32,558 nucleotides of DNA, from contig JAFGND010000085.1 of the NCBI GenBank assembly GCA_016927185.1, positions 1 to 32,558 on the forward strand, in the 5' to 3' direction. Origin of the DNA: Candidatus Coatesbacteria bacterium (GTDB lineage Bacteria > JAFGND01). The number at the start of each line of letters is the position of its first letter. Positions within the stretch are counted from its first letter, which is position 1. The notes under the pieces were generated by a model. It saw nothing but the letters and a program-made list of their open reading frames with translations, was not told the origin of the DNA and made no database searches. This document shows positions 1-32,558 of the stretch, piece after piece. The translations under genes were made by a program, and so were the position numbers.

Positions 1-56
1 GATAAGCTCTTTAATATGAAAATATATGTATGATTAATCAATGGGAAAGCCTCTAT

Positions 57-108
57 TTCCATAACCAGGGAGTCTGTCTTGAAAGAGACAGATTTCCCTG
101 AAATGGAA
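57..108. other. Long stem-loop with GAAA loop downstream of the WD40 gene
   Basis: CAGGGAGTCTGTCTT-GAAA-GAGACAGATTTCCCTG (66-100), extended by TTCCAT(57-62)/ATGGAA(103-108). No 3' U-tract on either strand. Confidence 0.55.
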
Positions 109-117
109 GAAAAAAAA

Positions 118-330
118 CTATCTGATTTTCACCACTCTCTTGCATTCCATGCCACTCTTCACTACATAAACTCCCTCTCTCCATTTGCTTGCATCAATTG
201 AATGCTTGCCTTTGGGAAGTTTCATAATCAATTTACCTGTAAGGGAATAGATTGCTCCTGAGGATGGCAGGGAAACTGACAAGCGGGTTGAAAAGGGGTT
301 GGGGGAGATGGAGAAGGAGTGAGCAGGGAG
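118..330 (-). repeat. CTD-encoding DNA module, copy 1 (paralog at 32172-32384)
   Basis: Hand alignment to 32172-32384 is gapless over 71 codons with about 52/213 mismatches (~76% identity), including a 26-nt exact match (166-191 = 32220-32245). Confidence 0.8.
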
Positions 331-1317
331 AGAGGAAGATGATTGGTTAGTTGAATATCCAGTTTCTTGTACAGGATTAAATGCAAAAGCATATAAAGCG
401 TAATTATCTCCTTTTACTGAACAAAAAACATTTCCATCCGATAGTCTATAGTAATTAAGGTACAAATTATAAGCATTTGGAAAATTAGGGTTAGGTGATA
501 ACACAGCTGCATTTTTCCCATCAGGAGAAAATCTAAGTTCACCTTTATAAACCAATTCTGAATAGCTCTTGAGACAGACTCCATCTGACATTCTCCAGTA
601 TCTTGTTATATCAGCACATGATAAAGCATAATACCCATCAGGAGCTAAATAGATATCAATACTACCTACAGGAGATTGATTGGTTAAAGTCCTGATGCAC
701 GTTCCATCTGATATTCTCCAAAACTTTACTGTTTTATCATAACTTCCAGATAACATATATTCATCATTCTGCGAAAAAATAGCTTGAATAACATCACCTG
801 TATGTCCATTAAATGATCTTATCACTACACTATCAGGAATACTCCAGTAATCTATACAATTTGTATCTCCATAGCAAATAGCCTTACTTCCATCATAATT
901 CCCATCAGATCCATATAGTGGGAATCCTGTTCTGATTTTGTTTAAACATACACCATCTAAAAGTCTGTATCTATGGATTTTCCGTGTTCTAATTCCTATA
1001 ATGGCGTATTTGTCATCTGTGGTAAAACTTATGGATTTTATTATTTCATCTTCCTTTATTGTCCATAAACAATATCCATCATACAATCGCCAGTATTTTA
1101 AATTAAAATCTAAATCTGCAGATAATAGATAATCTCCATTAAAACTAATTGCTAATGCTGTTATGCCATCAGTATGACCTCTTAATTCCTTTACTTTATT
1201 GCCACTGGGAACTTGCCAGTATTTTAACAGCTTATCATTACCACCGGTCATTATATAATAAGTATTTTCAGCAGATAATGAAAGGTAAAGAAAAAGTATT
1301 ATTGATAAATATCTCAT
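118..1317 (-). CDS. Secreted WD40 beta-propeller protein with T9SS-type C-terminal sorting domain
   Basis: Signal peptide MRYLSIILFLYLSLSA; WD repeats (GHTDGITALAISFNGDYLLSADLDFNLKYW, GHTGDVIQAIFS...LSGSYDKTVKFW); C-terminus SPNPFSTRL...IYSLTGKLI...GVYVVK...KRVVKIR. Confidence 0.85.
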   Translation of the reverse strand: MRYLSIILFLYLSLSAENTYYIMTGGNDKLLKYWQVPSGNKVKELRGHTDGITALAISFNGDYLLSADLDFNLKYWRLYDGYCLWTIKEDEIIKSISFTTDDKYAIIGIRTRKIHRYRLLDGVCLNKIRTGFPLYGSDGNYDGSKAICYGDTNCIDYWSIPDSVVIRSFNGHTGDVIQAIFSQNDEYMLSGSYDKTVKFWRISDGTCIRTLTNQSPVGSIDIYLAPDGYYALSCADITRYWRMSDGVCLKSYSELVYKGELRFSPDGKNAAVLSPNPNFPNAYNLYLNYYRLSDGNVFCSVKGDNYALYAFAFNPVQETGYSTNQSSSSLPAHSFSISPNPFSTRLSVSLPSSGAIYSLTGKLIMKLPKGKHSIDASKWREGVYVVKSGMECKRVVKIR

Positions 1318-1521
1318 CCTTCACTCACCTTCTAAACTATTATTAACATTGATGATTTTTTATATTTATTGTCAAGCTCGTAATTGTATTTTGCAGTATG
1401 ACAGCATAATCTCGGCTTTCTGCCTTGTTTTTTGAAATGCAGGCAAAAATGTGCGAAAATTTTTTCTGGAATATTATCATGTTTTTTTTATATATATTGC
1501 AGAAAGGTCAAGGAGGTCGAG

Positions 1522-2349
1522 ATGACAAGATACATGGTAATTTTACTGACAGTTTTTTTAAGCATTCAACTATTTGCAGCAACTAAAAGCTATCCAGTTA
1601 CATTCTACAATCCAAGAACTGGCTGCAATCAAACACAATACTTTTCCTTTTCCATAACAGTTGTTTCCGATAATTATGGAACCAAAAGCGAGTCAAGCCG
1701 TTATGGAAAACCGTTTGTATATGCTTCCCCGAATGAGAAATACAGCATTACAATATATAATCCTCTTCCAATAAGAGTTGCATGTAATCTCACTATTGAT
1801 GGGTTAAGCTCAATAACTGGAAGTCCTGTAAATGTTTCAGGTGGAAGCAAATGGGTAATACAGCCTAATAGCAGTATAACTATTTCTGGCTGGCAGGTTT
1901 CCAATGACAATGCCAGAAGATTTTATTTTACATCAAAGGCAAATTCCTATGCAAAATGGCGTTCAAATGCATGGGGCAGGGATTTGTCAGTTAACTGTGG
2001 AGTTATTGGTGCTGCTTTCTTCTGGAGTCAGGCAGAGCTGAATGAATATTACAGAAGCATTTACAGACCGGAACCAATTGTATATGATAACGAGTCTCCA
2101 AAATGCGGTGCATCAAGACCATGCCCTGATTATAAAAGAAGAGACAAGTCCTGTGAATCAGCAGCAAAACAATATAATGCTGGGACAGGTATGGGCGAAA
2201 GATACGGCAACAGCGTAACAAGAATATACTTCAATTATGACAGGGGAATGTACAGAGCAACTGACGCAGTAGTAGTATATTACGATTTCGGAAGTCCGGA
2301 ATATTCATATCCCAATGCTTTTTCAAATGGATATGCTCCTGAATATTAG
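1522..2349 (+). CDS. Conserved hypothetical exported protein
   Basis: AGGAGG RBS before ATG 1522; signal peptide (MTRYMVILLTVFLSIQLFA); motifs YSITIYN...IDGL...ISGWQ...FYFT...SYA...GVIGAAFF...GTGMGE resemble a widespread uncharacterised bacterial family (recognised from memory). Confidence 0.75.
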   Translation: MTRYMVILLTVFLSIQLFAATKSYPVTFYNPRTGCNQTQYFSFSITVVSDNYGTKSESSRYGKPFVYASPNEKYSITIYNPLPIRVACNLTIDGLSSITGSPVNVSGGSKWVIQPNSSITISGWQVSNDNARRFYFTSKANSYAKWRSNAWGRDLSVNCGVIGAAFFWSQAELNEYYRSIYRPEPIVYDNESPKCGASRPCPDYKRRDKSCESAAKQYNAGTGMGERYGNSVTRIYFNYDRGMYRATDAVVVYYDFGSPEYSYPNAFSNGYAPEY

Positions 2350-2374
2350 AATCTCCATTTTGCCTTTTATATAG

Positions 2375-2407
2375 AAAAAAGCCCCTTGGAGAAATTCAAG
2401 GGGTTTT
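2375..2407 (+). terminator. Rho-independent terminator
   Basis: AAAAAA-GCCCCTTGGA-GAAA-TTCAAGGGGT-TTT, about 30 nt after the stop at 2349. Confidence 0.75.
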
Positions 2408-2463
2408 CATATTTGAAGATATATTTTCAGATCCCATAAAATCCTTTCCAGAATTAAAAAGTC

Positions 2464-2491
2464 TTGACAAAATCATTGAAAGCATTAATAT
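2464..2491 (+). promoter_or_regulatory. Putative sigma70 promoter
   Basis: TTGACA (2464-2469), 16 nt spacer, TAATAT; about 55 nt upstream of the start. Confidence 0.5.
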
Positions 2492-2518
2492 TTAAATCAG
2501 GTAAAAAGGACGGTGGAA

Positions 2519-3790
2519 ATGAAATATCCATTTTTGATTTTGGGACTTATTTTTATAACTGGTTCTATATATGCACTTCCTGGTGACATTATCTGGAAAT
2601 TCAAGACAGGAGAAGGAATATATTCTTCCCCATATGCTGAAAATAATGTTGTCTATTTCGGAAGTTGCGACAAGAATATCTATGCTCTTGATGCTAATGA
2701 TGGAAGCCTGAGATGGAGCCTGAAAACAGGTGATGAAGTTTATTCGTCTCCAAGAATTGCTAATAATATATTGTATATAGGAAGCAAGGATGGTTATTTA
2801 TATGAGGTGAATGTTGCAGATGGCAGTTTGAATTACCTGCATTCAGTAGGAAGCATTGGATACTCCTCTCCATGCATTTCAAATGGAATGATCTATATCG
2901 GGAGCGAGGATAATAATTTATATGCAATAAATATAAGTGACAAGAAAATCAAATGGAAATTCAAGACAGATGATTATATTCGTTCTACACCATGCGAATT
3001 TGAAGGGACAGTATTTTTTGGAGGCTGGGATAGTTATATATATGCGGTGAATGCTGCAGATGGTTCATTGAAATGGAAATATAAGACAAAATACTCTATT
3101 ATATCATCACCTGCAGTCTTTCAGAACAAGGTTCATATTGGAAGTGATGATGGTTTCCTGTATAGCCTGAATGCTGATGACGGGACATTAAACTGGAAAT
3201 TTGAGGCAAACTGGTATTTCAATTCGTCTCCCCGTATAGCTAATGACCTTGTTTATGCAGGAAGCAATGATAGTTATTTATATGCGATATTTGCAGACAA
3301 TGGTAATCTCAAGTGGAAATACCTGACTGGCAGCTGGGTTTTCTCTTCACCATCTGTTTCTGATGGAGTTGTATATGTCGGCAGCTGGGATTTTAATCTA
3401 TATGCACTTGAAGCATTAAATGGAGATTTCTTATGGAAATTTCCTACTGAAAACCGTCTGGAATCCTCTCCTTTCATATATAATAATATTGTATTTATAG
3501 GAGGAATTGACGGATATTTATATGCCGTTGAGACATATGGTTTTACAGGATTTAAGGAAAAGGAATTTTCTGAAAGTATACCTGCAAGAAAAATCACTGT
3601 ATCACCCAATCCCTTCAGGAACAGGCTTGATGTTTTCTCACCTTCAGAAGGAAGTGTTTATTCAATCTCAGGTCAACTTATGCTAAGAATAGCGAAAGGA
3701 TTTAACAGGATTGATACAAGCCATTGGGATGCAGGAGTTTATATCATTAAAACAAATGATGAGAAAAAGAAGATTGTCAGGATAAAATAA
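2519..3790 (+). CDS. Secreted PQQ-binding-like (BamB-type) 8-bladed beta-propeller with T9SS-type CTD
   Basis: Signal peptide; eight ~40-aa repeats W[KS]xKT...SSP...VYxGSxD..LYA..A.DG.L.W; C-terminus SPNPFRNRL...VYSISGQL...GVYIIK...KKIVRIK. Alternative GTG start at 2513. Confidence 0.88.
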   Translation: MKYPFLILGLIFITGSIYALPGDIIWKFKTGEGIYSSPYAENNVVYFGSCDKNIYALDANDGSLRWSLKTGDEVYSSPRIANNILYIGSKDGYLYEVNVADGSLNYLHSVGSIGYSSPCISNGMIYIGSEDNNLYAINISDKKIKWKFKTDDYIRSTPCEFEGTVFFGGWDSYIYAVNAADGSLKWKYKTKYSIISSPAVFQNKVHIGSDDGFLYSLNADDGTLNWKFEANWYFNSSPRIANDLVYAGSNDSYLYAIFADNGNLKWKYLTGSWVFSSPSVSDGVVYVGSWDFNLYALEALNGDFLWKFPTENRLESSPFIYNNIVFIGGIDGYLYAVETYGFTGFKEKEFSESIPARKITVSPNPFRNRLDVFSPSEGSVYSISGQLMLRIAKGFNRIDTSHWDAGVYIIKTNDEKKKIVRIK

Positions 3791-3879
3791 TGCCCCATTT
3801 GAGGTATCGCTATAAAATCCTGTAAATAATAAGATTATAGCATCGTTTTCAGGATATCTATTCTAAATGGATATTTTAC

Positions 3880-3909
3880 TTGACAGACCTTTGAAAAAAG
3901 TATTATATT
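3880..3909 (+). promoter_or_regulatory. Putative sigma70 promoter
   Basis: TTGACA (3880-3885), 18 nt spacer, TATATT; AAGGAG RBS before ATG 3930. Confidence 0.55.
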
Positions 3910-3929
3910 GAAATGACAAGGAGAATAAT

Positions 3930-5195
3930 ATGAGAATTCTAAATGTCTTGTTCATTTTGATTACAGTTTCAGTTCTTTCTTCGGAACCTGGAGACCTGCT
4001 CTGGAAGTACATGACTGGCAACAAGATCTATTCCTCACCATGGTCAGATGGTGACAACATCTCTTTCGGAAGCCATGATTATTACATTTATACACTGAAA
4101 AAGGATGGCAGTCTCAAATGGAAATATCTGACCCAGAATGAAGTTTATTCATCTCCAAGAATAAAGAATGAAACTGTTTATGAAGGGTCAGAGGATCATT
4201 TCATATATGCAGTCAATATCAATACTGGTTCATTGAAATGGAGCTACCAGACTGTTTCTACAGTAAGTTCTTCTCCCTGTATTCATAATGGAGCAGTTTA
4301 CATTGGAAGCGATGACACCCATCTGTATTCAATAAATGAGAATAATGGAGTTTTGAAATGGAGATACAAGGCAGACAACTGCATAGGTTCAACTCCCTTG
4401 ATAGTCAACGAAAAGATTTATTTCGGTGATTACAGTGGTTATATATATGCAATCAATGAAGATGAAGGAGATCTTGTCTGGAGATACTCTACTGGAAGCA
4501 GTATATATTCTTCTGCATGCTATCTTGATAATACAATATATATAGGTAACACTGACTTTTTCGTCTATGCAATAGATATTTCAAGTGGAAGCCTGAGGTG
4601 GAAATTCAAGACAGGTGCTGAAACCAATTCTACTCCCTGTGCATATAAAGACAAGGTTTTCATAGGCAGCTATGACAAGTATATGTATGCATTCAATGCA
4701 TCTGATGGATCAGTCAACTGGAGATATCCTGCCCAGGACAAGGTTCATTCCTCACCATTTTACAAAGATGATGTTGTCTATTTCGGAAGCTATGATAATT
4801 ACCTGTATGCAGTTAATGCATCCGATGGATCTTTAAAATGGAAGTATTTGGCTGGCGGGACATTATATTCATCACCATTCGTATTCGATAATATCGTATA
4901 TATTGGAGGGCTGGACAATTATCTCTATGCTGTTGAAACATACAAGTCTATGGGATTCAAAAGCATGACAAGAAAGCGTGCATTGCCATCTAACAGTATC
5001 AAATCCTATCCTAATCCTTTCACGAATACATTATTTGTTGAATTGCAACAAGATGGAGCAATTTATGCTTTGAGCGGACAGCTTGTCAGGAAGATACGGA
5101 AAGGCAATTCCAGAATCAATACAAATAACTGGATAGCAGGCATTTACATCATTAAAAGCGGAACTGAAGCAAGAAAGATGGTAAAAACCTGGTAA
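3930..5195 (+). CDS. Secreted PQQ-binding-like beta-propeller with T9SS-type CTD (paralog of 2519-3790)
   Basis: Signal peptide; eight SSP/STP repeats; YAVETY junction; C-terminus YPNPFTNTL...IYALSGQLV...GIYIIK...RKMVKTW. Confidence 0.88.
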   Translation: MRILNVLFILITVSVLSSEPGDLLWKYMTGNKIYSSPWSDGDNISFGSHDYYIYTLKKDGSLKWKYLTQNEVYSSPRIKNETVYEGSEDHFIYAVNINTGSLKWSYQTVSTVSSSPCIHNGAVYIGSDDTHLYSINENNGVLKWRYKADNCIGSTPLIVNEKIYFGDYSGYIYAINEDEGDLVWRYSTGSSIYSSACYLDNTIYIGNTDFFVYAIDISSGSLRWKFKTGAETNSTPCAYKDKVFIGSYDKYMYAFNASDGSVNWRYPAQDKVHSSPFYKDDVVYFGSYDNYLYAVNASDGSLKWKYLAGGTLYSSPFVFDNIVYIGGLDNYLYAVETYKSMGFKSMTRKRALPSNSIKSYPNPFTNTLFVELQQDGAIYALSGQLVRKIRKGNSRINTNNWIAGIYIIKSGTEARKMVKTW

Positions 5196-5266
5196 AGGTA
5201 AATCCTGAATCTGTTTGACAAAATCCCTGCTCTTTTTTGTTCAAGATAACAGGAAAAGGAGGTTTC

Positions 5267-6448
5267 ATGAGTAAACTGTTATTAACATTGATTTTAGTTG
5301 GTTCCATAACTCTTTGTTATGCAACGAAATTCGCACTCTCCGGGAGTCATGACAAGACAGTCAAGTACTGGAATTTGTCTAATGGTATCTGCATAAAAGC
5401 AATCACGGAAATAGAAGATATCTATGAAGTTGCAATAAGCACCGATGGGAAATTTGCACTTACATGTTCATCTGACAAGGATGCGAATTATTATTCACTG
5501 CCTGATCTTGCACTTATTAGAAAACTTTCAGGACATATATCAGGAATATACGGGATTTGCTTCTCTAATGACGGCACGCATGCTGCAACAGGAAGTCAGG
5601 ACCAGAAAGCGAAATACTGGAATCTCGAAGATGGAAACTGCATATATACTCTTGATCATCCAAGCACGGTGAGTGCAGTAGATATAAATAATAATGGGAA
5701 ATACTTATTGACTGGCTGCTGGGACAGGCAATTAAGATTGTTTGATTTGCAGGATGGAACTCTCCTGAGAACTTTCACAGGACATACTTCGCATATAACT
5801 GAAGTGAGATTCAGCTCAAATAGCAAGTATATACTTTCTGCATGTCAGGATTATACAATGAGATACTGGGATGCTGAAACAGGGCAGTGTCTTACAGTCA
5901 TTCAGGATACTTCACAGGTATATTCAGCAAAGCTTTCTCCAAACGGGAATAATATTCTGTCAGGTAATCAATGGGGAATGGTAAGATACTGGCAGACAGA
6001 CGGTACAAGGATTATGACATTCTCAAGCACTCATAATGGGGCAGTAAGAGGAGTAGACATTTTCATAGATGGATTGTATGGTCTGTCTGGCGGGGATGAT
6101 GGTTATATCAAGTATTTTGATATTACAACAGGCAATCTGCTTCTTGAAATAAAAGCCAATAATATTGCAGTAAGAAGTGTTGCTTTCAATCCGGTTGAAG
6201 GCACGGGATTTGATACAAAAACCTCAACTTCTTGTATCCCATACAATTATTTCTCTGTTACTCCCAATCCCTTCAATACTCACCTAACTCTTTCCCTTCC
6301 TGAAGAGGCTTCCATTTATACGATTACCGGAAGGTTAGTGAAAAAGCTGTCAAAGGGTAATTATGAAATAGATACAAAAACATGGAAATCAGGCATATAT
6401 TTATTAAAAACATCAACAGAAATCAGGAAAATAATAAAACTTGATTGA
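5267..6448 (+). CDS. Secreted WD40 beta-propeller protein with T9SS-type CTD
   Basis: AAGGAGG RBS before ATG 5267; signal peptide; WD repeats (GHISGIYGICFS...TGSQDQKAKYW, GHTSHITEVRFS...SACQDYTMRYWD); C-terminus TPNPFNTHL...IYTITGRLV...GIYLLK...RKIIKLD. Confidence 0.88.
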   Translation: MSKLLLTLILVGSITLCYATKFALSGSHDKTVKYWNLSNGICIKAITEIEDIYEVAISTDGKFALTCSSDKDANYYSLPDLALIRKLSGHISGIYGICFSNDGTHAATGSQDQKAKYWNLEDGNCIYTLDHPSTVSAVDINNNGKYLLTGCWDRQLRLFDLQDGTLLRTFTGHTSHITEVRFSSNSKYILSACQDYTMRYWDAETGQCLTVIQDTSQVYSAKLSPNGNNILSGNQWGMVRYWQTDGTRIMTFSSTHNGAVRGVDIFIDGLYGLSGGDDGYIKYFDITTGNLLLEIKANNIAVRSVAFNPVEGTGFDTKTSTSCIPYNYFSVTPNPFNTHLTLSLPEEASIYTITGRLVKKLSKGNYEIDTKTWKSGIYLLKTSTEIRKIIKLD

Positions 6449-6456
6449 TATTTATA

Positions 6457-6484
6457 TCAGGAGTGATTAAATAATTGCTCCTGA
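6457..6484 (+). terminator. 3' stem-loop, possible terminator
   Basis: TCAGGAGTGATT-AAAT-AATTGCTCCTGA just after the stop at 6448; lacks a U-tract. Confidence 0.4.
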
Positions 6485-6606
6485 AAAATAACTGGGAAAT
6501 CTGTTTCAGGCTGTTTGACTCCTGAATGCAAGAAAGTTAAATATTCTGAAATAAAGAATCCTATTGACTAAAAACAAATATTTATCGTGTCCTTGCTTTT
6601 TAAAAC

Positions 6607-6894
6607 ATGGCCGCTATTGTTGGTGTACTCAGGTTCAGGATTTCAATTCCTGAATGCAGTTCATTGAAATATAAGAGAAGCGTTGTAAAAAGGCTTACAG
6701 CACGCATTAAGGAAAGATTTAATGTATCGGTGTCGGAAATAGGTAATCTTGATAACAGGGATAAGGCAGAACTTGCGGTTGCAAGTGTCAATTCAGATAT
6801 CAGATACCTGAATGGTCAGCTGGACAAGCTTACTAACTTTTTAAATGAGGAGCATGGTTTTGTACTGGAAGATTATGATTTGGAGTTTCGCTAG
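6607..6894 (+). CDS. DUF503 (YlxP-like) family protein
   Basis: IVGVLRFRISIPECSSLKYKRSVVKRL...KERFNVSVSEIG..D motif; 95 aa. Confidence 0.85.
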   Translation: MAAIVGVLRFRISIPECSSLKYKRSVVKRLTARIKERFNVSVSEIGNLDNRDKAELAVASVNSDIRYLNGQLDKLTNFLNEEHGFVLEDYDLEFR

Positions 6895-7639
6895 CATACT
6901 GCTATTTACTGATTATTCATTTTCTGCAAGAAATATGGGAATGGGTGAAGCAAATATGGGAATACTTGACGAGGTGAGTGCAACTGAATTGAATCCATCA
7001 CTAGCAGCATCTCTCAGATACGGTCAGGTTTTTCTTGCAGGTGGAAATCCATCCAATTTCAAGTTTGGAGCTGGAAAGGCTTTCGGGAGATATGGCACAA
7101 GCTTTATTTTTGGATACGGCAAGGATAATGACATAAAATCTACAAAAGCAAGCCTCAATTTTGCAAGAAACCTGTACAAGAATCCTTATGGAACATGCAT
7201 TGACATAGGAGCAGATGGAGTTTTTTCGCATTACGACAGTCTCGGTACAAAAGAAAATGCTTTTTATGGAGGAGGCGGTTTCAGCTTCAAGCCACTTCCA
7301 GCTTTCAGTTTCACTGCTGTTTATAATGGTCTTGGCATAAAGGAGAATTCACCCATAGATAAAGTATATGCTTATGGCATAACCTATTTCTTTCTTGATT
7401 TGGGCTCATTTGCATTCAATAGAGTGAAGGTTGGAGATAAATGGGAAAAGAGATTCGGGCTTGAGTTTTACATAAAAAACATTGCTTCAACAAGATTAGG
7501 TATAAATGAGGGAAATCTTTGTGCAGGTTTTGGCTTCAAGGTGAAAAAGTTCGGGGCAGATTTCGGCTTTACCCATAAGGAAAGCGAGAATCTTTTCAAG
7601 GGAAGCATTAGCTACTTTTTCGGAGAGGAAAACCTGTGA
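6845..7639 (+). CDS. PorV/PorQ/FadL-like outer-membrane beta-barrel protein (start uncertain: 6845, 6854 or 6875)
   Basis: N-terminal SARNMGMGEA...DEVSATELNPSLA matches the 'xARxxGMGxA...D.SA...NPA.L' hatch motif; alternating Gly/aromatic beta-strands; ends GSISYFF. Confidence 0.6.
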   Translation: MRSMVLYWKIMIWSFASILLFTDYSFSARNMGMGEANMGILDEVSATELNPSLAASLRYGQVFLAGGNPSNFKFGAGKAFGRYGTSFIFGYGKDNDIKSTKASLNFARNLYKNPYGTCIDIGADGVFSHYDSLGTKENAFYGGGGFSFKPLPAFSFTAVYNGLGIKENSPIDKVYAYGITYFFLDLGSFAFNRVKVGDKWEKRFGLEFYIKNIASTRLGINEGNLCAGFGFKVKKFGADFGFTHKESENLFKGSISYFFGEENL

Positions 7640-9072
7640 TGAAAAAGCTAATATTCTTTTTAATTGCTTTATCATTCAGCAGTGTCTTCCCTGCAAAAAA
7701 AGCAGATAATCCTGACGCAAATCTTTCCTTTCTTGCTGACATGTATTTCACTTCAGACAGATATGACACTGAAGGGCCTTTGCATTATGATTTGTTTTTC
7801 GCACCAGGAATAAAACTTCATTACAAGGAGATTTACGATTTCGAGGCAAAAACCTATGTTGATACTACAAGGAAAATCTATCTTGGTGATATTTACGGTC
7901 ATTTCATGTCTGGAGATATTGATGAATATTATGAAGGATATGGATATTACAAGAGAAATGTCTATTTCTTCAATTCACCTTTATTGAGATTGACAAATAC
8001 TGACAGTCTCTCAAGGAACTTCAATAATCAGGGAGTGAAACTTCATGGATTTGGATTCTTCGGATTTGATATTGACTATCTTATGAACTATAACAATGAG
8101 GTCAGGGTAGATACAACAATTATTCCGAGAAGAAACAGCCATATGTTTCATCTTGACAGCCCTGAAATAAGAGGTATTTCTTTAGGTGGATATCTTTATT
8201 ATAATCAGGAGCTCAAGGAATTACAGAGATTATCAGGTTTCTATTTAAGCTTGAAACCTCCACGCATAGCTCGTTTTACAGGTCAGTTTGCCAAGGGAAG
8301 AACTTTCGAAAGTCATGGGAATGCATATGCAATGGAGATAAGCGAGGCAAAGATAAGATTGCAGAAAACTGGATCATATAATATAAGAATGCTTGGATAC
8401 AGCTATACTCCAGAGTACAGGAATTGCCTTGGAGATTCTTTGCAGAACACAATGGGAATGGATTACAATTCCTATTTTGCAATGAAGGATTATTTGATTG
8501 ACTTTCCAGTATATGTTCATGCTGAAAGACAGATTGATTATACAGAAAAAGCTCCCATTGCAAGATGGGCAGTTTATAATGGATTTGCTTATACGGGAGT
8601 ACGTCTTGGATTGCTAAATGGAGTTATGCCAGAGATTTACGGTTTTTATGAATGGCTGAAGGTGAAAGATGCTGGTGACCCTTCTGATGTAAGATATGAA
8701 AAGTATTCAGGTACAAGCACAGTTATTGCTTGCAGATTCCAGAATGAAAATCTAATGGTAAGACCTTTACTGAAATTCTACAAACCTTCACTAGAACAAC
8801 TCGAAGGAGGCATGGAAACGGATATCTCATTAGTCAAGGGTTTGAATCTCCTTGCCAGGGTGAATTTCCAGAATGACCTTGAAAAAAGGGATTATAGATA
8901 TTACTATATAGAAACCCGCTACCAGCTAAGGAATTGGGCATTACTCAGAATTGGATATGGTGACGAGAATTTCGGAGCAAACAGACCAATGGGAGAAGAT
9001 ATTTCCTGGTATTTCCTGTATGACAGACCCGTACAGCATAAATGGTTTGGAGAGGCAAGTTTCTATTTTTAG
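7636..9072 (+). CDS. Hypothetical exported protein, probable outer-membrane beta-barrel
   Basis: Signal peptide MKKLIFFLIALSFSSVFP; Tyr/Phe/Gly-rich amphipathic strands; C-terminal WFGEASFYF resembles a beta-signal; start overlaps the upstream stop. Confidence 0.65.
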   Translation: MMKKLIFFLIALSFSSVFPAKKADNPDANLSFLADMYFTSDRYDTEGPLHYDLFFAPGIKLHYKEIYDFEAKTYVDTTRKIYLGDIYGHFMSGDIDEYYEGYGYYKRNVYFFNSPLLRLTNTDSLSRNFNNQGVKLHGFGFFGFDIDYLMNYNNEVRVDTTIIPRRNSHMFHLDSPEIRGISLGGYLYYNQELKELQRLSGFYLSLKPPRIARFTGQFAKGRTFESHGNAYAMEISEAKIRLQKTGSYNIRMLGYSYTPEYRNCLGDSLQNTMGMDYNSYFAMKDYLIDFPVYVHAERQIDYTEKAPIARWAVYNGFAYTGVRLGLLNGVMPEIYGFYEWLKVKDAGDPSDVRYEKYSGTSTVIACRFQNENLMVRPLLKFYKPSLEQLEGGMETDISLVKGLNLLARVNFQNDLEKRDYRYYYIETRYQLRNWALLRIGYGDENFGANRPMGEDISWYFLYDRPVQHKWFGEASFYF

Positions 9073-9077
9073 AGTTT

Positions 9078-10223
9078 ATGGGTATATTTGATAGTTTCAA
9101 GAGATCCTTGAAGGGATATGTTCCCTTGAAGAATGCTTTCACTCCTTTCAAGGCAGGTGGAATAGAGGCAAAAAACAGGTTTTTTCGCTCAGCTACCTGG
9201 CTTGGTCTTGCAGCTGAAAATGGTGAAGTAACTCAAGAATTAACAAAGAGATATAGCGACCTGGTTAGGGGTGATGTTGGCTTCATATGGACAGGACTTG
9301 TATCAGTATCCCCTGAAGGAGTCAACCTTCCAAGAATGCTGCAACTCCATTCGAAGCAACACATTGACTCTCTGGGAAGACTTGCAAGATCCATTACAAG
9401 GGCTGGTGGCAAGATAGGAATACAGTTAGCTCATGGCGGAGCAATGTCTAAGAGGGAATTCAATGGAAGAAAGCCTGTTTTAGCTCCTTCAGAAATAAGG
9501 GATCCGAGAACAAACGAGATAAAAGCTAATGAAATTTCAATACCGGAGATAATGAGGATAATTTCTGATTTCACTCATGCTGCAGGTGCTGCCAAAGCGA
9601 TGGGATTCAATGCAATACAACTTCACCTTGCACATGGTTTCCTGTTCAATCAATTTCTTTCTCCAAGATTTAACAAGAGATCGGATCAATATGGCGGGCA
9701 AAGAGATGGAAGAGCATTCATAATAAAACAGACACTGGAATATATAAGAAATGCTATTGGAAACGATTTTCCTATATGGGTAAAGATGAACTGTTCAGAT
9801 TTCGTTGCAAACGGACAGACCGAGGATGATGCTCTTTCTCTTGCATCTCATTTGATGGGATGGGGAGTGAATGGAATTGAGGTTTCTGGAGGAACTCCTG
9901 ATTCAGGCAAACTGGGACCATGCAGGGAAGTTTTCAAAACCATTGATGAAGCATATTTCCTTTCACTTGCCTTGAAAATAAAAAAGGTTTCCAGGTTACC
10001 TGTCATACTAGTTGGTGGAATTCGCTCTACAGGGATTATAGAGGATGTCTTGATTAAGGGAATTGATGGTATATCATTATCTAGACCGTTGATATGTGAA
10101 CCCTTACTTGTGAAGAGATTTTCTGAAGGAGATTTATCGCCATCCATATGCCTTTCATGTAATGAATGTTTCAGATACAGTTATGAAAGCGGAGCTGCTT
10201 GTGCACAATTTGTTGAAGAATGA
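9078..10223 (+). CDS. NADH:flavin oxidoreductase (Old Yellow Enzyme family)
   Basis: KNRFFRSAT, IQLAHGG, GFNAIQLHLAHGFLFNQFLSP..NKRSDQYGG, VGGIRS, SLSRPLICEP; C-terminal CLSCNEC...C. Confidence 0.9.
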   Translation: MGIFDSFKRSLKGYVPLKNAFTPFKAGGIEAKNRFFRSATWLGLAAENGEVTQELTKRYSDLVRGDVGFIWTGLVSVSPEGVNLPRMLQLHSKQHIDSLGRLARSITRAGGKIGIQLAHGGAMSKREFNGRKPVLAPSEIRDPRTNEIKANEISIPEIMRIISDFTHAAGAAKAMGFNAIQLHLAHGFLFNQFLSPRFNKRSDQYGGQRDGRAFIIKQTLEYIRNAIGNDFPIWVKMNCSDFVANGQTEDDALSLASHLMGWGVNGIEVSGGTPDSGKLGPCREVFKTIDEAYFLSLALKIKKVSRLPVILVGGIRSTGIIEDVLIKGIDGISLSRPLICEPLLVKRFSEGDLSPSICLSCNECFRYSYESGAACAQFVEE

Positions 10224-10227
10224 TAAC

Positions 10228-11352
10228 ATGGACGTGTGTTGCCCATGGGAGAAAGAAGCCAGGGCTTATACCATAGAGAATATATACTGGTCTTTTATTT
10301 CTGAACTGGTAAAAGCAATGGTTCTTCTTGTATTCTATTTTTCTGCTTATTCAATGAATTTTGTTGAATATATTTCACAGCTTTTCAATGGAAACATATA
10401 TCTTGTTTTCTTCTTCTATTTTCTCATAACTTATTTAGGTGAAAGGATTTTAGACTTTTATTTTAATATGAAACTGAGTTACCTGATTGAACATAAATAT
10501 GGTTTTTCTGTAGAAACAATGGGTGCCTGGCTGAAGGATCAGGCAAAAGGATTGGGAGTAGGTTTCATAATCGGATTGATAGTAATTGCATTCCTGTTCA
10601 AGAGTTTTGATTTGTTTGGTAACTGGTGGTGGTTTCCTGCCTCAATGGGAATGATAGTATTTGCTGTAATACTTGCCAATTTATTCCCGATTGTCTTGAT
10701 TCCCTTGTTTTTCAAACTGACACCAATTGAGGATGAGGAATTGAAGGAATTGCTTACAAACCTGAACAGGAAAGCCGGTATTAAAGTGAAAGGCTTTCAC
10801 AGTATAAATCTTTCTAGCAAGACAATAAAACAGAATGCAATGCTGGCAGGATTATTCAACACAAAACGTGTTATCATAAGTGATACACTTCTTAATGAGT
10901 CATCAAGAAATGAAATCGAGGCGGTTATAGCACATGAACTGGGACATCATAAAGCAAAACACATGATAAAGAAGATATTTTTTTCATCCCTGCATATCTT
11001 GCTGCTTTTTGTTTTAATTGATTATTTCATGAAGTTTTTTATTCCAGAATTCCCGAATGATTTCAAGAAAACACTTGCAGGATTTCCATTGTTCATTGTA
11101 ATATCAATGATACTGGGAGTTATATTGAAACCTGTTTCTCTTTATATATCAAGGTTTTATGAAAGCAAGGCTGATGAACTCGCTCTTGAACTATGTTCAG
11201 ATCCTTCATCATTGTCACTCGTTCTCTATAAACTGGCAGAAAAGAACAAGGAATGGCTTTCTCCTCCATCATGGATTGTCTGGTTTATGTATGGTCATCC
11301 ACCAATGAAAGATAGACTGAAGAACTGCAGGAATAAGGAGAGAAATGCCTAG
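10228..11352 (+). CDS. M48 family (Ste24/CAAX-type) membrane zinc metalloprotease
   Basis: HELGHH zinc motif, NAMLAGL...KRVIISDTLL, SRFYESKAD, HPP..DRL; multiple TM helices. Confidence 0.9.
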   Translation: MDVCCPWEKEARAYTIENIYWSFISELVKAMVLLVFYFSAYSMNFVEYISQLFNGNIYLVFFFYFLITYLGERILDFYFNMKLSYLIEHKYGFSVETMGAWLKDQAKGLGVGFIIGLIVIAFLFKSFDLFGNWWWFPASMGMIVFAVILANLFPIVLIPLFFKLTPIEDEELKELLTNLNRKAGIKVKGFHSINLSSKTIKQNAMLAGLFNTKRVIISDTLLNESSRNEIEAVIAHELGHHKAKHMIKKIFFSSLHILLLFVLIDYFMKFFIPEFPNDFKKTLAGFPLFIVISMILGVILKPVSLYISRFYESKADELALELCSDPSSLSLVLYKLAEKNKEWLSPPSWIVWFMYGHPPMKDRLKNCRNKERNA

Positions 11353-13021
11353 CCTTGTTTTCACTGACAGTTCTGGACAAGCAGTAAATCAGTCGCTTGA
11401 TGCTTTCCCATTCAAAATCGGAAGGGTTAGTGACAATAATATAGTGCTTCTTTCTGCAATTGTATCAAGATATCATGCCCAGATAGTAAAAGTTCAGGGG
11501 AAATATTACATAGAGGATCTTGAAAGCGTAAACGGTGTTTTCCTCAATGGCATAAGGGTTGCCAAAGTGGCTCTCAAGTACGGGGATCAGATAAAAATAG
11601 GCAACACTGTTTTCACATTCATGGAAACTGAGATTGCTGATGGATTTTCGACAACAACTGATGGTGATGAGGCTACTAACCAGGAAATCAAGGAATTCGA
11701 TTTGCATATAAGAAGACTTGAGGATATTTTCTTTCAGGTTTCACCATCACTATCCAGTCCCAAGATAAACATTGAAGCAAGCCAGCTTTTCCGTAAGTTA
11801 AACAGGAATTTCAAGAAACTGATAAAGGAAGCTGAAATAAGGCATACTTTATATGATGTTTCAAGGCTTATAGCAAGCGTATATGATATGCAGGTTCTGC
11901 TTAACCTGGTAATGGATCTGGCATTAAAGGCAATAAAAGCTGAGCGCGGATTTGTCTTGATGAAAAATGAAAAGGGAGATCTGGAAGTAAAAGTTGCAAG
12001 GCTGATGGAAGATGACATCAAGGAATTTGAGGGAGTTGGCATATCACAATCAATTGCAGGCAAGGTAGTAGAGAAAGGTGAACCGATACTCACTTTTGAT
12101 GCAGCAACTGATCCCAGATTTTCCAATCAGGAGTCAATAATATCTCACAATATCAAATCTGTGCTTTGTGTTCCATTGAAAGGAAGAGATGGTGAAACAT
12201 TTGGAGTTATCTATGCAGATAACAAGGGAGGACTTGAAAACAAGAAAGTTTTCAGGCAGGAGGATCTAGAGTTTTTTGTTGCTTTCGCTAATCAAAGTGC
12301 AATTGCCATAGAGAACGCCAGTTTGTATGAGAAAGTCAGAAAAGAAGAGCAGATGAGACTTACCCTTGCAAGATACCTTTCTCCTCAAATAGTAGAGCAG
12401 GTTCTTCATGCTCCAGGTGAAATGCAGCTTGGTGGTGTGAAAAAGCATGTAACTGTCTTGTTTGCAGATATAAGAAACTTCACCCCAACTACTGAGCAAG
12501 TTGATTCAAATCTACTCGTAACTCTTCTGAATGAGTATTTCACTATAATGACCCAGACAGTCTTTGAATTCGAGGGAACTCTTGACAAGTATCTGGGTGA
12601 TGGATTGATGGCAGTTTTCGGTGCTCCATTCAGTCATCCTGACGATGAGCTGCGAGCCATAAATTCAGCAATAAAAATGCAGTCTCTTGTAGAGAATCTG
12701 AAGAAAGGTTGGAAATCAAGAGGATTCTCAGATTTATTCAGCAGTGATTTCTATATTGGCATTGGTATATCAACAGGTGAAGTGATTTCAGGAAATATAG
12801 GGAGCTATAGTAGAATGGATTATACTGTAATAGGAGATACTGTCAATCTTTCAAGCAGGCTATCCCACATTGCATGCAAGGGACAGATACTGATAAGTGA
12901 GGATACTTACAAGTTTGTCAAAAACAGGATAGAAGTAAATGAACTGCCAATGCAGAAAATCAAAGGTAAGGAACACCAGATCAAGATTTATGAAGTAGTC
13001 TGTACAACAATCAGGAAATGA
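11345..13021 (+). CDS. FHA-GAF-class III adenylate cyclase
   Basis: FHA (IGRVSDN..VSRYHA..DLESVNG), GAF (SVLCVPL...GVIYAD...FANQSAIAIENA) and cyclase domains (VLFADIRNFT, DKYLGDGLMAVFGAP, DYTVIGDTVNLSSRL). The Lys/Asp specificity residues indicate ATP as substrate. Confidence 0.92.
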   Translation: MPSLVFTDSSGQAVNQSLDAFPFKIGRVSDNNIVLLSAIVSRYHAQIVKVQGKYYIEDLESVNGVFLNGIRVAKVALKYGDQIKIGNTVFTFMETEIADGFSTTTDGDEATNQEIKEFDLHIRRLEDIFFQVSPSLSSPKINIEASQLFRKLNRNFKKLIKEAEIRHTLYDVSRLIASVYDMQVLLNLVMDLALKAIKAERGFVLMKNEKGDLEVKVARLMEDDIKEFEGVGISQSIAGKVVEKGEPILTFDAATDPRFSNQESIISHNIKSVLCVPLKGRDGETFGVIYADNKGGLENKKVFRQEDLEFFVAFANQSAIAIENASLYEKVRKEEQMRLTLARYLSPQIVEQVLHAPGEMQLGGVKKHVTVLFADIRNFTPTTEQVDSNLLVTLLNEYFTIMTQTVFEFEGTLDKYLGDGLMAVFGAPFSHPDDELRAINSAIKMQSLVENLKKGWKSRGFSDLFSSDFYIGIGISTGEVISGNIGSYSRMDYTVIGDTVNLSSRLSHIACKGQILISEDTYKFVKNRIEVNELPMQKIKGKEHQIKIYEVVCTTIRK

Positions 13022-13024
13022 TGA

Positions 13025-13744
13025 ATGATAAGCCTGTCTTTTAGTGAACTATTGATTATAATAGAAAAACTTGCTCTTGCTGCTGCCTTGGGAGCTTTGA
13101 TTGGACTAGAGAGAGATTCAAAAGGACGAGCAGCAGGACTGAGAACACAGATTCTGGTTTCACTTGGTTCAGCGCTTTTAATGATTCTTTCCATACATAT
13201 TGTTGATATAACAATATATAACTCATTACCAGAAGCATTGAGAACGGATCCAGGGAGAATAGCTGCCCAGATAATAACTGGCATAGGTTTTCTGGGAGCT
13301 GGTGCAATTATCAAATCAGGGATTAATGTAAGAGGGCTCACTACTGCCAGTTGCATATGGGTTTCTTCCGGAGTAGGAATGACATGCGGGATGGGATATT
13401 ACGAAATTGCAGCTATTGCCACTACTTTTGCAGTTTTTTCGCTTATTTTTCTTAACTACTTTGAAAGATACTACTCGAAAGATTCATGGAGAGAGCTTGT
13501 AGTGGAAGTGGAATATTCAGAAGATATAATAGATGAAGTTATAAAGGCTGTAAAGGAAAAGGATGTACTTATTCATTATTGTCAGTATACAAAAGACTTC
13601 AATACGAAAACAATAAGAATAATATTGAGCATAAAACTCCATGAAAAAGGGATAGTAGACAAGCAATCTCACAGGATAATTCAGAACCTGGAATCAAAAA
13701 TCACTGGATTGAAGAAAATTTCGTGGCTGCAGAAAAAGGATTGA
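13025..13744 (+). CDS. MgtC/SapB family membrane protein
   Basis: LGALIGLER...AGLRT, DPGRIAAQIITGIGFLGAGAI, GLTTASCIW; ACT-like C-terminal tail. Confidence 0.92.
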   Translation: MISLSFSELLIIIEKLALAAALGALIGLERDSKGRAAGLRTQILVSLGSALLMILSIHIVDITIYNSLPEALRTDPGRIAAQIITGIGFLGAGAIIKSGINVRGLTTASCIWVSSGVGMTCGMGYYEIAAIATTFAVFSLIFLNYFERYYSKDSWRELVVEVEYSEDIIDEVIKAVKEKDVLIHYCQYTKDFNTKTIRIILSIKLHEKGIVDKQSHRIIQNLESKITGLKKISWLQKKD

Positions 13745-14415
13745 AAAGAGCAGTTGTCCTGCTTTCAGGTGGTCTAGATTCTTCTACCTGCTTGTTGATA
13801 GCAAAAAAAGATGGATTTCAGCCAATTGCATTGAGTTTTTTCTATAATCAGAGGCATGCGGTAGAGATTGAAATGGCTTCAAGACTTGCAATTTCTAATG
13901 AGGCAGAACATTTCATCTTGAATCTCCCGCTTGATGTAATAGGAGGAAGTGCATTGACTGATGATATTGATGTGCCTGAATCTGAGCCTTTAGATGGTGA
14001 AATACCGCTTACTTATGTTCCTGCAAGAAATCTCATTTTCCTCAGTCTTGCACTTGCTTTTGCTGAGACAAGAAATGCAGAGAGGATTTATATAGGAATA
14101 AACAGCCTTGATTTCTCTAATTATCCTGATTGCAGAATGGATTTTCTCAGTAAATTCAGTGAGATTTCTGTTTTGGCTACCAGGGCAGGAAGGGAAGGGA
14201 AGAAAATAGAAATAAAAGCCCCGCTTCAGAATATGAAGAAGTCAGAAATAGTAAAGCTAGCCGATGAGCTGGGACTTGATTTTTCGTTAACTAGCAGCTG
14301 CTATAATCCTGACAGGCAGGGATTAGCTTGCGGGGTTTGCGCCAGCTGCAGATTGAGAATCAAGGGTTTCAAGGAAGCTGGCATTCTTGACAAGATAAAC
14401 TATGAGAAACAGTAG
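13723..14415 (+). CDS. queC: 7-cyano-7-deazaguanine synthase (start 13723 or TTG 13741)
   Basis: VLLSGGLDSST, YNQRH, TYVPARNLIFLS, YPDCR, SCY...CGVCASCRLR. Confidence 0.95.
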   Translation: MAAEKGLKRAVVLLSGGLDSSTCLLIAKKDGFQPIALSFFYNQRHAVEIEMASRLAISNEAEHFILNLPLDVIGGSALTDDIDVPESEPLDGEIPLTYVPARNLIFLSLALAFAETRNAERIYIGINSLDFSNYPDCRMDFLSKFSEISVLATRAGREGKKIEIKAPLQNMKKSEIVKLADELGLDFSLTSSCYNPDRQGLACGVCASCRLRIKGFKEAGILDKINYEKQ

Positions 14416-14547
14416 CATCTCCATGATATATAAGCATAAAATATTATATAGCAATGCTTTACAGGGGCAATATACAAAACACTTGACTAAAATACGGGCT
14501 TTTAGAATGAAGAGAAGCCCTAAAACAAGTTAAATCAAGGGATTGAA

Positions 14548-15432
14548 GTGCTTTACAGTATGACTGGAATTTCTACAGAACATTTATGTCTGGGATATAA
14601 TAATTACCAGATAGATCTTTATTCGCTTAACAGCAAGTATCTTGATATAAGACTCATATTACCTTCAGAAATAAGAGCACTTGAGTATAAAATTAACAAG
14701 TATCTTTCAGACAATCTTGCGAGAGGCAAGATAACTCTTTGCATAAGAAAACTGATGAACAAGAAACTGGATTACAGCAAGGATTATAATCTGGATTTCC
14801 TGAAAGAAATAAAGAAGGAGATTTGTTTTATTGCTGAATCTCTGGATTTGAATGAAGATATAAAGCTTGAGCTGGTTTTGAACAGGTATGATGACAAGAT
14901 TGCTGAGCTGAAGGATGAGATTGATGAGGAAATAGAGAAGGCATTATTCACTCAACTTGAGAAACAGGTGGCAAATCTCTGGCTGAGAAGGGAAGAAGAA
15001 GGAAGTGTATTAGAGAAAGATATTAAATCAATTCTTGAGGAAATAGCCGAAACTATAAATCATATAAGGGAAATAGAACCTGACAGACTAACAAGGCAGA
15101 GAAACAAGCTTAAAGAACAGATTTGTTCATTGATGGATTCTCAGGAAATCCCTGCAGAAAGACTGGAACAGGAAATAATTTTTTACGCAGAAAAACTGAG
15201 TATTCATGAAGAACTGATAAGGCTTTCTTCTCATATAAATCATTTCGAGGAAACTTTAAAGATTGAGAACAGGAAACTGAAAGGAAAGGAACTAACTTTT
15301 ATTTCCCAGGAAATGCTGCGTGAAATAAATACTGTATGCAGCAAAGCTAATGATCTTGATATAATAAGGTATTCAGTGCAGATCAAGTCATTGATTGACA
15401 AGATAAAAGAACAAATAGAAAACATAATTTAG
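14548..15432 (+). CDS. yicC: YicC/YloC family endoribonuclease
   Basis: YSMTG, SLNSKYLDI, LARGKI, RLEQEI..YAEK.SIHEELIRLSSH, GKELTFISQEMLREINTVCSKA. Confidence 0.9.
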   Translation: MLYSMTGISTEHLCLGYNNYQIDLYSLNSKYLDIRLILPSEIRALEYKINKYLSDNLARGKITLCIRKLMNKKLDYSKDYNLDFLKEIKKEICFIAESLDLNEDIKLELVLNRYDDKIAELKDEIDEEIEKALFTQLEKQVANLWLRREEEGSVLEKDIKSILEEIAETINHIREIEPDRLTRQRNKLKEQICSLMDSQEIPAERLEQEIIFYAEKLSIHEELIRLSSHINHFEETLKIENRKLKGKELTFISQEMLREINTVCSKANDLDIIRYSVQIKSLIDKIKEQIENII

Positions 15433-15440
15433 GAGTTTAA

Positions 15441-15668
15441 ATGGAGAAAGAGAAACGCGATTTCAAGGCATTGACTTTTTTTCTGAATAAGTATGAAGCA
15501 GTCAATGTAATTTCAAAAGAGGCAAGACGACTAAATGCTATTGAACCAATATTCAGGCAATTTCCCTCAGACAAGAAGGTTACTGTTCTAGCTTTAGAAC
15601 GTTCTGCTGATGGTCTTGTCGGGAAAACGATTCCCGTGATTGTCGAGGAAGACAAAAAGAAGAAATAG
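15441..15668 (+). CDS. rpoZ: Probable RNA polymerase omega subunit
   Basis: NKYEAVNVISKEARRLN...KVTVLAL resembles the omega consensus; AGGAG RBS; lies after yicC as in yicC-(gmk)-rpoZ. Confidence 0.6.
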   Translation: MEKEKRDFKALTFFLNKYEAVNVISKEARRLNAIEPIFRQFPSDKKVTVLALERSADGLVGKTIPVIVEEDKKKK

Positions 15669-16337
15669 TTGACAGAAACTCTTCGTTTATTTTTACCAGG
15701 GGAAGAAGCTGTTTTAGAAAGCCTTGAATGGAAGAGAAAACCTGATAAAATCTATCTTGTCAAGGAATCTGACATTAGTAAACTGAGATCTTTCAGCAAT
15801 TTTCAGCTAGTTTCAGAGAGAATGCTGAGAAAACTTACTGAGCTCAAGACTTCCTCTTCAATGGCAGCAGAATTCAGCTGGAAAAGCACCAATATAAGAG
15901 ATTTTCCAGAAACAGGGAAATTCGTGCTGTTTGACAGAATTCAGGACCCCGGGAATGTAGGTTCAATGATAAGGACTTGCTTTGCTGCAGGTATATCAGG
16001 AATATTCTTGAGTCCAGAATGTGCAAAGCTTGCCAATCCCAAGACATTCAGAGCGTCAAGAGGAGCCTATTTTTTCATGAACATCCATGAAAAAACGAAT
16101 ATAGAAACAGCAAGAGATTTCATAACCAGGCATAATCTGAAAGTCTTTATTACACGCAAGAACAAAGGTAAGCTGTTCAGCCTTCCTGATAATTCCCTTT
16201 TGATAATGGGTAATGAGGCAAAAGGGGTAAGCAGGGAATACAATTCACTGGAGCATGACAATATATCTATTCCAATGAACGATGATTGCGATTCATTGAA
16301 TGTTTCAGTGTCATTGGGGATAATACTTTATGCTTGA
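15669..16337 (+). CDS. TrmH/SpoU family RNA methyltransferase
   Basis: IQDPGNVGSMIRT, RASRGA, IMGNEAKGVS, IPM...DSLNVSVS. Confidence 0.9.
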   Translation: MTETLRLFLPGEEAVLESLEWKRKPDKIYLVKESDISKLRSFSNFQLVSERMLRKLTELKTSSSMAAEFSWKSTNIRDFPETGKFVLFDRIQDPGNVGSMIRTCFAAGISGIFLSPECAKLANPKTFRASRGAYFFMNIHEKTNIETARDFITRHNLKVFITRKNKGKLFSLPDNSLLIMGNEAKGVSREYNSLEHDNISIPMNDDCDSLNVSVSLGIILYA

Positions 16338-17245
16338 TGGAAGAAAGGAATATGGCATCATCTAAACCATCGTGGCTCAAGAAGAAACATTCAGCTCCTG
16401 GAAATTACATTTTCACAAGGCATTTGCTGAAGGATCTGAATATCAACACAGTTTGTGATGAAGCCCATTGCCCCAACAGAAATGATTGCTTTGGAGACAA
16501 GAATGCAACATTTCTTCTGCTTGGAAAGTATTGTACAAGGAATTGCCTTTTTTGCAGTATAGAACATGATATGTCTAAATTGCATATTGATGAGCTTGAA
16601 CCTCAGCGGATTGCTCTTGCAGTCCAAAGAATGCAACTTAAGTATGTCGTACTGACATCTGTCACAAGAGACGATCTTGAAGATGGTGGTGCAGGCATGT
16701 TCATCAGGACTGTGGAGGAAATCCGTAAACTGATGAATGACATCAAAATAGAGGTGCTGATACCTGATTTTAACGGAAATCTGAAACCTCTTCAAGATAT
16801 TCTTGACATTAAACCCGCAATACTTAACCATAATATTGAAATGATAAAGGAGCTTTACCCGATTTACAGACCATATTCAAGCTATTTTCGTTCACTTGAG
16901 CTTCTTAGTAATGCGAATTCCATCTCTGAAATCCCTGTCAAGACTGGCTTCATGGTCGGTCTGGGAGAAAGCAAGGAACAGATAGAATCTCTGCTTGAAG
17001 ATATCCATGAATGCGGTGTTGATATATTGACTATAGGGCAGTACATAGCCCCAACATCTTTTCATGCAAGACCAGTCAGATATTATCATCCAGCAGAATT
17101 TGATGAATTGAAGCAAATAGCAAATGATTCAGGAATTAGGCATGTATTGTCGGGACCATTCGTAAGAAGTTCTTTTAAAGCTTATGATACTTATATGAAT
17201 TTAAACAAATCTGATATGGAAATGTTAGAAAAGGAGAAACAATGA
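16337..17245 (+). CDS. lipA: Lipoyl synthase
   Basis: KPSWLK, CDEAHCPNRNDC, CTRNCLFC, TSVTRDDLEDGGA, NHNIE, TIGQY, GPFVRSSF. Start 16337 or 16352. Confidence 0.95.
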   Translation: MEERNMASSKPSWLKKKHSAPGNYIFTRHLLKDLNINTVCDEAHCPNRNDCFGDKNATFLLLGKYCTRNCLFCSIEHDMSKLHIDELEPQRIALAVQRMQLKYVVLTSVTRDDLEDGGAGMFIRTVEEIRKLMNDIKIEVLIPDFNGNLKPLQDILDIKPAILNHNIEMIKELYPIYRPYSSYFRSLELLSNANSISEIPVKTGFMVGLGESKEQIESLLEDIHECGVDILTIGQYIAPTSFHARPVRYYHPAEFDELKQIANDSGIRHVLSGPFVRSSFKAYDTYMNLNKSDMEMLEKEKQ

Positions 17246-17787
17246 ATATCCAAATCACTGCCAGGAACTTTGAACTTTCATCTGAATTGAAGGATTATAT
17301 CAATGAAAAATTGAAGAAGATCAAAGAGCATTTTCCAGAGATAATAGATATTGATATAATACTTCAGAAGGAGAAATATAGGGATAAGGCAGAAATTACA
17401 ATCCATGCAATGCATCAAAGAATGTATAGTGAAGAAATCACTAAAGATATGTATCAGAGTATATCAATGGCTATCGAAAAAATGGACAAGAATATCAGGA
17501 AATTCAAGACAAAGATACAAACAAAGAAGAAAAAGGTTCCCGAGCAGAGAATATTCGGTGAGCATCAAATAGTACATCAGGAAAGCGTAGGAGAAGGGAC
17601 AGAAAAACACAAGATTGTCAGTACTGAAGCATTAGTAGTCAAGCCAATGAGTCCGGATGATGCAATTATGGATCTGGAGCTTAATGGCAAGGCTTTTCAT
17701 ATTTTCCTTAATGTTGAAACAAATCAGTTCAATGTTGTTTATAGGCTTATAGACGGGAATTATGGATTGATTATTCCCAAGATGTAA
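17242..17787 (+). CDS. hpf: Ribosome hibernation promoting factor (long HPF/RaiA)
   Basis: MNIQITARNFELSSELKDYINEKL; C-terminal KPMSPDDAIMDLEL...F.IFLN...NVVYR..DGNYGLI. Confidence 0.93.
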   Translation: MNIQITARNFELSSELKDYINEKLKKIKEHFPEIIDIDIILQKEKYRDKAEITIHAMHQRMYSEEITKDMYQSISMAIEKMDKNIRKFKTKIQTKKKKVPEQRIFGEHQIVHQESVGEGTEKHKIVSTEALVVKPMSPDDAIMDLELNGKAFHIFLNVETNQFNVVYRLIDGNYGLIIPKM

Positions 17788-17792
17788 AAAAA

Positions 17793-18761
17793 TTGCAAAA
17801 AGTTGCTGTAAAAAAAATATATAACGACTTGAAAGAAAAGGTTCATCTTGCATTGATAGAAGGGGAAGATGGACTTGACAGGGAAGTTACAGAAACACAG
17901 GTTTACAGACCTGGACTTGCTCTGGCTGGATTCACGGCTTATTTTCCACATAAATGCATACAGATTCTCGGTGGCACTGAAATAACATATCTTGAATCAT
18001 TGTCTTCCAAGAAACGAAATGAGACATTGAGACATCTTCTTTCTTTCGATACTCCTGCATATATAATTGCAAGGGATTTGCAGGTTCCCCAGCAGTTTTT
18101 GAGATTAGCAAAAGAGAGAAAAATTCCTGTAATGAGAACCATATTACCAACCAATACTCTTATATTGAATCTTAATAATTATCTCTGGAAAGTCCTGTCA
18201 GCTCAAGTTACAGTTCATGGTACTCTTGTTGATGTATATGGAATTGGAATGCTTTTCACTGGAGATAGCGGAGTAGGCAAGAGTGAGTGTGCTCTTGATT
18301 TAGTGGAGAGGGGACACAGACTTGTTGCAGATGATGTTGTTAACATAATTAAAAGTCCTGAGGGAATATTGATCGGGAAAGGTAGCGAATTACTTGGTTT
18401 TCACATGGAAGTGCGAGGAGTAGGTGTAATAAATGTTGAATCACTCTTTGGTGTAAGAGCTATCAGAATGCATAAAAGAGTGGAAGTGGAAGTATGTCTG
18501 AGAAGGTGGGAAGATATAATAAAAGTAGACAGGACAGGGCTGGAACTCCAGACATCCAGATATCTTGATGTTGAAATACCTCAGATAATCATACCTATTC
18601 AGCCGGGAAAAAACATTACAGTTATAGTTGAAGTTATAGCAATGAATTTCATGCTAAAAGTATATGGACATGATCCAGCTCAGGAATTTGCCCAGAAATT
18701 ATTGAAGTCCATTCAGGAAAAGAAAACAATAGATTTTTATGTTAGAGGAGACCTGGAATAA
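17793..18761 (+). CDS. hprK: HPr(Ser) kinase/phosphorylase
   Basis: RPGLALAGF, HGTLVDVYGIG, GDSGVGKSECALDLVERGHRLVADD, MEVRGVG. Confidence 0.96.
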   Translation: MQKVAVKKIYNDLKEKVHLALIEGEDGLDREVTETQVYRPGLALAGFTAYFPHKCIQILGGTEITYLESLSSKKRNETLRHLLSFDTPAYIIARDLQVPQQFLRLAKERKIPVMRTILPTNTLILNLNNYLWKVLSAQVTVHGTLVDVYGIGMLFTGDSGVGKSECALDLVERGHRLVADDVVNIIKSPEGILIGKGSELLGFHMEVRGVGVINVESLFGVRAIRMHKRVEVEVCLRRWEDIIKVDRTGLELQTSRYLDVEIPQIIIPIQPGKNITVIVEVIAMNFMLKVYGHDPAQEFAQKLLKSIQEKKTIDFYVRGDLE

Positions 18762-19261
18762 TGAAAGTAGAACTCCTCGTTTTCCCAAAAATTACAGATA
18801 CAACTATATATACAGCCAGGACAACGCTTTACAGAATAGGCTGGAAGGGAAAACTTCTGGATTTGTCAAGAGCCACTTTTTATAAATTCGAAGGTGAATT
18901 TAAAAGTATCAAGGATTTAAAAAACTGGCTTTCATTAAGCAATCATTTCATAAATCCAAACAAACATTTGTATAAGATTGTCAGTGGTTTCGAGAAGCAC
19001 CAGAAATATGATGGGTGGACAAGGATTATAATTCTATATAATGAGATTCTGCCGTCTTTGAAATGTGCTGGTATTGAAGTCTATAACATAATGGAGCAGG
19101 AAGTATATTTTGCTAAATGGTCTGCTATCAGGGAGAAAGATGCATTGAAATCGTCATTATTGATAACCCGTTCAGAATCAAGAGAAAGCGGATTGCTTGC
19201 AAATCCGCATTTGCAAACCTGGCAGATTTATTCAGGCAGAGAATTATGTATATTGGAATAG
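18761..19261 (+). CDS. Hypothetical protein, possibly tandem PurS-like domains
   Basis: 166-aa ORF overlapping the hprK stop; its two halves end in FINPNKHLY and LLANPHLQTW (compare PurS LLANPVIEDY). Confidence 0.6.
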   Translation: MKVELLVFPKITDTTIYTARTTLYRIGWKGKLLDLSRATFYKFEGEFKSIKDLKNWLSLSNHFINPNKHLYKIVSGFEKHQKYDGWTRIIILYNEILPSLKCAGIEVYNIMEQEVYFAKWSAIREKDALKSSLLITRSESRESGLLANPHLQTWQIYSGRELCILE

Positions 19262-20175
19262 ATCTTGGTGGAACAAGCATCAAGGCTGGGATTGTAACCC
19301 TATATGATTCAAATGTTTATGACCACAAGAACATACCAACGCCTATTAGTGAAGGTAAGGAAGCAGTTCTTGAAGCCATATATGATCTTATAAAAACATT
19401 CGATTTGTCTGAAATAAAGGGAATTGGTATTGGTTCAGCAGGTTCCATAGATCCTGAAACAAGAGATATTTTATATTCACCAAATCTCTTTCATGATTTA
19501 TTTCCGCTTGGGACTTTTCTAAGGGAGAAATATGAAATTCCCGTGATGGTTGAAAATGATGTAAGAGTTGCAGCACTTGCTGAACATCACTATTATTATA
19601 AGAGCATCAGGAATTTCATATGCATATATCTGGGAACAGGCATCGGCTCTGGGATAATTGTTGACGGGAAATTACTGAGTGGATGCAGTAATGCAGCAGG
19701 TGAAGTCGGGCATATGGTAATAAATGCAAGAGGCAGTCTTTGTGCATGCGGAAATAATGGGTGTTTTGAAGCCGAAGCAAGCGGACAGGGTGTGTTGAGA
19801 AAGGCAAGAAAAGCTCTGGAAAGCGAGAGAAAGGGACTGCTGTTTGAGAAATATAACAGGGATAAGGCATCCCTGCTTATAAGAGACATAAAGGAAGCTG
19901 CATTGAAAGGGGATCCTCTTGCATCAAATCTATGGGAGGAGTTCATTTTTTTCCTGAGTTTGGGGATATCAAATATAATGACAATTTTCAATCCTGAAGT
20001 GATTGTTCTTGGAGGGGGAGTTCTTGAATCAAATCCGGAGATAATTGATGAAGTAATAAAGCAGGCATGGAAATCTGCAAATCCTGTTTCAGCAAGAACA
20101 TGCAGTCTGACAAAAGTCAATCTCGGGAAGAAGGCATCAATACTGGGTGCTGGATTACTGTTTCTTGAGTATTAG
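19246..20175 (+). CDS. ROK family sugar kinase (glucokinase-like)
   Basis: IGIDLGGT, ENDV..AALAE, LGTGIGSG, GEVGH, CACGNNGCFE, PEVIVLGGG. Confidence 0.93.
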   Translation: MYIGIDLGGTSIKAGIVTLYDSNVYDHKNIPTPISEGKEAVLEAIYDLIKTFDLSEIKGIGIGSAGSIDPETRDILYSPNLFHDLFPLGTFLREKYEIPVMVENDVRVAALAEHHYYYKSIRNFICIYLGTGIGSGIIVDGKLLSGCSNAAGEVGHMVINARGSLCACGNNGCFEAEASGQGVLRKARKALESERKGLLFEKYNRDKASLLIRDIKEAALKGDPLASNLWEEFIFFLSLGISNIMTIFNPEVIVLGGGVLESNPEIIDEVIKQAWKSANPVSARTCSLTKVNLGKKASILGAGLLFLEY

Positions 20176-20191
20176 CTGGAAAGGGAAAAAT

Positions 20192-20620
20192 ATGAAAAAA
20201 ATTATATTTGTAATTGCATTTCTCTTCAGCTTAATATTTGCTGATGAAGAGGCAAACAGCGCAATATTGATTGTGAAAGTGGCTGGATTGAGGAATGCAA
20301 AGGGTGTTGTTAGGGTTGCTTTATATAATAGTGCTGATACATTTGCATCTCCTACTACTTACAAAAGCCTTTCTGTTTCAGCATCAGAAGAATGCAGCGT
20401 GACTTTCAAGAGCATCCCATATGGTAATTATGCGATTGCGTTATTGCATGATGAAAACAAGAACGGGAAAATGGATTACAAGCTTATTACTATTCCTTCA
20501 GAAGGTTTTGGATTCTCAAATAATCCAAAGGTTGGTCTTTCAGCACCAGGCTTCAATTCTGCAAAATTCTCTGTTGATTCATCTGAGAAAACAATAACTG
20601 TGACAGTGAAATATATGTAA
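20192..20620 (+). CDS. DUF2141 family exported protein
   Basis: Signal peptide; G.VRVALY, GNYAIALLHDENKNGKMD, IPSEGFGFSNNP. Confidence 0.88.
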   Translation: MKKIIFVIAFLFSLIFADEEANSAILIVKVAGLRNAKGVVRVALYNSADTFASPTTYKSLSVSASEECSVTFKSIPYGNYAIALLHDENKNGKMDYKLITIPSEGFGFSNNPKVGLSAPGFNSAKFSVDSSEKTITVTVKYM

Positions 20621-20645
20621 TACAAAAATGAATTTAGGGGAGAAA

Positions 20646-21284
20646 ATGAGACAAATATTTACAATTATTTCAATCCTGTTGATGCTGTCTTTTTTAATAA
20701 GCTGTGGTGACGATACATCTGATAATGATGGAGACAACGGCAATACTGATTATTTCCCATTGAAGATTGGCAATGAATGGACTTTCAGGGAAAGCACTGA
20801 TTTATCTCTGTATAGTTATACCATAAAACTGGATAGAAATGCTGCAACAAAGGAAAAAGGTGGAAGTGAAGTATATATGGTTTCTTCAAGGATTGATACA
20901 GGAAATTATGAGGCAGAAACTTATGGTTATTCCCTGACCCAGAATGGTCTTGAAAGAGTGGATTATGAAGATACTTTGGGAGAGGTTTACAGCAGTCAAT
21001 ATATAATGCTCAAGAAACCTTATGATGCAGGAACTACATGGGAGACAATAAGTGAATCTGGTAATGATACTCTGGTCTTTACAATCGTATCTACAAATGA
21101 AACAGTTAATACTGTAGGTGGAACTTTCAGGAATGCCTTGAAAATAGAGATAACAAACAAGAATGAAATAAGCTTCAAGGAGTATGATTATTTCGCTCCC
21201 AATATTGGTTATGTTTTGTTTCAGTTTTATATTTATGAGAAACTTGCAGAAAAGCGCGAACTCAGAAGCTATATACTGAAGTAG
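20646..21284 (+). CDS. Hypothetical lipoprotein
   Basis: Lipobox LIS-C followed by an acidic linker GDDTSDND; DYFPLKIGNEWTF, GTF, YFAPNIGYV motifs. Confidence 0.75.
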   Translation: MRQIFTIISILLMLSFLISCGDDTSDNDGDNGNTDYFPLKIGNEWTFRESTDLSLYSYTIKLDRNAATKEKGGSEVYMVSSRIDTGNYEAETYGYSLTQNGLERVDYEDTLGEVYSSQYIMLKKPYDAGTTWETISESGNDTLVFTIVSTNETVNTVGGTFRNALKIEITNKNEISFKEYDYFAPNIGYVLFQFYIYEKLAEKRELRSYILK

Positions 21285-21286
21285 TA

Positions 21287-22405
21287 CTATTTCCTCTTAT
21301 AATAAGCTTTCTTTCTGTCTGGGTTTTCTTCGTACTCCCTGAATGCAGAGATAAGCGTATCATTCTCTTTCATGTTTCCGATTGTGATCCTTATTCCTTG
21401 CATTTCATTGTCTATGAATTTCAGGAGAATGCCTCTTGATTTACAGAATTTCCATAATTTCAGGGGATTATTCAGCTGGATGAAAACAAAATTCGTATTA
21501 CTTTCAAATAACCTGTCTATGAAAGAGAAATTTTTCAAAATAGCGGATAATCTCTCCCTTTCATCTTTGATTATTCTAATTCTCCTGCCTGTCTTCTTCA
21601 TGTTTTGAGCTGAAAGACATTCAAGAGCGATATTATAACATGGAGCAGGTATGGAGTAGGGAGCCTGGATTCTCCTCAGTATTCTTGTTATCTCATTATC
21701 CGCAATACATACTCCCAGCCTCAATGAGGCCATACCATATGCTTTTGAAAGAGTTCGAAGAATCACAAGATTATCTGATTTTTCCAGATATCTTGTCATG
21801 CTTTTTTCTTTGGAAAACTCTATATAGGCTTCATCTATAACAACTAATGCCTTGTCTTGAAGCTTTTCAGCAATTTCCAGAAGATTATCTTTATTCATGG
21901 TTTTTCCAATTGGGGAGTTTGGATTAGGTATGAAAAGAATTTTTGGATTAGTCTTTCTTATATCTTTTTCTATTTGGCTGAATTTTATTTCATAATCGTT
22001 TTCAGGAAGCAATGGAATTTTCAATAATTTCACTCCCTGAATTTTTGCATAAATTTCGTACATGGAGAAAGTTGGAGGGAATATCATTACCTTATCTTCA
22101 TAAGCCTTGCAGAAAGCTTTTATTAAGAGATCTATTGATTCATCGCTGCCTCTTGATACAAGTATCTTTTCCTTATCAGCATCATAAAGCGATGAAAGCC
22201 TTTCAATGAGTGCAACGGGTTGGCATTCAGGATACTTGTTGAAACTCATCTTCGGAAAAGATTTAATTTCAGGAGAGTAAGGATTTTCATTTGCATCAAG
22301 TTTGATGCTGCAAGATTGATTATCTATTTCATATCCTTTTAATTCCCTTATCTCCTTTCTTGCAAGTCTGGTTAATCTCCCGGAAGATATTTTTGTTTTT
22401 TTCAT
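21287..22405 (-). CDS. hisC: Histidinol-phosphate aminotransferase
   Basis: LDANENPY, GSDESID, PTFSMY, NPNSP, VIDEAYIEF, LRTLSKAYGMASLRLG; AAGGAG RBS before ATG 22405. Confidence 0.93.
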   Translation of the reverse strand: MKKTKISSGRLTRLARKEIRELKGYEIDNQSCSIKLDANENPYSPEIKSFPKMSFNKYPECQPVALIERLSSLYDADKEKILVSRGSDESIDLLIKAFCKAYEDKVMIFPPTFSMYEIYAKIQGVKLLKIPLLPENDYEIKFSQIEKDIRKTNPKILFIPNPNSPIGKTMNKDNLLEIAEKLQDKALVVIDEAYIEFSKEKSMTRYLEKSDNLVILRTLSKAYGMASLRLGVCIADNEITRILRRIQAPYSIPAPCYNIALECLSAQNMKKTGRRIRIIKDERERLSAILKNFSFIDRLFESNTNFVFIQLNNPLKLWKFCKSRGILLKFIDNEMQGIRITIGNMKENDTLISAFREYEENPDRKKAYYKRK

Positions 22406-22440
22406 TTTTCTCCTTGACAATAATTTCAATAATTTGTGTG

Positions 22441-22461
22441 CGTGTTATCGTATTAATACGA
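22441..22461. promoter_or_regulatory. Palindromic operator candidate for the TrpR-like YerC/HisR regulator
   Basis: CGTGTTA-N6-TAATACG (22441-22460) overlaps the perfect palindrome TCGTATTAATACGA (22448-22461) in the 75-bp divergent hisC/yerC spacer. Confidence 0.6.
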
Positions 22462-22480
22462 GAAAGGAGTCAAGTAAAAA

Positions 22481-22807
22481 ATGAAAGAAGGAATGAAAGA
22501 AGGCTATAAAGTAAATGAATGCAGTCTTTATGAGGCATTGAATTTGCTTGAAACAGAAGATGAAGCAAAAAGATTCATTAAAGACTTATGCACTCCAAAA
22601 GAAATAAGAGAAATGGAGGAAAGGTGGTACATTGCAAAACTGCTTTATGACGACAAGCTTTCATACAGGCAAATTAGCGATTTTTCCAAAACAAGCACAA
22701 CAACAGTTACCCGGGTTGCAAGATTCCTGCATGATGAGGAATATCAGGGATACAAAATTATACTGGACAGATTGATGAAGAAAGAAGAAAATGAAGCAAA
22801 GCAATAG
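22481..22807 (+). CDS. YerC/YecD family TrpR-related transcriptional regulator (HisR-like)
   Basis: LYEALNLLETEDEAKRFIKDLCTPKEIREMEERW, SYRQI, STTTVTRVARFL, GY; first gene of the his operon. Confidence 0.9.
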   Translation: MKEGMKEGYKVNECSLYEALNLLETEDEAKRFIKDLCTPKEIREMEERWYIAKLLYDDKLSYRQISDFSKTSTTTVTRVARFLHDEEYQGYKIILDRLMKKEENEAKQ

Positions 22808-23675
22808 ACTTAGGATAGCCATGCAAAAAAGCGGCAAGCTTTCTGAGGGAAGTATTGACTTGATGAAGAAATGTGGGCTTTCTGTTCTTGAAAGTAAGAC
22901 GCAGCTTTTAAGCAGAGTACAGGAGTTGCCAATAGACATCTTGTTGGTAAGAGATAATGACATTCCCAGCTTTGTATCAGAAGGTGTCTGTGATGCCGGT
23001 ATTGTTGGAGAAAACGTATATAAGGAATTCATCCTGTCATCAAATTACAGCAAGTATTCAAGAATAATAGAATTTCTTGGATTTTCCAGATGCAGATTGT
23101 CTATAGCAATTCCAGAAAATATCCAATATTCTACTTTGAGTGACTTGAATGGCTTGAAGATAGCAACTTATTATACTGGAATTCTCAAAGACTTTCTTGA
23201 ATCAAATAATATTAACGCTGAAATAGTCAAGATGCAAGGTTCGATAGAAGTGGCACCTCACATGAATATATCTGATGCTATATGTGATATAGTCTGCACT
23301 GGTGTTTCTCTTGAATCAAACGGATTGAAAGAGATATTAACACTCATGAAAAGTCAGGCAATTCTCATTGGCAACACTGAAATCAATGAAGATAAGCAGC
23401 AGATACTTGATAAACTTCTTAAAAGGATGAAGGGAGTTCTTTCTGCAAGAGAAAGCAAGTATATAATGCTTAATGCTTACAGGAAGGATTTGAAGGCAAT
23501 AACCAGACTTCTCCCCGGAGCAGAATCTCCTACAATATTGCAGCTTGAGGATCAGGACAAGGTTGCTATTCATGCAGTCTGTCTTGAACCTGTTTTCTGG
23601 GAGACAATGGAGAAACTGAAGCAGGCAGGTGCAAGCTCAATTCTTGTAGTTCCAATAGAGAAGATGATGAGCTGA
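22791..23675 (+). CDS. hisG: ATP phosphoribosyltransferase (long form)
   Basis: RLRIAMQKSGKL, RDNDIP, GSIEVAP, DAICDIV; regulatory C-terminus FWETMEKLKQAGASSILVVPIEKM. Confidence 0.96.
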   Translation: MKQSNRLRIAMQKSGKLSEGSIDLMKKCGLSVLESKTQLLSRVQELPIDILLVRDNDIPSFVSEGVCDAGIVGENVYKEFILSSNYSKYSRIIEFLGFSRCRLSIAIPENIQYSTLSDLNGLKIATYYTGILKDFLESNNINAEIVKMQGSIEVAPHMNISDAICDIVCTGVSLESNGLKEILTLMKSQAILIGNTEINEDKQQILDKLLKRMKGVLSARESKYIMLNAYRKDLKAITRLLPGAESPTILQLEDQDKVAIHAVCLEPVFWETMEKLKQAGASSILVVPIEKMMS

Positions 23676-23676
23676 C

Positions 23677-24972
23677 ATGAAAACCTATTTATTATCCAGG
23701 CTTTCTGAAAGCAAGATTGAATCACTATGCAAAAGGAAATGCCTTGTATCAAGAGAAGTAAGAAAATCTGCAGAGAAAATCCGGAAAGATGTAATAAAAA
23801 ACGGTGATGATGCCATTATAAGGCTGACTGAGAAATTCGATGGGGTATTGCTGAAAGATCTGAAAGTCAACGAAAATGCGTTCAAGGAATCAGACAAATT
23901 TCTTTCCAGGGAATTAAAAGAAGCCATTCTGAAAGCAAGGGATAATATCTGGAGTTTTCATGAGAAACAATTGCCAAAAGGGAGAAGAAGAGTTATTTCA
24001 AAAGGCATTAAATGCTGGCAGGAATTTTTCCCTGTGGAAAAGGCTGGATTGTATATACCAGCAGGAACTGCCCCTTTATTCTCTACAGTATTGATGCTGG
24101 GAATTCCTGCCGTGATTGCAGGTTGCTCCAGGATAATCCTTTGCACTCCACCTTGCAAGGAATATGAAATCAATCCAGTGATAATATGGACAGCTAAATG
24201 CATAGGTTTGCATGAAATATACAAGACAGGCGGGGCACAGGCGATTTTCGCAATGGCTTACGGAACAAAGCAGATTCCAGCAGTAGACAAGATTTTCGGG
24301 CCTGGTAATGCATATGTTACTGCTGCGAAACTGTTATCTTCTGAAGTGACTTCAATAGACATGCCTGCAGGACCTAGTGAACTACTTGTTATAGCAGACA
24401 AGACTTCTGATGCAGAATTCGTTGCATCAGACTTGCTGTCACAGGCAGAGCATGGAAAAGATTCACAGGTTGTACTTGTCTGCACTGACAAGAGTAAATC
24501 TGAGGAGATACTTGAGGAGCTGAAACTGCAACTTGAAGATCTTCCAAGAAAGGAGATAATTCTTGAAGCCCTTAAAAACAGTTTTGTTCTTATAGTAGAA
24601 AACATGGAGCAGGCTCTGGAATTTTCCAACAAATATGCACCAGAGCATCTAGTTTTGTCTTCAAGTAACTACAGGAATTATGCAGGACACATCAGGAATG
24701 CTGGTTCAGTATTTCTCGGAAAATTCTCGTCTGAAAGCTTCGGTGATTATGCAAGCGGAACAAATCATGTACTCCCTACAAGCGGTTTCGCAAGAAGCTG
24801 TTCCGGGATAAGCGTTAATGATTTCATGAAATGCGTTTCTTTTCAGCATATAAAAAGAGAAGGCTTGATGAGTTTGGCAACTACAGTCGAAATCATGTCT
24901 GAAAAAGAGGAATTGATTGCTCATAAAAGAGCTGTGTCCATAAGAGCCAGTAAAGCGGGATTTGTGAAATGA
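23677..24972 (+). CDS. hisD: Histidinol dehydrogenase
   Basis: GLYIPAGTAPLFSTVLM, KIFGPGNAYV, IDMPAGPSE, DLLSQAEH, APEHL, GDYASGTNHVLPT. Confidence 0.97.
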   Translation: MKTYLLSRLSESKIESLCKRKCLVSREVRKSAEKIRKDVIKNGDDAIIRLTEKFDGVLLKDLKVNENAFKESDKFLSRELKEAILKARDNIWSFHEKQLPKGRRRVISKGIKCWQEFFPVEKAGLYIPAGTAPLFSTVLMLGIPAVIAGCSRIILCTPPCKEYEINPVIIWTAKCIGLHEIYKTGGAQAIFAMAYGTKQIPAVDKIFGPGNAYVTAAKLLSSEVTSIDMPAGPSELLVIADKTSDAEFVASDLLSQAEHGKDSQVVLVCTDKSKSEEILEELKLQLEDLPRKEIILEALKNSFVLIVENMEQALEFSNKYAPEHLVLSSSNYRNYAGHIRNAGSVFLGKFSSESFGDYASGTNHVLPTSGFARSCSGISVNDFMKCVSFQHIKREGLMSLATTVEIMSEKEELIAHKRAVSIRASKAGFVK

Positions 24973-26036
24973 AGAAAGTTTTATTTGTAGACAGGGATGG
25001 AACTCTTATAGTTGAACCTTCTGAGACTCATCAGGTGAATTCATTGGAAGAACTTGAATTCATACCATTTGTAATATCATCCTTGAAAAAGTTCTTTGAA
25101 TCTGGATATGAGATAGTGATAGTCACCAATCAAGATGGTTTGGGTACTCCTGCAAACAGTCTGGAGAATTTCAACCTTGTAAACAGCAAGATGTTCCAGG
25201 TTTTCGAAAGCGAGGGAATAAGCTTTTCACAAGTTTTTATATGCAGGCATTATGCCAAAGAGAATTGCGAATGCAGGAAACCAAAAACTGGTATGGTAAG
25301 TGAGTATTTATCCAGCAATGAGATAGACATCGCAAATTCTATAATGGTTGGAGACAGACTTACTGATGTGGAGTTTGCAGAGAATTTAGGCATAAGAGGA
25401 TTCTTGCTTTCATCTAATCTTGGCTGGCAGGAAATCACTAAAAAAGTTCTGGCAAGGGAGAGAACTTCTTCTATCAGCAGAAAAACAAATGAGACTGATA
25501 TAAAAATTACCCTTAATATTGATGGTTCAGGTAAATTTGATATTGAAACAGGTATTGGTTTCTTTAATCACATGCTTGAGCAATTTGCAAAACATGGTAG
25601 CTTTGATTTGGAAATAGAAGTCTCTGGCGACTTGAATGTGGATGAACATCATACAATTGAGGATGTGGCATTAGCACTGGGTGAGTGCATAAAACTGGCG
25701 ATAGGAGACAAGAAGGGAATAGAGAGATTTGCATGGGAGAGAATCCTCATAATGGATGAATCAAGAAGCGAGGTTTCAATAGATATTTCAGGACGACCTC
25801 ATGTCGAATTCACGGCTGACTTTGACAAAGAATATGCAGGAGATTTTCCTACAGAAATGGTTAAGCACTTCTTCGAAAGCCTTTGCAGTTCAGCTCAAAT
25901 AAATGCCCATATCATGATTTATGGTGATAATACTCATCACAAGATAGAATCAGCTTTCAAGGCTTTTGCAAGATGCCTGAGGGATGCAGTCAGGATAACC
26001 AGTGATGAAATAAGCTCTACAAAGGGAGTGCTTTGA
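24969..26036 (+). CDS. hisB: Bifunctional histidinol-phosphatase / imidazoleglycerol-phosphate dehydratase
   Basis: HAD domain FVDRDGTL, TNQDGLG, CECRKPKTG, followed by RKTNETDI, FFNHML, DEHHTIED, NTHHKIES, STKGVL. Confidence 0.96.
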   Translation: MKKVLFVDRDGTLIVEPSETHQVNSLEELEFIPFVISSLKKFFESGYEIVIVTNQDGLGTPANSLENFNLVNSKMFQVFESEGISFSQVFICRHYAKENCECRKPKTGMVSEYLSSNEIDIANSIMVGDRLTDVEFAENLGIRGFLLSSNLGWQEITKKVLARERTSSISRKTNETDIKITLNIDGSGKFDIETGIGFFNHMLEQFAKHGSFDLEIEVSGDLNVDEHHTIEDVALALGECIKLAIGDKKGIERFAWERILIMDESRSEVSIDISGRPHVEFTADFDKEYAGDFPTEMVKHFFESLCSSAQINAHIMIYGDNTHHKIESAFKAFARCLRDAVRITSDEISSTKGVL

Positions 26037-26623
26037 AAATAGTCATTGTCAATAGCGGAGGAGTAAATATTTCATCAGTGCAGTTTGCACTCAAGAGACT
26101 TGGATATGACAGCAAGTTCACCGAAGATTTAAGGGAAATAAGAAATGCTGATAGAATAATACTTCCAGGAGTGGGCTCAGCAGGTAATGCAATGAAAATA
26201 CTTTCCAGATACTCACTTTCAGAATATCTTACTGAAACAAGCAAACCGGTGCTTGGAATTTGTCTTGGCATGCAGATAATGTTTGAGTATTCAGAGGAAA
26301 ACGAAACGAACTGCCTTGGAATATTCAAGGGCAAGCTAAAAGAATTCAGGAAAGAAAATGATATGCCCCAGATACATATGGGATGGAATAATTTAGAAAT
26401 TTTGAAGAAAAGCAGGCTTCTTGAAAATATTCCAGATGACAGTTTTTTCTACTTCATACATAAATACTATGTTGAAGTTGATGAAAATTCATCTGCTTCA
26501 TCATGTTACAGTACCATTTTTTCTGCTGTTGTAGAGAAGGATAACTTTTTTGGTTGCCAGTTCCATCCAGAGAAATCAGGAAAGGCTGGTTCGAAGATCC
26601 TTGAGAATTTCATTAGGCAGTGA
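26033..26623 (+). CDS. hisH: Imidazole glycerol phosphate synthase glutaminase subunit
   Basis: ILPGVG, LGICLGMQ, HMGWN, GCQFHPEKS. Confidence 0.96.
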   Translation: MKIVIVNSGGVNISSVQFALKRLGYDSKFTEDLREIRNADRIILPGVGSAGNAMKILSRYSLSEYLTETSKPVLGICLGMQIMFEYSEENETNCLGIFKGKLKEFRKENDMPQIHMGWNNLEILKKSRLLENIPDDSFFYFIHKYYVEVDENSSASSCYSTIFSAVVEKDNFFGCQFHPEKSGKAGSKILENFIRQ

Positions 26624-27354
26624 ATATGGAAATATACCCATCTATAGATATCATGAATGGCAAGTGCGTGAGATTATTCAAGGGTGATTTCAATGAAAGC
26701 ACTCAATATAGTGATAATCCGCTTAATATTGCCTTGAATTATGAAAAACTTGGTGCCAGGTTTCTTCATGTGATAGACCTGGATGGTGCAAGGGATGGAA
26801 TTATCAGTAACATTGAAGCAATATCATCAATATGCAGCAAAACCAGACTGGCTGTCCAGGCAGGTGGAGGGATAAGGAACAAAGAAGATATAGAAATGCT
26901 TATTGGAAGCGGTGTTGAAAGAATAATCACGGGTAGCATTGCTCTGAAAAATCCAGATAGATTAAAAACATGGCTTGAATGGTTCGGGAATGAAAGAATA
27001 GTTATAGCATTTGATATATTTCATGCAGGAGATATACCATATATAATGATAGAGGGCTGGCAGCAAGACAGCAGAATTTCATTATGGGATTGCCTTGAGG
27101 AATGCTGCTCCATAAAAATAAAATACCTTATATGCACTGATATAGACAGGGATGGAACTCTTATGGGATCCAACCTTCTGCTTTACAAGGAGATAAAAAG
27201 AAAGTATCCGGATTTATTCCTTTTCGCATCAGGTGGTGTCAACTCAATTGAAGATGTAATTTCGCTTCAAGAAGCAGGGCTTGATGCTGTTATTATTGGC
27301 AAGGCACTTTATGAAAAAAGGGTATCTCTTAAAGAGGTTCTGGATGCTTGCTAA
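26620..27354 (+). CDS. hisA: ProFAR isomerase
   Basis: [54 protein letters not shown]. Confidence 0.96.
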
Positions 27355-28111
27355 AAGGATAATTCCCTGCCTTGATGTCATGAATGACAAGGTTGTAAAA
27401 GGTGTGAAGTTCAGGAATCATGAAGTAGTTGGTGACATACTGGAACTGGCTCTTTTATACTGTGAGCAGGGAGCGGATGAACTTGTATTTTATGATATCA
27501 CTGCAAGCCCTGAAAACAGGGTTACTGGCAGGGAATGGCTCAGCAGGATTGCAGAATTTCTGGATATTCCTTTTTGCGTTGCCGGGGGAATAAGCAGTGT
27601 AAGGCAGGCAGAAGAAATACTTCATAGTGGAGCTGACAAGATATCCATTAATACTCCAGCAATACAAAATCCATCTTTCATAAATGAGCTAGTGCAGATA
27701 TTTGGTTCTCAATGCGTAGTAATTGGAATTGACAGCAGCTTCCATGGCAGTGATTTCTATGTTCACAAATATACTGGTGATACAAGGAAATCAACGAAAA
27801 CAGACTTGAAGACTTTCGACTGGATAAAAGAAGTGCAGGACAGAGGGGCCGGAGAGATTGTTCTTAACTGCATGGATATGGATGGAACAAGAGAAGGATA
27901 TGACATTATCCAGCTAAAAAAGGCAAAGGAATTGTGTTATGTTCCACTAATTGCATCTGGTGGTGCAGGAAAATGTGAAGATTTCCTTGATCTTTTCAAA
28001 TCAACAGGTGTTGATGGAGCGCTTGCTGCAGGCATTTTTCACAGGAAAACAGTAATAATAAGGGAATTGAAGGAATTTCTTTTCAAAGAGGGAATACATG
28101 TAAGAAGGTGA
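27344..28111 (+). CDS. hisF: Imidazole glycerol phosphate synthase cyclase subunit
   Basis: [48 protein letters not shown]. Confidence 0.97.
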
Positions 28112-28117
28112 TATGAA

Positions 28118-28765
28118 GTGAACAAGGATATATTGAAGGAGCTGGATTTCGGAAAAGCAAATGGTCTCATTCCTGCAATAATTCAGCATAATGATACGCT
28201 TCAGGTTCTAATGCTTGGTTACATGAATGAGGAAGCAGTACTGGAAACGCTGGATAGAAAAAGAGTGACTTTTTTCAGCAGAAGCAGGCAAAGACTTTGG
28301 CTGAAAGGAGAGACTTCAGGTAATTACCTGAACCTGATTTCAATGGAAAAGGATTGTGACTGTGATGCATTGCTCTTGAAAGTCATTCCTGAAGGCAATG
28401 TATGTCATAGAGATGTAATGTCATGCTTCTCCGATAAAGAAGCTGAAGGAATTGGATTTCTAAGTTTTCTTCAGTATATTGTCAAAGACAGGATAGAAAA
28501 TCCAAGGGAAGGCAGTTATACATCTGAGCTTATAAGGCAGGGTGAAAAGAGAATAGCCCAGAAGGTTGGAGAAGAGGCAATTGAATGCGTAATAGATAGC
28601 CTAACTGACAGAGATGCATTGAAAAACGAGGTAGCTGATTTGCTTTTTCATGTAATTGTGCTTCTTGCAAGCAAGGATTTGAGTATTTTAGAGGTAATAG
28701 AAATACTCAGGAAAAGGCATTCAGCAAGGCAGAAAGGGGATATTTCAGGAATTGAGGTAGATTAA
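28118..28765 (+). CDS. hisIE: Bifunctional phosphoribosyl-AMP cyclohydrolase / phosphoribosyl-ATP diphosphatase
   Basis: GLIPAIIQ, VLMLGYMN, SRSRQRLWLKGETSGN, DCDCDALL, CH...SCF, SYT, KVGEEA, EVADLLFH. Confidence 0.96.
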   Translation: MNKDILKELDFGKANGLIPAIIQHNDTLQVLMLGYMNEEAVLETLDRKRVTFFSRSRQRLWLKGETSGNYLNLISMEKDCDCDALLLKVIPEGNVCHRDVMSCFSDKEAEGIGFLSFLQYIVKDRIENPREGSYTSELIRQGEKRIAQKVGEEAIECVIDSLTDRDALKNEVADLLFHVIVLLASKDLSILEVIEILRKRHSARQKGDISGIEVD

Positions 28766-28868
28766 TCGAATACAGATTTTTCAAAACAGTGTTTATATTT
28801 GTCTTGACTTGAATCCATAATAATAAAGTGATGTCAGTTGAAAATGAAAGTAGTTGATTTAACAAAAC

Positions 28869-28915
28869 AGTCTTTTAAAGCCATTTCAGGCGTTTCATTA
28901 AAAAGACTTTTCTTT
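28869..28915 (+). terminator. Possible terminator or attenuator hairpin between the his operon and yedE
   Basis: AGTCTTTTAA-A-GCC-ATTTCA-GGC-GTTTCA-TTAAAAAGACT followed by TTTCTTT; the stem is AT-rich and bulged. Confidence 0.35.
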
Positions 28916-29007
28916 GACCAATACAATAATATAACAGGATTGTGAGTACTCCTTAGCTAGTTTAGGCTAAACAGCGATTTCTTAATATTTTACGCTAAGG
29001 AGATCTT

Positions 29008-30075
29008 ATGTTATCATTTTTTTCAACCAGAAAAGGTATAATTGTTGCAGGTATATTGATTGGTTTTTTTGCTTCGTTTCTTCAGAAAATGGGAAATCCT
29101 CCCAATATGGGAATATGCGTTGCATGCATGGAACGGGATATAGCGGGAGCCCTGGGATTACATAGAGCAGCAGTAGTACAGTATATGAGACCAGAAATAA
29201 TAGGTTTTGTATTAGGTGCATTCATTGCTGCATTGATATTCAAGGAATTCAAATCAAGAACAGGTTCAGCACCTATAATAAGATTCATGCTTGGTTTTTT
29301 TGCAATGATAGGCTCATTGGTATTTCTGGGATGCCCATGGAGAATGCTCCTGAGGCTGGCAGGAGGAGATGGCAATGCAATACTGGGGGCACTTGGTCTC
29401 ATAGCAGGTGTCTGGATAGGAGTTTTATTCATCAAGAAAGGATTCAGTCTGGGAAGAAGCCAGAAAACGTATTCAATAGTTGGATTGATAATGCCTGTAA
29501 TAATGATTTCCTTTCTATTATTACTTCTTTTCAAGCCACAGCTGCCATCTGGTGCATTATTTTTCAGTACTGAAGGACCAGGTTCAAAATATGCTAGCAT
29601 TGCACTTTCTCTTGGTATTGCAATTATAATCGGTTTTATTGCTCAGAGAACCAGATTCTGTACAATGGGTTCAATAAGAGATGTAATACTGATAAAGGAT
29701 TTTCATCTTATATCTGGAATAATAGCAATGTTGATAAGTGCATTTATTGCTAATCTTGTTTTCAATCAATTCAAACCCGGATTTGCTGAGCAACCGATTG
29801 CACATACTAACCATATATGGAATTTTGGTGGAATGCTTCTTGCTGGATTGGCATTTGCTCTTGCAGGAGGATGTCCAGGAAGACAGCTATTCATGTCAGG
29901 AGAGGGAAATGGTGATGCTTCCATTTTCGTTCTTGGAATGATCGGAGGAGCTGCATTTTCCCATAATTTTGCAATAGCCAGCACTCCAAAAGGTGTTGAT
30001 TTATGGGGACCGGGAGCAGTTATAATCGGTATAATTTTCTGTCTTGTCATTGGATTTACAATGAGAGAAAAATAA
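29008..30075 (+). CDS. yedE: YedE/YeeE family putative selenium/sulfur transporter
   Basis: GNPPNMGICVACMERDIAGALGLH...VQYMRPEI, LGCPWR, QRTRFCTMG, GGCPGRQ; multiple TM helices. Confidence 0.92.
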   Translation: MLSFFSTRKGIIVAGILIGFFASFLQKMGNPPNMGICVACMERDIAGALGLHRAAVVQYMRPEIIGFVLGAFIAALIFKEFKSRTGSAPIIRFMLGFFAMIGSLVFLGCPWRMLLRLAGGDGNAILGALGLIAGVWIGVLFIKKGFSLGRSQKTYSIVGLIMPVIMISFLLLLLFKPQLPSGALFFSTEGPGSKYASIALSLGIAIIIGFIAQRTRFCTMGSIRDVILIKDFHLISGIIAMLISAFIANLVFNQFKPGFAEQPIAHTNHIWNFGGMLLAGLAFALAGGCPGRQLFMSGEGNGDASIFVLGMIGGAAFSHNFAIASTPKGVDLWGPGAVIIGIIFCLVIGFTMREK

Positions 30076-30084
30076 GGAGTTATT

Positions 30085-30300
30085 ATGAATGAAGAATTGG
30101 ATTTAAGGGGATTATCATGTCCTGAACCTATAGTAAGGACTCTTAATAAGCTGAACCAGATGAAAACTGGAAAACTCAAGATATTAGTTGATACTGGAAC
30201 TTCGAGAGATAATGTAACAAGGATTGCCCAGAAAGAAGGCTGGACTGTAAATTCAGAAGAAAGCAATGATGAATGCATCTTGACAGTAACGAAGGAATAA
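30085..30300 (+). CDS. TusA/SirA (YedF-like) sulfur carrier protein
   Basis: LDLRGLSCPEPIV motif; 71 aa; AAGGAG RBS. Confidence 0.92.
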   Translation: MNEELDLRGLSCPEPIVRTLNKLNQMKTGKLKILVDTGTSRDNVTRIAQKEGWTVNSEESNDECILTVTKE

Positions 30301-30305
30301 CCAGA

Positions 30306-31451
30306 ATGATTTACGTCGACAATGCAGCAACAAGCTTTCCAAAACCAGGGGAAGTTGGCAGGGCAATGCTTGATTATCTTGAAAATAAGAGTGCAAATCC
30401 AGGTCGTTCAGCACATCGTTTATCAATAGAAGCTGGCAGGGCTATTTACAGGACAAGAGAAAACCTTGCCAGGCTTCTCGATCTGAAGGATCCATTGAGA
30501 ATAGTGTTCTGTCTTAATGCAACAGAAGCATTGAATCTTGTTATCAGGGGCTTTCTTGAACCGGGAATGCATGTTATAACAAGCTCGATGGAACATAATT
30601 CAGTAATGCGTCCCCTGAGAAATCTTGAAAAAAAGGGTGTTGAAATTACTGTTATCAGAGATAAAGAAGATGAGCTCTTCATAAATGATCTTGAGAAAAG
30701 CATAAAGAAGAATACAGCTCTTATACTACTCAATCATGCTTCAAATGTAAATGGAAGAATTTTCCCAATAAAATCAGCAGGTAAGATTGCAGAAAAGAAT
30801 GGTATCCTGTTTATGATAGACGCTGCTCAATCTGCAGGTTGCATACCAATAGACATGTATGAAGATAACATCAATATTCTGGCTTTCACTGGTCACAAAA
30901 GCCTTTATGGACCGCAAGGAACTGGTGGACTTGCAATAAGAGATGATGTTGATTTCACAAGGATAAAAACACTGAAAACTGGAGGAACAGGTAGTAAATC
31001 AGAAAAAGAGGAACAACCAACATTTCTTCCAGACATGTTTGAAAGCGGGACTCCTAACGGAGTTGGTTTATCAGGACTTAATGCAGGCATTGAGTTTATT
31101 ACAGCCAGGAAAATAAATGAAATACATGATTTCGAAATTAGCCTTGCACATGAGCTCAAGAGTTATTTAAAGAAATCAGCTGGTATAACCATCTATGAGC
31201 CTTTGTCAGAAGACAGTACTGCTACAGTTTCTTTTAATATAGACAGGCTGCCTTCATCTAAAGTTGCGATGATACTTGATGAGAAATACGAAATAATGAC
31301 CAGAGCAGGATTACATTGTGCTCCTTCCGCTCATAAATCCATTGGCTCTTTCCCGTCAGGTACTGTACGGATAAGTTTCGGAATATTTAATACTTATGAG
31401 CATGTTGAAAAACTTATAGATGCTATTATTGAGATAAGCAGGGATTTCTGA
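30306..31451 (+). CDS. Class V aminotransferase, cysteine desulfurase / selenocysteine lyase family
   Basis: IYVDNAATSFPKP, NATEALN, EHNSV, DAAQSAG, FTGHKSLYGPQGTG, ESGTPN, RAGLHCAP. Confidence 0.92.
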   Translation: MIYVDNAATSFPKPGEVGRAMLDYLENKSANPGRSAHRLSIEAGRAIYRTRENLARLLDLKDPLRIVFCLNATEALNLVIRGFLEPGMHVITSSMEHNSVMRPLRNLEKKGVEITVIRDKEDELFINDLEKSIKKNTALILLNHASNVNGRIFPIKSAGKIAEKNGILFMIDAAQSAGCIPIDMYEDNINILAFTGHKSLYGPQGTGGLAIRDDVDFTRIKTLKTGGTGSKSEKEEQPTFLPDMFESGTPNGVGLSGLNAGIEFITARKINEIHDFEISLAHELKSYLKKSAGITIYEPLSEDSTATVSFNIDRLPSSKVAMILDEKYEIMTRAGLHCAPSAHKSIGSFPSGTVRISFGIFNTYEHVEKLIDAIIEISRDF

Positions 31452-31681
31452 TGAAAGAAGCAAGATCTGTAATACTTTTTTACTCATCAAGTGCTGCCTT
31501 GAAAATGGAAAGTCTTGCAAAGAGCGAAAATCTTGTCGTGAAGCTTATCCCTATTCCAAGAGACTTGAGCTCAGATTGTGGAATATGTCTGCTTGTATTA
31601 AATGATGACATGGAAGAGATAAAGACAATCATTGATAATCACAGGATTGAATATGAAGGAATTCATGATTATATGGTATAG
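31451..31681 (+). CDS. DUF3343 family putative Se/S carrier-like protein
   Basis: ILFYSSSAALKME...LIPIPRDLSSDCGICL; start overlaps the desulfurase stop (TGATG). Confidence 0.85.
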   Translation: MKEARSVILFYSSSAALKMESLAKSENLVVKLIPIPRDLSSDCGICLLVLNDDMEEIKTIIDNHRIEYEGIHDYMV

Positions 31682-31788
31682 GTGAATAGAATACTTATCT
31701 GGTTTTTTCTACAATATCATTTCCATATAGCTCAGACTATTAGTTTTAGGCTATATTAAATATCTTAATAATATCTATTAACTATAGT

Positions 31789-31817
31789 TTGTAGAATAAA
31801 ATAATGAACATTAATTT
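31789..31817 (+). promoter_or_regulatory. Possible promoter of the small peptide gene
   Basis: TTGTAG, 17 nt spacer, TAATTT in a very AT-rich spacer. Confidence 0.3.
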
Positions 31818-31854
31818 AATCTATTTGAGAGTAATAGCTAAAATGGAGTAAAAA

Positions 31855-32019
31855 ATGAAATCATACAAAAAACCAGAAATAATTTCTGAGCTGATATTTG
31901 AAAAGACTGCGCTTGATTGCGATGATTATATCTATTATGCAAAAGGCTATGAAGGTTGCAGAGATGAATATATAGGAAGAGGAAAAGTAACAACGGCATG
32001 TGCAGATACTCATAGCTAA
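31855..32019 (+). CDS. 54-aa putative RiPP precursor peptide (not in ORF track)
   Basis: Translated by hand: MKSYKKPEIISELIFEKTALDCDDYIYYAKGYEGCRDEYIGRGKVTTACADTHS. GGAG RBS 6 nt upstream; YxxP leader motif; terminator downstream. Confidence 0.72.
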   Translation: MKSYKKPEIISELIFEKTALDCDDYIYYAKGYEGCRDEYIGRGKVTTACADTHS

Positions 32020-32086
32020 ATCAGCTTAAGTAACCCAAAGGATAGTTAAGATTTGCTAGCTAAGAATTATCTTTCTTGTTTTATTA

Positions 32087-32122
32087 AAAAGAGCTTGTGG
32101 AAATCCATGAGCTCTTTTGTTT
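32087..32122. terminator. Probable bidirectional terminator
   Basis: AAAAGAGCTTGTGG-AAAT-CCATGAGCTCTTTT-GTTT between the convergent peptide gene and the minus-strand propeller gene. Confidence 0.75.
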
Positions 32123-32171
32123 AACTTCTGTTTTAATTTTTTCTTCAGTCTACTGCAGAAAAGCAAGAATT

Positions 32172-32558
32172 CTATCTAACCTTTACCACCTTCTTTGTTT
32201 CCATCGAGCTCTTCACTATATAAACTCCCTCTCTCCATTTGCTTGTATCAATAGAATGCTTGCCCTTCTCCAGTTTCATAATCAGCTGACCTGTCAGGGA
32301 ATATATATAAGCAGAAGAAGGAAGGGAAATCGAAAGTCTGTCAGTAAAGGGGTTGGGGGAAATAGAGAAGGATTTAGCTGGAATATAAGAAGCTGATTTG
32401 TTATCCTTGAAGCCAGACTTATATGTCTCTATTGCATAAATATAATAATCATTACTGCCAACATAAACAACTCCATCTGAGATACAAGGAGAGGAGTGAA
32501 CTAAAAAACCTGTCTTATATCTCCATTTAAGAGTCCCATCTGAGAAGTTTAGTGCATA
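32172..32558 (-). CDS. 3' end of a PQQ-like beta-propeller protein with T9SS-type CTD (5' part outside the window)
   Basis: Translated by hand: ...YALNFSDGTLKWRYKTGFLVHSSPCISDGVVYVGSNDYYIYAIETYKSGFKDNKSASYIPAKSFSISPNPFTDRLSISLPSSAYIYSLTGQLIMKLEKGKHSIDTSKWREGVYIVKSSMETKKVVKVR*. Confidence 0.9.
   Translation of the reverse strand, partial: YALNFSDGTLKWRYKTGFLVHSSPCISDGVVYVGSNDYYIYAIETYKSGFKDNKSASYIPAKSFSISPNPFTDRLSISLPSSAYIYSLTGQLIMKLEKGKHSIDTSKWREGVYIVKSSMETKKVVKVR

Follow-up and report, generated by a model that had tools for sequence, protein, structure and literature searches.

A 54-residue peptide gene of a Candidatus Coatesbacteria genome as a probable RiPP precursor in a dispersed gene family that belongs to a radical-SAM-linked leader superfamily

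A 54-codon open reading frame of a Candidatus Coatesbacteria bacterium belongs to a family of peptide genes scattered over the genome, and we consider it probable, at about two chances in three, that this family is a divergent subfamily, present in multiple copies, within a leader superfamily of wide distribution, that the 54-aa gene encodes a RiPP precursor, and that it is matured in trans by a single cassette carried on two other contigs of the same genome (C107 and C50). The gene was noticed in a stretch of 32,558 nucleotides (contig JAFGND010000085.1, hereafter the window, meaning the whole of the DNA that was analysed), for which a sequence-only reading had proposed an orphan RiPP-like precursor with a YxxP leader and a Cys/Tyr-rich core. 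Here we lay out the evidence from the gene itself, from its paralogues, from the leader superfamily and from the cassette, together with the alternative readings that have to be weighed against it.

The precursor-peptide gene occupies positions 31855-32019 of the plus strand, from the ATG start to the stop codon inclusive, and both coordinates and translation are identical to those of the sequence-only reading. The composition described there is also present in full, with three cysteines (Cys22, Cys35 and Cys49; codons 31918-31920, 31957-31959 and 31999-32001 of the plus strand, within the putative core) spaced by 13 and 14 residues, five tyrosines beyond residue 20, thus in the C-terminal 34 residues, besides one in the leader, and a C-terminus that reads C-A-D-T-H-S and has Ser54 as its final residue. 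The gene has a ribosome-binding site of its own, as had been claimed, since a Shine-Dalgarno GGAG read from the sequence at 31845-31848 (plus strand) lies 6 nt 5′ of the ATG; GGAG or GGAGG equivalents are found upstream of all paralogues, and an in-frame TAA two codons 5′ of the ATG leaves no alternative start. The downstream terminator that had been suggested was recovered at 32087-32118 (plus strand) as a terminator-like hairpin that has a run of T (one hairpin found vs. a shuffle mean of 0.5). It separates the peptide gene from a convergently oriented beta-propeller gene that bears a type IX secretion (T9SS) sorting tail, and this hairpin occurs also 3′ of the paralogue on contig C100. An AT-rich promoter, on the other hand, is unsupported by the scan because promoter-like hexamers are no commoner than in shuffled sequence (6 found vs. 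a shuffle mean of 5.5), but the upstream region at 31764-31854 (plus strand) is conserved with the paralogue on contig C6, blastn aligning 31764-31989 to C6:762-536 at 78% identity and thereby including the 91 nt 5′ of the ATG, and this region is possibly the peptide gene's own promoter. Pfam and NCBIfam scans of the 54-aa peptide returned no family, even at E≤10. The window otherwise holds housekeeping genes, including a His-biosynthesis operon and a genuine HPr kinase/phosphorylase (17793-18761), and its sole radical-SAM gene (16286-17245) is a generic one with no SPASM or RRE domain that lies among these housekeeping genes 14.6 kb from the 54-aa ORF, in agreement with the earlier statement that the window contains no maturase.

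The source genome (G000; 109 contigs, 2.99 Mb, 35.9% GC) is the sole member of its phylum in the genome set searched. A search of this whole genome for paralogous precursors gave 12 matches, corresponding to 11 paralogous loci of the 54-aa ORF, nine of which are intact with a shared leader and each with RBS and ATG; the paralogue on C90 has AAG at the family start-codon position, and the one at the end of C106 is broken after 18 codons. In all nine intact paralogues frame +1 runs through without a stop, and the five remaining frames are each interrupted by stops in seven or more of the nine. Across the 36 paralogue pairs, pN ranges from 0.10 to 0.41 and pS from 0.27 to 1.07, and 18 pairs allow dS to be computed and have dN/dS values of 0.08-0.61, the remaining 18 being saturated at silent sites. 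Judged by these comparisons, the 54-aa ORF is a real gene kept by purifying selection. The paralogue consensus reads MKxYxKPxIISExxxEKTALxCxDYxYYxKxYEGCxDEYLGRGKxxxxCAxxxS, with K2, Y4, P7, S11, E12, E16, L20, C22, Y28, C35, G41, G43, K44 and C49 invariant among the nine, and the C-terminal residue is Ser in eight of them and Thr in the ninth. The middle stretch C-x-D-Y-x-Y-Y...Y-E-G-C-x-D-E-Y-L-G-R-G-K is better conserved than the tail. In a RiPP core a middle of this kind is unusual, and it would suit a small protein that has its own function as well. When a large protein collection was searched with a word-based method, only two of the ten full-length copies were returned, both of them G000 proteins, and nothing else. 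As to the surroundings of the copies, the C16 and C100 loci represent one segmental duplication, and a T9SS-tailed beta-propeller gene adjoins the paralogue at four of eight loci, an adjacency that is hard to weigh because G000 has at least 150 T9SS-tail matches. Homologous propeller DNA is present on more than 50 contigs.

Relatives of the family outside this genome are rare. A profile search against 1.84 billion representative proteins yielded 18 matches at E≤0.001, of which 15 are proteins of 53-109 aa that show the same pattern and come from metagenome contigs that are rare and in most cases short; the remaining three (P0003, P0016 and P0019), long repeat proteins, matched via many short repeats and were rejected as spurious. 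The Y and P of the YxxP motif, encoded here by the codons for Y4-K5-K6-P7 at 31864-31875 (plus strand), are invariant in all 23 aligned family members, and so is C49. Scanning metagenomes with a pattern for the window-type core gave four copies, all of them orphans on short contigs with no informative neighbours. In two biogas-fermenter DNA runs, numerous related copies appear among the reads, together with tandem joints, which hints that relatives also carry multiple copies, a hint only because these are contigs of mixed organisms. An RNA run of the source study placed no reads, an outcome that carries no information on expression.

The leader leads much further than the core. Among 40 genomes of the same domain, one distant leader match (G014) was found, flanked by a radical-SAM/SPASM gene on one side and a gene for an S24/S26-like peptidase on the other, and in view of this neighbourhood the leader was written as a degenerate DNA pattern (Y-x-K-P-x-I-x-S-E-x3-E-x3-L-x-C) and searched for in one genome per species. 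At least 119 matches at a minimum of 114 loci were obtained from these species-representative genomes, the chance expectation being about 9 matches (an estimate that assumes equal base frequencies). The pattern spans at least six phyla; the matches listed are mainly from Elusimicrobiota, Acidobacteriota, Armatimonadota and Planctomycetota, with some from Pseudomonadota and one from Methanobacteriaceae, and nearly all are short ORFs (e.g., ...YEKPKIKTEKVFETAALACGKCQTGPISQLACKTLKKFS). Among the matches listed, 83 non-redundant cassette-linked peptides could be compared, and terminal Ser is present in 82, the last Cys lies seven residues from the end in 70, and the residue following F-E is Thr in 66 and Lys in three. 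A profile built from these 83 peptides, which come from other phyla, picked out exactly the 10 full-length paralogues from 46,096 six-frame ORFs of G000 (E values from 1.6e-9 to 3.6e-4, next best 0.28). The pattern was derived from the window family, and pattern and profile test are therefore circular with respect to sequence similarity; they show motif specificity and not independent homology, the gene neighbourhood being the only independent evidence. One superfamily peptide (from locus L014) was scanned against NCBIfam and Pfam, and no model matched.

This neighbourhood links the leader superfamily to a cassette of radical-SAM (rSAM)/SPASM, PqqD, kinase-like and peptidase genes. Neighbouring ORFs on the peptide strand and within 4.5 kb were clustered for 115 loci among the matches listed, and at least one of the four cassette genes occurs at 92 of these loci. 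Individually, the rSAM/SPASM gene is found on the same strand at 78 of the 115, the PqqD gene at 82, the kinase-like gene (about 270 aa with a GxSGxGKT loop) at 68 and the SpI-like peptidase gene (about 120-170 aa) at 78; all four accompany the peptide at 52 loci, and none does at 23 in the stretch fetched. A leader shared by short ORFs that so often lie near such genes argues for the proposed RiPP precursor. The cassette PqqD belongs to PF05402, and its profile is closest to lasso B1 RREs (TbiB1, 5v1u, E 1.7e-18; 9x8z_B and 9x90_B), with TfuB1 also among the best solved relatives, which supports the suggestion that the YxxP motif is read by an RRE. The cassette peptidase gives weak matches to sigpep_I_arch and SipW, and its profile matches the SEC11A/C signal peptidase (E 2e-9). 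For the kinase-like protein, HprK_rel_A (E 2.6e-5), HprK_rel_B and ScmC match below threshold, and its AlphaFold2 model (pLDDT 87, pTM 0.86) resembles PEP carboxykinases and, at E 6e-4, HprK/P (1kkl); its profile run against PDB sequences finds P-loop and PEPCK matches only, so that HprK/P is seen only by fold search. PEPCK and HprK/P have one shared fold. On the strength of the fold and of profile matches below threshold, the kinase-like protein is a putative HprK-type kinase. No cassette protein reached the curated cut-offs of NCBIfam.

A cassette of this family is present in G000, split between two contigs. C107 carries a PF14907 nucleotidyltransferase gene (3280-4440), a kinase-like gene (4506-5174), a PqqD gene (5171-5449; PF05402, 63 bits) and an rSAM/SPASM gene (5433-6302) that ends at the contig end, and C50 carries an rSAM C-terminus (2-214), a 66-aa precursor with seven Cys (180-380), an SpI-like peptidase gene (382-741) and, after it, a gene for a secreted Kelch-like protein. 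The two contig ends share no overlap; when both are placed on their homologues, the C107 rSAM breaks off near position 288 and the C50 fragment covers 301-335 of 344, and so the two contigs very probably abut. A single split cassette makes maturation in trans, as the sequence-only reading had supposed, plausible. The leader of the C50 66-aa precursor differs from that of the window family after YSKPQII, and this cassette may therefore not accept the window family. The enzymes that had been recommended for a genome-wide search do exist in G000, with PqqD proteins on C107 and on C21 and 14 rSAM/SPASM proteins. Co-folding of the C107 PqqD with the 54-aa peptide, another of the recommended checks, was weakly positive (0.45 vs. 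0.21 for the best control; contacts agreeing between runs to 69% or more, pLDDT of the partner 44 or higher), in a calibration by which most passes of this kind are false except for guesses that were likely beforehand. Further support for the layout was obtained from five other genomes that contain orphan copies of the superfamily, as whole-genome searches located a strong cassette-type PqqD elsewhere in all five, in one case 190 kb from the peptide on the same contig and in the others on another contig, with a backwards pattern as control giving 0 matches vs. 10 forward. Scattered precursors with one cassette are therefore a recurrent layout, consistent with modification in trans in G000.

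It can nevertheless be asked whether the family is still matured at all. A peptide that descends from a precursor but has become a stand-alone small protein, either a Cys/Tyr-rich metal or redox mini-protein or a decoy that occupies PqqD and so regulates the pathway, would agree with the better conserved middle, with the absence of adjacent enzymes at all copies but one and the orphan state of the copies in other organisms, and with the locus that is convergent with cyanophycin synthetase, which is syntenic between G000 and the metagenome contig L136; but the motifs of importance for recognition and cleavage only (Y, P, I, S/T-E and F-E-x) and the terminal Ser are under strong purifying selection in all copies, AlphaFold2 gives no confident fold for the 54-aa peptide (pLDDT 59.5, pTM 0.23) and a cassette of the matching family exists in the genome, and we regard this reading as unlikely, at perhaps one chance in seven.

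Slightly less probable than the stand-alone protein is that the family is matured, yet by other enzymes of G000, mainly an rSAM/SPASM enzyme and a family-2 glycosyltransferase (GT2) encoded directly upstream of the C106 paralogue, which would give a crosslinked glycopeptide, or else the rSAM of C99 together with the orphan PqqD of C21. On C106 the rSAM/SPASM gene (12271..11192), the GT2 gene (11199..10180) and the peptide gene (10110..9949) lie on one strand, with an overlap of 8 nt between the two enzyme genes, and the best NCBIfam match of the GT2 is MftF (95 bits vs. a cut-off of 280). This is, however, the only one of the 11 copies with such a neighbourhood, no cassette genes adjoining the window ORF or the other copies, and the syntenic contig L136 shows neither rSAM nor GT2 within about 1 kb upstream. 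A quick maximum-likelihood tree places two of the 14 rSAM/SPASM proteins of G000, those of C107 and C99, inside the cassette clade (SH-aLRT 95) and the C106 rSAM outside it, with long branches that make the details of the tree unsure. The C99 enzyme, encoded in a polysaccharide-export locus, is the best G000 match to the cassette rSAMs (39% identity), and the C21 PqqD matches cassette PqqDs from 51 loci, but no PqqD is found near C106 or C99.

The surroundings of the window gene itself suggest a further role that we hold to be very improbable, namely a Cys-rich acceptor or carrier of the selenium/sulfur operon directly 5′ of it (YedE, TusA, an SclA-like cysteine desulfurase and an Se/S carrier): the 54-aa ORF lies on the same strand and follows the Se_S_carrier gene after 173 nt in which no terminator is predicted, but none of the ten other copies is near selenium genes, the ORF has its own RBS, and the region upstream of it is common to the C6 paralogue and not to the operon.

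We return to the reading of a precursor matured in trans by the C107/C50 cassette, for which the closest described system is that of the linear polyphosphorylated peptides (LPP) of Bacillota (LppA/K/B/S/N/D; Popov et al., Nat Commun 2026, PMC13381572). According to the part of that paper available to us, LPP precursors follow YxxPxVLxHQxIxFETxxS, a discrete RRE presents the precursor to an HprK-like kinase and an SpI-like peptidase, the kinase polyphosphorylates Ser3 of the core, the peptidase cleaves after T(-1), for which F(-3), E(-2) and T(-1) are required, the gene set also holds a nucleotidyltransferase, and the LPP and lasso (paeninodin-type) pathways are both called restricted to Bacillota (PMC13381572). 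The window peptide resembles these precursors in the YxxPx[V/I] RRE-binding motif, present as Y4-K-K-P7-E-I9, and possibly in the end of the leader, F-E-T in LPP and F15-E16-K17 here, with an SpI-like peptidase on C50; that LPP systems often lie near polysaccharide genes is a further likeness, on the same portion of the source (PMC13381572). [quoted passage not shown] The two systems differ in that a radical-SAM enzyme is absent from LPP clusters as far as the main text goes, where "radical SAM," "rSAM" and "SPASM" occur 0 times (PMC13381572), in that LPP cores are, in the same text, not defined by Cys, and in that the window gene is an orphan copy. They differ also in the place of the serine, since LPP is described as phosphorylated on core Ser3, whereas the window core carries Leu at position 3 and has its conserved Ser at the very end. 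The window core opens with TAL, and 75 of the 83 superfamily peptides among the matches listed have cores that open with AAL, LAL or TAL, none of these with Ser3. A literature search found no description of an rSAM-bearing version of an LPP-like system, although the supplement of PMC13381572 (SpI network clusters 2-11, domain co-occurrence) may list rSAM-linked peptidases; a term search of two RRE-mining papers did not find such a version either, and the available part of PMC13692751 concerns a different, archaeal rSAM system.

Alignment with the LppA leader would divide the window peptide into a leader of residues 1-17 (MKSYKKPEIISELIFEK; 31855-31905, plus strand), with the Y4-K-K-P7-E-I9 motif and the F15-E16-K17 end, and a core of residues 18-54 (TALDCDDYIYYAKGYEGCRDEYIGRGKVTTACADTHS; 31906-32016, plus strand). 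The sequence-only reading had let the leader end near FEKTAL, which is the right region, but by analogy with LPP the cut probably falls three residues earlier, after F15-E16-K17. Its further statement that the core matches no recognised class has to be revised, because the peptide is related to LPP and to phosphorylated-lasso systems, and its class is thus not wholly unknown. In the latter systems, as described in the available part of the source, an HprK-family kinase (PadeK for paeninodin, PsmK for pseudomycoidin) transfers phosphate to the C-terminal Ser at its side chain, and the nucleotidyltransferase PsmN adds a hexose to the Ser phosphate of pseudomycoidin (PMC6993621). They share with the window family the [Y/W]xxP leader, the discrete B1/PqqD RRE, the HprK-family kinase and the nucleotidyltransferase (PMC6993621, same part), and they differ from it in that the window-family cassette has a radical-SAM/SPASM enzyme and an SpI-like peptidase, and is without lasso cyclase or B2 cysteine peptidase. 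A lasso-peptide precursor, in spite of the YxxP leader and a G000 PqqD profile closest to lasso B1 proteins, is the least probable reading of all, as the lasso B2 peptidase model PF13471 reaches at best 17.6 bits in G000 vs. a cut-off of 26, the four strong Asn-synthase homologues (PF00733) lie near neither peptides nor cassette, and the partner enzyme at 78 of the 115 superfamily loci is a radical-SAM/SPASM one.

The analogy with these kinases suggests that the invariant C-terminal Ser (Ser54, codon 32014-32016, plus strand; Ser in eight of nine paralogues) is probably a phosphorylation site and not a crosslink partner. In the mechanism that we propose, the PqqD protein would bind the leader stretch Y4-K-K-P7-x-I9, and the radical-SAM/SPASM enzyme would modify the core at or through the invariant Cys, with thioether as the likeliest chemistry. 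The kinase-like protein would phosphorylate the side chain of Ser54, the PF14907 nucleotidyltransferase would perhaps then add a sugar to this phosphate, and the SpI-like peptidase would cut the leader off after F15-E16-K17. The thioether or aromatic crosslinks that had been imagined for the core are guesses. Taken as a whole, the scheme would amount to an undescribed RiPP class, where an rSAM/SPASM enzyme crosslinks a Cys core, an HprK-fold kinase and a nucleotidyltransferase put phosphate or phospho-sugar on the terminal Ser, and one cassette serves about ten dispersed precursors with a Tyr/Asp/Glu-rich three-Cys core; we advance this broader proposal tentatively, at somewhat below even odds.

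Other families in which radical-SAM enzymes meet PqqD-like proteins are more distant. SynChlorMet (Scm) and GeoRSP cassettes combine a PqqD-like protein and one or more rSAM/SPASM enzymes with an HprK-related protein, and the cassette proteins weakly match the ScmC, ScmD and ScmE models and the GeoRSP PqqD and rSAM models, but they remain far under the cut-offs (TIGR04248-04251 and TIGR04302/04303; e.g., ScmE 92.6 vs. 400, GeoRSP rSAM 90.9 vs. 400). Sactipeptides and ranthipeptides have in common with the family a Cys-bearing core, an rSAM/SPASM maturase and an RRE, with weak PapB, StsB and AlbA matches, whereas no model reaches its cut-off, and those classes have neither the kinase nor the SpI-like peptidase nor an invariant terminal Ser. 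The target motif of PqqA is E-x3-Y and that of MftA a C-terminal G-V-Y; in contrast, the window peptide is without E-x3-Y and ends differently, and the PqqE and MftC models stay under their cut-offs for the cassette rSAMs.

What is new here is a rare, divergent precursor subfamily with a three-Cys, Tyr/acid-rich core of about 37 residues, encoded by about ten dispersed genes that were not called. Its products may act with the large set of type-IX-secreted surface proteins or with polysaccharide machinery. The studied versions of the pathway, in the parts of the literature available to us, are only the rSAM-free LPP and lasso (paeninodin-type) systems of Bacillota, and the leader marks a much larger superfamily in which the same recognition, kinase and peptidase module is coupled to a radical-SAM enzyme, so that the superfamily probably yields a crosslinked, phosphorylated peptide. 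Such precursors can be many, dispersed and missed by gene callers, and genome mining that is centred on clusters would therefore miss them. G000, in which a single cassette is found together with two candidate RREs and some ten natural substrates, provides a compact test set that bears on how a single maturation system copes with many cores.

The cassette of this genome (G000), which comprises PqqD, radical SAM/SPASM, HprK-fold kinase-like and SpI-like peptidase genes, has a 66-aa precursor of its own at C50:180-380 (L135), beginning MKEKYSKPQII, Pro-rich, with seven Cys and a terminal Thr. Its spacing from Tyr to the first Cys equals that of the window peptide's family, but its leader tail is different. 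The second PqqD gene of the genome is an orphan; in the stretch C21:570-4664 (L134), it is flanked on one side by a T9SS-tailed propeller gene and on the other by the gene for a 1246-aa adenylate/guanylate cyclase-AAA-TPR protein.

In the stretch C106:9949-12271 (L009), one peptide paralogue lies downstream of a radical SAM/SPASM gene and an overlapping family-2 glycosyltransferase gene, and is convergent with cyanophycin synthetase; the pairing of peptide and cyanophycin synthetase is seen again in a metagenome contig (L136). Two copies of the family, C90:1966-2121 and C106:35487-35647, are apparently damaged; one carries AAG in place of the family's ATG, and the other has lost one base from an A run, leading to TAG after 18 codons, a loss that could be an assembly error.

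The window itself encodes a genuine two-domain HPr kinase/phosphorylase (17793-18761; Hpr_kinase_N and Hpr_kinase_C), a different protein from the cassette's HprK-fold peptide-kinase-like proteins. Additional kinase-like paralogues of about 300 aa occur in the stretches C38:10078-12638, C54:39548-40459 and C70:103-4891; two of these are close to proteins that look J-domain-like by eye, and the C70 paralogue is 2.7 kb from a peptide paralogue.

Immediately upstream of the peptide ORF and on its strand is a four-gene selenium/sulfur set (29008-31681). It encodes a putative selenium transporter of the YedE family (493 bits to TIGR04112), TusA, a cysteine desulfurase matching TIGR01977 (below the cut-off for the SclA model) and a Se/S carrier (PF11823). 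Genes with T9SS sorting tails have undergone an extraordinary expansion in this genome, whose 3 Mb contain at least 150 PF18962 matches. Many of these genes encode PQQ-like beta-propellers; they have similar DNA on over 50 contigs, often at contig ends, and the window's instance occupies 32172-32558.

Within the leader superfamily, nearly all of it short ORFs that share the leader pattern, some Acidobacteriota members (L023, L088, L094, L117 and L129) have far longer, Gly/Ser-rich cores in ORFs of 90-197 aa, at times three in tandem. Cassette gene order also varies by phylum, being kinase-PqqD-peptide-peptidase-rSAM in Elusimicrobiales (L030, L042) and kinase-PqqD-rSAM-peptide-peptidase in Acidobacteriota and the archaeal locus.
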